Origin: a virus
IMG/VR virus record: IMGVR_UViG_3300036770_005754
Span: 112,559 to 176,558 of that record
Length of the DNA: 64,000 nucleotides
Strand: one strand, 5' to 3'
Shown here: positions 1 through 64,000 of the stretch, in pieces
Numbering within the stretch: position 1 is the first letter of the stretch
Layout of the letters: the number at the start of each line of letters is the position of its first letter
The notes under the pieces: model-generated
Database searches by the model: none
Seen by the model: only the letters and a program-made list of their open reading frames with translations
What the model was told of the DNA's origin: nothing
Position numbers and translations under genes: made by a program

Positions 1-1989
1 ATTCTGGAAAGCATAAATACCACCAGAAGTCGCTGGATTACCAATTACCGCCGCATCAAGTTCACTCGAAAAAGCAGGATCTAACGGAATACCATTAGCC
101 ATCCCGCGAAAATGTTTCGTGTTGACCTGAGAGGGCAATCTAACAGCGAAAGTAGAAGGATCATTGATGTTGTTGTTCAAGAACGCAGGGCGTTCTTCCC
201 AATTCACATAGGCATTTCCATTCATCCCACCAAGAGAGGTCCCGGGATTGATGAGATTCGCAATGTATCGAGCCTGCCTCTTATCGAAACTGACATCGTC
301 AATAGCTTCGACAGGTTGATTATTCTTATCCAAAACAGTCAAACGATAGCGACCAGCGGAATCGCCAACACCGTCGGTAAACAGTTCGAGAGTAACACTG
401 AAACCAGAAAGCCAAGTCCCAGCAGAGGGCGCGACAAGCCACCCAACCACGTTCTGGAAGTAAGCGGCATCAGCAGCACAATCCGGGCCAAACGGATCGG
501 TCTCGCAAGACAGAGGAGTGGAAGCAGTGATCTCACCAGAATCTGGTAAAACCAGCCTATTGTCGTCGAACCCGCGATACGCTCTCTTATACGGGTAAAC
601 AATATTCAATTCTTCGGCAAACCGCAAGGTCTTCAGATTCGAATAGTTAGCCATTATCTGTAGAGTATCTAATTGACGCCCAACAGATGTTTCAATAACA
701 ACGTGAGTATCCCCACTAGGAACAGTAATAGCATAAGAATTCCATAGCACGCCACCAGCGACCACACCAGCTGCATCTATTACCGCAGCAATAGACTCAG
801 TAGACTGGTTCAAGCCAATGGGAACGTTGAACGAAGCTTCCGTCGTGTTAGACTCGCCAATCAAGTTGATTTTAACACGATTGTTCTGAGTCGTGATATT
901 GTAAGGGCCAGGATCAAGACCGAGCAAGTAAGATCTTGGAATATCCCAAGCGTATTGCTCAGTACCACACTCAAGAGCCCAGCCTTGAGTAGACATCAAC
1001 TGAATACGCTCGCCTGCGACAGTACTTCTGATCTGCGGGATCGTTGAACCATCTTCCATGGTATATTCGATGAAGATATAATCTTCACTACCAAGAAGCG
1101 CATTGGCCGCAGTGATGAAAGAATCGACCGTCGTATATGTCGCGAGCGGCATCGTATAAGTCGTCGGAGACAGATTACCATCAACAGCGATCGAGAACGA
1201 ACGATTATTCGGAGCAGCACTCCAAATGAACGTATCATTCTCATCGATCTCACCTGAAGAAACAGAGATCTCCAGAGTTAGACCATCACCAATGGAAATC
1301 GCATCAGAGGTCCCGTCTCCGTTACTATCTGCAAAATAGCCCTCGGCGACTATTGAACCGTCACTATTTCTAACGACCTGATAACCAGCGCCCACAAATT
1401 GAGCATCTTCTGACAAATTGGGTGCCGATGTGATAACCATCACCCACGACTCGTCGGCGGAACCAGTGTAAACGCCAGTCAAAGTCCCAGAGGCGGATGT
1501 TGGACCATCTGTAGATGAAAGGTCAGCATCGCTATATTCCACAACACTTGTTGATGCATTATGGAAAGTGAGTGGTGTTGGGTTATTGTCGACACCGTCC
1601 CCAACAGCACGCAAATTGATTCTACCATAATCAATGCCCGTAAAGAGAGGAACTCGGCCCCACCCTTTACCACGACCACCAGATGTGTCAATACAGATAT
1701 CAGACAATTCCTGAGGCTGACCATCTTCGCATTCGACGCCCACTCTCATAACATATGCCGCGTTGCCTTCTTCAAGGTATGACAACACAGCATACATCAG
1801 ATAGCTCTCAGGGAATGGCTCCCCAAAAGTCTCTATGGCTTGCGTGGAGTTCGTGATTAAAATCGGAGTGTTCAGAGGGCCTTTCTTAGCGGTCCCAATA
1901 AACCCGGGCCGAAGCGGGCCAACGGCTGTTGGCAGTACGCTGATGTCAATTTCTCTTGGGAAAACGCCGGGGCTTAAGAACACTGTCAT
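1..1989 (-). CDS. Contractile tail sheath protein (T4 gp18-like), C-terminus outside the window
   Basis: Not in the ORF track because it runs off the edge. Hand translation from ATG 1989 gives MTVFLSPGVFPREIDISVLPTAVGPLRPGFIGTAKKGPLNTPILITNSTQAIETFGEP...YLEEGNAAYVMRV, the typical sheath N-terminus (SPGV..E.D, F.G...KGP, .VRV). GGAG RBS upstream. Confidence 0.93.
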   Translation of the reverse strand, partial: MTVFLSPGVFPREIDISVLPTAVGPLRPGFIGTAKKGPLNTPILITNSTQAIETFGEPFPESYLMYAVLSYLEEGNAAYVMRVGVECEDGQPQELSDICIDTSGGRGKGWGRVPLFTGIDYGRINLRAVGDGVDNNPTPLTFHNASTSVVEYSDADLSSTDGPTSASGTLTGVYTGSADESWVMVITSAPNLSEDAQFVGAGYQVVRNSDGSIVAEGYFADSNGDGTSDAISIGDGLTLEISVSSGEIDENDTFIWSAAPNNRSFSIAVDGNLSPTTYTMPLATYTTVDSFITAANALLGSEDYIFIEYTMEDGSTIPQIRSTVAGERIQLMSTQGWALECGTEQYAWDIPRSYLLGLDPGPYNITTQNNRVKINLIGESNTTEASFNVPIGLNQSTESIAAVIDAAGVVAGGVLWNSYAITVPSGDTHVVIETSVGRQLDTLQIMANYSNLKTLRFAEELNIVYPYKRAYRGFDDNRLVLPDSGEITASTPLSCETDPFGPDCAADAAYFQNVVGWLVAPSAGTWLSGFSVTLELFTDGVGDSAGRYRLTVLDKNNQPVEAIDDVSFDKRQARYIANLINPGTSLGGMNGNAYVNWEERPAFLNNNINDPSTFAVRLPSQVNTKHFRGMANGIPLDPAFSSELDAAVIGNPATSGGIYAFQN

Positions 1990-2026
1990 CGCTTCTACTC
2001 CATCGCCAATACTGGTGTGTTAAAAT

Positions 2027-2036
2027 TATCTTTGAC
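2027..2036 (-). promoter_or_regulatory. Candidate late promoter motif (GTCAAAGATA; loose consensus CAAAnnTA)
   Basis: Similar words lie a short way upstream of genes starting at 8622, 9558, 19455, 22588, 45355, 47550 and 55233. Confidence 0.4.
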
Positions 2037-2046
2037 GGTTAAACTA

Positions 2047-2301
2047 CTAACTCATCATCGCTTCTTGTCTCTCTGCGACTAGTTCACTATCGTGCAGAAT
2101 TTTAATGAAGCCTTTCTTCTTAAGATTCTCCAACTGATCTTGCCGTAAATGCGCCTTAGGTAAAAGGACATCATGGCCGGGCTGTATTCTGATCTGTGAT
2201 TCATTCATATAGAAATTACCACCAGGCGGCCTAGCTTGAAGCTGAATGAGCTGGCGGCTGTTGTTGTAGACTCTTATCACATGTGATCTGTTCTTCTTCA
2301 T
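2047..2301 (-). CDS. Small virion-linked hypothetical protein
   Basis: 84 aa, between the gp15-like and sheath genes; similar to 22588..22818 and to the N-terminus of 25132..27045. Confidence 0.75.
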   Translation of the reverse strand: MKKNRSHVIRVYNNSRQLIQLQARPPGGNFYMNESQIRIQPGHDVLLPKAHLRQDQLENLKKKGFIKILHDSELVAERQEAMMS

Positions 2302-3209
2302 CTGTTAACCTTTTCTGCAGCTTTTTTAGGATCATTGATCGGCTCAAACCAGAGCTGACCACCAGGAGCACCAGTAGCCTGAGATTTTGAGGCCACCAAA
2401 ATCTCTCCAAGTTTCTCTTTCAGATTCGCGACAGTACCAAGGACAGTTTTAACAATTTTCTCGGGAAGAGGCAACCATGCTTCTGCCGCACAAGATACTT
2501 CATACCGTACATTTGCGTGTTGATCAAATCCAGTTTCTTTATCACTAGCGTCATTGTAACCGCCAAACCTCAGCTGAACAGCACCGGCTATCTTACCATC
2601 AAACATTCTAAATTCAGCTAATGGGTTAAAACGATTTAAAACCTGGAATAAAATGTATTCAGCATCTCTCTTCCGCTCAGCCCATATCACGAGTTTGTAA
2701 TCCACTAACCACGGGGTCGGTCTGAATACCTTAGCGGCCTGATCAGCCCTCCTGCTGAGGTATCTGACAGTCATCGCGTGATATGGCGGGCTGAATTTTT
2801 CAGGATTAAATTCAGCAGACTCCCGGCTAATTGCCGCGAGTGGTAATCTAGCACGACCCTCTTTTAAATCATCATTCCAAATCAGCAGGCTCTTATCACC
2901 ACCAGAGATCTTGACTCTCATAAAACGATAAGAATCTTTAGTCGGGACTCTTATGCCGGACCAATATTGTTTCATCGCCTCATCAAGAGAACGGAAACCA
3001 GGTTGTAAAAACTCTTCCAAATGGTGTGGATAAGCTAGAAAATCAGTGCCGTCGAAAGGGTTTCTACCGCCCTCGGCATGACTCAATTGCCTAATGGATG
3101 GAATATCTTTTAGCCCATCAGGTATATTTGGACTGTTTACATAACCATTCGCAGAAAAATCAGAATTCCAATTATAAGTCGGCATATTGTCCTCCCGATG
3201 GAGGTTCAA
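2298..3209 (-). CDS. Tail completion / sheath stabiliser (gp15-like)
   Basis: Position upstream of the sheath gene; LPLAAISR...F.PE and P.PWLVDYKL.IWA....DA..IL.Q....F.P pattern. Confidence 0.7.
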   Translation of the reverse strand: MNLHREDNMPTYNWNSDFSANGYVNSPNIPDGLKDIPSIRQLSHAEGGRNPFDGTDFLAYPHHLEEFLQPGFRSLDEAMKQYWSGIRVPTKDSYRFMRVKISGGDKSLLIWNDDLKEGRARLPLAAISRESAEFNPEKFSPPYHAMTVRYLSRRADQAAKVFRPTPWLVDYKLVIWAERKRDAEYILFQVLNRFNPLAEFRMFDGKIAGAVQLRFGGYNDASDKETGFDQHANVRYEVSCAAEAWLPLPEKIVKTVLGTVANLKEKLGEILVASKSQATGAPGGQLWFEPINDPKKAAEKVNR

Positions 3210-3496
3210 CTATCTATTAACGGTATAAAATTTGCCGGATTGCGAATAGAATCCATAAACTGTCTGACCTTAGTATCAATATCATGTAACTCATCGGTAT
3301 TATTAACAATTATTTGACCGGACAGTGTTAAGTTTATCTTTGGACCACTTACACTTTTACCAGATGGTACAAGTTCCAACTCAGGAGATATATCAGCGAT
3401 CTTACCTATTAAGCCATTACTAATGGTATTTAAAAAAGAATGGTTCGAAGTATCGAAGCCGTCTTTATAATTAACTAGATTCTCTATATTGCCCAC
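3206..3496 (-). CDS. Hypothetical protein
   Basis: 96-aa ORF overlapping both neighbours. Confidence 0.6.
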   Translation of the reverse strand: MGNIENLVNYKDGFDTSNHSFLNTISNGLIGKIADISPELELVPSGKSVSGPKINLTLSGQIIVNNTDELHDIDTKVRQFMDSIRNPANFIPLIDS

Positions 3497-4103
3497 CTGT
3501 CACCACCTGTTCGTCGTCTTGAAGATCTTCTTCCGGCCTCACAGTAATATCAGCAGTCAGAGTCTCCATCTGGCATGTCAAGTACAGCCATGTGTATCTA
3601 AAATTCCCGCTCGGAGTAGTATTCAATATTCTATAGTTTCTGGGACTTATCGCGACGGTCGCTGCATTATATGGCAACTGCACAACATCGCCTGCCCTGA
3701 GCATTCTTTCACCAACAAGATTGTTTATTTCGTGGTGGTCAAATATTACTTCTGTCTTATTAATTATCTCCGCCCCCCAGACCTTTAATTCAGCTTCCAA
3801 AGGTTGTGGCTTAAAGTAACCTTTGATTTTAATTGGGTTCCAGTATGTCGGGTCTGCATCCTCATCCCATACGCTATCGAAATCTGCATTGTCAGTTCTC
3901 AAATAGATCGTCACTTCAGCACCAGATACTTGTATCATCTCCCTAACTTGGGACCTAGCCATGCGTATGTCGGCTGACTGGTTGTCATGTATGGCTACTG
4001 GCGTATGTCGTTGTTCGACATCTGACCTATTAGTCGCCAGAATCGTATTAAAGGTATCTGGGTCAACTTGCCCAGTATTGATTGCGAATCTGTGTATTGT
4101 CAT
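3471..4103 (-). CDS. Neck / head-closure protein (gp14-like)
   Basis: E.I...G..V..Y, W.ED, GD.V.LPY pattern; gp13-gp14-gp15-sheath order. Confidence 0.7.
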   Translation of the reverse strand: MTIHRFAINTGQVDPDTFNTILATNRSDVEQRHTPVAIHDNQSADIRMARSQVREMIQVSGAEVTIYLRTDNADFDSVWDEDADPTYWNPIKIKGYFKPQPLEAELKVWGAEIINKTEVIFDHHEINNLVGERMLRAGDVVQLPYNAATVAISPRNYRILNTTPSGNFRYTWLYLTCQMETLTADITVRPEEDLQDDEQVVTGGQYRESS

Positions 4104-4106
4104 ACA

Positions 4107-4739
4107 TTATTTTTGAGCATCAACGCCCCAAGGCGGAACCCTAGGTAGTACACCGACCCCCGGCGGAAATCCGCCCTCTTCTCTATATGGATCATTCACT
4201 GGGGCAGGTATATCCTTAAAATCGGGCGATGGGCAGTACCCCATGCCTATAATATCACATGCGTCATAATTTTCTTCGAGTGGTAGTTCGTCATTAGCTA
4301 ACTTACGCAATTCCTCATACCAGTCGACATATCTATCACATGGGCAATTTATATTAACTGGTGGTAATACTAGCCATTTTTGCCTTCTGTTGCCTCTATT
4401 GAAGTTATTTCCGAACTTAACGTACGATCCAGGTATATGTTGTAGAGCGTCATCAAGATCTACCAATGAATTCCCGCATCTGTTTTTGGACAGATATATT
4501 GATAATGTGGCTGATGATAATGAAGAAGTTGGTTCGCAACCGGGGACTAAGATCTTGTTATTAGCCAGGACTTCTAATTGTAGGCTGTATTGTATCTTAT
4601 CTTGCTGTGGCGATGTTAGATAATAGCAATGTAAAAGATTAAATCTATCGACTGAGCTACTTAAATTGTCTGGCGGTGTTACCATTACTGTGAATGGTCT
4701 TCCCCACTGGAGCATACTGCTCCGTTGTGCCGCTGTCAT
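4107..4739 (-). CDS. Hypothetical protein
   Basis: 210-aa ORF with ATGA overlap. Confidence 0.7.
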   Translation of the reverse strand: MTAAQRSSMLQWGRPFTVMVTPPDNLSSSVDRFNLLHCYYLTSPQQDKIQYSLQLEVLANNKILVPGCEPTSSLSSATLSIYLSKNRCGNSLVDLDDALQHIPGSYVKFGNNFNRGNRRQKWLVLPPVNINCPCDRYVDWYEELRKLANDELPLEENYDACDIIGMGYCPSPDFKDIPAPVNDPYREEGGFPPGVGVLPRVPPWGVDAQK

Positions 4740-5914
4740 TGGAATTTGCCTCTGGTTGCTGTTGTGCCATCATCACTTACATTAGCTGTCGCCACTGATG
4801 TTACCGCATCATCTCTAAAGACAGTTTGTGTGTTCGAGGTCTGTGTTAGCCGATTCTTAGCGAGCATGAATAACCAGCTAATTTTATCTTTCAAGCTACT
4901 ATTTGATGCTGGGACAGATGTTGGTTCGGCACAATCATCAATTGCTATGGCACTAACAATTTGGTCTTTGACCTGTTCTGGAGTGATGGTTGCCAGTCCG
5001 AATCGAATTGCGCTTATAATGTCTGTATTGATCTCTTGAACATTGCTATCCATTCGTCCATCTATTAGAGAATCTGGTAGACGCGATTGTATATTCTGTG
5101 TGTCTTCCTCAATATCGTTCACTTGTAGTGTCGTTGCTAGACCGGCCTGAATGTCTGTGATTGTATGGACATGGCTCTGTGGCAAGATCAAAACAACATC
5201 GCCAGCCTGCGGAGCGGATGTCAGAGGATCTTCAAGTACAACGGTGACTGTCATGTCTCCGTTGTTGGTCCACGTGAGGATTGGGCTGTTCTGAAGCGCT
5301 ATGTTCGCTGTACCTTCCTCGAAGTACAAAACAGAATGCTTCATCGCACCTGTCGGGTAGTCCACTCCTGTGAGATTGAAAGTAGTTACGGTCGGTGCCG
5401 GTGAAGCAGCAACCGTACCGTCGATAGTGGCACTGGCCTTCCTAATATGATTTATCGTCCATCCGAGACTACCCGGTATCAGGTGCTGACTGATCATTTC
5501 GTCTGAAACAGCGTCGGCTATTTCGGCTGCGGTTGGTGCCCCAAATCGTGCGGTCTGATAATCGACTGCATCGAGAGCAATCAGCAAATTCACGACGGCC
5601 ATATTTGTCGCACCGCGGAATTGAAGTGCCACTTCGTTGCCACCGTCAAGTGCTGCATCCGGAATGCCGATCTCATACCAACCTGGCATGTTGGTATTAT
5701 CGACCGCGACGAACCCGCCGCTGGTCCATGTGCCGAGCGTTGCGGTTGCCAGTGTGATCTGCACCTCGTTGTTGAGGTCTCCGGCGTAGTAATAGGCCAC
5801 AAGTCCGCTGGAGTTGTACACCAGATTTGCCAGCCCGCTGCCGTCTGTTTTGCTCGTGTCGGCAATGAATATCAGCCGCCGCACTGATGTTGATCCGCGT
5901 TTGATTGGCCTCAC
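4736..5914 (-). CDS. Putative virion accessory protein (chimeric)
   Basis: 392 aa, Thr/Ala-rich; the 5' part is GC-rich and the 3' part AT-rich. Confidence 0.7.
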   Translation of the reverse strand: MRPIKRGSTSVRRLIFIADTSKTDGSGLANLVYNSSGLVAYYYAGDLNNEVQITLATATLGTWTSGGFVAVDNTNMPGWYEIGIPDAALDGGNEVALQFRGATNMAVVNLLIALDAVDYQTARFGAPTAAEIADAVSDEMISQHLIPGSLGWTINHIRKASATIDGTVAASPAPTVTTFNLTGVDYPTGAMKHSVLYFEEGTANIALQNSPILTWTNNGDMTVTVVLEDPLTSAPQAGDVVLILPQSHVHTITDIQAGLATTLQVNDIEEDTQNIQSRLPDSLIDGRMDSNVQEINTDIISAIRFGLATITPEQVKDQIVSAIAIDDCAEPTSVPASNSSLKDKISWLFMLAKNRLTQTSNTQTVFRDDAVTSVATANVSDDGTTATRGKFQ

Positions 5915-6585
5915 TGATCTACTCCTCCGCGGATGTTCACGGGGCGGAATCCGCCGCCGGATGATTTTGCGATGCCTGTGTCTTGGATTGAGCCGATAGC
6001 CCCTAGATTGCTGCTGCCGGTCGTGTAGGTTTGGCTCACGGCAGAAACAGACGCGACAGCCGCGTTTGTGTCGTGCAAGACGATTTTTGTGGCCGATGTG
6101 CCCGCTTGCACTGCCCGATTCGTGTAGCCGCTTGGGGCTGAATCAATTGTACTTGCAGGCTGATTTGTCATTGCAGCCGCCACAACCCACTGATCTGGCG
6201 TCAAAATCCCGGCAGTATCTCCCGTTGCCGGCATTGCTGGCCAACTCAGCGTCGTCCCTCCTGTTGAAGACACGCCAGTGAATCTTGCTGGTCCCATGAG
6301 GATATAATTTGCATCATCCCGATACACACCGCAAATTATAGTAACGGCGTTTGTCCACGTGCCGCTTGTTTCGGATGCCGATGCTGCAATCTTATAGGCA
6401 ACCGTCAACGATCGTCCGTTGCCGTCGAATGCATATCGGACATGCAATCTAAGCCAGCCTGTAGGTGGCGTGATTTGTGCCGTCGTGCTGGCGCAAACCA
6501 TCACCAGCAAATCGCCGGCCTGATGCGTGGGCAGCGTCAAACTGTTCGCCTCTGCAGATGCTGCACCAACGAAAGAGATCGTCAT
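5911..6585 (-). CDS. Putative beta-rich virion accessory protein
   Basis: MTISFVGA...LP..QAGDLLV...TPPTGW...AYK.A pattern, common in phage tail accessory proteins; GC-rich. Confidence 0.65.
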   Translation of the reverse strand: MTISFVGAASAEANSLTLPTHQAGDLLVMVCASTTAQITPPTGWLRLHVRYAFDGNGRSLTVAYKIAASASETSGTWTNAVTIICGVYRDDANYILMGPARFTGVSSTGGTTLSWPAMPATGDTAGILTPDQWVVAAAMTNQPASTIDSAPSGYTNRAVQAGTSATKIVLHDTNAAVASVSAVSQTYTTGSSNLGAIGSIQDTGIAKSSGGGFRPVNIRGGVDQ

Positions 6586-7157
6586 TGCGTCACCGTAGCC
6601 GCTGCCAGAAACGCGGCTTTAACCGTGTCTATGGTGCGATCCGGATTAGAGAGAGCAGGCTGAATCGTCTCGTTGAGAGCGTTTGCTGCCCATGCGTCGG
6701 CCGCTGATGTGCGGGCTGCGTCCGATTTCTGCTGTGCAAACTGCTCCGCTGTCAGGTCTTTGAACGGCCGTCCGCCGTCAAGCCGGTAAAACGAATCAAT
6801 CGTCTCCGACTGATCGCCACCGAGGATCTGGGCGATGCCAGTGATCACAGCATGCACTCTACCTGCAGGTCCTGGCTGTGTGGTGCGAAGGTCGCCGCCT
6901 TCCAGCATAAGGGCTTTAAGGTCTCTCAATCCCGCCTGCATAGCACTAGACAACTGCCCAGCCTGCAGCATCTCCTGCAATGTGCCGAACCAAGCCGATC
7001 CGTCGTAGGCAAGTAGAGCGGGGTCACGATCTTGCCGCAGCCACCGCCGGACAGAGGGCGCCGCGATGTTCGAGCGGCTGAGCGTCTGCAATGTTGCGAC
7101 GATCTCAGCGTCTGTTCCTGTCAGCCCAAAGGATTGTGCGGCTTCAATGGCGTTCAT
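6582..7157 (-). CDS. Hypothetical protein (GC-rich insert)
   Basis: 191 aa, GAGG RBS, ATGA overlap. Confidence 0.7.
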   Translation of the reverse strand: MNAIEAAQSFGLTGTDAEIVATLQTLSRSNIAAPSVRRWLRQDRDPALLAYDGSAWFGTLQEMLQAGQLSSAMQAGLRDLKALMLEGGDLRTTQPGPAGRVHAVITGIAQILGGDQSETIDSFYRLDGGRPFKDLTAEQFAQQKSDAARTSAADAWAANALNETIQPALSNPDRTIDTVKAAFLAAATVTQ

Positions 7158-7290
7158 GCGGCGGATTCCTCACTGCGGTCACTACAGACTTGTTTCACGA
7201 TGCTCGTGTTGATGACGATTGACAACAGAGTTTTGTCAAGAGTCTTGCCCATTTCAACGATCATTCCTGAATTATTGGTTCAAACACAAT

Positions 7291-8073
7291 TCACCATAAC
7301 CATAGTCCCATTGGTTCACCTAGTTTCAGTGCGTTCTCAACAAGCTCCGCTTTCATTTTCTCGCCCTCCTGGACTAGATCGGAACCATCATAACTAATCG
7401 AACCACCATCTGGAGTTGGCATTCCTTGTATTTTTCTGCGAGAATGCCCAAGGACACATTTTGCTTCAGCCAACATCATGTCATAACAGATTTTTCTTGC
7501 CTGAGGACTTCGAAAATGATCGATAACAGGCACATACATTACCACCACCGGGAACGCGCCCTTTGGAGTCGGATACAATCTAATCATCTGATCCTTAGCA
7601 CTGAGAGAATCACCTTGAGCATTACTGACACCCTCATTGATGACTTCCCAATGTCCTTCTGTGCCAAGGATTTTCTGGGAGAATTTTCTATAAGCCTGCA
7701 ATAAATGGTAATCAGTCAGTATATTCTGTATACCAGATATATTGCCGATATTGAACAGAAATGATTCAGCACCGAAAACATCATCAATCCTGGTGGTGAC
7801 TGGGTCCCAGCTGACTTGTTGAATCCAGTAAGCATCGTGTGGTAGTGGGTATGTCGATTGTAATGGGCTGGTATAGAACAAGCCCAGTTTCTGTTCTCTC
7901 GGGAAGTATCCAGCTATGAAATCCCCAGACACTTTCCAGATAGTTTCCCACTGGTCTTCTGTTATTTCTACTTCGACTACTGGATGTCCTAGTTGTGTCA
8001 GGACATATTTTTTCATCGGCTCGCTACGCAGCTTTAGGACTGATGGTAGGTCTGCTGGTGCTATTATTGCCAT
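7291..8073 (-). CDS. Neck / head-tail adaptor (gp13-like)
   Basis: YVL.QLG.PVV.VE.T.DQ N-terminus; A.AK..LG..R.K...P.PDGG....DG..L..EG C-terminus. Confidence 0.85.
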   Translation of the reverse strand: MAIIAPADLPSVLKLRSEPMKKYVLTQLGHPVVEVEITEDQWETIWKVSGDFIAGYFPREQKLGLFYTSPLQSTYPLPHDAYWIQQVSWDPVTTRIDDVFGAESFLFNIGNISGIQNILTDYHLLQAYRKFSQKILGTEGHWEVINEGVSNAQGDSLSAKDQMIRLYPTPKGAFPVVVMYVPVIDHFRSPQARKICYDMMLAEAKCVLGHSRRKIQGMPTPDGGSISYDGSDLVQEGEKMKAELVENALKLGEPMGLWLW

Positions 8074-8085
8074 TTTCGATCGTTT

Positions 8086-8622
8086 TCACAGAGGAAAGTG
8101 GTATCCCTTGTCCCCATATGTAACACCAGAATATTCTATTCTAAATATTGAATAGATTATGTCTGGTGGTAATGTGCTGAGTTCTGTCTCTATGGTTGTC
8201 TTCAGGTTCTTGACTCCGCTGTCTATCGTTGACACTGGGCCTGTTAAACATGGTGAAGAACCTGGACCGTCGAGTGTTTCTCCGGCGTGTATTAGTTGTT
8301 TGTCCGGATGTGGCTGTGTATTATTGGCTCCGGCATTGTAGAAACCGGTTATCATTGTTTGGGCAGGTACTTCACCGATTTGTGGTTTTACTGCTAGTCC
8401 TGCTGACATTCCTCCAAAGCCGCTGCTTGTACTTTGTGATAATTGTTGACCACCGCCTGGCGTCGCTAGATTCAGTGATGTGTTTTGACTAAGTGCTTCG
8501 TACATGTAACTGGCTATTTTTTGCATGTCTCGCCAGTTTTCGAATTTTTTACTCTTTCTTAAGCCAGATCCATGGTTTGGTACTATGCGGATATGTGCTG
8601 TAAACGGTACCCATCTTGCCAT
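8086..8622 (-). CDS. Hypothetical virion-region protein
   Basis: 178 aa, GAGGTG RBS. Confidence 0.75.
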   Translation of the reverse strand: MARWVPFTAHIRIVPNHGSGLRKSKKFENWRDMQKIASYMYEALSQNTSLNLATPGGGQQLSQSTSSGFGGMSAGLAVKPQIGEVPAQTMITGFYNAGANNTQPHPDKQLIHAGETLDGPGSSPCLTGPVSTIDSGVKNLKTTIETELSTLPPDIIYSIFRIEYSGVTYGDKGYHFPL

Positions 8623-8665
8623 TTTATCACCTCATTTTGGAATATACGGTATTTTTGATTTATTT

Positions 8666-9337
8666 TCATTGGCGATATAATGGGTGTACGTTGCTTTCGC
8701 ATGGTCCTAGGATTATTCTGTCTCTGGAGCTTATTAGGGTGTTGATTAAGTTGACTATCTCGGATTGATCTGCTGGGTCGTTTGGTATGTTGTCGGTTTT
8801 TTCTTTTATTAGTAGCAATGTTTCTTGTAGTGCTTTGTCGTTTGTGGCCGTATCGACTATCGTTGATATTAGCTCTTTCAGGTCGGTGCTTATTACGCGT
8901 TCTGATACTGCACCGGTTTGGAATGCTTCTTCTGATATGCTGTCTTTTTGGGTTGTGTACAGTGTTGATGCGACGTAGTTCTCGTTTGTGACTTTTACTG
9001 TTCTGTTTTCATCTTCTGCTATTAGAACTTGGTCTAATATTTGTGCTCTTTCTTCTGTCCATGATTGTGCGTCTGGTATTTCATATGCTTGGTATACTGC
9101 TTCTTCTGATTTTATCCTGACATACCATTGTGCTAGGCAGGTTTCTTCTGAGTCTGTAGCTATTATTTGGTATATTCCTGGTGCGTGATCTATGAATTGA
9201 CATGTCCACATTGCTGCTGCGTTTGTGGCTTTGGTTATGTTGATCCCAGTCCCAACCACTGTGTCAGTTCCTATTTGGAATGTTTTCACAGTGGTTGGTG
9301 TTCCTTGGGCTCCGAACCGCACTGTTTGCGTTGTCAT
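8666..9337 (-). CDS. Hypothetical virion-region protein
   Basis: 223 aa, ATGA overlap. Confidence 0.7.
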   Translation of the reverse strand: MTTQTVRFGAQGTPTTVKTFQIGTDTVVGTGINITKATNAAAMWTCQFIDHAPGIYQIIATDSEETCLAQWYVRIKSEEAVYQAYEIPDAQSWTEERAQILDQVLIAEDENRTVKVTNENYVASTLYTTQKDSISEEAFQTGAVSERVISTDLKELISTIVDTATNDKALQETLLLIKEKTDNIPNDPADQSEIVNLINTLISSRDRIILGPCESNVHPLYRQ

Positions 9338-9558
9338 TTTTCTACTTGTTGTTTTAGACGGTTAAGCAGATCTGTGCATGTTGATAGGACGTTTGATGCT
9401 TTGACCATGGATTCTTGGCCAGCTGTTGCTAGTTGTGCGTTTGCTATTTGTTTTGCTCCTGTTTCCATTAGCACCATTATGTTCATGTAGTCGTTTTTGG
9501 TGATTCCTACTTGGATGATTTCGGGTTGTTCTGTTGAATCTGCTTGCGAGTTTTGCAT
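9334..9558 (-). CDS. Small hypothetical protein (position fits a fibre assembly chaperone)
   Basis: 74 aa, helical. Confidence 0.6.
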   Translation of the reverse strand: MQNSQADSTEQPEIIQVGITKNDYMNIMVLMETGAKQIANAQLATAGQESMVKASNVLSTCTDLLNRLKQQVEK

Positions 9559-9615
9559 TGTGGCTTCTCTTAATGTTTATGAATTTTGACCGTTGTTTGA
9601 TTATTTACTGATTGA

Positions 9616-10347
9616 TTATACCGGTTCTGTCGGCTGTTCAACTGGTACTATTGGTTCTACTGGCGGTTCTGGCGGTTCTGGCGGCTGTTCAACTGGTGCT
9701 ATTGGTTCTACTGGCGGTCCTGTCGGCTCTGTCGGCTCTGTCGGCTCTGTCGGCTGTTCAACTGGTGCTATTGGTTCTACTGGCGGTCCTGTCGGCTCTG
9801 TCGGCGGTTCAACTGGTGCTATTGATTCGACTGGCTGCTCTGTCGGCGATTCAACTGGTACCACTGGCTCTGCTGGCAGCTCTGTCGGTTCTGTCGGCGG
9901 TTCACCTGGCTCTCCTGACTCTCCTGGCTCCATTGGCTCTATTGGCGGTTCAATTGGTTCTGTTGGATATCTATCTCCAGTTAAAACAATTGACCCACCA
10001 ACTAACTCATATGGTACTGGGGATGAGACTTCTTCAGCTTTTATGATTCCAACAGAAGCTAAAAAGGTTCCCAAAGACCCATGATATTTAAATAATTCAA
10101 CGTCTCCGCCAAGATGGACAATGCCGTCATAAATGCCTGGTGGTGCTAAGAGCCTTAGTTCATTCAATATTTTTTGGGCGTCTTCGACTTTATATCCGGG
10201 AACGTTCCACATCATTTCCCGGCCCATGTCATATAGTCGTTTGATTTCTTCTGAAACTTGATTTGCGAACAATAGCATTGCTCTTGCTCGTTCGCGATGT
10301 TCATTCTTTTGTTCTTCTACTTGAAATAGTGACATATTTATCTCCAA
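9616..10347 (-). CDS. Hypothetical protein with Pro/Glu-rich repeat tail
   Basis: 243-aa ORF, probable start MSLFQ; C-terminal (P[TV]E)n repeats. Confidence 0.75.
   Translation of the reverse strand: MEINMSLFQVEEQKNEHRERARAMLLFANQVSEEIKRLYDMGREMMWNVPGYKVEDAQKILNELRLLAPPGIYDGIVHLGGDVELFKYHGSLGTFLASVGIIKAEEVSSPVPYELVGGSIVLTGDRYPTEPIEPPIEPMEPGESGEPGEPPTEPTELPAEPVVPVESPTEQPVESIAPVEPPTEPTGPPVEPIAPVEQPTEPTEPTEPTGPPVEPIAPVEQPPEPPEPPVEPIVPVEQPTEPV
9620..9965. repeat. Coding 9-bp-based tandem repeats with larger duplicated units
   Basis: ctgtcggct runs; 'ttcaactggt(a/g)ctattg' recurs four times. Confidence 0.9.
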
Positions 10348-11984
10348 TTGTTAGATTTTATAAATGGATTGGTTGGCACCCAGACACCGTTTTGTTTTAT
10401 GTAATGACCTTCAGTTTGTTTCCATTCTCCGTTATTTTTGACCCATGTCTGGGAAAGCTCCGATGTTGTTTTCGGTGACTGTTGACGCATCGCGAACATT
10501 CCGCCGCGACCCAGTTGGTACAGGCTTCGCACCTCATTTGCCGACAGGGCGCGATTCCAAACTCCATAATCCGCGCCTAGTCCATTCAACTGCTGAAATG
10601 TGTTTTGCCCACCTGAAAACCACAGCGCGTTAGTCGAATTACCAAATACGCCAGTTGCTGACACCGTACTGCCGATCTGTAATCCATTTAAATAAACACG
10701 CATGGACGATCCATCCCAAGTAGCCACCAAATGCTGCCATCCCGCTGAAATCAAAACCCCTGTACTGAGCGTTCTTAAAGTGCCGCCGGTTGTTAGATAA
10801 AATGTGATTGCTGATGCTTCGTGCATTAAAATGAACCCGGAACCGCTCCATTTTGACATGTATCGCCGTTGCCCTGATACAGCGCGATCCGATATCCAGC
10901 AGGCGAGCGACAGCGATGAAAGTCCGGCGTATAGCGCAGGATTCCCACAGTTAACAATGTCATTTGAACCATCAAAATCCAATGCGTATTTCCCACCACT
11001 CACCACCCAATCCGTCGCCGCGTCCATGTTTGTGAGCGTGCCGTGGTTTTTATATGGTCCGTGATCTATTAATCTAGTTCCTGTTGGGCCCAAACTAGGA
11101 CTCCATGCTCCGACTACACCTTTCCATAAATTTGGATATAATGGCTCCCCATCTCTTGGGGCGAAGCCATTGTGATAGCTAGGTTCGATTGGTGGTCTAT
11201 TAATTAAAGACGCTCTATCTCGGCGTATTATTGTTGTTGGTTGTGTGAATGAATATATTCGTCTTCGCGGTTTACGTTGCAACATTCCACCGCGACCAAG
11301 TTGATAAATATTCGTTATCTCATTAGCGGTTAAACCTCGATCCCATAAGATAGCATCAGATACTAAGCCATCAAACGAATATGTTATATTAAGCACAGGT
11401 AATCTAGCACTATTTCTACCTATGAAAAAATTATTTGTTCCAATCGCTGTAGACTCTGAGTCATGAATTCGAATATTGTTTTGGTAAAGTTGATATCGAG
11501 AGCCATTATTCACAATAGTAAAAAGATGCCATGAAGCACGATTAACAAGCGGCGAAGGAGTGGCTGTAGCTCGACCTGTTCGCAACACCTCCATATAAAT
11601 CATACCATCAGTCCAAACATAATGAGACCCAAAATTCGAGCTATCTTGAGCAAATGGAGGAGATGTCCTAGATTGACTTGTTGGTGTTGCCAGCCTTAAT
11701 TTACACCAGCACGACATTGTAGCTGCATTAAGAGGTTGTACCGACCCAAGACTGCAAAAATCATCAACTCCATCAAATTCTAGTGCATATTGCCCATCGC
11801 TAATAATCCAGTCATTGGCCACGTCCATATTAGTAAGTGAACCCCAATTATTGCTGCGACTGACATCATATAATCTCGACCCAGTCGGACCAAGAGATGG
11901 CGACCAATATCCAACTACACCATCCCATAATTCTGGATTGTTAGATTCATCGTAAGTGCCATAATTACTCCAATCTGGTCTCAT
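10338..11984 (-). CDS. Tandem LamG / concanavalin-A-like domain protein
   Basis: Two internal repeats starting LW.GVVG.WSPSLGPTG.RL.D, each with AL.FDG..D, W.H....(D/N)GS....Y.N and W.R.L.ANE. Confidence 0.85.
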   Translation of the reverse strand: MRPDWSNYGTYDESNNPELWDGVVGYWSPSLGPTGSRLYDVSRSNNWGSLTNMDVANDWIISDGQYALEFDGVDDFCSLGSVQPLNAATMSCWCKLRLATPTSQSRTSPPFAQDSSNFGSHYVWTDGMIYMEVLRTGRATATPSPLVNRASWHLFTIVNNGSRYQLYQNNIRIHDSESTAIGTNNFFIGRNSARLPVLNITYSFDGLVSDAILWDRGLTANEITNIYQLGRGGMLQRKPRRRIYSFTQPTTIIRRDRASLINRPPIEPSYHNGFAPRDGEPLYPNLWKGVVGAWSPSLGPTGTRLIDHGPYKNHGTLTNMDAATDWVVSGGKYALDFDGSNDIVNCGNPALYAGLSSLSLACWISDRAVSGQRRYMSKWSGSGFILMHEASAITFYLTTGGTLRTLSTGVLISAGWQHLVATWDGSSMRVYLNGLQIGSTVSATGVFGNSTNALWFSGGQNTFQQLNGLGADYGVWNRALSANEVRSLYQLGRGGMFAMRQQSPKTTSELSQTWVKNNGEWKQTEGHYIKQNGVWVPTNPFIKSNNWR

Positions 11985-12538
11985 GATAAAGTGTCCACTA
12001 TTGCAGGGTATATCGGCACAACAATTAATCGAGAATCATTATCAATTGGTGTCGTTTCATTCCGAATAGCCTGCCCGAGATTATTATCGACGATCGGAGC
12101 AACATACCTCCCGCGAGGATACCATACAGACGGGTCTTGTGTTAGAACAGTATTGCCATCTGGTGTTGCGATAAGAGTAACCACTGGTCGTGGGGCTTGT
12201 CGCAGGTTCGCATCTAGCGTACCTAGTGTATACGCCCCATCTGAACCAGTTACTTTTGCTGGCCATAAGGTGTTATTATATGATGATACCAAATATGCTT
12301 CCACAGTCAAGCCAGCAGTAGGTGCCGTACCAGTTTCAATCGAGAGATAAACTAGACAGAATTCGGGAAGTAGGAAGATATTACCAACGCTCAACGCTAG
12401 GTCCGCAGATTGCCCTTGTTGTGCCGACCCATTAGCGAGGTTGTTGAATGACAACTCCCTAGTGACCCCAGTTGCTCCGGGTTGCCCCCAAACAATTGCT
12501 GTGCCTTGTACGGTGCCAGAGAAATCAGGTAATGCCAT
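11981..12538 (-). CDS. Hypothetical virion accessory protein
   Basis: Paralog of the next gene (MALPD.S, LANG, PTAG..V..Y.S, P.G.YV....DN..G.A). Confidence 0.75.
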   Translation of the reverse strand: MALPDFSGTVQGTAIVWGQPGATGVTRELSFNNLANGSAQQGQSADLALSVGNIFLLPEFCLVYLSIETGTAPTAGLTVEAYLVSSYNNTLWPAKVTGSDGAYTLGTLDANLRQAPRPVVTLIATPDGNTVLTQDPSVWYPRGRYVAPIVDNNLGQAIRNETTPIDNDSRLIVVPIYPAIVDTLS

Positions 12539-12570
12539 TTGTTATACCCTCTCTATTTTGTATATTAAAC

Positions 12571-13107
12571 TCATAAACTATCCTCAACAGATTCTTCTAA
12601 TGGAGTTAATCGAATTACCATATTTTCCGCACTAGAATGAAAAGCCGCCCCACTGCGATTATCGATTACCAAATTAACATATGGGCCTTTTGGAAACATT
12701 AATCCGACAAGAGATTTTTGAATCGTTGGGGTTGCTATAGCTGAACATATGTGAGCCCCAAGAAATTCCAATTGGCGAATAGCCACATCAATGTCATTAT
12801 TATATCCAGTATATGGGGCGTCATTTCCGCTGGTATTGCCTTGCCCAGCACCGTTTTCATTAGTATATGATGCGTAAAAGTTTACAGAATTCCCTGCCGT
12901 AGGGGTTGCCGCCATTTCTAGTTCTACGTCAACTTTCCATCTTTGGGCCCATTTTGGACCAAGGAATAGGGTTTGAGTCTGTCTAGCACCCGCACTAGTG
13001 CCGTTGCCATTAGCAAGGCTGGTGAGTGTTACTACGGCATCACCGCCTGATGTTTTAATTGTTTTCGGGGTGCCCGATTGTGTTTTTGAATAGTCTGGTA
13101 AAGCCAT
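12571..13107 (-). CDS. Hypothetical virion accessory protein
   Basis: Paralog of 11981..12538. Confidence 0.75.
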   Translation of the reverse strand: MALPDYSKTQSGTPKTIKTSGGDAVVTLTSLANGNGTSAGARQTQTLFLGPKWAQRWKVDVELEMAATPTAGNSVNFYASYTNENGAGQGNTSGNDAPYTGYNNDIDVAIRQLEFLGAHICSAIATPTIQKSLVGLMFPKGPYVNLVIDNRSGAAFHSSAENMVIRLTPLEESVEDSL

Positions 13108-13112
13108 AATAA

Positions 13113-13265
13113 TTATCCTACTAAGTTAAATTTGTATAAATTTGAGTGGTGACAGTTTGCCCTGTGGTCGATCTCCGAACGCACTTTGCAGAGCAGTTCA
13201 TCGGCTGCCATTTGAGCCTGAGTTGCCTGCGGGATTGGATTGGTTGCAAAAATGCCGTCTGTCAT
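13113..13265 (-). pseudogene. 50-codon ORF, probably a truncated gene remnant
   Basis: MTDGIFATNPIPQATQAQMAADELLCKVRSEIDHR..., GC-rich start switching abruptly to AT-rich sequence. Confidence 0.4.
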
Positions 13266-13270
13266 GTTGA

Positions 13271-15013
13271 TTATGTTCCGTATGCGAGATCTGCTATCTC
13301 AATAATTACAACCCATCGCCATATTTCCGATGCAATTCCAGTCACAGAAAACTGTACTGCTTCATTTGTATCGTCCGCAGTAACGGCGAGATCAGTGCTC
13401 GCATTGTCTTCGTGGTCTGTGCCAATCGTTTCCACATACACCAATGTGGTGGTACTGCCAACTCGTTTGATTGCGCCCTTCCGGACATAATGGGCAATGG
13501 CTGATCCGTCAGATTTACTACCGATAACATTCGCGATAAAACCCCAAACCTTACCAGCAGGAAGTACCGGGCGAACGCTTTGATCGCTACGCAAAAACAA
13601 AACAGCGGGCGTTGCATCTGTTGTTTTGTTTGATGCGATTAGCCGCAAATATTGAGCGTCACCATTTGCCGAAAAACGCCATCCTGCGTGTGCTCGCGAC
13701 GCATACAGGCCCGCGACTGCATGCCGACCAGTCGCAAATGAAACATCTCCGCTTGCCGCATCCGAATCGCCAATAGCTGCCGACGCAAATCCTGTTGCAC
13801 TGGAAGCGATACCCATTGCAAATGTATACGCAGACCCTGTACTGCACCACGCGCCAGCAGCAAGCGACGACGATCCCAATGCCACCTGAGAGGCAGCACT
13901 TCGCACTGTCTGTAGGTCAACCGCGTTAGCCCCGCGTGCATTTCCGCCTGCAGTTGTGCCGTCTGGGACTTGCAGCGAAAACGCCCCTGAACCCTTCGGC
14001 ACGATACTCACGGAAACATTCGTGCTGCTGCCAGTCGCCTGCAATGAAACGTGATTAACAGTATTATTGGGTGAGGTCGTGTAATTGACTGGGATCTCAA
14101 AACCTTGAACCCGCAAGACGCGGTCGCTGCCGCCCGCCGAGCCTTTTTCAGTCGCGATTGTACAAACGTTACCGGACCAGCCTATTGACAACCGCTCGTA
14201 GGAGGTGCTGCTCGTGAATGTATTGTAAATGCGGTAGGTTTGTGGATTTGTCGCACTTCGCTGCTCTAAAACCTGCGGCGAGCCAAACCCTAATAATGTA
14301 ACGCTGCCGCTTATTTGAATTCCGCCCGAAGAATTTAATTGCAAATTATTTACTGCGCTAGCATTCGTCCTGAACTGTATAAAACCACCAACGTTATTGT
14401 CGATGTATAGGTTGGCGCCGAATACGGAAACCCTGTGGTCATTGGTCCCAGTACCGAGTCGAATGTCTGCAGAATTAAAATACTTGATCCCGAGAAACCG
14501 TTGTGTGTCTGTCGTCACCACACCCCGAGCGGTTGCACTTGCGTCTGGTATGTTGAGTGTGTGAACAGTCCCCTCACTAACAATGTTAAAGTCAGTGCCA
14601 GCGGCCCCAGTGACAATAGTCTGAGGGCTCACTGTAAGACCATTCAAGGAGGCAATACCGGTAGCATTAATGTTCCAACTTCTATTAGCCGATAAATCGT
14701 AGCTAACATTATTAATAGTGATAGTTCTAGCCTCTGGGACATAGTTCGTTAGCCCAACCGCTTCTTGGTACTGGAAATAGATATCCCCATCTGAACCACC
14801 GCTTGGTTCAATCGTCCCTGACGTAATTTTGGGAACGACGACACCGTCGGCGGTAATAACGCCGTTCTTGTTGACAGAGAACTTACTGGCATTGTTGACC
14901 AGCAGGTCTATGAGTGTACTTCCACCACCAGAAGCTATATCATTGATATTAGCTTTGATGCATGTTAAGTCAACTCCGGAATTATTCCATGTTGGGGCGA
15001 ATTGTATTGTCAT
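13271..15013 (-). CDS. Tail fibre / receptor-binding protein (580 aa)
   Basis: YadA-head-like small-residue repeats; PSGGSDGDIYFQY motif; modules shared with the two paralogs. Confidence 0.8.
   Translation of the reverse strand: MTIQFAPTWNNSGVDLTCIKANINDIASGGGSTLIDLLVNNASKFSVNKNGVITADGVVVPKITSGTIEPSGGSDGDIYFQYQEAVGLTNYVPEARTITINNVSYDLSANRSWNINATGIASLNGLTVSPQTIVTGAAGTDFNIVSEGTVHTLNIPDASATARGVVTTDTQRFLGIKYFNSADIRLGTGTNDHRVSVFGANLYIDNNVGGFIQFRTNASAVNNLQLNSSGGIQISGSVTLLGFGSPQVLEQRSATNPQTYRIYNTFTSSTSYERLSIGWSGNVCTIATEKGSAGGSDRVLRVQGFEIPVNYTTSPNNTVNHVSLQATGSSTNVSVSIVPKGSGAFSLQVPDGTTAGGNARGANAVDLQTVRSAASQVALGSSSLAAGAWCSTGSAYTFAMGIASSATGFASAAIGDSDAASGDVSFATGRHAVAGLYASRAHAGWRFSANGDAQYLRLIASNKTTDATPAVLFLRSDQSVRPVLPAGKVWGFIANVIGSKSDGSAIAHYVRKGAIKRVGSTTTLVYVETIGTDHEDNASTDLAVTADDTNEAVQFSVTGIASEIWRWVVIIEIADLAYGT
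13915..14200. repeat. Direct repeat A, copy 1
   Basis: Highly similar to 15788..16073 (YERLSIGWSGNVCTIATEKG...GGNARGANAVDL). Confidence 0.9.
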
Positions 15014-15310
15014 ATCAAACTCCGTAAGCTAATTCTGCGCCACTAACTACTGCTATCCACCGCCAGGTCTCATTCAACACACCGGTTACAGAGATTTCAA
15101 GAGCGTCGTTTGTGTTGTCAGCTGTTATTGACAAATTGCACAATGATGGATTATAGTCAGTACCTATTGTTTCTGGTGTTGCTTCTAACGATGTTGTACC
15201 ACCGACATTTTTAATATCGACTGTGCGCCTAAATCTAGCTCCTACCGATCCGTCGGACTTGAACCCCTTGATCATTACATCTGCAGACAAACCTTTACCC
15301 GATGGAATCG
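14860..15310. repeat. Direct repeat B, copy 1 (spans a gene junction; ends approximate)
   Basis: Similar to about 17260..17710, offset 2401 bp; covers a fibre C-terminus plus the next MTIQFAPTWN start. Confidence 0.85.
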
Positions 15311-17414
15311 TCAAGCGAGCAGATGAACCATTTAGAAACAAGGTCACTGCGGAATCGGTTGTGGTTTTGTTACGGAGAACAAATTCCACTGCTTGACAAT
15401 CGCCGGCGGCAGCAAAGCGGCCGGAAGCGCGGGCATCCATACCGTAACGATCTGCGACTGCCCGATAGCCACCAAACACGGATGAATATGCTGCCGATGC
15501 AGTATTTTCGCCGCCGCCAATTGCTGCGGCATCTTCGCTTTGAGCGCGATTGAATCCACCACCAGCCATCGCCCGCAGACCCGTAGCCTCGGAATATCTG
15601 CCCCCAAGATTTGCGGAATAACCTGCACTTGCGATTCCTTCTGCCCCGGCAGAAAACGAAAAATCACCCGTGGCTTGTCCGAAAATACAGGCCGAATTAT
15701 TACCACTCGCCCGCACTGCCGACGGACCAAGAAACGACGCACTCCCGCTCGCCACGTCTGCGGCTGCACTACGCGATGTTGTGCGCAGGTCAACAGCGTT
15801 TGCGCCCCTCGCATTGCCGCCCGCAGTCGTGCCATCAGGCACCACCAGCGAAAACGCACCCGATCCCTTCGGCACGATCGACACCGAAACATTCGTGCTA
15901 GCACCAGTCGCCTGAAATGAAACGTGATTAACAGTATTATTGGGTGAGGCCGTGTAGTTGACTGGGATCTCAAAACCCTGAACCCTAAGAACGCGGTCGC
16001 TGCCGCCCGCCGAGCCTTTTTCAGTTGCGATTGTGCAAACGTTACCGGACCAGCCTATTGACAACCGCTCGTATGATGTGCCGCTGGTATCTATATTGTA
16101 TATATGTAGCGATTGCCCAGTCGTGGCGTTCGCTAAAGAAATTATATCACTCGAATTTCCTAATTTTGAATTTAAAAGAATCCTTCCAGCGGCTGCAGAA
16201 GTACCGGCACCTACACCACCGCTACCGCCAGCAAGCACTACATTCCCACCAGCCCCATTTGTAGTCGCGCCGTCACCACCATTACCTGCGGTAATTGTGA
16301 TCGTACCGCCCAAACCGCCTATTCGAGTGCCTGATGCCGATACCGCAGCGCCACCATTACCAGCAGTTAGTCCTATTGATCCACCGACGCCGCCAGTAAT
16401 AACTCCAGACGTTCCGGTGACCGCACCACCAGCACCACTAGTTATTGACAACGGACCACCGGATCCTCCTGTTCCACCAGCAGCGCTAGCGATATTACCA
16501 CGCGCTGTGATAATATTGATAGCCGCTCCAGTGCGTGCAGTACTCGACGAAGTATGTGTTGAACCACTACCAGTAGATATTGTAATAGGACCACCGACAT
16601 AATTACCAGCACCACCACTATTAGACGGTGTGAATATGTTCACAGCACCACTATCAAATAAAAACACACCGCCAGGAGCACCATTTGATCCTGCGCCAAC
16701 GACATTTACACTCCCAGCCGTTGCAGACGCACCGCCGGGATTTCCGGCGTATATGGTGACACTGCCGCCAGAACTAGCCGTACTGCCAGTATTCGCCCCA
16801 TTCCCTGCCCCAATCACCACCGATCCACCAATGCCTATGGGGAATGGAGATCCCGACCCTGATGACGCAGCGTTTCCAGCTAGAACTGTGACGTTTCCAC
16901 CCGCAGCTGCAGTTACACCAGTACTGCCAGCCACAGCACCTGCAGCTGTTATAATAATAGACTGCCCAGCTAAAGATGAATCAACTTGTGTCGGAGCACC
17001 ACCAGCTATTCGTAATGCCTGATCGACCGGCCCATATAAGTGTGTTATTTCACCTAACCCAGACCCCCAATTCAACACAGCCGTGAGAGTTTTGGCTCCT
17101 GCAATCGTCTGTGATCCAGTAGTAATCAGCCCTCTCGCAGTCGTACTCGCGTCCGGTAAATTAAAGGTTATACCAGAACCAGACTGACTTATATTGAAAT
17201 CAGCACCAGAAGAACCTACTGAAAAATTTACAGGAACAGTGGAGCCGTTAGACAAAATAAGCCCACTTTTATTCACAGAGAATTTGCTAACGTCATTAAC
17301 TAACAGATCTATTAGCGTGCTTCCGCCACCAGATGCTACATCGATAGCGTTAGCCTTAATGCACGTCAAATCGACGCCAGACTCGTTCCATGTTGGGGCG
17401 AATTGTATTGTCAT
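15015..17414 (-). CDS. Tail fibre / receptor-binding protein (799 aa, Gly-rich)
   Basis: GG.(V/I).I.AG.G repeats and YadA-like repeats. Confidence 0.8.
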   Translation of the reverse strand: MTIQFAPTWNESGVDLTCIKANAIDVASGGGSTLIDLLVNDVSKFSVNKSGLILSNGSTVPVNFSVGSSGADFNISQSGSGITFNLPDASTTARGLITTGSQTIAGAKTLTAVLNWGSGLGEITHLYGPVDQALRIAGGAPTQVDSSLAGQSIIITAAGAVAGSTGVTAAAGGNVTVLAGNAASSGSGSPFPIGIGGSVVIGAGNGANTGSTASSGGSVTIYAGNPGGASATAGSVNVVGAGSNGAPGGVFLFDSGAVNIFTPSNSGGAGNYVGGPITISTGSGSTHTSSSTARTGAAINIITARGNIASAAGGTGGSGGPLSITSGAGGAVTGTSGVITGGVGGSIGLTAGNGGAAVSASGTRIGGLGGTITITAGNGGDGATTNGAGGNVVLAGGSGGVGAGTSAAAGRILLNSKLGNSSDIISLANATTGQSLHIYNIDTSGTSYERLSIGWSGNVCTIATEKGSAGGSDRVLRVQGFEIPVNYTASPNNTVNHVSFQATGASTNVSVSIVPKGSGAFSLVVPDGTTAGGNARGANAVDLRTTSRSAAADVASGSASFLGPSAVRASGNNSACIFGQATGDFSFSAGAEGIASAGYSANLGGRYSEATGLRAMAGGGFNRAQSEDAAAIGGGENTASAAYSSVFGGYRAVADRYGMDARASGRFAAAGDCQAVEFVLRNKTTTDSAVTLFLNGSSARLTIPSGKGLSADVMIKGFKSDGSVGARFRRTVDIKNVGGTTSLEATPETIGTDYNPSLCNLSITADNTNDALEISVTGVLNETWRWIAVVSGAELAYGV
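15788..16073. repeat. Direct repeat A, copy 2
   Basis: See 13915..14200. Confidence 0.9.
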
Positions 17415-17710
17415 ATCAAACTCCGTAAGCTATTTCTGCGCCGCTAACTATTGCTATCCACCGCCAGGTTTCATTCAATACACCAGTCACCGATATTTCA
17501 AGTGTATCGTTTGTGTCATCCGCTATTATTGATAGGGCACATCGCAATGGATTATAGTCAGTGCCTATCGTTTCTGGTGTTGTTTCTAACGATGTTGTGC
17601 CACCGACATTTTTAATATCGACTGTGCGTCTAAATCTAGCTCCTATTGAGCCATCTGATTTAATACCTTTTATCAAAACATCTGCCGATAGCACTTTGCC
17701 GCTCGGTATC
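17260..17710. repeat. Direct repeat B, copy 2 (ends approximate)
   Basis: See 14860..15310. Confidence 0.85.
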
Positions 17711-19455
17711 GTCAGTAGCTTTGCATTTCCGCTGCTAAAATCTCCAGATCCATCAACAGATGAACTAGACGACATCCTCAAGCTTACCGCCGAATTCGTT
17801 GTTGTTTTCCCGCCGAGAACAAACAAAGAAAACTGGCATGAACCAGTCGCTCCACTAAACGCACCAGATGAATGTGCGAATTGTGAAGGTCTGTTTGAAA
17901 GAGACCGAAATCCGGTGGATAATGCACAGTTTCCTGAGGCTTGGCTTGAATTCAAGCTTACAGACGCTCTTCCACTAGGTTGGTTGCCTTCCCCAATGCA
18001 TCCAGCGCTTTGTCCAGTAACAGAGTTGTTTACACCATTTAAACAACCGCCGTTTAAACCTGTAACTTGATTATTTTGTCCGCCGCCAATAAATGACTGA
18101 GTACCGCTGGCGACAGAACTACCGCTACTACGAACCGTTTGCAAATCAACTGCATTCGCACCTCTAGCGTTTCCACCAACCGCAGTCCCATCTGGTGGTG
18201 GACCTAGTATAAACGCCCCAGTTCCTTTAGGGGTGAGCACTAGATTCATATTAGCCGCACCAGTTCCAGCACTTTCCGCTGCTATCTGAGCGTATCTAGT
18301 TGAGGAATAAGTGCCGAACTGGAGAGCTAATCGTTCGTAGTTTGAAGTGTCAGTGAAGGAGTTGTAAACTCGAAAGGTTTGAGTGTTAATTGAATTGATC
18401 TGCTCAACAACGTTAGTAGGATTAAAAATCGGTCCACGTAAATCTAACCCGGCGCTATGTGTCCTGACTAACACGTAAAACGCAGCGACACCGGGTGTAA
18501 GCGCTAATGTCTCAGCACCATTACTAGAAAATCTGATATGCCCGTCGAACCCTTGACTATTTAATCCTGTGTTCGTATCTGTGCCGAAGCACAGTCCAGG
18601 TGTCACAATAGACCCATTAGGTACAGATACCTGACTACTGAATGTCTTTGTCCCCGCAATCGTCTGCGATCCAGTAGTAATCAACCCCCTCGCAGTAGCA
18701 CTCGCATCTGGTATATTAAAAGTATGAGTAGTACCATTACTAACAATATTAAAATCAGTCCCAGTAGTACCAGTCGCAAACGTTTGAGCAGAACCCGTCA
18801 AACCATTAAGAGAACCAAGAGCCCCAATACTAGAAGGAGTAATGGTGGCATTCGCGGCAGCAGTCAAACGCCCCTGAGCATCAACAGTAAACGTAGCAAC
18901 CTGGCTAGAAGACCCATAAGAATTAGCGACAACAGTCGTATCAGCAAGATTAAACGTTCGATTAGAACCCAAGTCACCGCCGCCACTCAAACCTGTCCCA
19001 GCAGACACAGTCCTGGTTTGAGGAGTGTACGTGGTCGATAAAAAAGTAGTCAAATCAGTCTGATTACTGATAGACCCAGAAATCGACCCCCAAGCAGCAG
19101 TAGTATCGGTGATCTCGACGTATACAGAACCACTCCAACGATAAGTCCTCCCAGAATCTATAGCAACATAAATCTTACCAGGTTCACCAATAGGCGGAAA
19201 AGCAGCAAGATTAGAATATTCCAAAACATCATCAACATACGACGGCAACTGATCCGCCGGAATGAGACCACCAACCAAATCGGCCTTCAAAGACAAAGCA
19301 CCATCAATATACGTGGAATCATATACACTAAGTAAAGACCTCACCTCCGAAGGAGTGAGAATCTTAGCATTAGACTTAACCTCTGTATTATTGCCAAGGA
19401 GTGTATTGGCAGCTAAATCTAAAACAGCAGAATATGGGAAAGCAGTTAAACCCAT
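17416..19455 (-). CDS. Tail fibre / receptor-binding protein (679 aa)
   Basis: KADLVGG.IP..QLPSYVDDVLEY...YRWSGSVYVEI and FTVDAQGRLTAA motifs typical of phage fibres. Confidence 0.82.
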   Translation of the reverse strand: MGLTAFPYSAVLDLAANTLLGNNTEVKSNAKILTPSEVRSLLSVYDSTYIDGALSLKADLVGGLIPADQLPSYVDDVLEYSNLAAFPPIGEPGKIYVAIDSGRTYRWSGSVYVEITDTTAAWGSISGSISNQTDLTTFLSTTYTPQTRTVSAGTGLSGGGDLGSNRTFNLADTTVVANSYGSSSQVATFTVDAQGRLTAAANATITPSSIGALGSLNGLTGSAQTFATGTTGTDFNIVSNGTTHTFNIPDASATARGLITTGSQTIAGTKTFSSQVSVPNGSIVTPGLCFGTDTNTGLNSQGFDGHIRFSSNGAETLALTPGVAAFYVLVRTHSAGLDLRGPIFNPTNVVEQINSINTQTFRVYNSFTDTSNYERLALQFGTYSSTRYAQIAAESAGTGAANMNLVLTPKGTGAFILGPPPDGTAVGGNARGANAVDLQTVRSSGSSVASGTQSFIGGGQNNQVTGLNGGCLNGVNNSVTGQSAGCIGEGNQPSGRASVSLNSSQASGNCALSTGFRSLSNRPSQFAHSSGAFSGATGSCQFSLFVLGGKTTTNSAVSLRMSSSSSVDGSGDFSSGNAKLLTIPSGKVLSADVLIKGIKSDGSIGARFRRTVDIKNVGGTTSLETTPETIGTDYNPLRCALSIIADDTNDTLEISVTGVLNETWRWIAIVSGAEIAYGV

Positions 19456-19457
19456 TT

Positions 19458-19505
19458 ATATCTCCAGCCACGAGTTAACATATATTTGAACGGCTGGCGA
19501 AATAT
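19458..19505 (-). promoter_or_regulatory. RBS-sequestering hairpin with candidate late promoter in the loop
   Basis: Minus strand: CCAGCCG-TTCAAATATATGTTAACTCG-TGGCTGG-AGATATAAATG. Confidence 0.5.
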
Positions 19506-19509
19506 ATAC

Positions 19510-19537
19510 AAAAATGGCCCAGCTTACACTGGGCCAT
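19510..19537 (-). terminator. Intrinsic terminator
   Basis: ATGGCCCAG/CTGGGCCAT 9-bp stem followed by a T tract on the minus strand. Confidence 0.75.
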
Positions 19538-19556
19538 AAAACATCAGCAACCAAAA

Positions 19557-19961
19557 CTAGACCATCACATCAGCAGTCAAATCACGGGCATCCTGATGCA
19601 AGTCTCTCGACAGGCCAGCAACAGTGTTCTCCAGAAACTTGTCATGACCAATCTGGAACGCAAAATCAACATCAGTCAGATTAGTCTGAGCATTAGAGAA
19701 GGATACCTGATCCTTCAAGCCAACTACAATCGGGAAGCCACGGCCAGCATTATGGCGAGCTTCACCCATGTAAGTGCTGAAATCAGAGACAGATGTGTCT
19801 CTGGACTTAACCTCAACAAGAATCTCATGAGCAGGAACGCTCATTACAAGCGGACGGAGGCGCTTAATCAAAGCAGCCACGGATTCGTGACGGTGCATAT
19901 CACGATAAGAACGAATAGTACGATGCACTCGAATGTCGGTATTCGCAGGTTGTGCTGACAT
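19557..19961 (-). CDS. Hypothetical protein
   Basis: Within ORF 19557..20042; AGGAG RBS precedes MSAQP at 19961; terminator downstream. Confidence 0.7.
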   Translation of the reverse strand: MSAQPANTDIRVHRTIRSYRDMHRHESVAALIKRLRPLVMSVPAHEILVEVKSRDTSVSDFSTYMGEARHNAGRGFPIVVGLKDQVSFSNAQTNLTDVDFAFQIGHDKFLENTVAGLSRDLHQDARDLTADVMV

Positions 19962-20050
19962 TTTGAAACTCCTGAACATTGTTACTAACTGCCAAACTAT
20001 ATTATTTTTGACAGAAGCTTCAAAATGTGTTAAGTACACCAACCCAAAAA

Positions 20051-20167
20051 TGGTGGCCGGTTGCTAGGATTTGCACCCGCGACCTACGATCCGTTAGATC
20101 GTCGCTCTAGACTACCCTCTAGGACTAATAGTCCTAGATTGGCTCCATTCGGCTGAGCTAAACCGGA
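20051..20167 (-). tRNA. Aberrant tRNA-like gene (anticodon AAC) with about 38 extra nt in the D region
   Basis: CCGGTT/AACCGG acceptor, TA-GCTC...GAGC D stem, ACGAT-CTAACGG-ATCGT anticodon arm, AGGTC, GCGGG-TGCAAAT-CCTAGC T arm, encoded CCA. Confidence 0.7.
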
Positions 20168-20201
20168 TGAGAACTCATTGAAGGATTCTCATTCTTCCAC
20201 C

Positions 20202-20558
20202 TTACACATTTGGAATGATCTTAACACTGGCTACAGAAGGAGACACCACCTTCTTTTCCTCAGAAATCACTCCCTTCTCCATCAACTTTTTCTTCAGCTC
20301 ACCAGACTTTGATAAAACATCCTCATTAATCTTCAACACCAGCTTAGAGCTACCTTTAGAAGGTGAGCTAATAGTAATCTCACCGACACCCTTCACCACA
20401 ATCGACTTCTTAGCACCAGCAGCATATTCTCGAAGCTTACCCTTCAAAACATTCAATCTTTCCTCGGCCTTGTTGTAATCGCTAAATACTTCAAACGCCT
20501 CTTTAGCGACTTCCATCACTTCAGATTCCACCTCAGATTCAATCATCGCAATACCCAT
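20202..20558 (-). CDS. Hypothetical Lys-rich protein
   Basis: 118-aa ORF. Confidence 0.65.
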   Translation of the reverse strand: MGIAMIESEVESEVMEVAKEAFEVFSDYNKAEERLNVLKGKLREYAAGAKKSIVVKGVGEITISSPSKGSSKLVLKINEDVLSKSGELKKKLMEKGVISEEKKVVSPSVASVKIIPNV

Positions 20559-20870
20559 ATGAAAGAAATAAAAATCACAAAAAGAGTTACAACACCATTT
20601 CTAGAAGCAATACCGCCACAAATAGAACACTTCGATGCATATATTTACGCAGTGGTGAAAAGAAAAGAAGGGCTAAACATACCAGAAGACAAATACGGAA
20701 TAGACGTGAGAATAGATCCAGCAACACTAAACTGGAAACAAAAAACAATCACAATCACAATACCACTAAACATCAACACAGGGATAAAAACAATAAACGA
20801 CCTAGAAGAAACATGGTTCGAATCGCTAGAAGCAGCATTCATTATGATGATGCACAACGCATTACCATAA
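20559..20870 (+). CDS. Hypothetical protein
   Basis: 103-aa ORF filling the gap exactly. Confidence 0.65.
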   Translation: MKEIKITKRVTTPFLEAIPPQIEHFDAYIYAVVKRKEGLNIPEDKYGIDVRIDPATLNWKQKTITITIPLNINTGIKTINDLEETWFESLEAAFIMMMHNALP

Positions 20871-20871
20871 G

Positions 20872-21687
20872 CTAAATCCTATTCGCCCTAGTAATAGTAT
20901 GATAATATCTAACAGGCCTAGGACCATATAAACTATGATCACCAGGACCGTAAACACCAGACGACTGATAATGCAAAAAAGCAGTAGTCAAAATCGGCTT
21001 GCCCCTATAGGCCAAGTATAAAGCAATCAGCCTCTCAAAAACATGCGGAGTCCAAAAACCAATATCAGTCAACCGCAGCTTACTAATAATATTATATAAC
21101 CTATTACCAAGATAATCAAAAGTAGCACGAGAACACGCGAATTGATGCGAATAAATCATATTAGGCTGAGTATCCATAGCCCACTCATAAATCTCACCAT
21201 CATACTTCTTGATAATATCCCAGACAAAAATCTCATTATCAAAACAATGAATCATATACGGATCATACTTAGGTATCAAATGAGCATCAGTAGGTACAAA
21301 CCAATCTTCCCATAAACCACCATAGGCAACAGGAATAGTCAAAGCGATAGAAGAATGAGGATCGGCGTCCAAAGAATCATTCAACCTCCTCCAAGTCTCA
21401 CCGGCCTTGAAATGCAAATCAATATCGGAATGCATAATAGCCACATGATTGTCGCCAATTAGCTCATTAGCATGCTCCCAAATGGTCAAAATAACCGAGG
21501 ATTCAAATAACGCAGAATTCCAGGAAGCATAAGTCGGATAAAAATCACCAGCCTCAGACAAATCAGAACTTTTATTCTTAGTCACACCACATGAAATCCT
21601 CCTGCTATCAACGAGCTTAGAATTGAAAGCCCTCTTAGGCAACAAATCAGCAGATTGCGGATGTAGCAAAACAAAAGATTTAATCAT
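20872..21687 (-). CDS. Putative GT-A-fold glycosyltransferase-like protein
   Basis: HVAIMHSD, F.C....F..., FERL.ALY; neighbours are GTs. Confidence 0.5.
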   Translation of the reverse strand: MIKSFVLLHPQSADLLPKRAFNSKLVDSRRISCGVTKNKSSDLSEAGDFYPTYASWNSALFESSVILTIWEHANELIGDNHVAIMHSDIDLHFKAGETWRRLNDSLDADPHSSIALTIPVAYGGLWEDWFVPTDAHLIPKYDPYMIHCFDNEIFVWDIIKKYDGEIYEWAMDTQPNMIYSHQFACSRATFDYLGNRLYNIISKLRLTDIGFWTPHVFERLIALYLAYRGKPILTTAFLHYQSSGVYGPGDHSLYGPRPVRYYHTITRANRI

Positions 21688-21705
21688 TTCAAACCAATCG
21701 AAAAG

Positions 21706-22557
21706 TCAGAAACCATGAATCAGCTGTAAGCCCTGCTCCCTATCAGTCCTCAGAGCGACCTTGCTCACACCTGTAGCCCTCAAATTCACTTCCAAACCAT
21801 CATTAGCTTCAAGACTAGTCGGAATATAACTAGTCAACTCCTTATCAGACCAATGCATATGTGTCCCGAGCATCTCAGGAAACCGCAACCGCCATTTATT
21901 ATGAAGATATCTCAAATATGGCCAGTATTTACCAGACATACTGGCAGAATACTTCCCATAATGGACAATAGGCAAATGAGCACAATAAACCTTATAAGCA
22001 GCAGCACGAGCCTGTAAACACATATCGACACCATAAAAATGGAAACCATGAAACATAGAATCAAACCTTAAACCGGTCCTTTTGTTGACAGCTATCAAGC
22101 ACTCGTCAGCACAATGAACAGTCGTTATATCCTTAATACCATCCCAATAAGGCGGCTTACCAATATTCTCATCACTATCCCAAACAGACCCAACAGCAAC
22201 AGTATCAACATCAAGAGAACCGCCCCACCGACCTATGTCTTTCCTACCATACTTCAGTGAAATACCAGCAGTACCAATGATACCCCACTCATCAGGAATA
22301 ACACTAATAATATCGCTCAATATATAGAACCAATCAAACAACAATCTAACATCCTGATGAGCAAATATTACTACATCTGATCTGGCTACATCCATACCAA
22401 TATTCAAAGCATTGCTGGCAGAATATCTGTTGCCATTGTTGATAATGGGTATAATCTCAATATCATGCCCACTGCGGCAAGCATTCATAGAACTGAGAAG
22501 ACATTTCTCAAACACGTCAGGCCTGGAAACACAGCAAACAATCGAAAAATCAGGCAT
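21706..22557 (-). CDS. GT2-like glycosyltransferase
   Basis: FSIVCC, A.N.G...A.SD..IF.HQDV, FD..F.GFHFYGVD.CLQ. Confidence 0.85.
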   Translation of the reverse strand: MPDFSIVCCVSRPDVFEKCLLSSMNACRSGHDIEIIPIINNGNRYSASNALNIGMDVARSDVVIFAHQDVRLLFDWFYILSDIISVIPDEWGIIGTAGISLKYGRKDIGRWGGSLDVDTVAVGSVWDSDENIGKPPYWDGIKDITTVHCADECLIAVNKRTGLRFDSMFHGFHFYGVDMCLQARAAAYKVYCAHLPIVHYGKYSASMSGKYWPYLRYLHNKWRLRFPEMLGTHMHWSDKELTSYIPTSLEANDGLEVNLRATGVSKVALRTDREQGLQLIHGF

Positions 22558-22587
22558 CTGGCAAAACTACCATAAAGGAGAAATCAA

Positions 22588-22818
22588 ATGGCATCGAACA
22601 TAACAACGATCACCAACGTCTCACGCCAACTTGTCCCGATACTCATCAACAGCATCGACGCGACTAGCTCACAAGTCGGGTCAGACTTGATTGCCGCTAA
22701 ATCAGAACAGACATTCATACAACCAGGTGCCGAAATCAACGTCGAATCGAACCGTGTCGACCTAGCACAATTAGAACAAATGCGAAGAAACGGTCTGATA
22801 AGATTCGTGTCCCGGTAG
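22588..22818 (+). CDS. Small protein, paralog of 2047..2301
   Basis: N.SRQL, IQPG, QLE.....G.I.; AAGGAG RBS. Confidence 0.75.
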   Translation: MASNITTITNVSRQLVPILINSIDATSSQVGSDLIAAKSEQTFIQPGAEINVESNRVDLAQLEQMRRNGLIRFVSR

Positions 22819-22825
22819 TATCTAC

Positions 22826-23569
22826 ATGCTGTTTGTGGAAAATGAAATAACACCAATATTAATGGTGTCATACCATAGGCCAAACGACTTTAAAATATCC
22901 CTAAAATCAGTACTAAACAACACAGATTGCCCATTTCATCTGACAATCCTCGACAACTCATGTGGCGGTCTGGATAGCGAATTAGACTCAATACAAGCAA
23001 GCAATGTGACAATATACAAGAGCAGCACCAATATAGGGAAAGCAGCAATAATAAATAAAAAATTCGCAGAAATGGTCGGAAACAGCACACACTTCATAAC
23101 AATAGACGCCGATGTAGTAGTGCCAAAGAAATGGCTAACAGAGATGAAAAGATCATACTACTCTGTGAGGAAAAACAACAAACCAGGAATAATAGCACCA
23201 GCAATACTCAGCAGCCTACAAGACTCCTGGCCCAAACAATTAGAGAATAATAAACTAACAATGCACCAAATCGGCGATCTAAGAGAAGTGAAATATTACA
23301 ATGGACTATACCAAAACAGATATAACGCCGGACCATTGTTCCTCATAGATACCGAATTTTTCAAATCTGCTGGAATGTACTACGATAAACAATTATACGG
23401 GGCAGATGACGGAATGTTATGCAACTCAGCAACAAAAATGAATAGATTCCTAGGCATAAACAGCAACGTCTCAGTCTTACACTCGAACTTCGATAGTACA
23501 CCAGAATACATGAACTGGAAGAAAAGAAACATCACCAAGGACGAGGACCAACGTGGTCATTGGGATTGA
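22826..23569 (+). CDS. GT2 glycosyltransferase
   Basis: ILMVSYHR, ILDNS, N.GKA, ITIDADV, YG.DD. Confidence 0.85.
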   Translation: MLFVENEITPILMVSYHRPNDFKISLKSVLNNTDCPFHLTILDNSCGGLDSELDSIQASNVTIYKSSTNIGKAAIINKKFAEMVGNSTHFITIDADVVVPKKWLTEMKRSYYSVRKNNKPGIIAPAILSSLQDSWPKQLENNKLTMHQIGDLREVKYYNGLYQNRYNAGPLFLIDTEFFKSAGMYYDKQLYGADDGMLCNSATKMNRFLGINSNVSVLHSNFDSTPEYMNWKKRNITKDEDQRGHWD

Positions 23570-24176
23570 TGCTATAATCACTATAATACCTCGAAATGAC
23601 TCTACTTTCAACAGCGACCACCCTATCAAAAAGCTCAGGTGTATACTTAGCCCAATATTTCGATGGCCTACCATCCAAATCTGAGTCATTCACCCTTTGT
23701 AAATTATCAATCATCTCTTCATCATATTTCAACCCGGACATTGATATTGCAGTTTTAATATCCCTAGCACCATTCTCTATTTTCGCGATGAAATCGATAC
23801 CGCCAGGGACATACTGTATATATTGCTCATATAACCAAGTCACCCAGCCGTCTGGTTTATATTCAAGAACGTTGCTCACAAACGTTCGAAAATCATTAGA
23901 CGCACAACTAGCGTCAAGCGGATGATTCATTTTCCACCCACTCTTCATCCTAAAGGCCCACACGGATTGGTACCACGTTATGGGATGTCTAATGATTGTA
24001 AATATAAATCGCTCTTTGTACCATTCTTCCGGATGGTGGTCGAGTAATTGTGGAAAATGACTATGCTGGTGCCCTATCATGAAGGTATTGGTGGTTCTCC
24101 TCAATATCGAGGACGCCCACATACCACCAGTCTTTGGAATATGAAGAAATACGAAATTTTTCGAAGCTAATGCCAT
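23532..24176 (-). CDS. Sulfotransferase (Sulfotransfer_2-like)
   Basis: FLHIPKTGG 5'-PSB motif; FT.IRHP..WY.S 3'-PB motif. Confidence 0.85.
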   Translation of the reverse strand: MALASKNFVFLHIPKTGGMWASSILRRTTNTFMIGHQHSHFPQLLDHHPEEWYKERFIFTIIRHPITWYQSVWAFRMKSGWKMNHPLDASCASNDFRTFVSNVLEYKPDGWVTWLYEQYIQYVPGGIDFIAKIENGARDIKTAISMSGLKYDEEMIDNLQRVNDSDLDGRPSKYWAKYTPELFDRVVAVESRVISRYYSDYSINPNDHVGPRPW

Positions 24177-25141
24177 CAGTTTACCATATTCTCAGCTTGT
24201 TGCGTGAAACCCACAGCAGATAATAAAGTATGCATTCGATTGTGATAAGTATGATTCTTCAATACTTCGCTTTGAATACTGCGCATATTCTCCAATCGTT
24301 CGCCCTCATTCTCAGAATAGTGGACGCATAAATCGACAAAATTCTTGGGAGTTTGTGAAACAATAGCCGATGGCAAAAGCCTCTTTAGACTCGGCACAGT
24401 ATCATGGACCGGCAGGGCACCGCACAAAGCGGCCTTGAAAACACGCTCTGGCACATCTATAGCGTGACTATGTGTGTGTATTTCGGAAATGCAAGGTGCC
24501 ACTCTGCCGCTATTCAGAAACTCGTTAGCCTGATCTTCCGGCAACGGTCCATTACAAATACCATCCGGCCAGTCACCCCACCCTCTAACAGAATAATTAA
24601 TACCACGGTTCTTGGATTCAACAAGGGCCGGTAGCAAAAATGAGTCTATCGTCTTAGCCTTATATGCCCACCTACCGCCAAGATACACAATACCGACTGT
24701 TCTGTCTGATGCTGGCCTAATGTCTTTGAATATGGTCTTATCGCCAGCACACGGCATCGGGACCCACTGGACACCATGTTTAGTGGTCCAATAGCTCCAG
24801 ATCAATCTATCATCTTCACCACCATAGCCGAACACAACATCAGGTTTTTGATTTATAGTCCACCTAATATTGTCTTTATTTTCATTAATTCCTGGAATGT
24901 CGATCGGGCCATATGGGTTAACATGTATAGCTACTTTGCAATTTTGCCTATTTGGAGGTATTGGTTGTTTATGCCCCGAACATCCAATATATAGGTCCGG
25001 GCCGAATGCCCTCCAAGTGCTTTCTATACCGTCCCATCTTCGTACTGTGTGGCCCTTGTCATGCAGAGCATTGAAAAAGCCATCTGTAATATACCCAAAA
25101 GCACCGCCGGGGCGGTTACATATAAGTACTTTCATTTGCAA
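24176..25141 (-). CDS. GT-B glycosyltransferase (CgeB / Glyco_trans_1_2-like)
   Basis: KPDVVF, IVYLG, G.G.W, ERVFKA..CGA, HTY..R. Confidence 0.8.
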   Translation of the reverse strand: MQMKVLICNRPGGAFGYITDGFFNALHDKGHTVRRWDGIESTWRAFGPDLYIGCSGHKQPIPPNRQNCKVAIHVNPYGPIDIPGINENKDNIRWTINQKPDVVFGYGGEDDRLIWSYWTTKHGVQWVPMPCAGDKTIFKDIRPASDRTVGIVYLGGRWAYKAKTIDSFLLPALVESKNRGINYSVRGWGDWPDGICNGPLPEDQANEFLNSGRVAPCISEIHTHSHAIDVPERVFKAALCGALPVHDTVPSLKRLLPSAIVSQTPKNFVDLCVHYSENEGERLENMRSIQSEVLKNHTYHNRMHTLLSAVGFTQQAENMVN

Positions 25142-27045
25142 TACCTTTCGAAGGATTTTGAGTAACCATTGTTATTTAACTGAATATACTGCTTCTTGAT
25201 CCTATCTTCCATCGATATTGCTTTTAATTGTGACTCTATTGTTTTATTCTTATTATGATGCTCGTTCCACCCATGTACACGTGGATGCCATAAGTGTAAT
25301 AAATCAAATGTTCGTTTTTCTGACCATCGTGAAGAAGCTGATAATCTAGCGTAAAAATCGCAATCCTCACAACCATAACCCCAAAAATCTTCGTTAAACC
25401 CGCCGCACTTCCAGTAGTCGCTGACTGTGCAGGCCAATGAGCCACCTTCAAAATATCCAATTACTCTTTCGCATTGTACATCTTCGCTCACGATACCACT
25501 ACTGTTAATCAATCTCGTCGAATCCTCATTCGCATATATCACTTTACCGCCAATATGGCATGCCCCAAAATCTTCTAAGTTATTCCAGATCTCTCTTGTG
25601 TAATGTCCTTGTACTAACATATCAGCATCATGTAAGACGACTTTTGATGTCAGAGAGTTATCAACACCGAAGTTAAAAGCTAGAGACTTGTTGAATAATG
25701 GGTTTTGTATTCGTGATACTAAATGATATCCGACTGGCTCATGTGCACTCACTTCTATTCTGGATTTAATGTCTTGTTCAATGAGCAATATGTTAATGAC
25801 TGGAAATCTTTGCGCTCTAATATTATTGACCACTGAAATTATTGATTCGTTTCTCCCGGTCTCTCTAAATGGTATTATGTACGTTATATCATCCACTGCC
25901 GATCTATTAGTTGGCACAATGACTACCGGGGATCTGTTTTCAAATACTGCTTTTGCGTTTTTCAGATGTTGGTCTTTATTGTCTACGCTGGATTTTTCTG
26001 CGTGCGTTTTATAGAACTTATCTGATCCATTGACATCAAAGAAGCCTTTATCTTGCAGTCCCATCTCCCAGGCCTTTTGGGACCAATCGACGTGTTCCAT
26101 TCCGTATGTGCCATATGACTCATCGAAGTAGCCACATTTTTGTAGCATTGAGTTGGTGAATGCTAATACAGCACCATGCGGTTTTGAGTTCGATTTTCTT
26201 ACTATTGTTCCGTTTCTAGTCTCTTGTTCACCTGGTTTCGCACCATATACGCCGACTTGTGTGTATGTGAAGTGGTGCATATTAGTCCGACACATAGCAT
26301 CAGCATAATGCTTCTCCCATCCGTTTTGTAATATCTCAACATCATCATTCAGCAATATGCCATATTTAAATCTTGATAAGCATCTTAGTAATCTATTGCT
26401 GTTGCCTGCTACTCCAATTCTCGCACTGTTTTTGATCACTGTGAAGTTATTTGTGACACTATCTAGATATTTGAGTAATTCGCTGTCTGTGCTGCAATCG
26501 TCGCTAATGAAGATTGTTGTCTTACGTAAATCGGTATATCTTATTATTGAATCTACAAGCCTTTTTAGAGAGTCACGTCTATTGTACGATAATATGCCGA
26601 CTCCTATGTTGTTGCTGATCGGATAATGGTTATTCTCTAAGTTCGACTGTAATAGCTCTGTTGCGTTCGTCTGTAGCTTTCTGCCGACTATTTTTCCGAC
26701 TTTGTTGTTTGACGTGGTTAGCCGTTGTTGTGATATTTTCTTGGCTTTAATTATTTCTTGCCTTATTTTCCTACGTTCGACGCTATTTTCTTCTGCTGGA
26801 GGTTTTTGTGGTACTTGTTCTTGTCTTTTTTGTATTATACGATGCTGCTTGAGTGGGATATTTCGCGGTAATGGTTGCTGTACCTGTTGAGATGATTGGT
26901 TGGCTAACTTGATAAAACCTCTCGACTTATAACGATCAAAATATTCTGGTAATACGACTTTTGAGTGAGGTTTTACTCTAATTACTATTCCATCCGGGCC
27001 TGTTAGATGGACTATGAAGCTGTTTGGGTTGATATATTCTGGCAT
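25132..27045 (-). CDS. Multidomain glycosyltransferase (small N-terminal domain, basic linker, GT2, GT2/GT7-like)
   Basis: ILSYNR, DD.S.D, LLNDD, FDE.YG.YG.EH.D; second domain IIPFR, FNKS..FN.G, HDAD, GGFNEDFWGYG.ED. Confidence 0.9.
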   Translation of the reverse strand: MPEYINPNSFIVHLTGPDGIVIRVKPHSKVVLPEYFDRYKSRGFIKLANQSSQQVQQPLPRNIPLKQHRIIQKRQEQVPQKPPAEENSVERRKIRQEIIKAKKISQQRLTTSNNKVGKIVGRKLQTNATELLQSNLENNHYPISNNIGVGILSYNRRDSLKRLVDSIIRYTDLRKTTIFISDDCSTDSELLKYLDSVTNNFTVIKNSARIGVAGNSNRLLRCLSRFKYGILLNDDVEILQNGWEKHYADAMCRTNMHHFTYTQVGVYGAKPGEQETRNGTIVRKSNSKPHGAVLAFTNSMLQKCGYFDESYGTYGMEHVDWSQKAWEMGLQDKGFFDVNGSDKFYKTHAEKSSVDNKDQHLKNAKAVFENRSPVVIVPTNRSAVDDITYIIPFRETGRNESIISVVNNIRAQRFPVINILLIEQDIKSRIEVSAHEPVGYHLVSRIQNPLFNKSLAFNFGVDNSLTSKVVLHDADMLVQGHYTREIWNNLEDFGACHIGGKVIYANEDSTRLINSSGIVSEDVQCERVIGYFEGGSLACTVSDYWKCGGFNEDFWGYGCEDCDFYARLSASSRWSEKRTFDLLHLWHPRVHGWNEHHNKNKTIESQLKAISMEDRIKKQYIQLNNNGYSKSFERYCK

Positions 27046-27764
27046 TATCGCTTCGCTTCAATATACATCGGCTGAAACAAATTGGCAACTGGGTCGTGGT
27101 ACAGGCGGAATCTTGTCGGTTTGAGGATTATATCACCCGAGTATGATCCAGCACCTCTAGCTATCGCGTCTATGATGCGGTCGTCGATTATTTCAGTTTT
27201 GATTACTTCCTGAACGTCGAACATTTTGCTGAAAATGTCCCTGACCATACCTGGGCTTGCCATTTTGTTATATGCAGTCTGAACGTCTACTAATGTCAAT
27301 CTGTCTGATATTGTAAAGAAGAGTTGGGCTTGCTCGATTCTTATTAACTTCATCAGATATAAGACATTTTGCAATTTACTGTCACAGAATTCTAGGGCTG
27401 TCTTTGATAATTGATTGTCAGTTGTCAGATCAATGTTGTTGCCGTTCCAATCACCGTAGAGAACTACAATTTGGTCTTTTTCTGGTTGTCTATAAACAAG
27501 GACTGATAGGCCATCATTGCCGTAGTGTCTTATAACATAGCAGAAAACATTGTTAACGTGCTGGATTAGACTATCGGGCATGAATTTCGGATACGGCAGA
27601 ACCTGCGGCAATTTAGATATACCAGATTCCGGTGTTTGCTTGCTTGTCGTGATGTTGTATGGCGTACTTCCCGTTCTTCGCACTGCGGATTTCCGATAGT
27701 TTGATTTTGTAGGTCTCTTTTTCTTGCTCTTGGCCCGACATAACGAAAAGCAAGTATGGGACAC
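27045..27764 (-). CDS. Hypothetical protein (true start probably near 27611 or 27581)
   Basis: Long ORF; its 5' part overlaps the upstream gene. Confidence 0.65.
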   Translation of the reverse strand: MSHTCFSLCRAKSKKKRPTKSNYRKSAVRRTGSTPYNITTSKQTPESGISKLPQVLPYPKFMPDSLIQHVNNVFCYVIRHYGNDGLSVLVYRQPEKDQIVVLYGDWNGNNIDLTTDNQLSKTALEFCDSKLQNVLYLMKLIRIEQAQLFFTISDRLTLVDVQTAYNKMASPGMVRDIFSKMFDVQEVIKTEIIDDRIIDAIARGAGSYSGDIILKPTRFRLYHDPVANLFQPMYIEAKR

Positions 27765-27981
27765 CGGCGAAAATTATGTGCAGATCGTCAGTGTCCTTAT
27801 CATACTGTTTAATTACTCCGTGCCACGTCGATAACCAACGTGACCATATCACGTAATCACCATATTGAGGAACATACAATGCCCTAGGCCTGTAGTGAGC
27901 CAATGGCGGCAGATCAGCCTTCAGGCCTCTTAATCCTAGTGAGGCTGTGGGTGTAGATCTCATATCTGTACTCGTAACCAT
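27613..27981 (-). CDS. Hypothetical protein
   Basis: 122-aa ORF. Confidence 0.65.
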   Translation of the reverse strand: MVTSTDMRSTPTASLGLRGLKADLPPLAHYRPRALYVPQYGDYVIWSRWLSTWHGVIKQYDKDTDDLHIIFAGVPYLLFVMSGQEQEKETYKIKLSEIRSAKNGKYAIQHHDKQANTGIWYI

Positions 27982-28423
27982 CTTTGATATCCCAGGTTAT
28001 TAATGTGTTCTTTCTTGTACCACCAGTCCATTGCTTTATTAACGGATCAACCCACGTTAATCCATCTGCACTCTTTTTCATGGTAGCTGGTTTCATCAAC
28101 TTACCATTAATTTCTAAGCTCTCGACCTCATCATCTGGTGATTCTAACCGTTTCTTAATTAGATCGAGTCCCTCGATAAGAATAGACCTTCTGCTCTTAG
28201 ATTTAGTCTCTGAAGAAACCCGATATAGCACTCTATTACCATCTTCTGACTCTTCCAATAACGTCTGTATCGGAATAGATTGAGGTTTTAAATCACTATT
28301 AGGACCAAACTGAGCAACAACCGCCTGTATGTCGCTCAATGTATTAACCTGCACTGGTTTCAAAATCTCCTGACTCAACTTCTGACCTTCTCTCAGACGT
28401 GCTCGCTCCAGCGCCTCCATCAA
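27914..28423 (-). CDS. Hypothetical protein
   Basis: 169 aa, AGGAG RBS. Confidence 0.7.
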   Translation of the reverse strand: MMEALERARLREGQKLSQEILKPVQVNTLSDIQAVVAQFGPNSDLKPQSIPIQTLLEESEDGNRVLYRVSSETKSKSRRSILIEGLDLIKKRLESPDDEVESLEINGKLMKPATMKKSADGLTWVDPLIKQWTGGTRKNTLITWDIKDGYEYRYEIYTHSLTRIKRPEG

Positions 28424-28835
28424 TCACTCTCCTATGCAAAATATCTAAATCATAGGTCTTCACACGACCTTTCCTAATCAGTTCATATACAACATGAAAA
28501 CACGTTGCTAATCTATGCGAAACAAAAGTAATTATTAACCAATTTACAATGCTGTAATTAGTAGTGCTTGCGATTACAGGGAAAGCTGAAGGAAGTATGA
28601 ACAAAGACAAGAAACCAGCCACCCAGACACTTGTACAATAACCGCAAGATATAAGCTTATCAAACCAAACCAATAGTGCTTGTAACCAGTTATCTTTTGG
28701 TGGCCCGTCTATTGGGTATATTGATTTCTTGATAAAATCTCGAAATGGTCTCATTATCTCAGACGAGGTGATAATTTCCGAAATTGCTTCAACTGCGACT
28801 GACATCAACAATATTGCGATGATTTCAGCAATCAT
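28344..28835 (-). CDS. DUF1360-like membrane protein
   Basis: Hydrophobic segments with LISCGYCTSVWVA. Confidence 0.7.
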   Translation of the reverse strand: MIAEIIAILLMSVAVEAISEIITSSEIMRPFRDFIKKSIYPIDGPPKDNWLQALLVWFDKLISCGYCTSVWVAGFLSLFILPSAFPVIASTTNYSIVNWLIITFVSHRLATCFHVVYELIRKGRVKTYDLDILHRRVIDGGAGASTSERRSEVESGDFETSAG

Positions 28836-29083
28836 TTAACTATCAGCCTGCAGTTCGGGTTGGAGCATTGGAATCTTTCTCTACCAGCAATATTTACAGT
28901 CATGATCACGTACCCACATTTAGTGCACTTCTTGCCAGAAGAGATATGCTGTCTAGAAGCAATTACTTGACGATTCTGATTACCAGTAGGTGCGGACTGT
29001 TTCCGAGCAGCACGAGATTGCCGCGGCTCTTTACGTTCTATCGTTTGTTTTCTAATCTGCCGTCTACCGCCACCGCAACACAT
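28832..29083 (-). CDS. Small basic Cys-rich / zinc-ribbon protein
   Basis: MCCGGG start after GAGG; C-terminal CTKC...CSNPNC. Confidence 0.7.
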   Translation of the reverse strand: MCCGGGRRQIRKQTIERKEPRQSRAARKQSAPTGNQNRQVIASRQHISSGKKCTKCGYVIMTVNIAGRERFQCSNPNCRLIVK

Positions 29084-29087
29084 ATTA

Positions 29088-29249
29088 TTACCTCTTATCA
29101 AGGTGATTTGCAGGGCGAATCTTGCGGTTAGTAACCGCCCGGGGTCTCAACGGTATGACCTGTCTGAGAACTATCGCAGAGGGCCTAGGGCCCTGACTCG
29201 ATCGTTCGACTCTGATAGATGCAGAATTACCACACGAATTACAAGCCAT
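29088..29249 (-). CDS. Small basic Cys-motif protein (53 aa), below the ORF-track cutoff
   Basis: GGAGG RBS; MACNSCGNSASIRVERSSQGPRPSAIVLRQVIPLRPRAVTNRKIRPANHLDKR. Confidence 0.7.
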   Translation of the reverse strand: MACNSCGNSASIRVERSSQGPRPSAIVLRQVIPLRPRAVTNRKIRPANHLDKR

Positions 29250-29262
29250 AAACGCCTCCAAT

Positions 29263-29973
29263 TTAATTTTGGACGAATATGGTTCGATGGTCTACCTCAC
29301 TCGCGAAATCCTTCCACCTACACATTATGCAAGGCTCCAGATTTAGTGCTTTAATAACTGGCCTCTTATTAGAGGCGGATATATTGTGCTCGACAGCACC
29401 AATCCATTTATACGCATCATATTTAATGTGTTGGAACCAACAACCACCGATATTTTCAGAGCCGGATTTCGGTCTCAATATTCCAAGCTCGAAGCACGCA
29501 GAGGGAACAGCGACCCAGTCACGACTTGGGTGTGGTTTGAAAAATAACAGTGGCCATCTTTTTTCACCGATCTTGTCAGTCAATATCTGTGCGTCATAAT
29601 TGACTTGATGCCACCACTCAGTAAATTTCGCTTTGTGTGGGTTTGCAAATAGGCCATCTAAGCTGAAGTTCTCGCCCTTTTTAGATTCTATGGCGAAAAT
29701 GACTTTTCCAGTTACTGGGATTATGTCGGCGACACCCTCGACGACAGCAACGTCATCGCCTCTACCTTCAATTCTACGCCTCCTGAACTCGACGCCGGAC
29801 CATTCCGTTAGTAAGCTTTTACAACGCCTTTCGTGATTTTTCGCGGTTGCTACGTTGCGTTTGCCCACCTTTGAAAAGGTCTCTTTTCTCTGTTTAATAA
29901 TCTTTTCTACCAACTGCTCTTTAGTTAGTAACGATAACTCTTGTCTAGTCTTTTCTGCCCAATTCTCGGTCAT
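29263..29973 (-). CDS. Holliday junction resolvase-like PD-(D/E)XK nuclease
   Basis: K.HER...L, ADI, IESK, WW.Q, PLL.FK. Confidence 0.7.
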   Translation of the reverse strand: MTENWAEKTRQELSLLTKEQLVEKIIKQRKETFSKVGKRNVATAKNHERRCKSLLTEWSGVEFRRRRIEGRGDDVAVVEGVADIIPVTGKVIFAIESKKGENFSLDGLFANPHKAKFTEWWHQVNYDAQILTDKIGEKRWPLLFFKPHPSRDWVAVPSACFELGILRPKSGSENIGGCWFQHIKYDAYKWIGAVEHNISASNKRPVIKALNLEPCIMCRWKDFASEVDHRTIFVQN

Positions 29974-30737
29974 GTGTTCTTCTCATTAAATAACCATTGA
30001 ACAAATCCTGTTCTAGCTTTGCCGTTACTTGGAGTTACGCTATGGTATGCTGGGCTCTTTTTAAAATCACATAGAAATACCCTATTATAGGTTGGGACTA
30101 TTTGATCCACCAAAACCAAATCATGCCTCGCGTTGTCTGGAAAACCGCCGCCGGGCGTTCTAGTGGATATTCTCTTAGGTGTTCCATTATAGACTAAACA
30201 ATCTAGTCTTCCATTTGGGTTATCTATTTGCGGTGAAGAAGACGAAAGCTCTTCATCGACTCGCCATAATTGAAGCAAACCACCATCGCGGGCCTTCCAG
30301 CCCTTATTAAAGTACGATATTATCACCATGTCTCTTAATACTGAGTCAGTGTGGATCCAAAAACCATCGGCATTCGGCCTGTGGTATCTCAATTTTATCT
30401 CTGTTCCGGCCGGCGATCGTAAAGGAGTGCCAGTCAGATATGCGCAATACCTATGCCATTCGTGATCAAAGAACAAATCAGCACCAAAATCATCCCTTTG
30501 GGCGAATTTAACAGCTCCATCGTAGGGTAGAACTTTACCATCTCTGACCCTGTCTTGTTCAACACTGAAACTCAGATTATGGTGTGCTTTTATTAATTCA
30601 TTCAATTTGTTCTCATTAAAGAAATTATCTAGGACAGCGTATTTTATGATCGGTTTGGCCTCTATGGATTCTTTGATATCGCGAACAGTTCTGTCTGCCA
30701 AGTATATTGGATTAATCCATTCGTCTATTGCAGCCAT
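29970..30737 (-). CDS. 2OG-Fe(II) oxygenase (prolyl-hydroxylase-like)
   Basis: LDNF, HTD, Y.N..W...DGG.LQLW, P.YNR, YHSV, R....W. Confidence 0.85.
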   Translation of the reverse strand: MAAIDEWINPIYLADRTVRDIKESIEAKPIIKYAVLDNFFNENKLNELIKAHHNLSFSVEQDRVRDGKVLPYDGAVKFAQRDDFGADLFFDHEWHRYCAYLTGTPLRSPAGTEIKLRYHRPNADGFWIHTDSVLRDMVIISYFNKGWKARDGGLLQLWRVDEELSSSSPQIDNPNGRLDCLVYNGTPKRISTRTPGGGFPDNARHDLVLVDQIVPTYNRVFLCDFKKSPAYHSVTPSNGKARTGFVQWLFNEKNT

Positions 30738-31422
30738 CGAATTTCACCGCATCTTTCCAATTTGTAATATGAGTATCGACTTTGTCGCCAGCTGGTTTTT
30801 TACCGGTCATATAATCGAAATCTTTCACATATTCTTTTCTTGATCTCTTAACTTGCCATTCGTTAAAACCATCTGGATATCCATCATACAATTCACCATG
30901 GGCATGGCCAGCTGAGCCATGATATAGAAACATGTGAGCTATTGGTTGACCCATTTGGATTGTGAATTCACCGGGCTGATTTAGCATGTATACCAGGCCA
31001 AAGTTACCGACATTCCACCATGCTTCTATCACAGCTTCCATACATGAATACTGTAAACCTCTGAGATTTGGGATGCCTTTGATGTATACGAAATCGCCTG
31101 GGTCATCAGTAACTGGTACGAACTTCGCTTGAACTGTAAAACTACCAAACGCAGCATGATTGTCTACTTCGTAGTGCGATGAGCGTTTGATATGTTCAAT
31201 TTCTGCTCTACTATTGGTGTCACCGTTCCAGGTTACTTTAAATGTGCCGGGTGATAATATATAAAAGCCTAAGCTGTTTGCCATCGACAATGGCAGACAA
31301 TGCCTAGCGTGATTGTGGGTGGCATAATTATCCTCCCACCATTCTCGATGCCGAACGGCTGGTACTGGAACTAAATCTTTATCGAAATCGTTATGTAGAA
31401 ATACTTTAATTCGATTGCCCAT
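30712..31422 (-). CDS. DUF6065-like protein
   Basis: R.WW....HA.HCLPL.MAN..G..I..P....V.WNG; GQPI. Confidence 0.7.
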   Translation of the reverse strand: MGNRIKVFLHNDFDKDLVPVPAVRHREWWEDNYATHNHARHCLPLSMANSLGFYILSPGTFKVTWNGDTNSRAEIEHIKRSSHYEVDNHAAFGSFTVQAKFVPVTDDPGDFVYIKGIPNLRGLQYSCMEAVIEAWWNVGNFGLVYMLNQPGEFTIQMGQPIAHMFLYHGSAGHAHGELYDGYPDGFNEWQVKRSRKEYVKDFDYMTGKKPAGDKVDTHITNWKDAVKFDGCNRRMD

Positions 31423-31700
31423 TATTGAAATCCGCCGCTCGCTGTCCTGAGATATGTTATGATTGTCGTCTGGTCCATGTACTGTAGTACGTAATTGCTT
31501 GCGGCTTCCGCTTCTATATAGGCTTTAACAGGTGGATTATTGGCTGTATTCGGAATTGCTGCATCCACCAAGACTCTGTGTTCCATCGAGGTGGATAGGT
31601 GTTGTCTTAATGTAATATTCGGATCATCTTTTTTAATTATGTTCCCAAGATGATCTACGTTAAGGACTGCGACTCTTGCGATGTGAACGCCTATGGCCAT
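31422..31700 (-). CDS. Hypothetical protein
   Basis: 92 aa, AGGAG RBS. Confidence 0.7.
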   Translation of the reverse strand: MAIGVHIARVAVLNVDHLGNIIKKDDPNITLRQHLSTSMEHRVLVDAAIPNTANNPPVKAYIEAEAASNYVLQYMDQTTIITYLRTASGGFQ

Positions 31701-31712
31701 AATATTCTCCTA

Positions 31713-32465
31713 TTAACAGATTAAGTGATCGAATTTCAAACGCCGAAGTTCAGCTACGAGCTTGTGATAATTAGTTACTCTGTCTCTCATGGAGTCTGGG
31801 TTTTGCTTTTGAAGCTTCGTTGCGACAGTATATGTTGTACCAGTCAGCCATGGTAATATTGCCTCTACTGCTGTTATATCGTTTTTGAACTTTTCATATG
31901 TTATTCTCTTCCTGTCTAAGTCTTTTGATCGTTCCATCAAGTATCTTCGTTCATCTCTGATTCTTTTGAGGTTTTCGCGTAGCGTATCGATTGGTACGTG
32001 CACTTTAGCGGTCTTCGGCACTGAGTCCCATACTGCACATTGTCTCGTCTTCTGCACTATCAGATCTGATATATACTGCATCGCGATATTGTCTCTGAAC
32101 ACTAGCAGAACTTTGACCCCGTTGTCCTTGAGATATTCCCAAAAGTTTTCTTCTTCGTTTAAACCGATTATTTGATGGGCCATTATTTTGAATCCTGCGG
32201 CAACGTTTGCGACTTTATTGGTGCTGTTCCATGCTGCTGGTAGTGGCTTTGCGTTGAATAATGCGTCTAGTACTGATATTATATTATTTTGAATCAGGTG
32301 TTCTGGTACTAACCCACGTGATCCGCTTATTGGTTGCATGTGGTGGTTGTGAGTGGACGGGTTTATCGGCTCCACCATACATCTAACGCCTTTGCCACTG
32401 GCTATGAGAGATGATATCAGTGTTGAACCAGTGCGTGGTTGTGATAATATTACGAATTTGTTCAT
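31713..32465 (-). CDS. Sulfotransferase (Stf0-like)
   Basis: FVILSQPRTGSTL, GFKIM, R.N...QY.S, ITYE, V.NY. Confidence 0.85.
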   Translation of the reverse strand: MNKFVILSQPRTGSTLISSLIASGKGVRCMVEPINPSTHNHHMQPISGSRGLVPEHLIQNNIISVLDALFNAKPLPAAWNSTNKVANVAAGFKIMAHQIIGLNEEENFWEYLKDNGVKVLLVFRDNIAMQYISDLIVQKTRQCAVWDSVPKTAKVHVPIDTLRENLKRIRDERRYLMERSKDLDRKRITYEKFKNDITAVEAILPWLTGTTYTVATKLQKQNPDSMRDRVTNYHKLVAELRRLKFDHLIC

Positions 32466-33295
32466 TTTAGATGCTCGAACGGTGGTATTAGATCGTTATA
32501 TTCTTGCATTAGTCCGTTAACTTTATGTTTTAGTATAAGCTCTCTTATATCTTTTGTGGAGAATGTCGTGCTGCTAGATAATCTCTTATGAATATACATC
32601 CTGTTCTGCAACAATTTAGGACACAATGACAGATCTATGAGTAATAGATTTCTATGAAATATGTCTGAGCCATTATTATCTAGAAATTCTTTGAGAGCAA
32701 CATGACTTTCTAATAATACTTGGCTCTTTTTGGGCCCTATACCATTGTATCCGTCGATCATGTCTGATCTGTCGCCTATTATTGCTTTTTGGACTGCCGG
32801 GTTGATCTTTGGGACTTCGACGGTTATCTTCTTACCTGGGTCGTATTGTTTCGATGATGAGAAGTAGAATGGTATCTGGATCATGTCGCTGTCTGATGAA
32901 ATTATTATCGATTCTTGTGGGTGTATCGCTGATGTTGCGGCGTATATTAAGTCGTCTGCTTCCATCTCTTTTTTCAAATATTGCCTTACGTTCATATATG
33001 TGAAGAACTCTTGCGCCACGTCTGTCAATGATTTTAGTTCTTCAGATATGTCAGATTGCTGGTTTAGCGGCCTGTTTTTATAAGTTTTAAGTATTTTGCG
33101 ACGCCATACGGTATTTCGGGGGGCGTCCCAAAATATGTGTATTGAAGATGGGTTAAATAAGTTCATCCATCTTGTCAGCTGTCTTAACAATATAGTGAAG
33201 CAATGATATTTTGATTCACTCCTATCAGATTTCATTGCCCATATTGATCGGTATATTGCGTTTCTGGCATCGATGAGTAAGTGGGTGCCGGACAT
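32462..33295 (-). CDS. 5'-3' exonuclease / flap endonuclease (T4 RNase H-like)
   Basis: LIDA.N..YR, WR......YK.R, EADD, SSD.D..Q, GD.SD.I.G..GIG.K. Confidence 0.92.
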   Translation of the reverse strand: MSGTHLLIDARNAIYRSIWAMKSDRSESKYHCFTILLRQLTRWMNLFNPSSIHIFWDAPRNTVWRRKILKTYKNRPLNQQSDISEELKSLTDVAQEFFTYMNVRQYLKKEMEADDLIYAATSAIHPQESIIISSDSDMIQIPFYFSSSKQYDPGKKITVEVPKINPAVQKAIIGDRSDMIDGYNGIGPKKSQVLLESHVALKEFLDNNGSDIFHRNLLLIDLSLCPKLLQNRMYIHKRLSSSTTFSTKDIRELILKHKVNGLMQEYNDLIPPFEHLK

Positions 33296-33305
33296 TTTTT
33301 GCCTT

Positions 33306-33336
33306 ATAAAGAAACGGGGCCTAAATAGGCCCCGTT
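33306..33336 (-). terminator. Intrinsic terminator after the SSB gene
   Basis: AACGGGGCCTA/TAGGCCCCGTT stem followed by TCTTTAT on the minus strand. Confidence 0.75.
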
Positions 33337-33361
33337 CGTGGTTTATAGTTCGTTATTATGT

Positions 33362-34471
33362 TCAGTCATCCAGTTGGCTGAGGAGTTCGTTGATGTTATC
33401 ATCATCGTCGTCGTCAACCACAGGCTTTGTGACTGTTTTCGATGGTTTTTCTGTGGTTCTAGCGGGCTTGGTTTCGCCATCATCGAGGGGCATTTCGTCG
33501 TCAAGTACGCTAGAACGCTTCGACGGTTTTTCCTCTCTTACGGTTTCTTGCTGACGATTCTTCAATCGCTGAGCTGCGTTTGGCTTAAGCTGCTCATCAT
33601 CGTCATCATCGTAATTCCTCGCTTGCGGTTTCTTATCTGGCTTCTTGGTCTCGTCTTTGTCGAAGCCACCGTCACTATCGTCGTCACCATCAACGACCGC
33701 ACTATAAATCTTGTCGATCTCTTTGAGGTCCGGGGTTCGCACCTTATCCCAAAGATTATGTCTAGACCATAATAACTTGGCGATCTTTGCTTCGTCTGGA
33801 TCGCCGTCTTCATTTCTAATCATCGGGACCGGGGTACCATTATTGGTGATGAACTTACTAGTCTTGTAGCTGTTTTGTTTGCCAGCTTTCAAAACTTGGA
33901 GTTCATAAACAAATGCGGCATTTTCATCGAAGAAAATTCCATGGACTTGTGGGTCCTCCGGATCTCCAGCGTCGTCTCTCATTAGAGCCGCGGTCCATTG
34001 GTCTATTAGCGTTTTCGAGGCGTTGTAGAATTTAACTGTCCCTCGGAGTGCTTCTGGATTTCCTTGCCAGTTTGTAAAGTAGATGTTAACCATATGGTAT
34101 GTGGTTGGCATCCATTCTTTTACAATCTTGCGGCGCTTCTCTTCGTCTTTATTGCCCTCTTCTTTCAACAGATCGAATCCAAAGTTGCATAGTTTGCACT
34201 TAGACCCATCCCAGACACGCGGGCAAGCGTGTGGCTGGTCTTTGATCCAGTGGTTGGCATGAGGTATGAAAAAGTTTTCCATACCTCTATTGACGACACC
34301 GGATTTTAGATTGTCACCCTTGTACAGCGGTGGTAGAATGAAGAACCTATACTTAATCGGTTCTTTGTCACTCTGCGCTTTTTCTGGTTTAAATTCGTCT
34401 GGGTCGCTATGCTTGCCAGACATCGTTTGCTTCAGTTTTTGGCGAATTGCGGCTACATCGTACTTGGACAT
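33362..34471 (-). CDS. Single-stranded DNA-binding protein (gp32-like)
   Basis: RF.ILP, H...CP......C..C, Y..S.F, acidic C-terminal tail. Confidence 0.8.
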   Translation of the reverse strand: MSKYDVAAIRQKLKQTMSGKHSDPDEFKPEKAQSDKEPIKYRFFILPPLYKGDNLKSGVVNRGMENFFIPHANHWIKDQPHACPRVWDGSKCKLCNFGFDLLKEEGNKDEEKRRKIVKEWMPTTYHMVNIYFTNWQGNPEALRGTVKFYNASKTLIDQWTAALMRDDAGDPEDPQVHGIFFDENAAFVYELQVLKAGKQNSYKTSKFITNNGTPVPMIRNEDGDPDEAKIAKLLWSRHNLWDKVRTPDLKEIDKIYSAVVDGDDDSDGGFDKDETKKPDKKPQARNYDDDDDEQLKPNAAQRLKNRQQETVREEKPSKRSSVLDDEMPLDDGETKPARTTEKPSKTVTKPVVDDDDDDNINELLSQLDD

Positions 34472-34497
34472 GTTTTCCCCAGTGTTAACATCAAAAA

Positions 34498-35034
34498 TTA
34501 GTTGGTTTTGTCAAATTCGGCTTTTTTGAGGCCCATCAAAGATCTGCATATTTCATGCTTCATTTCGACGGCCCTGAGCATGTGCCAGATCTTGCCAGCG
34601 ACCATTTGTGCTTTGGCTAGCCGAAGATCTGCGTCCGTCAGGTTTTTGTCTTGCTCTACTATCACTTTAAGTTGCTCTACGCTTATCTTGACGCCATTAT
34701 CAGATGCCTCCTTCTGGACGAATTGTGTTGCTTTACCACGACGGACTTTCAAATTTCGTTCAGCAACGGCGACAGCTAAACGCAATTCTGAATAGACCGA
34801 AGACCAAAACATATATTGTGCAGGAATGTCCTGCATCTGCTCTTCAAGAACTTCCATCTCGATTTCTAAATCATTTAGAACATCTACAGTAATCTTCTTC
34901 TTTTTAGTCGGGTCTTCAGGATCTGCGACCTGGAGTGTAACATCGAATCTGAATAAGGACGAAGAAGTCAATTCTTCTGGGACATTGTGCTCTATCCACT
35001 TTGGAAGGGATCGATAGTCTTCTTCATTATTCAT
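34498..35034 (-). CDS. Recombination mediator UvsY-like protein
   Basis: Coiled-coil with P..Y.FW; adjacent to the SSB gene. Confidence 0.6.
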   Translation of the reverse strand: MNNEEDYRSLPKWIEHNVPEELTSSSLFRFDVTLQVADPEDPTKKKKITVDVLNDLEIEMEVLEEQMQDIPAQYMFWSSVYSELRLAVAVAERNLKVRRGKATQFVQKEASDNGVKISVEQLKVIVEQDKNLTDADLRLAKAQMVAGKIWHMLRAVEMKHEICRSLMGLKKAEFDKTN

Positions 35035-35318
35035 TATTCGACCACTCTCTCAGGTTTCCATGCATCTCGATTGAAAATGGTAGTAGTCGACCCAACTGTT
35101 GCAACTGGCCTAGCTTTATTTAATACATCTTTTGATTTCTCCGATATAGTATCATCAACGAACCTATTGAAACCGGAGCTATCAGAATTCGCGTAGCCAG
35201 CATTATCACTAGTCTGAATGTGTTGGCGGCGCTTCTTGTGAAGCCTCTTCTTTGCTTTGACGGAAGCCTTCTTCCTGATCTTCTGTCTGATTTTTTCTTG
35301 CTGTTGTTTCTTTGACAT
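35034..35318 (-). CDS. Small basic hypothetical protein
   Basis: Alternative start codon; overlaps the polymerase 3' end by 110 nt. Confidence 0.5.
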   Translation of the reverse strand: MSKKQQQEKIRQKIRKKASVKAKKRLHKKRRQHIQTSDNAGYANSDSSGFNRFVDDTISEKSKDVLNKARPVATVGSTTTIFNRDAWKPERVVE

Positions 35319-36522
35319 TCACAAAGCCCTTTTCTCTATATATCCTATAAAGTTTCCATTTCTTCCATCTCTTACCAATACTGACCTGCAATGGGAAAGC
35401 AGGGTTATAATCCAAAACGCCGGAAAACGGGTGAAGCATTATCGGTGCTATTATCTCAATAATAGCTTTCACATCATCAGGCGAACACGAGACAACCAAA
35501 CAGTCATGTATCTCGGTAATCAACTTGTTTGGGACTCTGTCCCAAATCCTTCTCAGTACTAATTGCATTGCGTGTGCTACAGAACCCTGCATTATACCAT
35601 TTAGAACAGCCAACTCATTTTTAGCCTGTGACAATCTGAAACTGCGATTAAGTATCGTCTTTAAAGGTTTCCCTTCGCTGGCTATCCCCTTGCACCTATG
35701 AATCCATTTACCTAATCGCTTGTATACGCCAGACAAGGCAACACTATTGAAATCCATTGAGTTTATGGACTTCAATAAATACTTTTTACATTCTTCTCGG
35801 TCGATGACCTCATCTGATTTGTTGCTGCTATTCAACTCATTCATTAACTTTGTGTATGGGTCGGAATCTTCGAATGCTTGTTGTAATTCTAAATCCTGAG
35901 ATATTATTGATGCTACACGAATATCAGCACATATCCAGTCGAAGTGGATCATTACATCATGTTCTTGCCCGCCTTGTGGCGTCACATGATAATCCTCAGA
36001 AAGACCTTGTATATTGAACCCTACCGACTTACTTCTACCGGAAAATGTTTTCTGTGACCATTTAGGTTGGACGGGATGATGATTTATCAGCAGGCCGATA
36101 TCTTCAAGATCTTGGTAAACGACAGCGGCTTGTGCGAATATTTTCTGATATTCTTGGATTTCCACTGTGCTTAATTTTTCTAAAATTCTGCGAATTTTAG
36201 AATGATCCGCTTCTGGATCGACCGACGGTTTAAGGTCGCCAAGGTGCATGTCATATACATTCCATTCTCTATGGTCTCTTGGCAAATTATATGCTAATAT
36301 GTGCGATTTGAAATCGGATGTAATAATTTTCCGTCTTTTCGAGTTCGCCTTTATTATTATGTCTCTTATTGCTTTTTTAGTAGTATCAATTTTTTTAATG
36401 GTTTTACCAGCACCTGGCCTGTATAAATCACACACTCTAATAATATCGCCATCTTTAATCCCAGTACAACGGGGCCGCCCAGTTTTATTATCGAATATTG
36501 TGTAAATGCATAGACTGCTCAT
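35209..36522 (-). CDS. Short, divergent family A DNA polymerase-like protein
   Basis: T.SGR, motif A FDWICADIRVA, DPY, motif B REECKK, N..MQGSVA, motif C EIHDCLVV. Confidence 0.8.
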   Translation of the reverse strand: MSSLCIYTIFDNKTGRPRCTGIKDGDIIRVCDLYRPGAGKTIKKIDTTKKAIRDIIIKANSKRRKIITSDFKSHILAYNLPRDHREWNVYDMHLGDLKPSVDPEADHSKIRRILEKLSTVEIQEYQKIFAQAAVVYQDLEDIGLLINHHPVQPKWSQKTFSGRSKSVGFNIQGLSEDYHVTPQGGQEHDVMIHFDWICADIRVASIISQDLELQQAFEDSDPYTKLMNELNSSNKSDEVIDREECKKYLLKSINSMDFNSVALSGVYKRLGKWIHRCKGIASEGKPLKTILNRSFRLSQAKNELAVLNGIMQGSVAHAMQLVLRRIWDRVPNKLITEIHDCLVVSCSPDDVKAIIEIIAPIMLHPFSGVLDYNPAFPLQVSIGKRWKKWKLYRIYREKGFVNVKETTARKNQTEDQEEGFRQSKEEASQEAPPTHSD

Positions 36523-36623
36523 CGTCTAATTCAATACATGAAGATAATTTGTCTCGGAACGGACATAAAAATGTAGTAAGTATGAGAACTACAAAATTAC
36601 ATATATTCAACATGGAAAAGTTT

Positions 36624-37103
36624 CTAATGTGAAGTAGCTTTCTTTACAGCATCTTCCATAACTTTGTTAGATGTAAAATACTTGGTCTTAGGATTATGCC
36701 TACCTTCGCTCTTCAATTTTTTATCAAGATAATCGACCTCACCAGGCACTCTGTACTTCGCATATGGATCATTGTTAGCTAAAGTATGGCGGTGCATATC
36801 ACGTTTGACACCAGCACGATCCAACCAGCCGTACCCCCTGACCCAACCGTGAGTTTGAGAACCATACATTGTCTTAGTACAGTCATGGCTACCGCACCTT
36901 GGGCATTCTGTAGCACGATGCAGTTCTTCTTTGGTCGGATTAACGGAATGAGTCGTCTCAAATAATACGAGAGACTCATATAAATCCTTCGGCAAATACT
37001 GATCGCCCTGTGGGTCGACTCGCAAATCAGAAACATGTTTTTTATGTGCTTCTGATTTACAAGTGTTACATTCGTAGTTATAGTTCGCCATTATACACCA
37101 CAT
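36624..37103 (-). CDS. FmdB-like zinc-ribbon protein
   Basis: Y.YEC..C...CP.CGS; probable start MANY. Confidence 0.7.
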   Translation of the reverse strand: MWCIMANYNYECNTCKSEAHKKHVSDLRVDPQGDQYLPKDLYESLVLFETTHSVNPTKEELHRATECPRCGSHDCTKTMYGSQTHGWVRGYGWLDRAGVKRDMHRHTLANNDPYAKYRVPGEVDYLDKKLKSEGRHNPKTKYFTSNKVMEDAVKKATSH

Positions 37104-37540
37104 ATTTCAAATTGAATTTTATTTGGCAGTTTGCACAAGATATTTCGTTCTGATAAAATGACCACCTTTTTATCAGCGTATGAGCCGCTATTCGCGTGAA
37201 TAGTCGCGACGATGTTTTTCGCACCAAACATCACATAATCGCCAACATTAACGCATGGTTTTAAGCGGCCACCAGCTCCATCTGCAACCCCTGGTCCAAC
37301 GCCTACTACTAGACCTTCATTTCGATACCTCTCTTCTGAATCACTGAGTGCTAAGAATGTTTCTAGTTCGGATTGTAGGACCGCCACGAAATCATTGGTG
37401 CACTCAACAGGTCGAATCTGTAATATCGGTTTATCAGACGCCGCTGGTGGAGCCGCCGACTTTACTGCTGCGGCTCGTGTTTGTTCTTCTCTTCCAGCAT
37501 TTTCTGATTGCAGCAGGACGCTAGTCTTCGGAATTGTCAT
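37091..37540 (-). CDS. groES: Co-chaperonin GroES-like
   Basis: G.VV.VGPG....G...P.V.VGD.V.F....ILSE..IL. Confidence 0.85.
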   Translation of the reverse strand: MTIPKTSVLLQSENAGREEQTRAAAVKSAAPPAASDKPILQIRPVECTNDFVAVLQSELETFLALSDSEERYRNEGLVVGVGPGVADGAGGRLKPCVNVGDYVMFGAKNIVATIHANSGSYADKKVVILSERNILCKLPNKIQFEICGV

Positions 37541-37557
37541 TTCTATCTCAATCCTAA

Positions 37558-37761
37558 TTAATCGACCTTATGTGATTCTGGTTTTTCCAAGTTATCCAGA
37601 TCTATATACGAAACAGATGTCTTTCTCTTAGGTATGGCCGGCGAGTTTCCGACCTTGACTTGCATGGCAGAGCCATCTGGACACACAGAGAAGCCACTTC
37701 TACGCATCGTGTCTGCGATTGTTTGTGAGACTTCGACATCTATCATCACTCTGAATTTCAT
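37558..37761 (-). CDS. Hypothetical protein
   Basis: 67 aa, overlaps the helicase stop. Confidence 0.6.
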   Translation of the reverse strand: MKFRVMIDVEVSQTIADTMRRSGFSVCPDGSAMQVKVGNSPAIPKRKTSVSYIDLDNLEKPESHKVD

Positions 37762-39101
37762 AATAATTCCCTCACTTGCATTTTGTTATATTCAATTTCA
37801 CATTCGATTTGTTCGTGCTTTGGACCGTTGCGATTTTTGGCTATGAAGAATCTAATTCTAGGGTGGGGTGTTGCTTTTCGATCACTGTCACTCTGGTTAA
37901 GGCTAACCACATAGTCTAACGAGAATTGTTTAGCAAAGCTCTCGGCGACCTTATTAAGATCAGCCAACTCATCGCCCATGGCACCGCTTCGGTTTGTCTG
38001 AGTAGCAGTGAACACTAACACATTTTCATTTTTGGCTAGACCCCTGATTTCATTAGCGACATGCTTTTGTCTGTCGTAATCTTTCTTGTTATACTCGGCT
38101 ACTCTACTAACCATCAGGTCCATATAATCCAATATTATAACGTCTGGTTTCCAGCCTTTTGTTCTCTTTAGAGTATCAAGCAATGCATAGATATGATTGA
38201 CACTGCATTCGTCCGGGGGCCACTCATAAATAGCGAATTTTTTCTTATAAGTCCTCTCCATAGTCCTTATCGACCTACGAATATATTCCTGTTTCTCGAC
38301 AATGTCATCTAATGGAACGCCTGTTGCAGCACCTAGGCATCGCATCGCTGTCTTAATACTATCAAGCTCAAAAGTGATCAGTAGGACGTCTTGCCCAATC
38401 TCGCCACCATTTGTTTCACCGCGTAACGAAGATATAGCATTATTGCACAACAATATGCTCTTACCCACATTCGTGCCAGCTAACCAGCAGACTACCTCTT
38501 TCTTAGAAGGCCCGCCATTATTAAGGAATCTGTCTAACTTTGGGAAGCCCGTAGTACGGTGGTCAATAACATCTGGTTGGAACAATATTTCCAGATTCTC
38601 AAAAAACCAGAAGCCACCTTCTGACACGTCAGCTATTCTATTCGCATTGTTTACTAACTCTTCGAGATATGTGTAATCACCATTTCTGTAAGCATCTATG
38701 GCCTCGTCGCTATACAATAATCCGTATTGTCTGTCTCTGGCCCATTTTAAAAGCGTGTCTTTAATTAATGGTATTTCACGAGGGTTAGATTTCCTCCTGA
38801 CTAATCTTATGACCTCCTCATGCGGGTCATCTTCTGTTAGCTTCGACGTAATCCTGTCATATAATATGTCTCTTGTAGGAATGACCTTAAATTCTTCGAA
38901 CATATTTAGAATCTCAGCTATAACCCATTGAGATTCTAATCGTCGAAACATCGTCGGTTTGATAAACCCACAGACCGCAGTGAAGAACTGTGGGTGATCT
39001 AAAGATAGCGATATTATCGCTTCTTCCTCAAAAGCCCCGAACGGATGTTTAATTGGGTCTTTGTTATCTTCTTCGCTCAACTTATCGAGAGTATTAGGCA
39101 T
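37758..39101 (-). CDS. Replicative DnaB/gp41-like helicase
   Basis: TGF..LD, Walker A AGTNVGKS, IILDYMDLM, TATQTNR, KNRNG. Confidence 0.93.
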   Translation of the reverse strand: MPNTLDKLSEEDNKDPIKHPFGAFEEEAIISLSLDHPQFFTAVCGFIKPTMFRRLESQWVIAEILNMFEEFKVIPTRDILYDRITSKLTEDDPHEEVIRLVRRKSNPREIPLIKDTLLKWARDRQYGLLYSDEAIDAYRNGDYTYLEELVNNANRIADVSEGGFWFFENLEILFQPDVIDHRTTGFPKLDRFLNNGGPSKKEVVCWLAGTNVGKSILLCNNAISSLRGETNGGEIGQDVLLITFELDSIKTAMRCLGAATGVPLDDIVEKQEYIRRSIRTMERTYKKKFAIYEWPPDECSVNHIYALLDTLKRTKGWKPDVIILDYMDLMVSRVAEYNKKDYDRQKHVANEIRGLAKNENVLVFTATQTNRSGAMGDELADLNKVAESFAKQFSLDYVVSLNQSDSDRKATPHPRIRFFIAKNRNGPKHEQIECEIEYNKMQVRELL

Positions 39102-39102
39102 A

Positions 39103-39435
39103 TCAACCTGCAGTAATATCGGAGCACTGTGACGATCTTTGTGATCTAATTCTGTCTAACTGTGCCTGTAAATTGGCTTCGACAAGCAACTGAGCGTCAC
39201 AAACAGTAACAAACTCATCTTCGCTAAAATACAGAGTAACGCCGTTTACAAGAGATGCCCTATCTCCATAATGGGACAATGCAGTGGGCTGTCCAGCCCT
39301 AGATCTCGTCGTGTAGACCCATCCGTTTGGGCCATACATTAACGTGCTGATCTGCACAGCTTCTAGAAACCCAAGAGCTGCTGATTCTCTGAGGTAGACA
39401 ATATCCCCGGGTTCATATAATGGTCGACTAATCAT
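39103..39435 (-). CDS. Hypothetical protein
   Basis: 110-aa ORF. Confidence 0.7.
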   Translation of the reverse strand: MISRPLYEPGDIVYLRESAALGFLEAVQISTLMYGPNGWVYTTRSRAGQPTALSHYGDRASLVNGVTLYFSEDEFVTVCDAQLLVEANLQAQLDRIRSQRSSQCSDITAG

Positions 39436-40567
39436 TATCTAGCAGTTCATTATCTAAATCAGGTAAATCAGATGAACCCATTGGCTCTTCATCGACTATG
39501 CGACAATTCTCATGGAATTTAAAAGCCACATTATATGTTTTATTAAGTATCTCATCGGCAAGATCGCGATCAGCTCTTAGAGCAGCTGAGGCAGCAGCGG
39601 CACCGTTGCCTATTTTTCTATCTCCGTATGAAATCCAAGAACTGGTTCTGCTCATGACTTTACAATCGAGAGCAACATCTATCAATGATGACATAATGTC
39701 GATACCATATATTGGTCTAGACGGGTGACCAACACAAATATCAAAAGCAGCAGTCGTAAACGGTGGGGCTACTTTATTCTTAATTATCTTCATATTCGTT
39801 TGAAAACCGACAACACTGTCATCATCTTTCAAGCTCGATCCACGTCTAACCTCAGCACGGATAGACGCATAGAATTTAAGAGCACGGCCACCAGGAGTCG
39901 TCTCTGGATTACCAAACATCACACCGACTTTCTCTCTAATCTGATTTACAAATATCACAGTAGTTTTGGTCTTGTTGATTGAACCCTTCAACTTTCGTAA
40001 CGCTTTACTCATCAACCTAGCATGAGCACCTACATTCGCATCTGACAACTCGCCATCTAATTCGACCTGTGGAGTTAAAGCGGCAACAGAGTCAACAACT
40101 ATGAGGTTGACCAATGTCGATTTAACCATCTTTTCGACGATGTCTAAAGCTTCCTCCCCGCTGTTCGGCTGTGAAAATATTAGCTCATCAATATTAACAC
40201 CAATTCTCTCAGCCCACGTCGGGTCGAACGCATGCTCGGCGTCGATAAACGCCGCTGTCCCAGGGACAGACTCGCCATCAGCGTTCGTAAACATGTGTTT
40301 CTGGCATGCCGCTATGAATTGTAGGCATGCTGTGGTCTTACCACTAGACTCGGGCCCATAGATTTCGATTATTCTACCCTGTGGCAAGCCTTTACATCCG
40401 AATGCAACATCGATCGACGGGACACCAGTGGAAAATGCTTGCACATTCACTATAGTATTCCTACCAACCATCACAGATCCGGCACCATGATCTTTCTCTA
40501 TTAAACTGATCAAATCAGCCTTGTTCTGCATTGCTGAAACTTGCTGCTTTTCTCTCTTCTTGGCCAT
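39428..40567 (-). CDS. recA: RecA recombinase
   Basis: GRIIEIYGPESSGKTT, FIDAEHA, VVDSVAAL, NQIREKVGVMFGNPETTPGGRALKFYAS, KNKVAPPF. Confidence 0.97.
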   Translation of the reverse strand: MAKKREKQQVSAMQNKADLISLIEKDHGAGSVMVGRNTIVNVQAFSTGVPSIDVAFGCKGLPQGRIIEIYGPESSGKTTACLQFIAACQKHMFTNADGESVPGTAAFIDAEHAFDPTWAERIGVNIDELIFSQPNSGEEALDIVEKMVKSTLVNLIVVDSVAALTPQVELDGELSDANVGAHARLMSKALRKLKGSINKTKTTVIFVNQIREKVGVMFGNPETTPGGRALKFYASIRAEVRRGSSLKDDDSVVGFQTNMKIIKNKVAPPFTTAAFDICVGHPSRPIYGIDIMSSLIDVALDCKVMSRTSSWISYGDRKIGNGAAAASAALRADRDLADEILNKTYNVAFKFHENCRIVDEEPMGSSDLPDLDNELLDND

Positions 40568-40832
40568 TGGAAAGGTTCCCTAGACTTTTGGAAATGTTCT
40601 CAAGGTTGTAACTTACGACTAACAAAACATCCGTAGCTGGTATACGTATTAATATACTGTTCTTAGCTAATAATAATTCATTACCATTAACAATCGAAAC
40701 AACCGACCAAATTCCTTTAGGACTAGTATTCGTGCCAGGTGGAGCAGATAAATAAGTCACATTCTTAGTGGTAATAATACGCACTTGGTCGAACCTACCA
40801 ATGCGGGTCTCCAGCATTCTACCAGTGCTCAT
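40515..40832 (-). CDS. Hypothetical protein
   Basis: 105-aa ORF. Confidence 0.65.
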   Translation of the reverse strand: MSTGRMLETRIGRFDQVRIITTKNVTYLSAPPGTNTSPKGIWSVVSIVNGNELLLAKNSILIRIPATDVLLVVSYNLENISKSLGNLSNGQEERKAASFSNAEQG

Positions 40833-40865
40833 CCATTCAAACCTATTATAGATTAGGAGTAAAAT

Positions 40866-41396
40866 ATGCTAACAAACGCTGAAGAAACTTTGCTCGAAGC
40901 TATTAAAACCATGCTGCAACATGACGCAGAACTTGGGTTAAGTATGCACGGCAAAGAGAACGAAGAGTCTGGCGAAACAGAACGTGGTTTCGAGTATTTA
41001 CACAACCAAATCGATGATATGTTTCAGCTCAAAGCAGCTGAATTAACACACGCTAATGGTGTATGCCAAGCATTCAACAAAGTACACTCATATAAATATG
41101 TGGATGATCCACAATTTAGAACAGCAATGGAAAAAGAAATGGTCGCACAAGGAATACCAGCAAGCGACAGAACCAAAGCAATTGGATATATAGATTCAAT
41201 AATGAGAGAACTAAAATCCGACAGGGGAGAATGGGCAGAAAAAGACTTCGGATTCAACCCAAATCTCGATGAAATAATGGACACAAATAATATAGAACAA
41301 CCACTAGAATTCGAGACCCAAGAAGTTGAGGACTGGCCAACGAAATCGAATGTAAAATGGGAAGATGGCGATGCAAGCCCTGGTAGGACGCCATGA
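40866..41396 (+). CDS. Hypothetical acidic protein
   Basis: 176 aa, AGGAG RBS. Confidence 0.75.
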   Translation: MLTNAEETLLEAIKTMLQHDAELGLSMHGKENEESGETERGFEYLHNQIDDMFQLKAAELTHANGVCQAFNKVHSYKYVDDPQFRTAMEKEMVAQGIPASDRTKAIGYIDSIMRELKSDRGEWAEKDFGFNPNLDEIMDTNNIEQPLEFETQEVEDWPTKSNVKWEDGDASPGRTP

Positions 41397-41620
41397 AACT
41401 AAAAAACATATTAGCCAACAGATTAAACAATAAATTTAAAAGATCGAACTATTTCAGAAGACCGAAAATACAAACACAAGTAGCATATGACCAAGACAGA
41501 GGTATAGACTCAGGTTCAGCAACGTCTGGTGGATCTATGATGACTACCGGTATACCAATAAAACCAGAACATAGAAAATTCCTTGGGTACGGCGAAGAAG
41601 AGTATGACAGGAACCTCTAA
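41393..41620 (+). CDS. Hypothetical protein
   Basis: 75 aa, ATGA overlap. Confidence 0.65.
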   Translation: MKLKNILANRLNNKFKRSNYFRRPKIQTQVAYDQDRGIDSGSATSGGSMMTTGIPIKPEHRKFLGYGEEEYDRNL

Positions 41621-42321
41621 TACAAAAACCTCTCTATACGAGCGAAATCATCATCACTCAAACGATCTCTTGGTGACAATAACCTACCACAGAAAAAATG
41701 CACAAAGTCGCCATTATTGATTGTGCATATCGCTAGCCCCCGCAAAGCAGCTTTATACCAATTCTTGATACCACAATCCCATAACCTTACCCACATCATA
41801 ACACCACTATCACAGACGTTACAATCCACCAACCATCTAACCATTGCTGAAAGATCAAATATCTTAACATCTATATTGCCGGACCGCTCTGAGATACCAA
41901 AAGAACCACTTATTCTTGATATGTCCCAAATTGTCGGACAAGGATGGATAGGACCAAACGGCAACCTATATGAACCGGCCATTATTGCACCACTCATGAT
42001 AGCATTAACCAGCCCGATAGCCCAATCTCTACCTGATATCAGACAGTCTGGTTCAATATGAATAAAATATAGATCTCCTCTGTTTCTCAAAAATTCTACA
42101 GCTACATCTATACCTTCGCCATGTGATAATTTGCGGCCGCCAGCATCTAGAACGACACAATTATCATCGAAATACTCATCGGGCATTGGTTCAGATAGAT
42201 TGTTGACTAGAATAACCTCTTCCGAAAAATGCTCTCTTAAGCTACGTAGCATTACCTTTGGCCAATGATGATAAAAGATCACGGCGACGAACACAAACCT
42301 AATTGGCATGTGATGGAGCAT
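41617..42321 (-). CDS. Putative glycosyltransferase-like protein
   Basis: VILVNN, HG.GID, FIHIEPDC (DxD-like), W.WDCG, HF. Confidence 0.55.
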   Translation of the reverse strand: MLHHMPIRFVFVAVIFYHHWPKVMLRSLREHFSEEVILVNNLSEPMPDEYFDDNCVVLDAGGRKLSHGEGIDVAVEFLRNRGDLYFIHIEPDCLISGRDWAIGLVNAIMSGAIMAGSYRLPFGPIHPCPTIWDISRISGSFGISERSGNIDVKIFDLSAMVRWLVDCNVCDSGVMMWVRLWDCGIKNWYKAALRGLAICTINNGDFVHFFCGRLLSPRDRLSDDDFARIERFLY

Positions 42322-42940
42322 TATACCAAGACTTAGCTTTCCAAGAAGTGATTAACCATTCCATGTAGTCAGCACCATTCTCACCATACCAACCACAAGC
42401 AAATGGTAGATGAGATTCTACTAAGAGTAAAAGACCACTATCTGTTACTCCAAAATCGACGGCCCCAGAAAACCAATTCGGCCAATCTATGTTTAATTTT
42501 GGTGGGCAGGCATTTTCATCGCATCCAGAATACCATCCGGACGCTATTTCCCTTCCTTCAGCGATATAGTATCTCCATTCGTTAATAAAGTCGACAACTT
42601 CCGAGCACCAGTACATGTCATCCTCAAGTGCCGTCGAACCAGAAGTAATGAAAGGTTCGAACCTTTTGAAAGAAGTAGCCGACTTAATGAATAACCCTGG
42701 TCCTACTTCTTCCTTTGTCCTGAGTGTAATATTCCTGCCGAAGTAGCCAGCGAGAAACGCTGGATAGAAATCGATAATGTCTGGTAGTTTCGGTAATATT
42801 TGAAGACAATAATCAACTGAACCGACTGCTATTGTGTTTCGTTTCGGTTTTTTGATAAATTCAGCTTTGATTGATCTTTTCAATGACTGGAAATATATGG
42901 CACTAGCTTCTCTGCTACTAATTGGTTCTAGTGAAAACAT
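42299..42940 (-). CDS. ATP-grasp protein (DUF4343/R2K-like)
   Basis: VGSV.Y, YP..L..Y.GR.I, FIK, SEVV.F..EWR.Y, DFG...G...VE. Confidence 0.75.
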   Translation of the reverse strand: MFSLEPISSREASAIYFQSLKRSIKAEFIKKPKRNTIAVGSVDYCLQILPKLPDIIDFYPAFLAGYFGRNITLRTKEEVGPGLFIKSATSFKRFEPFITSGSTALEDDMYWCSEVVDFINEWRYYIAEGREIASGWYSGCDENACPPKLNIDWPNWFSGAVDFGVTDSGLLLLVESHLPFACGWYGENGADYMEWLITSWKAKSWYNAPSHAN

Positions 42941-42967
42941 ATTAATACTTAATTCTGAAGGTGCGGT

Positions 42968-43696
42968 TTAATTTTTAGACAGGCTATTGGTATTCCCTAC
43001 AATATTGTCTATTAATTGTTTGTCATCGCTCCTCAGATAATTGAGTACATCTACCATGCGATAGCCAAAAGCTAAACCGTGCAATAAATCTAGTTTACCG
43101 CCGGAACCACTTGCCTCAGACATCTCTTCGATAATATCCTCGTCGCCAGGCCATGCGATATAGAAGCCAGCAGGCCGTATGGAGGTGATTGGCGGAGTTG
43201 TAATATATGGCTGGACTAAAAACCCGCTTTCTCTTAATGATTCTAACGGGAGCCTGACCAAAGCAGCCAATCGCTCCCGCCTATGCATTTGGTTTATTGT
43301 AACCTCATCGCTTGGAGATGGTTGGTGTTTAGAAATCGTTTTGAAATTATCGACATGAAATCTTATTAATTTCTTAGTGATAATAGGCGAAATGTCATAA
43401 TGCTTTAATAATTTATGAATAGCTTGCGGAGCACGAATACGATGTAAAAATTTATCTTCTATACCATCCTCTCCATAGTATCCTTGCAAGTATTGAACAG
43501 CGGTTTGAGTATCGACACCAAATTCGTCGACGATACCGTAAACACCGATTCTGTCGGTCTTGCCTTGACCTAAAAGTGCTCTTTTCACTCTAGTCTCGAA
43601 GCGTTCTTCAGCGATTATATTAAGTCCCATAGCCAGATCTTGTGAAGAACTGCTGCGGCATACCCATGAGTGAACTCTTAGCTTTATATGGTTCAC
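42968..43696 (-). CDS. Hypothetical protein (probable start MGLNI)
   Basis: 242-aa ORF. Confidence 0.65.
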   Translation of the reverse strand: MNHIKLRVHSWVCRSSSSQDLAMGLNIIAEERFETRVKRALLGQGKTDRIGVYGIVDEFGVDTQTAVQYLQGYYGEDGIEDKFLHRIRAPQAIHKLLKHYDISPIITKKLIRFHVDNFKTISKHQPSPSDEVTINQMHRRERLAALVRLPLESLRESGFLVQPYITTPPITSIRPAGFYIAWPGDEDIIEEMSEASGSGGKLDLLHGLAFGYRMVDVLNYLRSDDKQLIDNIVGNTNSLSKN

Positions 43697-44168
43697 CAGG
43701 CTTTGTGAATTGTTTTGTAGACGGGCTCAGGTCAATGTGTCCAGACCGTTTATTTTCGAAAACTCTGGTAACGAAGTGTATGATGCGTCTTGGTGTGGTT
43801 TGGCGCGTGGCTGACGCATTCACACCTTCAGGGATTAATATCTGACCGGCTTTTATTTGTCTGGCTAGATCATGTAAATTATTATGATATGTTTCACCAA
43901 GATACATTCGATGCGTGCCAAGAACAAATAAATTCCATCCTATAATAGCTTTTCCTTGAGACATGTCTAATTCTTCGACATGTGGAACTACTTCAACTTT
44001 TGACGCAAGGGCCGGGACGACCATCGGGAGGTCTTGTATCAATGATGGATATAATTGACGATCAAAAGATTCAGTGAATCCTTTATCCATGAAATATTTA
44101 ATCAAAAGTCTGCGAACTACTTCTAGGTTCGCTCTTTGTTTCATTCTATCAATATCGTATGAATCCAT
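43620..44168 (-). CDS. Hypothetical protein
   Basis: 182-aa ORF. Confidence 0.75.
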   Translation of the reverse strand: MDSYDIDRMKQRANLEVVRRLLIKYFMDKGFTESFDRQLYPSLIQDLPMVVPALASKVEVVPHVEELDMSQGKAIIGWNLFVLGTHRMYLGETYHNNLHDLARQIKAGQILIPEGVNASATRQTTPRRIIHFVTRVFENKRSGHIDLSPSTKQFTKPGEPYKAKSSLMGMPQQFFTRSGYGT

Positions 44169-45355
44169 TAGTATTCCTCTTCATCTTCAATATATTCCTC
44201 AACTTCATCTATCAACTCTCTGAGTTCTTCTTTTATATTTTCTACGCTTGAATCTGAGTGTACTGCTTCGATCGTCCTGCTCAAAAGATCATGTATGAAG
44301 TTAGGGTCTCTCTTGGCTATCTTTGCGATTGTCTCCGCTAGCCTTGAATGTTCTGGAACGATTTTAAGGAAGCTCGTCCACAAGTGTGGGCCGATTTGGA
44401 TTAACCATGGCTCATCTGTTGTTTTGTCAGCGACTCTTAAGACTTTCTTCAGTTGCCCCTTCGACAAATGGGATAGACCATGGTGCGATAGTAATTCCAT
44501 AACGCCTTTAACTAGTTCTTGTATCAGAACTGGGAATATCATGGCTTGAGCTACAATTGTCGGTCGATCTTCATCGTCATATTCTACATTAGATGTGCCA
44601 ACTGCGGCACCAGCAAGGTTAGCGAGCGATGAATAATCCATTAACCAATATGTGTGTTCTGTGCCGGAGCTTAACTTATCATAAGCTTCTAATAATTGCG
44701 GGTCTAGAGCTTTCAATTCTGATTCGACGAATCTGTGCATCGTCATCATATTGTGGACGGCTGCTCCTTGCGTGAGAGCGTTCATGGTTATTCGTTTATT
44801 AATCTCACTGATATCGACGTCTTCCTCGTCTTCTTCATCATCATTATGATCTAGAGATACATTTTGTGTCAACCTTGCATCAAGAATATCTCTTGGAACG
44901 TTCCATATTTTGCTGACTACGTCTTTCGCTATTTCTTCTAGTTGTTTGGCATATCGGCTTTCTATTCGCATTATTTTGTGCATTATTTGATATGCACCGC
45001 CGCCGATGCTGTTCATGTCATATGCTTGTAAACCTGGAAATGTTTTTCTTACGCGTTCAGCACTGGTTTGGAATGCTCTCTGAGCTGATTCATGGCCGTA
45101 CATCGCCATAATAGGGTGTTTTGAGTACGGATGTGGTTGTTTTCTGATATCTTTCCAAAATCTTACTACGTTTTGGTGAGCTTCGTCGTCAAATGCTTCG
45201 GCGATTCTTTTCTTCCTTGCTTTTGGACGCGGGGCTTCTTTTGGTCTTGGTGGTGCGAAAGGATCGAAAGTCGGCTTTGGTTTTGGTTTCACCGGCGTAG
45301 GTGTTACCGGTTTTGTGGGTGCGGTAGTTGTGCCAGCTATTTCTCGTAGTTTCAT
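44168..45355 (-). CDS. Hypothetical protein, possibly a head/internal protein
   Basis: 395 aa; MKLREI start, Pro/Lys-rich N-terminus. Confidence 0.75.
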   Translation of the reverse strand: MKLREIAGTTTAPTKPVTPTPVKPKPKPTFDPFAPPRPKEAPRPKARKKRIAEAFDDEAHQNVVRFWKDIRKQPHPYSKHPIMAMYGHESAQRAFQTSAERVRKTFPGLQAYDMNSIGGGAYQIMHKIMRIESRYAKQLEEIAKDVVSKIWNVPRDILDARLTQNVSLDHNDDEEDEEDVDISEINKRITMNALTQGAAVHNMMTMHRFVESELKALDPQLLEAYDKLSSGTEHTYWLMDYSSLANLAGAAVGTSNVEYDDEDRPTIVAQAMIFPVLIQELVKGVMELLSHHGLSHLSKGQLKKVLRVADKTTDEPWLIQIGPHLWTSFLKIVPEHSRLAETIAKIAKRDPNFIHDLLSRTIEAVHSDSSVENIKEELRELIDEVEEYIEDEEEY

Positions 45356-45401
45356 TCGGTCACCCGTAATTAATTTGCGAAGTTATAATAAATTTTCCTG
45401 A

Positions 45402-45611
45402 TCAATGACTCCCGTTTAAATATTCATCGATTTGGGTTCGCAATTTTAATATCATTTCTATACATGGCTCTGACATAACTTGATATATTTTTTCGTTCTT
45501 TGGTAGTATGTCTCTACGTAATGATCCTAGTGCTAATTCAGCCCTGATTAACTGTTCACGTACGACTTTCAATTCTTCATTGTTTCCGATCGTGTCTCGA
45601 ATTTCTTTCAT
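45402..45611 (-). CDS. Hypothetical protein
   Basis: 69-aa helical ORF. Confidence 0.55.
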   Translation of the reverse strand: MKEIRDTIGNNEELKVVREQLIRAELALGSLRRDILPKNEKIYQVMSEPCIEMILKLRTQIDEYLNGSH

Positions 45612-45669
45612 TCTAGTGGCCTTACTAATGTAAGTTAGTAATCTTAACTATTCTAGTTTAATTTTTGGA

Positions 45670-46337
45670 TAGGGTTTGGCTCCCCCCATACAAGGAGATA
45701 TTTGCGACAAAAGAAAATCGCGAACATCAACTCATATGATCTTGGTGACGACAGCGTGTCGCCCCATCCACGACATCAAGGCAAGCTCCAACACGAACCA
45801 ATTTCAGGGGGAAGCTGTGTGTTGGTCGAAACCTTTTGCCATTCTCCTACCCACGTCGCACTCCCGCCAAGGAGGCCGTACACTCTACCAGTTTTGGTGC
45901 CTTAGGAGATTCGAGTTACCTGAGATAACATCACTTACTGTCAGTCCATCAGCTTCGTCTAGGCTACGAATGATTTGAAATTTTTGGTTGCCAAATGGCG
46001 TTAACATCGAAGATTTTTCTTAATCCTAGACCCACTGCAGTAAAACTGAGTGATATCAGATTGGCATCCCAGGCATGTGGTACCTCAACCGTCGGGCTTG
46101 AGCTTCTTCTCTCCTTAAAACGCCCCTGTATTTCTTTTAGGCTCCAACATCATGTTGAAAACCAGCTACAGCAGGTGACCCGTACGCTTTTCGCCTTCGT
46201 GATCCGCACCCACCAAATGATGGATGGCAAGAATACTTAAGAACCAACTGTAGCCGATTGAGGGTTAACATTGCAGGAAGTAGCAAACAACGCTACTATG
46301 TCCGATCACAAGGACCGGGCGGCTCTGATCAACCGCT
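45670..46337 (-). ncRNA. Candidate large structured non-coding RNA of unknown class (~670 nt)
   Basis: Gap without a credible CDS; many stems with G-U wobbles that work only on the minus strand; GTATT motif just upstream. Confidence 0.65.
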
Positions 46338-46340
46338 AAA

Positions 46341-46351
46341 ATATAAATACT
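46341..46351 (-). promoter_or_regulatory. Candidate promoter (AGTATTTATAT) upstream of the ncRNA
   Basis: GTATT(T/G) recurs upstream of genes at 36522, 47476, 48204, 58517, 58623, 59768 and 63661; GTATTA upstream of 42940. Confidence 0.4.
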
Positions 46352-46372
46352 AAGAAAGAGAAACAAACAACA

Positions 46373-47476
46373 TCAAAACTCACTAGACTCAATAACATAC
46401 AACTCATCACCCTCATGCATTACCTCATCATTGCACCTATTCAAAATAGCAATATCAAGATCCTTAATATTCTTTGAATCACGCTCAACCCAAACCATAA
46501 ACAAATTATGATGCAAAGCAGGAGAAGGGCCCTCCAAAATCTTCTCAGCATCAGGCTCCTTCTTAGGCTTCATCTCCATTAGCCTAACATCCTTGGCACC
46601 CCTCTTAAGTAATTCCTGCTTAAGAACAGCTTTCTCATCATTGGTAAAATCTCGATCCAAAGCGATTCTAACCATCGCCCCAGAGACATCAGCCGACTTC
46701 ACAGACTCATCAGAAATAGTAGTGAATTGTGGAGGCTGAGGAACGTCAGGAAAATAACGTGACCCAGCCTTCCAAATATTCACGAATTTATGGTTTGACG
46801 CCTCAATATCATAAACATAAAAACCATGCGGAACGTCTCCCTCATCAAACTTGAAAGGGATCGGAGAACCAGGATACCAAACATTTTCGCCAACTTGTTG
46901 CTTGCTATGAAAATGGCCAGTATAAACTCTCTTGAATGTAGAGTATTCAAAAGTCACACTGGACCAGTCCTTAAGCAAGAAGCAAGTGTTGAGTGTGGCA
47001 CTCCGAACGCCTATATGAGTTAATAAAATGTCTTCATTGGGTCTATATTTTTCATGTTCCATGATGGCCCTAACGACTCTCATATATGCCTTTTCATAAG
47101 TTATGAATGGCAAGATCCAAAACTGCTGATTATCGATATCCAATAATTTGACATCTTCGATTACAGTCAGATGTTTCTTCAAAGGTGTCAGACTATTGAC
47201 TCCCCAAGAATGCCTCAAGAACATGTCATGATTACCAGGGAATACTATCCAATTTTGGCCGTATTTCTCTTTTGTTTCCTCAAAAAATCTTGCAACTTGC
47301 GAATTCACATCGATTTCAATCGCCTGCCTATTATGATAGAGATCACCTAGAACAAACATCACATCAATCTCATGTTCCGCACAATATTCACGCATTACGC
47401 GACAGGCCCAAAGTATATCATCAGTACGCCCGGGCACACCAAAATGAATATCAGCAGTAATTCCGACGCACGTCAT
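46373..47476 (-). CDS. sbcD: Mre11/SbcD-like nuclease (gp47-like)
   Basis: ADIHFG, LGDLYH, PGNHD, GHFH, YPGSP. Confidence 0.92.
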   Translation of the reverse strand: MTCVGITADIHFGVPGRTDDILWACRVMREYCAEHEIDVMFVLGDLYHNRQAIEIDVNSQVARFFEETKEKYGQNWIVFPGNHDMFLRHSWGVNSLTPLKKHLTVIEDVKLLDIDNQQFWILPFITYEKAYMRVVRAIMEHEKYRPNEDILLTHIGVRSATLNTCFLLKDWSSVTFEYSTFKRVYTGHFHSKQQVGENVWYPGSPIPFKFDEGDVPHGFYVYDIEASNHKFVNIWKAGSRYFPDVPQPPQFTTISDESVKSADVSGAMVRIALDRDFTNDEKAVLKQELLKRGAKDVRLMEMKPKKEPDAEKILEGPSPALHHNLFMVWVERDSKNIKDLDIAILNRCNDEVMHEGDELYVIESSEF

Positions 47477-47534
47477 AAAACACCCTTTCTATAGGATACA
47501 AAGATATTTTTAAAATACACTCGGCAAAATTATT

Positions 47535-48065
47535 GTGGAGGGTCTAAATATGTTTCACGCAGAACGCATGTCACTAAGTGATGGCCAATCATATCAAAAT
47601 GTGTTAGTATATGAGGATGATGATATAGCCGAGGAAGATAAAATATTCGAAGAATGGACAAAAGTCATAATAGCAGATGGCGAAAGAATATTACTACACT
47701 TGTGGAAAATAAAAGTCATACATCTAGACAAAACCGTCCGAAGCACAAAGAATTCAATAAAGGCTGATAGGCTAATATTAGATGGAAACATCTCATATCA
47801 AGACATCTCGATAATACCACATCCGGAATTTGAAGAAGCTGGTGTGCCACATTACTTTATCGGCCATATCGGGGGTATAGCTGGGCAATTGACCTATTCA
47901 TGTCAAGGCGGAACATATATTACTCACGACACCAACGTCTCGAGCATTATCATGCGTTCTTCAAGAAGGACTGGCGTTTCAGCTGCGTCAGCACCGATGA
48001 TTAGTAAATCAACTTTACCATTAAAATTAGCGAGAACCACGAAAATTAAGAAAGATCAGAAATAA
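47535..48065 (+). CDS. Hypothetical protein (probable start MFHAE at 47550)
   Basis: GGAGG RBS. Confidence 0.7.
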   Translation: MEGLNMFHAERMSLSDGQSYQNVLVYEDDDIAEEDKIFEEWTKVIIADGERILLHLWKIKVIHLDKTVRSTKNSIKADRLILDGNISYQDISIIPHPEFEEAGVPHYFIGHIGGIAGQLTYSCQGGTYITHDTNVSSIIMRSSRRTGVSAASAPMISKSTLPLKLARTTKIKKDQK

Positions 48066-48203
48066 TTCTATAGCTTATAAATTACTTGATTGTATTTTAT
48101 GATTATGTAACCATAATACTGCGCATTAACCGGCCGCGACAGAAGTCCTGAGGTGGTCATTACTTGGTCAATCTACCTGTTTGAAGGCGATTAGAGAATA
48201 CAA

Positions 48204-48401
48204 ATGCCACGATATAGAGTCAGCGGAACAGTAATAGCTTCAAAATATCTCGGAGAATTTGAGGCCGATACCGAAGAGGAGGCTATCGAAATGGCACTTA
48301 GCAGTGAAAATGCTTACGTAAGCCTGTGCCATCAATGTTCTGGCGAATGTGAAAACCCAGAAATTCACGATGCGAACGCGGAACCGATCGATGAAGAATA
48401 A
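48204..48401 (+). CDS. Small acidic Cys-containing protein, tandem copy 1
   Basis: MPRYRVSGTVIASKYLGEFEA..EEEAIEMA...CHQC. Confidence 0.75.
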   Translation: MPRYRVSGTVIASKYLGEFEADTEEEAIEMALSSENAYVSLCHQCSGECENPEIHDANAEPIDEE

Positions 48402-48435
48402 TCGCTGGTTAATCCGCTGTTTGGAGAAATACGAA

Positions 48436-48672
48436 ATGCCACGATACAGAGTCAGCGGAACAGTAATCAGCGGAGCAATAATTGCTTCAAAATATCTTGG
48501 AGAATTTGAGGTTGGCACCGAGGAGGAGGCCATCGAAATGGCACTTAGCAGTGAAAATGCTTACTTAAGGCACGCTAGAATATTGATAGCACAGACGGAT
48601 TTTTGTGACTGCTGCGGAATTCATGATGCGAGTGCGGAACTGATTGAGGAATCTATCGAGCAGCCTCAGTAG
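48436..48672 (+). CDS. Small acidic Cys-containing protein, tandem copy 2
   Basis: Near-identical start; GGAG RBS before ATG 48436. Confidence 0.7.
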   Translation: MPRYRVSGTVISGAIIASKYLGEFEVGTEEEAIEMALSSENAYLRHARILIAQTDFCDCCGIHDASAELIEESIEQPQ

Positions 48673-48741
48673 CTCGAGCAATCACATTGAGTCTCAGAGC
48701 GAGTAGCTCAAACCGGTAATCCCCTTGGTACAGGCAAAGGA

Positions 48742-49041
48742 ATGACGACATTGGCTCAGCAAAAGCAGACGGTGATTGCATTTGTCAAGCATTTTGGGTG
48801 TATTCAATATGGTGTATATCACGCACAATATCTTGGCGGCTACGTTTTGCGATGTAATGGGAGATACGTGGAGCAGGAGTATGACAATGTAGGCGATGAT
48901 CTAGATGGGTGGTCAATTACCGAGATTCCATCAGAATCCAATGTGATTATGGTATGGGAGGGCGAGTGCGAAAACGAGTGGTGTGGTAAATGGCGACAGC
49001 CTACCGCTGATGAGTTGCAATCGCTAACAGAGGAGCCATAG
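48742..49041 (+). CDS. Hypothetical protein
   Basis: 99-aa ORF. Confidence 0.65.
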   Translation: MTTLAQQKQTVIAFVKHFGCIQYGVYHAQYLGGYVLRCNGRYVEQEYDNVGDDLDGWSITEIPSESNVIMVWEGECENEWCGKWRQPTADELQSLTEEP

Positions 49042-49167
49042 CAATGACCTTTCGGACACATCGCCGCTGGTCAGCCCTACGACGCACATGTGACTAAATG
49101 GAAATTAGAACCACCATGGCTCTTCAAGACTATTTCACCATCTACATCCTATTTCGGGTAATAATAA

Positions 49168-50880
49168 ATGTTTTTCAATTTAGAAGCAATCAAACATCAC
49201 TTTCCTAAAGAAGAATTTCGAGAAGGTCAACTAGAAGCCATAGAATTCGCTCTCAATGCATTCAACTCTGGGAAAAAGATCGTAATCCTAGAATGCCCGA
49301 CAGGTAGTGGTAAATCAGCAATCGGCATGACCGTTGCGAATATGGTCAAAACATCATATTATCTGACTATCACCAAAATACTACAGGACCAACTTGTCGA
49401 CGATTTCGGAGACAAAATCGTCGAACTCAAAGGCAGAAACTCATACCCATGCACATTTTACGACAGGCATGGTCAAAAATTGGTCGATAGAAAATTGTGG
49501 TCAAGAGATGAACTCGAAAGAATGCGTATAGAAAACGCAAATTGCACAAATGGATTTTGCAGAACAAAATGGAATCAACATGGTAAATTCAAATGCGATA
49601 AATGCTTCTTGAAAACGGGCGTTGATGGGAAATCGAAAGGAGATCTTGACACACTACCAATAGGTATGACATATAGCGCATGCCCATATTATGAACAAGT
49701 CTACAAAGCAGTTAAAGCCAGCAAAGTGGTTATGAACTTCTCTAGCTTTCTATTCCAAACCCAGATGACAAAGAGATTCGAAGACCCCAGAGACCTGATG
49801 ATCATAGATGAATGTCATAATATTGAACCACAATTATTAGATTTCATATCTTTCTCGATCTCTGACCAATATTTAAAAGACCATGGGGTATTGATACCTA
49901 ATTTAGGTTGTGCTAGGGAATATAAGCGATGGATGAAAGAAAATAAAGTAGTTGAAATCCTGTTCAATACTATCAAAGAAGCTAAAGAAAATGGGAATGC
50001 TAGAACCGAGGACGAACTTACCAAAACTCTGAAAAGATACCAAATGTTTTCAGAGAACGTCGATCTAGCCGATTCAGAATGGATATCAGAATACGAACTC
50101 AAAAACAACAAAGGAAACCATTATAATAGGGTGACCTTTAAACCAGTAATGGTTAAACAATTCGTTAATAATCTGTTGTTCAAGCATGCTCCAATGATCC
50201 TAATGATGAGTGCTACCGTCCTCGATGTTAATGTTATGTGTAGATCACTAGGTATCGACAGAGAACACGTCGCAGCATATAGAGTCAAAAACAGATTCCC
50301 AAAAAAGAATCGTCCGATATACATAAAGCCAGTAGCCAAGATGACAGGAGGAGCATCTAAAATGGGCGAATGGGCCCCGTTATTGATCAAAGAGGTAGAC
50401 AGATTAGTCGACAAACATAGCGGTGTTAAAGGTATCATTCATACTCATAACTTCGCCATCATGGACCAACTATTGAATAAATGTTCAAGAGGTACGAAGA
50501 AGAGATTCATCAATCAGCGTGATTTTAAAGACAAGAGCCAGATGTTAGAGCATCACGCGAACAGCACAGACACAGTTATAGTCGCACCGGCAATGCACGA
50601 AGGCATTAACCTCATAGGTGATCTTAGCAGATTCCAAATAATATGTAAGGTCCCATATCCAAATTGTTTCGATGATAAACAACTTGCAAGACGTGTTGAA
50701 ATAGACCGATCATATTATACATGGTTGACCGCTCTGAAATTAGTACAATCATACGGCAGATCAATAAGAAGCCCAACTGACCATGCTGTTACATATATTT
50801 TAGATAAATCCATTGAAAGATTCATGTCAGACTCAAGTTCAATGTTGCCAGATTGGTTCAAAGAAGCTATCCAGAGGTGA
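49168..50880 (+). CDS. DinG/Rad3-like SF2 helicase
   Basis: R..Q motif, PTGSGKS, LQDQ, KGR.SY.C, CPYY, IIDECH, MSAT, EGI, KVPYP, Q..GR.IR...D. Confidence 0.92.
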   Translation: MFFNLEAIKHHFPKEEFREGQLEAIEFALNAFNSGKKIVILECPTGSGKSAIGMTVANMVKTSYYLTITKILQDQLVDDFGDKIVELKGRNSYPCTFYDRHGQKLVDRKLWSRDELERMRIENANCTNGFCRTKWNQHGKFKCDKCFLKTGVDGKSKGDLDTLPIGMTYSACPYYEQVYKAVKASKVVMNFSSFLFQTQMTKRFEDPRDLMIIDECHNIEPQLLDFISFSISDQYLKDHGVLIPNLGCAREYKRWMKENKVVEILFNTIKEAKENGNARTEDELTKTLKRYQMFSENVDLADSEWISEYELKNNKGNHYNRVTFKPVMVKQFVNNLLFKHAPMILMMSATVLDVNVMCRSLGIDREHVAAYRVKNRFPKKNRPIYIKPVAKMTGGASKMGEWAPLLIKEVDRLVDKHSGVKGIIHTHNFAIMDQLLNKCSRGTKKRFINQRDFKDKSQMLEHHANSTDTVIVAPAMHEGINLIGDLSRFQIICKVPYPNCFDDKQLARRVEIDRSYYTWLTALKLVQSYGRSIRSPTDHAVTYILDKSIERFMSDSSSMLPDWFKEAIQR

Positions 50881-50883
50881 TCA

Positions 50884-52716
50884 GTGTTAGAGCTAAAATC
50901 GATTGAGTGGAAGAATTTCATGTCGTATGGCGATTACGACAATTACTTAGAACTCGATAATCTTGGACAGTGTTTAATCACTGGGGAAGTCACAGGTGAT
51001 GAAAAGTCTGCATTTGACGAGAGTGGATCATCTGTTATTAAGAAATCCAATGGTGCTGGGAAATCGACGATACCAAACGTGATCCTATGGGCACTTTTTG
51101 GCAGGACGATGCATTCAGCAAACCCTGGCGACAAAGTAATAAATTGGTTTACTGGTAAAGACTGCGTCGCTAAATTAACATTTAAAAATGGCGATCATAT
51201 CATAAGAACCAGAAATGCCGAAGGATTAAATGAGCTATCATTCATTAAGGATGGTGAAGAATTCTCTTCTAGTGTATTGTCGACATCCAAGAACCAACAA
51301 GCAGAGCTGAATAAAGCATTTAATCTCGATTGGGAACTATTATGTGGCTCAATGTTCTTTAATCAATATAGCAAACCATGGATGGAAATGGCTGACCAAA
51401 CAAGAAAGAAAGCAATAGAGCGAGTTCTACATGTAGACAGATTTGAATATCGTTCGAAAGTCGCGAAAGCCAAATGTGATAAATTAGACTCAGAAGTTAA
51501 AAAATTACGTAATAAGATCGAAGAATATAATAGAAATAAATTACGACTGGCCAATGAGATAACAAGAATAACTGAGGCAAGAGACAGATTCGACACCAAC
51601 AGACAAGAGCGCGTTGCTACTATTATAGATTCAGCAAATGCTGCTTTAGCCAAACGCGACCTGATAGCATTACCAGACCTTGAAAAACTACAATCCAAAT
51701 GGGATGTGATATATAAAATCAAGAAGAAAATAGAAGACATGCAAACTACGGCGAACACCAGTTCAACCAAAATAGCCACTATAGAGGGAACAATATCATC
51801 GATTAGACAGAGAATAAAGGCTTGGAAAGATAAGTCGGGCAAATCATGTGGCTTGTGTGAACAATCTGTCCCAGCAACACATACAGCAGCTAAAATAGAG
51901 CCACTACAAGCCGAACTTGACAAGAAATTGGCTGAGATGGCGGAAGAGCGAGACATACTTGATTCGAGCTTAGAGAAGATAAGTTCTGCTAAGAAGTTAC
52001 TAACAGACAAAACGCCAGAATTGACAATATCAAATGCCAGAGATATCTATAAACAATGGGAAATGTACGATAATGAATATAAAAGATTATTGAAATCAGC
52101 CGACCGAGTTGCGGTAGAAACCAACCCTCATGAGGACACTTTGGCTGAAACAATTGAACTAAGCGAAAAGTGCGACGAGGACGTCAAAAAAGCCGAAGGT
52201 GAGATAGAGAGGGTCGAATATCTTAATAGACACTTCAATTATATTTATAAAGCTTGGAATGATAGGACGAAAATTAAGAGTTTCGTTTTCCACGAGCATA
52301 TACCATATATCAACCGTAGGTTAAAACATTATCTTGATGTTTTCGGCCTTGATATCCAAGTTGAACTAACACCGGCTTTGGGCATAACTAGCAATATGTG
52401 GGGATATGAATTTGAATCTGGTGGTGAGCGGAAACGGACCGATGTAGCATTCATGCTGGCTATGTTCAATTTCCATGAACAGATGTACGGTAGGCAGTCT
52501 AATGTACTAGTTTTAGACGAAGTCGACGGGCGATTAGATGACGACGGCATTGACTCCCTTATAAATGTTATAAAGAACGATTTAGCAGATAAGGTGGAGA
52601 CTGTCATGGTTATCTCTCATAGAGACATGATGCATGATACTTTCCCAAGAGAATTGTGCATTAGACGTGCTGGTGATGGCGATTTTCGCGGCTTCTCGAA
52701 GATCGAGTTAATTTGA
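50884..52716 (+). CDS. sbcC: Rad50/SbcC-like ATPase (gp46-like)
   Basis: KNFMSYG, NGAGKS, zinc hook CGLC, SGGE, LDEVDG.LD, ISH. Confidence 0.93.
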   Translation: MLELKSIEWKNFMSYGDYDNYLELDNLGQCLITGEVTGDEKSAFDESGSSVIKKSNGAGKSTIPNVILWALFGRTMHSANPGDKVINWFTGKDCVAKLTFKNGDHIIRTRNAEGLNELSFIKDGEEFSSSVLSTSKNQQAELNKAFNLDWELLCGSMFFNQYSKPWMEMADQTRKKAIERVLHVDRFEYRSKVAKAKCDKLDSEVKKLRNKIEEYNRNKLRLANEITRITEARDRFDTNRQERVATIIDSANAALAKRDLIALPDLEKLQSKWDVIYKIKKKIEDMQTTANTSSTKIATIEGTISSIRQRIKAWKDKSGKSCGLCEQSVPATHTAAKIEPLQAELDKKLAEMAEERDILDSSLEKISSAKKLLTDKTPELTISNARDIYKQWEMYDNEYKRLLKSADRVAVETNPHEDTLAETIELSEKCDEDVKKAEGEIERVEYLNRHFNYIYKAWNDRTKIKSFVFHEHIPYINRRLKHYLDVFGLDIQVELTPALGITSNMWGYEFESGGERKRTDVAFMLAMFNFHEQMYGRQSNVLVLDEVDGRLDDDGIDSLINVIKNDLADKVETVMVISHRDMMHDTFPRELCIRRAGDGDFRGFSKIELI

Positions 52717-52725
52717 GGAATACCA

Positions 52726-52926
52726 ATGGATTCAGAATCTGTCGCTACGCTTGAGTTACAACAGGATTTGTTGAAATATCGAATTTTATGCGGGAAGCTT
52801 CAAGCAACTGTTTATCGTTTGGAACGAGAGCGAGATGGGCTTCAAAAAGCCTACGACCTATTACAAATAAAATCTGGGAGGCGAGAAAGAGAATTATTAC
52901 GGCGATTGTGGAGATTACAAAAATAG
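52726..52926 (+). CDS. Hypothetical coiled-coil protein
   Basis: GAGG RBS, 66 aa. Confidence 0.6.
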   Translation: MDSESVATLELQQDLLKYRILCGKLQATVYRLERERDGLQKAYDLLQIKSGRRERELLRRLWRLQK

Positions 52927-52930
52927 CGAA

Positions 52931-53107
52931 ATGTTATATCGAACATCACAACGAGCGATACTTTTTTGCGACGATTCGACGCATAAGTTCGCGGGCAAAA
53001 TTGCTCCGCTTGAAGAGATTAACTGGCAATATCCTTCAATTGCCTGTTGTATTCGAAAAATTCGAAGACCAAGAACCGTAGCACCAACCATTGGGTATAA
53101 TACATGA
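52931..53107 (+). CDS. Possible 58-aa hypothetical protein
   Basis: MLYRTSQRAILFCDD...; fills the gap and has an ATGA overlap with the next gene. Confidence 0.35.
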   Translation: MLYRTSQRAILFCDDSTHKFAGKIAPLEEINWQYPSIACCIRKIRRPRTVAPTIGYNT

Positions 53108-53307
53108 TTACGCATCGTCATATCAAATCTGCTCGCAAGACACGCAACTGCACTCGGTGCGGTCAGCAAATAGACAAAGGACAACCCTGTGATGTGCAAG
53201 CACATACGTGGGGGCAGAAAATTCTGACAGAACATCATTACCACGCTGAATGTTGGGAAGTAGTGATGGCACTCGAGCTTAATAAACAAGATATTCGACC
53301 ACGATGA
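53104..53307 (+). CDS. Small zinc-finger protein
   Basis: ARK.R.C..CG..I.KG...H.EC. Confidence 0.7.
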   Translation: MITHRHIKSARKTRNCTRCGQQIDKGQPCDVQAHTWGQKILTEHHYHAECWEVVMALELNKQDIRPR

Positions 53308-53343
53308 TTACGACCATACATCGCGTTCCTCGGAAACTATGTT

Positions 53344-53568
53344 ATGCCAGTATTCGACCGCACAGGTCAAAAATTCGATGTAAGCGACCGTGTGTGGCTA
53401 CACAACCGAAAGTATGTTGTTATAGCTGTAAACAGTGAATTAAACTTAGTCGAAATACTCGGCACTGATGGCCAGATATGTTGTCTAAACGCAAAGCATT
53501 GTGTCGTGATACGTGAAGAACGACTACAATTAGATCATGGACAGTATAATGATCACAAAATTAGGTAA
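53344..53568 (+). CDS. Hypothetical protein
   Basis: 74-aa ORF. Confidence 0.6.
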   Translation: MPVFDRTGQKFDVSDRVWLHNRKYVVIAVNSELNLVEILGTDGQICCLNAKHCVVIREERLQLDHGQYNDHKIR

Positions 53569-54793
53569 TATACTCAAACCATCCTATGTTAGCTAATATA
53601 TCAACATTATCAGAATTAGACAGCATGACAAGGCTAACTGTATCGCTAGTTCCGTTTATGAATTTACCAATCTGATATTTGAAATCTGAAACATTTGCAA
53701 TGTTGATCGAACCTTGCTTAGGGACATACCCAGATAATATATCAACCCCACCCGATATAGATGTCGCTAACGTATTGTATTGTACGACATTGTTAGAATG
53801 ATTATTCCACGAATTATTGTCTAACGTGCCATTTACAACCAATTTATACAATGCTATCTGATTTGACAGCACGTCTATGCTCAATGAACTCGGAACGACT
53901 ATTGAACTGATCTTTGTAGATGATAATCTCAGTGAGATTATTGGATATGCTACATTTTTGTCAGCTAATTTTTTCGAAGTAGTTCCTAAACCGATATTGA
54001 ACGATTTCGGTATCCCCTCGAACCCTGCTTCTGAAACAACACTGTTGCATATTTGCTTTAACGTATTTGGCATGCTCGTCTGCCCCAGATTCGTTATTTC
54101 GGCCCTAAGTGGCAGACATGCCGTTGTCATGTATGTTCCTGTGATTGGGCTGGATGACTCAGCGGTGTGCTTAAATGTATGACAATGGATATATTTCCCA
54201 CCAAGTATAAATCCAATTCTCACATCCCCGACTCCTAGCCATTCGATATCTATCCACAATATTAGTGAATAATTGAATTTACCACTCATGTCTATGCCAC
54301 TTGGGCCGCTTCCGTCAAGTTTATCGATGTTCCAGTTAGACCTTTGTACTCTTGTTTCGTTTACGCTACCAGATGTTGATGATCTTAATACAAAATTGAT
54401 GGTCAATCCATCTTGTTCTATGAAGACGCCGTTATCAGAGTCGAAGTAACCTATTCGTTGTCGTAAATTGGTTTGTGGCGGCGCTAATGTAAATGTTGAT
54501 AATATCAATAGCGACTTGCCAGGCTGATAAGCCATTATACGTTTTGTCTGTCTTATGACCTGTGATCCTGTTTCGGTCGTAACGTTCATGTTAATTAGAC
54601 TACTATTTGAGTCATGTGATATAGAACCTCCGGCGGCTACTGCTGTGTCCCATTTACCGTTGTCTTGGTATCTAAATTGACTGTCGAATATCGTATACGG
54701 TGAGCTGACTCTGAATCTACCGAATGCGTCAATAGATCCCGGCGGGAATTCTGATATTATTGAATTACGTACGTAGCTCATACTATGTGCCAC
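53561..54793 (-). CDS. Putative virion structural (beta-sandwich) protein
   Basis: DAFGR.RVS.P.T.FDS, RQT....YQPGKS, WLGVG.VR.G motifs of a family common in large phages. Confidence 0.7.
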   Translation of the reverse strand: MAHSMSYVRNSIISEFPPGSIDAFGRFRVSSPYTIFDSQFRYQDNGKWDTAVAAGGSISHDSNSSLINMNVTTETGSQVIRQTKRIMAYQPGKSLLILSTFTLAPPQTNLRQRIGYFDSDNGVFIEQDGLTINFVLRSSTSGSVNETRVQRSNWNIDKLDGSGPSGIDMSGKFNYSLILWIDIEWLGVGDVRIGFILGGKYIHCHTFKHTAESSSPITGTYMTTACLPLRAEITNLGQTSMPNTLKQICNSVVSEAGFEGIPKSFNIGLGTTSKKLADKNVAYPIISLRLSSTKISSIVVPSSLSIDVLSNQIALYKLVVNGTLDNNSWNNHSNNVVQYNTLATSISGGVDILSGYVPKQGSINIANVSDFKYQIGKFINGTSDTVSLVMLSNSDNVDILANIGWFEYIT

Positions 54794-55233
54794 TCCTCTC
54801 CATCGTATATCATTGAGAAAGCTTCTCTTGCATAGATCATTTTGTTGCTTTCGCCGTCTACTACGTTTGATATTTTGACTAGTTTATTGTCAGTAGCATT
54901 TTTTACTGTACATCTGTAGCTTTTTGGTGGGTTCGGCGGTAGGTGTACGGTCACTGAATTTTTGCATATTACGGTTGTTCGACGTTTGCTTGTTATAGTA
55001 TAATCATTGTGTGTTATTACAACATCTTCCTTGATGTTAGAACCTGCCAGCCAATCTATAAATTCTTGGATCTTTGGGCCGATTTCTATTTCTAGTACCT
55101 TAGATAGTTTATTGTCAGGAATGTCTATTTCGTATGAATTATTAGACAGTATTGGCCTGAATTCTTGGATTGTGTCATCAGAGTACGACACTCTTACCAC
55201 AAGCGCATGCAATATTATGTCATTTACGTTCAT
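54778..55233 (-). CDS. Hypothetical protein with fibre-like C-terminal module
   Basis: VTV.LP......K.......DG.....YDG.EW. Confidence 0.65.
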   Translation of the reverse strand: MNVNDIILHALVVRVSYSDDTIQEFRPILSNNSYEIDIPDNKLSKVLEIEIGPKIQEFIDWLAGSNIKEDVVITHNDYTITSKRRTTVICKNSVTVHLPPNPPKSYRCTVKNATDNKLVKISNVVDGESNKMIYAREAFSMIYDGEEWHIV

Positions 55234-55242
55234 AGCCTCCTC

Positions 55243-55273
55243 CTCCAGTATTTTTGCGAGCTGATAGCTGGAG
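55243..55273 (-). promoter_or_regulatory. Hairpin over the SD region with candidate late promoter in the loop
   Basis: Minus strand: CTCCAG-CTATCAGCTCGCAAAAATA-CTGGAG-GAGGAGGCTATG. Confidence 0.45.
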
Positions 55274-55290
55274 TTTGAGACAACTAATGT

Positions 55291-55515
55291 TTATTGTGCA
55301 TCGCCGAGCGTGGTTGAGCGCCTATCAACATGGCGTGTGGTTTCGGCTCTTTCTGTTTCGATGTTTTCGTTGAGCCTGTTTCGCAACATCACGAGCAGAG
55401 ACGTTTCTGCCTGTTCTTCCGTCAGTAGCGCACGCAACATGTCGCTACCGCGCCGATTGAGGGTATCGACGACTGATCCCTGGCGTTTTCTCTCAGCAGC
55501 AGTTTTTCTTCGCAT
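55291..55515 (-). CDS. Hypothetical protein
   Basis: 74-aa ORF, GC-richer than flanks. Confidence 0.55.
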   Translation of the reverse strand: MRRKTAAERKRQGSVVDTLNRRGSDMLRALLTEEQAETSLLVMLRNRLNENIETERAETTRHVDRRSTTLGDAQ

Positions 55516-55546
55516 ATATGACCTTAGAGTCGGTAGGTTAAATCAT

Positions 55547-56734
55547 TCAAGAGAAATCGTCATCTTCGTCATCTGTGTTTTCGACATTTGCGTATTTTTC
55601 GACGTGCTTTTTAGCATATCTTTCGCCTAATACTGATTGCATGAGCCATTCGATTATATATCCAGTTATTTTTCGATAGTCTCGTATTGGACAATTAACA
55701 ACAATTGTGTTTTCATATTCATCCGTTAAATATAAATCCCCATCTTCTATAGCCCCAACAATGGTGCTGTTTGCTTTTTCTTGTTTGATTAATGGTATGT
55801 TTTCACCATCGACTGAGAATTCTGGTTTTGGACCGCCCAAGTGAAACCATCGGACAAGTCCGTCACCAAATATATTGCCTTGCAATCTATGTAGATTTTG
55901 AGATTCAATAGGTCCCTTTGTCCAGCCGCCGGTCGCCCGCCTCGGTTCATAGAAAGTTCCGTGTATGCTGACCTCGATGGTCTTTTCATCCGCTATGGCT
56001 CTAAAGTTACCATACCTAATGGCCGCACGACGTAAAGATGTGGCCAGCAATTTTGTGTCTGGTACTCTTGAGCGTTCCATTCCGATGAAAGAACTGTTTC
56101 TTATAGCTTGTCTAACTTGTCCGGATGCATACTTTGCTAATTGAGCAGGATTTGCGTTATCGCGATAGTTCAGTGCTTCTGATAGCCACGCTCGTTCGTC
56201 CAGAAATTCTATAATTTCACCGTCATGATGCAGCATATTCATCAGCCGATCTACTGCGATGATCTTATCATGAAGTGTGTTCGAGTCTGCAGCTTTCACT
56301 ATTTCGGTCGCAATGCCTCTCCAAGTGTCTTCAGCAAAGTGCCCGTCGATTTTGTTCTCAGTTATGTATAGAAGAAGTTTTATTCTTTCATACAATGGTA
56401 CTCTTTTTACAATGACTGATTGTTCTTCCTCTATATCTTGACCTGGCAGTGTATCTGAATTATTTAAATAGACATCATCCAATTGTTGTAGTATCGGTAA
56501 CCATACTCTAGCAAGATTTTTATCGCTAATCGACTCTATGTTCGAAAATCTCAAAACGCAAATACTTGATAGTTGGTTTAAAAGATCTTCCCAAACATAG
56601 TTAACATAGAATCGTGTAAGTCTTTTGATATCTTGATCATTGTTGTTGCTAAGATCAGAGCTGGCATATAATAACGAATACAAATCAAAGAAATCTCGAC
56701 GACTGAACGCTTCATTAATACTTGATAATCTCAT
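55547..56734 (-). CDS. Hypothetical protein, possibly a head/internal protein
   Basis: 395 aa; MRLSSINEA start. Confidence 0.75.
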   Translation of the reverse strand: MRLSSINEAFSRRDFFDLYSLLYASSDLSNNNDQDIKRLTRFYVNYVWEDLLNQLSSICVLRFSNIESISDKNLARVWLPILQQLDDVYLNNSDTLPGQDIEEEQSVIVKRVPLYERIKLLLYITENKIDGHFAEDTWRGIATEIVKAADSNTLHDKIIAVDRLMNMLHHDGEIIEFLDERAWLSEALNYRDNANPAQLAKYASGQVRQAIRNSSFIGMERSRVPDTKLLATSLRRAAIRYGNFRAIADEKTIEVSIHGTFYEPRRATGGWTKGPIESQNLHRLQGNIFGDGLVRWFHLGGPKPEFSVDGENIPLIKQEKANSTIVGAIEDGDLYLTDEYENTIVVNCPIRDYRKITGYIIEWLMQSVLGERYAKKHVEKYANVENTDDEDDDFS

Positions 56735-56785
56735 TACATAGCCTTACTTGTAAGCTATAGGATGATATATTTTCTGGAAGATCAG

Positions 56786-57172
56786 TTATCTCTCAATTTC
56801 CACGTACTCGAATTCTATGCGATTGACAAGCGTGTCTATGCCGAACGGTAGTTCCATATGATCACTGAGCATATCGACGAATTGGTCACCAGTCCAACCT
56901 TTGAATCCTTCCTTTGTCGCCTCGGCGGCACCATACGCTTCATCTTTGAGTATACGAGACAGTGGTTCTATTCTTGTCCTAATAATTCGGATTTGAGCCA
57001 GCCGTTGAATTTTCTCACCCTTACGTAATCCCGTGCATTTTACGCAGGCATTCAAGATATCGCCTGGTCGTAAGAAACCCCATCCGATGCGGCGTGTTAC
57101 AGTCTTCGTTTTGTCGCGAATTTGATTAGCCGACATAGCGAATTGCATATTACGTGGCATTGCCGTATCCAT
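56786..57172 (-). CDS. ASCH/PUA-like domain protein
   Basis: I....KTVTRR.GW..L.PGD, A..EGF, V.RIEF.Y. Confidence 0.8.
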   Translation of the reverse strand: MDTAMPRNMQFAMSANQIRDKTKTVTRRIGWGFLRPGDILNACVKCTGLRKGEKIQRLAQIRIIRTRIEPLSRILKDEAYGAAEATKEGFKGWTGDQFVDMLSDHMELPFGIDTLVNRIEFEYVEIER

Positions 57173-57206
57173 CGAGATGGGGGGTGTTTGCTTTCTGTGT
57201 GTTCAA

Positions 57207-58517
57207 CTATTTGGCACTTGGTACCATCCCACAAGCAAGCATGTTTATCTTGATGGTCTCTTTGTGATTTTTGACAGCTCGCGGTGTTATCCCCATGAAT
57301 TGTGCTATGTGGTTAATGCAAGCTTTGTTGTCTCCGTATTGGTCACTAAATCCTCTATATGAATCGCCTCTACATGACCAGATATCAAAAATCTTCCGGC
57401 ATTCTTCATTCGGCAATGATCTTCTGACTGCTGTTATGGCGTCCTCTGCCTCAATCATTGCTGTGTGGTCCTCTCGCATTGTATCTCTCCTATCGTCAGT
57501 TATGTCAGAGATTTCGAATTGGTCGTTTTCATTATCAGATCCCGAATGACTCCCATTTTCAGTCATTATAACGTGTTCTGGTTTGATGACATCCGCTGTT
57601 ATGTAAGGTGCTGCGGTGTTCACTAGGACTTTGATATTGTCTTCGTCAAATTCTACTACTACGCCATTAGCTTTGGCTTTTTCCAATATTGCTATGAATT
57701 CTGACGTTACCTCAGGAGGCGTCCTATTCGTACCTATCCTGATATGATATTTTCCTAGTTCCGGTTGCGTTTTATTACAGTAGTTGTAGCTTAGCTTATA
57801 TGAGTCGCAAACGGATATTATCTCTTGTACTATTATTCTGTCTGCTCTGTCTGAGATCGTTTGTGGTTTTTTCTTGTGTTCTACTCGACCGTTTTCTTTT
57901 AAGATCTGTCTGAAGTAGTTCCACACGAACTCAGTGAAAAATTTTACTAGCTGTCTGTCGTCTGTTAGGACTGCATCTGGATTATTGTATGCTCTTTCCC
58001 CCGCTATTGGCGTTATTGGGGTCGTACATTTTGGAGATGCTTGCCTCTCTGTAAAATCCTTGTATGAATCTTGAAAAATCTGATTATCGACATATTGGCC
58101 TTTTGAGAATTTAGTATCACCTGGGTCTATGATTAGGACTTGGTTGCAGTTTGGACAGACCGGGTATTGTCTGTCCATCATGATTTGGCGACCTTTTCTT
58201 GTGTCGTATGAGCTGGCATCGCATGCTATACACTTGAATGTGTATTTTCGATGATAGAGGAGACTTACTGTGGCTCTCCAGATAGCTATGTTGAATTCTT
58301 CTTCTGCGATGCTCCTATCGTCTCTGTAGTCTGCGCTTATTGTATTTCCAAGTTCCGTAACGAATTTGTTCTTGTGTCTTTTAATTTCCGAGTTATCTGA
58401 TACTTTTACCATTACGTCGGAGACTCGTTCTCTTTCGGATTCTGTTAGGTTGGCCATTGTGACATTTGCGAGTGATCCTCTTAACAGTAATTCTGGCATC
58501 TGGCGAACGATCGGCAT
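57207..58517 (-). CDS. Sigma-70-like transcription factor with Cys-rich insertions
   Basis: Region-2-like E..IAIWRA and F..FVWNYFR.I flank CIAC/CPNC; region-4 HTH IAQFMGITPRAVKNH. Confidence 0.6.
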   Translation of the reverse strand: MPIVRQMPELLLRGSLANVTMANLTESERERVSDVMVKVSDNSEIKRHKNKFVTELGNTISADYRDDRSIAEEEFNIAIWRATVSLLYHRKYTFKCIACDASSYDTRKGRQIMMDRQYPVCPNCNQVLIIDPGDTKFSKGQYVDNQIFQDSYKDFTERQASPKCTTPITPIAGERAYNNPDAVLTDDRQLVKFFTEFVWNYFRQILKENGRVEHKKKPQTISDRADRIIVQEIISVCDSYKLSYNYCNKTQPELGKYHIRIGTNRTPPEVTSEFIAILEKAKANGVVVEFDEDNIKVLVNTAAPYITADVIKPEHVIMTENGSHSGSDNENDQFEISDITDDRRDTMREDHTAMIEAEDAITAVRRSLPNEECRKIFDIWSCRGDSYRGFSDQYGDNKACINHIAQFMGITPRAVKNHKETIKINMLACGMVPSAK

Positions 58518-58622
58518 GAACTACTCCAATATCAATACTCAGGGAATTTCATGTTCATCATTGATCAATAATCCGTATTGATCATTTTCATTGGGTTCGA
58601 TTCTTGTCGCAGGAGGAAAACG

Positions 58623-59339
58623 ATGGCTAGGTATTGTGATTCTAAAGTTCTTGAGAAAAATTGGTTTCATTGGCTGTTGTCCTCATCAACCCCTGATCTT
58701 GAAAGATTCAGAGAATCTGGCGTACTATGGACAAAAGTAATTGATGAAACTAAAGGTAAAAAGAATTTACCAAATCCCATGAGCCCATTGAAGATGCACT
58801 GTGTAGCCACTGCGACACCAATCTATTTTAAAAGTGAGTGTGGTGCCATACAACCAAGCGATATGACGGCGGATCTAATATCATTCAATAATTTAAGCCT
58901 CCTTTCTGATTTCAAAGGGAATCATTCCACTCAAACTGGTACCACGATTTCTGAATTAATCGCTGAAAATTATATCCTTGAATTGCCGACAGAAAAAACG
59001 TGGCATGCTATGCTGAATGATGTCAACAAAATGTGCGACGGCATCGCCGCAAAGTTCAATCAACCAAATGAAGATGAGCACGCTGAACTAGCCAATGAAG
59101 CCCTTGTTCAAGTCGCCAAAAAACTGGCTGCAAAGAAACTGGTCTACACACCCGGAAGAGCACCTGTTTTCAATCTTTTAACGACAACAATCATACGATG
59201 CATGTACAGCATAATGAACAAAAGAACCAACCAACGCAAGGGGTTGCAAAAATACATGAACGAAATTTATCTTGGACAGCAATGGTCGCCCGAAGGAGAT
59301 CAAGCCAATTATCACAACCTACAAACCGTCGAGTATTAA
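58623..59339 (+). CDS. Late-transcription sigma factor (gp55-like)
   Basis: AGGAGG RBS; Y.D.K.L...W, M..GIA.KF, EL...A......L..Y......FN.LT..I......NK. Confidence 0.65.
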   Translation: MARYCDSKVLEKNWFHWLLSSSTPDLERFRESGVLWTKVIDETKGKKNLPNPMSPLKMHCVATATPIYFKSECGAIQPSDMTADLISFNNLSLLSDFKGNHSTQTGTTISELIAENYILELPTEKTWHAMLNDVNKMCDGIAAKFNQPNEDEHAELANEALVQVAKKLAAKKLVYTPGRAPVFNLLTTTIIRCMYSIMNKRTNQRKGLQKYMNEIYLGQQWSPEGDQANYHNLQTVEY

Positions 59340-59372
59340 ATCAGATGAAAAGCCTTCTGTCAATTCCATGAA

Positions 59373-59768
59373 TCATATTCGACGGACCAACATGACCATC
59401 GATATGAATAGACCCCACCATGGTGAATTCAAAAACATCGCTAGTTCCATAAGTCGTAGACCTTCATCTTTAATGCTCCGAAGATCCGTGTCTACTTCTC
59501 CTTGAAATGATGCACCAAAGAACTCTAAAACTGAATAAGAAAAAGTCCGTGTTATCATTTCGTTTAACATTCCTTCCAAGTAACGGAATGAAGACGAGGA
59601 AGCATCACAATGACCATCAATCGCAAGTGAACGAAGCGAATCACGAAGTGCAAATATTTGGTAGTGGATGCGCGTCAAAAATGTTGGTCGTATGACCATC
59701 CAGTAAAACACCCATAATAAACCACCAACAGCTAGGATCGTAAAAAACATAAGTTTCAACTCTAACAT
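59373..59768 (-). CDS. Hypothetical membrane protein
   Basis: N- and C-terminal hydrophobic segments. Confidence 0.65.
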   Translation of the reverse strand: MLELKLMFFTILAVGGLLWVFYWMVIRPTFLTRIHYQIFALRDSLRSLAIDGHCDASSSSFRYLEGMLNEMITRTFSYSVLEFFGASFQGEVDTDLRSIKDEGLRLMELAMFLNSPWWGLFISMVMLVRRI

Positions 59769-59874
59769 TTTTACTTCCTGTATTTGAGTTGATTATGCTC
59801 TGAGTAGTTGGCTATCTTCGAATAATTGTATCTTCCTTGTAAAATACGCTGTCGCAAGTGGTAACGCATGATTT

Positions 59875-59902
59875 TCCAGTAAAAATAAATTATTTTACTG
59901 GA
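59875..59902 (+). promoter_or_regulatory. RBS-sequestering inverted repeat
   Basis: TCCAGTAAAA-ATAAATTA-TTTTACTGGA overlaps the GGAG of ATG 59909. Confidence 0.55.
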
Positions 59903-59908
59903 GATAGC

Positions 59909-60835
59909 ATGAGACCACAATTAATACGGCAAAACATTACTATATTGACACCCAAAACTGTAAAAGTAGTAGTGCAGCCATCGAGCAACAGATCAGTTAG
60001 CTTGCAACATGTAAAACAAGTAAAGCAAGTATGTGTAAAGCCGACGGTAGAAAAGCCAAAACAACTAATACAAAATGCTGCTGTAAGTAACAAAAACATA
60101 CTAAAGAAGAAAGCTACATCTAAAAAGGCAGATGTAAAGTACCTCACGCAGGATATATCATTAGAGTCCTTAAATAAAATAAAAGCAATAAGAAATATTG
60201 GTGTTGGTAAAACACTAGTTATAGTTGGAAATGGCCCGTCAATATTAGAAGCAGAGCTAAACAAATTAAAAAATCAACCAGACATCCATACATTATCAAT
60301 AAATAGACCAGATGAAAGAATCTGGCCAACAACATACTGGTCATTCTTCGATAATTCTCAGATGCGCAGACACGAAAGCATTTGGTCAAGCTACGACGGA
60401 ACGATATTCAATAGTACAGCTATTAAAAAACAGAAACCGAAATCAATGGCCTTTAAAAACATAGGCGGCAAAGGATTCAGCAAAGACGCTTCGAAAGGCA
60501 TCAATATCGGGAGATCTTCAGTATATGCCTCCATGCAGATTGCACTATGGATGAATTATGACAAAATATTCATATTTGGCTGTGATATGAACCCAGAAGG
60601 CTTGGACGGCAAATTACATTTCTACGGCACAAACCCAGACGTAGATCCCAATATCAGAAAAAGTAGATTCAAAGACGAAGCGGAGCATTACATGCATGCG
60701 GCATCGCTATTAACCAGAGAAGAAAAGGAAAAATTCATATTCTGCACAGATTATAACCCATGGGGCTTCATCAAAGAATTCGGGCAAATGAGCCACAAAG
60801 AAGCTGTGAACATAATATTGGAAAACAATCGATGA
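59909..60835 (+). CDS. Maf/DUF115 (sialyltransferase-like) protein with basic N-terminal extension
   Basis: VIVGNGPS, L.INR, S....A.QIA.WM....I...G.D, HFYG. Confidence 0.75.
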   Translation: MRPQLIRQNITILTPKTVKVVVQPSSNRSVSLQHVKQVKQVCVKPTVEKPKQLIQNAAVSNKNILKKKATSKKADVKYLTQDISLESLNKIKAIRNIGVGKTLVIVGNGPSILEAELNKLKNQPDIHTLSINRPDERIWPTTYWSFFDNSQMRRHESIWSSYDGTIFNSTAIKKQKPKSMAFKNIGGKGFSKDASKGINIGRSSVYASMQIALWMNYDKIFIFGCDMNPEGLDGKLHFYGTNPDVDPNIRKSRFKDEAEHYMHAASLLTREEKEKFIFCTDYNPWGFIKEFGQMSHKEAVNIILENNR

Positions 60836-61548
60836 TAACTGTAGAAGATATTACATATTACAGCGACCACGGGTATATCATAAAAGAAAATATAATAGAT
60901 AATTCTACATTGGATTCGGCACTATTGGATACAAAATCAGGCGGCAACCCACTAGACAAATGGAAATATGGTAAAGTTAATGGGATATCTAAACTAGCAT
61001 CGTATGAACCAATAATTAATATTCTAAGAGGTTTATATGGTTTAGAACCTTTTCCATTCCAGACTTTGAACTTCGACAGATCTCCTGGTATCAATATACA
61101 TTCTGATACTATACATTTCCATACCGATCCACCCGGGTTGATGTGCGGTGTATGGGTGGCTCTCGAAGACGTGACGCCAGAAAATGGCCCTCTGGTTTAT
61201 TACCCTGGTTCGCACTTAACGCAGGTTATAACTCTAGAAAGCCTGGGATTAACACCATCTATGGGTCAATGGTTATCGAATCTCGGTGCGTATTCCATGT
61301 TCTTGGCTGAACATAGTGAACATATGCGTTTTGAAACATTGATATGTAAACGAGGAACTGTATTGATTTGGGATGCCAATTTGATGCACAGATCTCTTCA
61401 CCCAAGAGAAGGCACCACCAGAGCTTCTCAAGTAACCCATTATTATTTCTACACAGAAGGTGTTAAGTATTTAGTACCTGCGTACGGCAAGGACTGTATT
61501 AAAAATGAAGTGTTTCGGTTCGCGGATTTTCTCAATTTTTGGATCTAG
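60832..61548 (+). CDS. PhyH-family 2OG-Fe(II) dioxygenase
   Basis: Y...GY.I, HSD, GVWVALED...ENGPL..YPGSH, G.VLIW...L.H. Confidence 0.88.
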   Translation: MITVEDITYYSDHGYIIKENIIDNSTLDSALLDTKSGGNPLDKWKYGKVNGISKLASYEPIINILRGLYGLEPFPFQTLNFDRSPGINIHSDTIHFHTDPPGLMCGVWVALEDVTPENGPLVYYPGSHLTQVITLESLGLTPSMGQWLSNLGAYSMFLAEHSEHMRFETLICKRGTVLIWDANLMHRSLHPREGTTRASQVTHYYFYTEGVKYLVPAYGKDCIKNEVFRFADFLNFWI

Positions 61549-61551
61549 AAA

Positions 61552-61950
61552 ATGCATAAGGTATACGTCGCTTCCAGTTTAAACAATATCGAGCGAGCGA
61601 AAGAAGTAATCGATAATCTATTATCGACGAACAAGATAAGCGTAACATATGATTGGACAAAACATGGTAGAGTCCATAGTGTGGCAGAAATGCAAGAAAT
61701 ATCATTGTTAGAAACAGAAGGCGTAAAAAATTGTGATACTATTTTAGTAGTCCTTCCTGGTGGCGTTGGCACTCATTTCGAGTTTGGTTACGCATATGCT
61801 CTTGGAAAGAATGTAGTGCTGCTTGAAGAAGTCGATGTGAGGAGGTCGTCATTTTATCACTTGCCGGGAATACATAGTGTTAAGACTTTCGGTGAGGCAC
61901 TTGCCATAATCGAGCGTCTTTCTCTTGAGCATATGCCTCCTTCCATCTGA
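61552..61950 (+). CDS. Nucleoside 2-deoxyribosyltransferase / nucleotide N-hydrolase-like protein
   Basis: VYVAS, GV..CD......PGG.GT..E.GYA.ALGK.V. Confidence 0.8.
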   Translation: MHKVYVASSLNNIERAKEVIDNLLSTNKISVTYDWTKHGRVHSVAEMQEISLLETEGVKNCDTILVVLPGGVGTHFEFGYAYALGKNVVLLEEVDVRRSSFYHLPGIHSVKTFGEALAIIERLSLEHMPPSI

Positions 61951-61953
61951 TAT

Positions 61954-62652
61954 ATGCTCTCAAATCCGTTAATTAAGAATGGGTCGACTATGTTAAACAG
62001 GTTAGAAATCGATGTCCTACAAGCTAACGAACTGTATGAAGCTTCACATTTGACTACAAAGTATAAATTACCAGCAATGGTCGTTCATCAAGACTTAGCA
62101 AGCCAGGCCTACATCACCAGAAACCAACTTGGCGGGAAGTTCAAAATAATCACGCCAGTAGACTGGCCAAAAGGCAATACATTTGGAATGGCAAAATTTC
62201 GAGGCTTACCAACAGATGCATTAGAGAATGACGGATTCGAAATCCTACTCACTGGTGGAAAGAACTTAACTGACACCAGAAATGAAGCAAAAGAATTCAC
62301 TAAATTTGTGAAAGGGCATCTTTCAGAGATGCATGAAGTGAGATTTGTGCTTAATACACTATCAAGGGATGACGAAAATATTAGAGCAATGTGCGAAGCC
62401 CTAAAAGATGTGAGGATGCCATCTTTCTTGAGAAATGATATAAATCTCAAGCCACAAATAGGTAAAGCTAATGTAGAAAAGCACAATGCCTTTATCGCGG
62501 AAGTATCTGCCATATTTAAGGCACCATTTAAAATCTCCGGAAACATTAACAATCTGGAATCTATTAACAATTGCCAGAACGCATCAAGATTCGCCGTTAG
62601 CCTAACTCAAGCCAAGAGTATCATTAAAGAATTCAACGAAACAAAGAGATGA
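61954..62652 (+). CDS. Divergent deoxyribose-phosphate aldolase (DeoC)-like TIM barrel
   Basis: KY.LPAMVV, KIITPVDWPKG, K, GFEI, FKISG.I, RF.VS parallel DeoC motifs. Confidence 0.6.
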   Translation: MLSNPLIKNGSTMLNRLEIDVLQANELYEASHLTTKYKLPAMVVHQDLASQAYITRNQLGGKFKIITPVDWPKGNTFGMAKFRGLPTDALENDGFEILLTGGKNLTDTRNEAKEFTKFVKGHLSEMHEVRFVLNTLSRDDENIRAMCEALKDVRMPSFLRNDINLKPQIGKANVEKHNAFIAEVSAIFKAPFKISGNINNLESINNCQNASRFAVSLTQAKSIIKEFNETKR

Positions 62653-62655
62653 CTG

Positions 62656-63039
62656 ATGACTGTCAAAATAACTGGTGCAAGCGTGAAGCGATTGTTAAAG
62701 GCAATCGAAAGCGTGCAGGATTGGGAAGGCACAGAGGTCGGTGCTGCGATCGAAGATATCGAAGCCCAATTATATCAACCAACGGACAGACAGCTTAATC
62801 TGTTAAAACACGCGTTAGCGATGCACAACGTAAACAAAGGAATTTGGGGATGCGACAACAGATTTACTTGTGGTATGTTTCAACCTGAATATGACGACTG
62901 GTCTGAAATGGTTGAGAAAGGACTAGCTACCATAGATTCAGAAGGAACTACGTGGATTACCTTTAGCGCAACAGAAGCCGGTGCTATCGCAGCCGGATTA
63001 CACAAAGCAGGAATCAAACGAGCATTCAAATCTGAATAA
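62656..63039 (+). CDS. Hypothetical protein (winged-helix-like C-terminus)
   Basis: W..MVEKGLA.....F.ATEAG. Confidence 0.7.
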   Translation: MTVKITGASVKRLLKAIESVQDWEGTEVGAAIEDIEAQLYQPTDRQLNLLKHALAMHNVNKGIWGCDNRFTCGMFQPEYDDWSEMVEKGLATIDSEGTTWITFSATEAGAIAAGLHKAGIKRAFKSE

Positions 63040-63052
63040 CCAGGAGCAATTG

Positions 63053-63244
63053 ATGTGGAACAATCGCACGATCACCTATACCTATAACATAGGTGATCCT
63101 GTATTAATGAACATAGAGGAGCACCCATGGTACAAGCGTCCAGCGACCATATGTGACATAGGACATACCACGGTAAGAGTAGACTTTGAAGGCACAAAAA
63201 TTTGGGTACCAAACGACTGGATCACACCGCATGACTTTAACTAG
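63053..63244 (+). CDS. Small hypothetical protein
   Basis: AGGAG RBS before MWNNR. Confidence 0.6.
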   Translation: MWNNRTITYTYNIGDPVLMNIEEHPWYKRPATICDIGHTTVRVDFEGTKIWVPNDWITPHDFN

Positions 63245-63608
63245 ACTATTGGACAGCATAAAGAATGACGCTGACTTGTTGACGCGCGGAGACGCATGGT
63301 TAGAACACGAGAGAGAAGTAGTCTCTTCAGAATTACAATGCAGGGCAGACTATCTTAAAAAAGTCATTGCAGCACAGACGATCAAAAAGATACTGCAGAA
63401 CAAAAATTTAGTGGCAGTACAACACATTTGCAGGAACACTAACAATGAAGCCACCGACGTAGTCATTAAAGTGATGAAACTACCAGATGCCATTAGATCT
63501 ATTGAAGAATCAAATGATATTTTAGATGAGATAAACTCATTGGGACAAATCACAACTTGGAGAGCCGATGGTTACGATATAGCGACATCACGCTCTCTAC
63601 GCAACTAG
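63231..63608 (+). CDS. Hypothetical protein
   Basis: Probable start MTLTRL within ORF 63186..63608. Confidence 0.65.
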   Translation: MTLTRLLDSIKNDADLLTRGDAWLEHEREVVSSELQCRADYLKKVIAAQTIKKILQNKNLVAVQHICRNTNNEATDVVIKVMKLPDAIRSIEESNDILDEINSLGQITTWRADGYDIATSRSLRN

Positions 63609-63660
63609 ACGTATTTTAAGACCTGATCAATCACTTACGGCCAACAATCGGAAGACACAA

Positions 63661-64000
63661 ATGATAAATGGTCATTTTAACGTAGTGACAGATGGACAAT
63701 GGGGAAGCTGCGGCAAAGGCCTAATAGCTACCGCCTTAGCCGACAGATATCGCCCAGAGATGATATCAACTACAAATATGGCTAATGCTGGCCATACAGC
63801 AGTTAACGAGGACGGAAGATCTTTTGTAGCCAAAGCTTTACCGTCATGTTCTATCTTGAAGAGATGGAGAGATGACTACAACCCACACATTTTTCTGGGC
63901 GCATCAAGTGCATTCCACATCGACCAATTGCTAAAAGAGATAGCGGAATGCGGACTTGAATCATCAGGTGATTTAAACCCTGAAAACCGCTTATGGATAC
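63661..64000 (+). CDS. purZ: PurZ-like adenylosuccinate-synthetase homolog, truncated at the window end
   Basis: Not in the ORF track. Hand translation: MINGHFNVVTDGQWGSCGKGLIATALADRYRPEMISTTNMANAGHTAVNEDGRSFVAKALPS...IFLGASSAFHIDQLLKEI; Ser replaces the PurA catalytic Asp (GDEGKG). Confidence 0.75.
   Translation, partial: MINGHFNVVTDGQWGSCGKGLIATALADRYRPEMISTTNMANAGHTAVNEDGRSFVAKALPSCSILKRWRDDYNPHIFLGASSAFHIDQLLKEIAECGLESSGDLNPENRLWI

Follow-up and report, generated by a model that had tools for sequence, protein, structure and literature searches.

A large RNA of predicted multi-pseudoknot fold, outside the Rfam 15 classes, in a clade of giant T4-like phages

The sequence analysed here, called the window, is a 64,000-nt stretch of the IMG/VR record IMGVR_UViG_3300036770_005754 (G000), a T4-like myophage of 176,558 nt that is ~49% complete and whose proteins include gp23, the portal, the tail tube, gp32, and UvsY. 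An initial annotation had flagged a minus-strand stretch next to an Mre11-like gene as a candidate large structured RNA. The locus comprises the following features:

45402-45611, minus strand: 69-aa ORF on the other side of the gap, from the ORF list
45670..46337, minus strand: the stretch flagged in the initial annotation
45680..46337, minus strand: RNA body, predicted at ~660 nt with both ends predicted; homolog profile matches span the interval
46344..46350, minus strand: GTATTTA, a predicted promoter (-10-like) of a replication-phase class, conserved in homologs and enriched before genes
46373..47476, minus strand: gp47/Mre11-like nuclease gene (Pfam PF00149), the usual upstream neighbour, outside the RNA

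The flagged stretch lies downstream of the Mre11-like gene, as described, with the Mre11 stop at 46373, and it begins just after a GTATT, which starts at 46350. It had also been called the only long gene-free stretch. It is the longest gap in the window (761 nt, from 46373 to 45611; four others span 283–457 nt), but genome-wide G000 contains further gaps of 898 and 680 nt. Those two ORF-poor gaps (C1 82599-83496 and 59946-60625, GC 37–40%, outside the window) hold no copy of the RNA. At 48.2% the stretch is GC-richer than the window's four other gaps above 250 nt (36.8–42.2%). One contig of run X4 aligns only to 45731-46351 and diverges past 46351, which argues that the element is a conserved island.

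The record has other features of note. On the plus strand at 48204-48672 of the window, a neighbouring ORF pair repeats a nearly identical 40-residue stretch, a local duplication. Many proteins start with an MKL..I..E-type leader (window 44168-45355 and 55547-56734; G000 C1 22877-25482, 41128-43439, and 103123-106944), one family in at least six copies; by analogy to T4 biology we take this leader to be possibly capsid-targeting. G000 also encodes a B12-dependent ribonucleotide reductase and a cobalamin adenosyltransferase (L263:12176-14374 and L262:11213-11758), and a Planctomycete-cytochrome-like gene (L259:858-1706, E 2e-4) gives a weak hint of the host, atlas leads being sub-threshold only.

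All ten stems listed in the initial annotation were found on the minus strand at the following starts:

Stems 1–5, minus strand, sequence check: 46336/46324, 46315/46303, 46297/46285, 46257/46172, 46226/46214
Stems 6–10, minus strand, sequence check: 46159/46148, 45825/45794, 45775 or 45753/45761, 45728+45721/45708+45702, 45697/45685

Folding each strand separately gave a minimum free energy (MFE) of -224.7 kcal/mol for the minus strand (z -2.5, with 0/20 shuffles as good), and the plus strand folded no better than shuffles (z 0.05). When 16 homologs were folded singly with eight shuffles each, the sense MFE was lower in all 16 and the sense z in only 11. That many imperfect pairs are G-U on the minus strand and would be A-C on the other had been read as favouring RNA, and this reading holds across the family: the modelled helices of 24 homologs contain 171 G-U cells versus 34 A-C cells, G-U pairs having been permitted when the helices were picked, and the excess argues that the RNA strand is the minus strand. 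Neither of the plus-strand ORFs that the gap contains, of 100 and 81 aa, matches Pfam, and both have 1-nt indels in close relatives, contigs of three other runs (at 45708, 45923, 45977, and 46014).

Homologs were collected from gp47-adjacent regions, as the initial annotation had suggested. We aligned 42 gp47 relatives and fetched 48 viral loci, and relatives of the RNA were recovered downstream of gp47 in several. Conserved-core patterns were then run against collections of viral, metagenomic, and GTDB sequences, where the majority of what they picked up was coding DNA matched by chance. A profile confirmed 67 loci representing 33 distinct sequences, and a covariance model of the core added four, giving 37 distinct relatives of the window RNA. 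No homolog came from an initial viral scan anchored on proteins, and two further viral patterns yielded, besides re-finds, only L483, which is close to a known member. In GTDB a single pattern matched exactly 24 times, and neither HMM nor covariance model confirmed any of these, though diverged cellular copies may have escaped the one pattern; blastn gave three matches of 25–28 nt and then none in GenBank phages, and one match of 37 nt in plasmids. In the jumbo phage RaK2 the core model recovers nothing, its first-pass filter yielding 0 candidates, although it does recover the G001 control; a remote relative there may have been missed. The 32 full-length copies (the window and 31 others, two partial copies left out) share a mean identity of 49% (minimum 39%), and the family ranges from ~470 to 780 nt, the window copy being ~660 nt.

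Exactly one copy is present in 16 of the 48 records: all 13 with a gp47 of 50% or more identity to that of the window, plus three at 41%. None of the remaining 32 records (gp47 36–48% identical), five of which are 99–100% complete, has an RNA match, and divergence may account for this. Identities of the RNA and gp47 correlate across 12 genomes (Spearman 0.73; 0/5,000 permutations), which fits the prediction of vertical inheritance. The RNA behaves as a single-copy core gene, inherited vertically with gp47, in a clade of giant T4-like environmental phages of 350–400 kb. Eight genes are present in four carriers yet missing from three non-carriers, and the two examined follow the clade rather than the RNA specifically. 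A 271-aa clade-marker protein is encoded at 20875-21687 of the window (minus strand); its G001 relative has no Pfam match, and the atlas groups it with viral hypothetical proteins. In the non-carrier L028, the region after gp47 (5440-6170) contains, by eye, an apparent tRNA array in place of the RNA.

Neither the window nor 11 homolog loci contain a match to Rfam 15 at the gathering threshold, and in E-value mode only short chance matches appear in the window (E up to 10) and eight homologs (E up to 5). The initial annotation saw no RNase P, tmRNA, or group I/II core, and the corresponding Rfam models indeed return nothing for the window and its homologs. For RNase P, RF00010 was found in 0/5 carrier records at E up to 1, and the 5′ end of the RNA forms local hairpins rather than a P4 with the 3′ region; an RNase P RNA was rejected. 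A group I or II intron was rejected likewise: at the loci examined, intact ORFs flank the element, and a reverse transcriptase (PF00078) was found in 0/5 carrier records, one of them complete. No reverse transcriptase domain occurs among 161 scanned proteins of G000 (itself ~49% complete). The candidates that depend on this enzyme (retron, DRT, DGR, and telomerase-like RNAs) were dropped because it was not found in the five carrier records.

To describe the fold, 77 pairs were named on an alignment that kept 24 of 34 sequences and left out near-duplicates, partial copies, and three hard-to-align members. From 5′ to 3′, the predicted parts in window coordinates are:

46279..46336, minus strand: three 5′ hairpins, H1 (46336-46319), optional H1b (46315-46300), and H2 (46297-46279)
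46263-46256 with 46090-46083, minus strand: long-range helix P2b, enclosing pseudoknot 1 (MI-APC ranks 5, 27, 32, 43, 59)
46128..46255, minus strand: pseudoknot 1, H-type, made of stems P3 and K, from covariation
46255-46247 with 46172-46164, minus strand: P3 (8/8 pairs doubly changed, 93.8% paired)
46245-46238, minus strand: U-rich loop of pseudoknot 1 (motif in 27/33 sequences)
46236-46229 with the A-rich strand 46137-46128, minus strand: K (5/7 pairs doubly changed, 85.7% paired)
46159-46143, minus strand: hairpin H4, inserted in pseudoknot 1 beside variable hairpins, from the model
46074-46066 with 45926-45918, minus strand: helix C (4/5 pairs doubly changed; MI-APC ranks 8, 20, 30, 35 extend it)
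46049-46043 with 45947-45941, minus strand: helix A, nested in C, around the linker (6/7 pairs doubly changed, 98.2% paired)
45948..46042, minus strand: variable linker closed by a short helix, from length and indel comparison
45940-45938 with 45891-45889, minus strand: pseudoknot 2 (B), joining helix A to the core loop (3 pairs, 24/24 paired)
45774..45917, minus strand: conserved core with helices D, E, F, G, H, and I
45914-45911 with 45829-45826, minus strand: D, invariant in the 24 aligned members
45909-45903 with 45849-45843, minus strand: E (6/6 pairs doubly changed)
45900-45897 with 45883-45880, minus strand: F (3/4 pairs doubly changed)
45876-45858, minus strand: hairpin G (5/6 pairs doubly changed)
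45835-45832 with 45781-45778, minus strand: H, which crosses D as pseudoknot 3 (4/4 pairs doubly changed)
45825-45819 with 45794-45788, minus strand: I (4/6 pairs doubly changed)
45814-45807 with 45687-45680, minus strand: pseudoknot 4 (J), the C-rich loop of I with the 3′-terminal G-run, from a swap test

Covariation, on which the proposal of a structured RNA had been made to hinge, is present. Canonical pairs occupy 93.4% of the cells of the model and 58 of the 77 pairs show changes on both sides; 0/500 shuffles match any of its measures and partners slid by 1–3 columns pair in 37–48%, the helices having been picked from the data on which they were scored. Among all 135,460 column pairs ranked by assumption-free MI-APC, 29 of the top 30 are canonical in at least 83% of sequences, and this ranking exposed one more long-range helix, P2b. 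RNAalifold applied to the core returned 31 pairs, 26 with double changes. The modelled fold comprises ~15 helices and four pseudoknots, together with a variable A-rich linker and the 150-nt core. We regard this as almost certainly a real structured RNA gene, and the initial claim of a large structured RNA belonging to a class outside Rfam 15 is supported by the homologs, covariation, strand bias, and gene context.

The helices differ in how they vary. H1 shows double changes in 4/4 pairs (100% paired) and H2 in 4/5 (95%), and H1b is missing from several homologs. The five central pairs of P2b are canonical in 22–24 of 24 sequences, and 46263:46083 holds in the window, not family-wide. In B, one pair changes from G-C to A-U in 4/24 sequences and a fourth pair is kept in only 12/24. 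In the diverged members L137 and L280, inspection by eye shows a compensatory change in helix D. Window position 46268 covaries non-canonically with 45870 and 45864 (helix P2 versus the closing pair of hairpin G); this may reflect a tetraloop-receptor contact, the G loop being GNRA-like in some members, or could stem from shared ancestry.

The A-rich motif of stem K occurs in 30/33 sequences, and a swap test of this stem gave p 3e-5 (n=23) on a crude extraction with several segments mis-picked. From the model alone, we predict a U.A-U triple helix in pseudoknot 1, formed by the U-rich loop and the A-rich stem. U.A-U triples are a feature of the telomerase-type H-pseudoknot. There and in the pseudoknotted DRT2 RNA, as here, a U-rich loop crosses an A-rich stem; however, the RNA described here has no template gap before the stem, and its five carrier records have no reverse transcriptase.

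Toward the 3′ end, variable hairpins and a U-rich stretch separate the core from J. For J, each loop and its own tail form duplexes with a mean of -18.7 kcal/mol versus -14.7 kcal/mol for swapped partners (0/100,000 permutations, n=27), and J is 79% paired in the unadjusted alignment. A CUCCUU/GGGGAG stem noted initially can be drawn in the window (45697/45685), but across homologs the 3′ G-run pairs with the distant C-rich loop instead. A search of 45300-46600 found no intrinsic minus-strand terminator, and the 3′ end may therefore arise by processing or owe its protection to J. In most homologs a TATA/GTATTT-like word stands ~8–10 nt beyond the G-run; weak in the window (~45670), it is probably the promoter of the following gene.

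The 150-nt core contains 30 positions that at least 30 of 31 sequences share, 17 of which the model leaves unpaired, and pseudoknots B and D/H converge on these. Such a pattern raises the possibility of a new ribozyme class, in which the RNA would have its active site in the invariant core among D, E, F, G, B, and H and would act in trans on phage or host RNA or mature its own 3′ end. The lack of an intrinsic terminator and the single copy in 13/13 close clade members agree with this proposal, whereas purely structural cores also contain invariant unpaired bases, the RNA interrupts no gene, no Rfam ribozyme matches the window (E up to 10) or eight homologs (E up to 5), and no substrate-like or guide complementarity to the phage's own genome was found in G000, G001, G005, or G010. 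We consider a catalyst unlikely; if it were one, a single-copy core gene expressed during DNA replication would build an active site from the ~30 invariant bases, a version that we rate as just as doubtful. A guide or antisense role was rejected because the RNA has no match elsewhere in its own genome in the same four records.

The linker is the least constrained part of the RNA. It measures 49–209 nt, is often A-rich, and has no conserved sequence or reading frame; close kin differ by 1–2-nt indels, as in run X2, which carries a 1-nt insertion at 45977. In G010, the linker contains a 9-nt tandem repeat of ~16 units located at contig ends (L008:5417-5567 and L275:1-130), where the copy number may be an assembly effect. 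In tmRNA, four pseudoknots and a long-range helix surround a single-stranded A-rich loop. Since four pseudoknots surround a single-stranded A-rich loop in the present model too, the RNA could be a highly diverged or permuted tmRNA-like molecule whose linker codes for a degradation tag, and four related members (the window, L171, L175, and L184) have a Lys-rich short frame that ends in VA or AA before a stop. However, tag frames and stops are not conserved family-wide, the CCA-like triplet is CCG in many members and lies inside helix F, no T-arm can form, and SmpB is found in 0/5 carrier records. ARAGORN finds no tmRNA in the window or loci, and RF00023 exceeds its cut-off in 0/5 records, with nothing at the place of the RNA. 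In contrast to tmRNA (RF00023 and permuted families), the RNA thus has no tRNA-like domain, conserved CCA, conserved tag frame, or SmpB; the permuted-tmRNA reading with its tag ORF was dropped on the grounds of frame, stop, T-arm, and SmpB, and a tmRNA relative of any kind appears highly improbable. The non-carrier G040 has, in one 20-kb stretch, a canonical tmRNA of ~380 nt with a tag ending in FAA; none was found in four carriers.

Upstream of the RNA, GTATTTA is exact in 24/31 homologs, 1–8 nt before the first hairpin, and the other seven have one-letter or shifted variants. The 7-mer by itself is not enriched before G000 genes (1/165). The relaxed motif GTATTT[AT] is enriched within 100 nt upstream of G000 genes (9 vs 3.2) and before genes in 5/7 other records (G001, 18 vs 6.5; G010, 20 vs 7.1; G024, 34 vs 7.4; G025, 41 vs 10.7; G040, 20 vs 5.9), and is barely enriched in G011 and G005. 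In G001 and G010, 12 of the 37 genes behind it have named PHROG matches, none of them structural: gp46/SbcC, dUTPase, DNA polymerase, helicase, a DHH phosphoesterase, a sigma factor, a regulator, and five HNH/Mom-like genes. Because these are replication and regulatory rather than structural genes, the motif may mark a replication-phase promoter, and GTATTTA reads best as a promoter element outside the RNA. The sigma factor of RNA polymerase preceded by GTATTT[AT] is encoded in G010 (L381:8312-9319; phrog_351, E 3e-31).

Another motif, CAAANATA, stands before genes for the tail tube, the sheath, and tail-fibre-like and head-decoration-like proteins (4/9 named genes, among 34). YAAANATA, a promoter-like motif of G000, G001, G005, G010, G011, G024, G025, and G040, sits mostly 25–50 nt upstream of structural genes (in G000, 33 occurrences against 5.8 expected) and is likely the late promoter of the clade. 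We rejected the idea that the reverse complement of GTATTTA is a T4-type late promoter, as the structural-gene motif is YAAANATA and in 5/7 records the enrichment of GTATTT[AT] is stronger in the sense orientation than in the reverse complement, which is somewhat enriched too.

The flanking genes vary. The nearest upstream ORF is gp47 in 11/34 loci and divergent in 12/34; downstream, the closest ORF is a member of a single large-protein family in 12/34 loci and convergent in 8/34. Three loci (L011, L070, and L160) have a divergent ORF upstream and a convergent one downstream, some of these ORF calls being short and uncertain. The varied orientation points to a stand-alone gene. The recurrence of gp47 before the RNA and of the large-protein family after it, together with a nearby GC-skew switch in three records, could instead be explained by a cis element, i.e. 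a giant leader, a 3′ UTR, an origin, or an R-loop primer beside the recombination genes. This is very unlikely, as the downstream genes vary or converge, the upstream ones often diverge, the skew switch tracks gene orientation, and the G-U over A-C bias indicates one folded strand. A riboswitch or cis-regulatory leader does not fit the downstream ORF counts, and a replication origin was rejected on the GC skew, which follows the gene strand. No tRNA gene occurs in any of the 36 loci with flanks of up to ~1.5 kb, ARAGORN finds none in the window, and no RNA-binding gene is consistently adjacent to the RNA in 34 loci.

A partner outside the immediate neighbourhood might be sought in the following gene:

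28832-29101 of the window, minus strand: basic protein of 89 aa (relatives 85–90) with Cys pairs at both ends and no assigned family

It is present in 15/17 carrier records and 0/5 complete non-carriers (20/49 records overall), and would suit an RNA that is a component of an RNP or a decoy, binding a conserved machine (ribosome, RNA polymerase, or phage protein) in the replication phase, with the A-rich linker as an mRNA-like bait. However, the protein also occurs in five fragmentary records without an RNA match, and co-occurrence within a clade is expected anyway; it is a partner candidate at the clade level only. The linker contains a weak motif, WWUG(G/C)C, in 15/27 members versus 6.1 in shuffles (maximum 12 of 400), a pattern picked after looking. 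The 3′ G-run looks like a ribosome-binding site and the C-rich loop like the complement of one, yet the distance to the downstream start codon varies, or that codon is on the other strand. Pull-downs show GOLLD bound by ribosomes, according to PMC12286853. We hold an RNP component or decoy to be rather unlikely.

The explanation that we favour, with a probability of roughly 40%, is by analogy a ROOL/GOLLD-like structural scaffold that folds by itself and assembles into oligomers. The RNA would be its own transcript, starting ~6–7 nt after GTATTTA at a replication-phase promoter and depending on the kind of sigma factor, phage-encoded or the host's, that also serves gp46, DNA polymerase, and helicase. 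J would lock and protect the 3′ end, a role suggested by the failure to find an intrinsic terminator there. Among the short long-range pairings B, J, and K, at least one may join separate molecules instead of forming within one, the unconstrained A-rich linker would be disordered and exposed, holding or presenting a protein or RNA partner, and the invariant unpaired bases of the core would serve in packing the tertiary fold or in binding a conserved host machine. In PMC12286853, a covarying 'tertiary' kissing loop of ROOL turned out to be intermolecular, and its disordered, non-conserved linker lies inside the cage.

A scaffold is favoured by the covariation, by a linker that tolerates indels and a tandem repeat and lacks a conserved sequence or frame, by the stand-alone gene context and promoter class, and by the absence of reverse transcriptase and SmpB from the five carrier records and of a consistently adjacent RNA-binding gene. 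It is weakened by the failure to find a conserved self-complementary loop. The palindrome GUUAAC, which had been proposed to support kissing contacts, does not hold up as a family feature: GTTAAC occurs in only 8/34 sequences, and twice only in the window (46269 and 46005). The missing tRNA neighbourhood and the core-gene presence, unlike in ROOL and GOLLD, also weaken it, and the 30 near-invariant bases fit a catalytic or ligand-binding site at least as well.

To our knowledge, only a handful of structured RNAs this large exist in bacteria and phages, and those with known functions are catalysts or parts of central machines. A literature search, with most subscription papers outside its coverage, found no description of this family. 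The csRNA candidates in PMC10690425 measure 29–151 nt, and its four supplementary files other than the alignment archives contain no motif or contig match; a fragment of the RNA may be listed among these candidates.

The closest comparisons are ROOL (RF03087) and GOLLD (RF02032). As described in PMC5737381 and PMC12286853, ROOL is phage-borne, ~500–700 nt long, and built of multistem junctions and pseudoknots with a non-conserved internal linker, and likewise has no known protein partner. In contrast, its model matches neither the window nor the 11 homolog loci at the gathering threshold, nor eight loci at E up to 5; a single-family ROOL search was also empty, and its controls gave no match anywhere. 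PMC5737381 counts 10 highly conserved bases in the whole ROOL RNA, whereas the RNA described here has ~3 times as many near-invariant bases (30) in its 150-nt core. GOLLD resembles it in being a large phage RNA of aquatic metagenomes with a conserved 3′ region and a variable 5′ region and linker (PMC12286853), yet the model of the conserved GOLLD 3′ domain has no match in the homologs or in G000 (E up to 10), the controls of the G000 search giving weak matches in 5/14 genomes and none over the cut-off. The promoter predicted here is of the replication phase and not, as for GOLLD, of the lysis phase. Both ROOL and GOLLD often lie near tRNA islands (PMC12286853); the present family has no tRNA neighbours in 36/36 loci and is single-copy in every close clade member tested (13/13).

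The models thus support, as far as they can tell, a separate class that is not a relative of GOLLD or ROOL, matches nothing in Rfam 15, and, unlike both, is a single-copy core gene inherited with replication genes. With a covariation-backed model and natural sizes of ~470–780 nt, in vitro tests for cages or catalysis are feasible now, and a result either way would inform what large ornate phage RNAs do. With its large multi-junction pseudoknotted fold, as modelled, and its variable linker, this previously uncatalogued RNA is alike in kind to GOLLD and ROOL and a member of neither.
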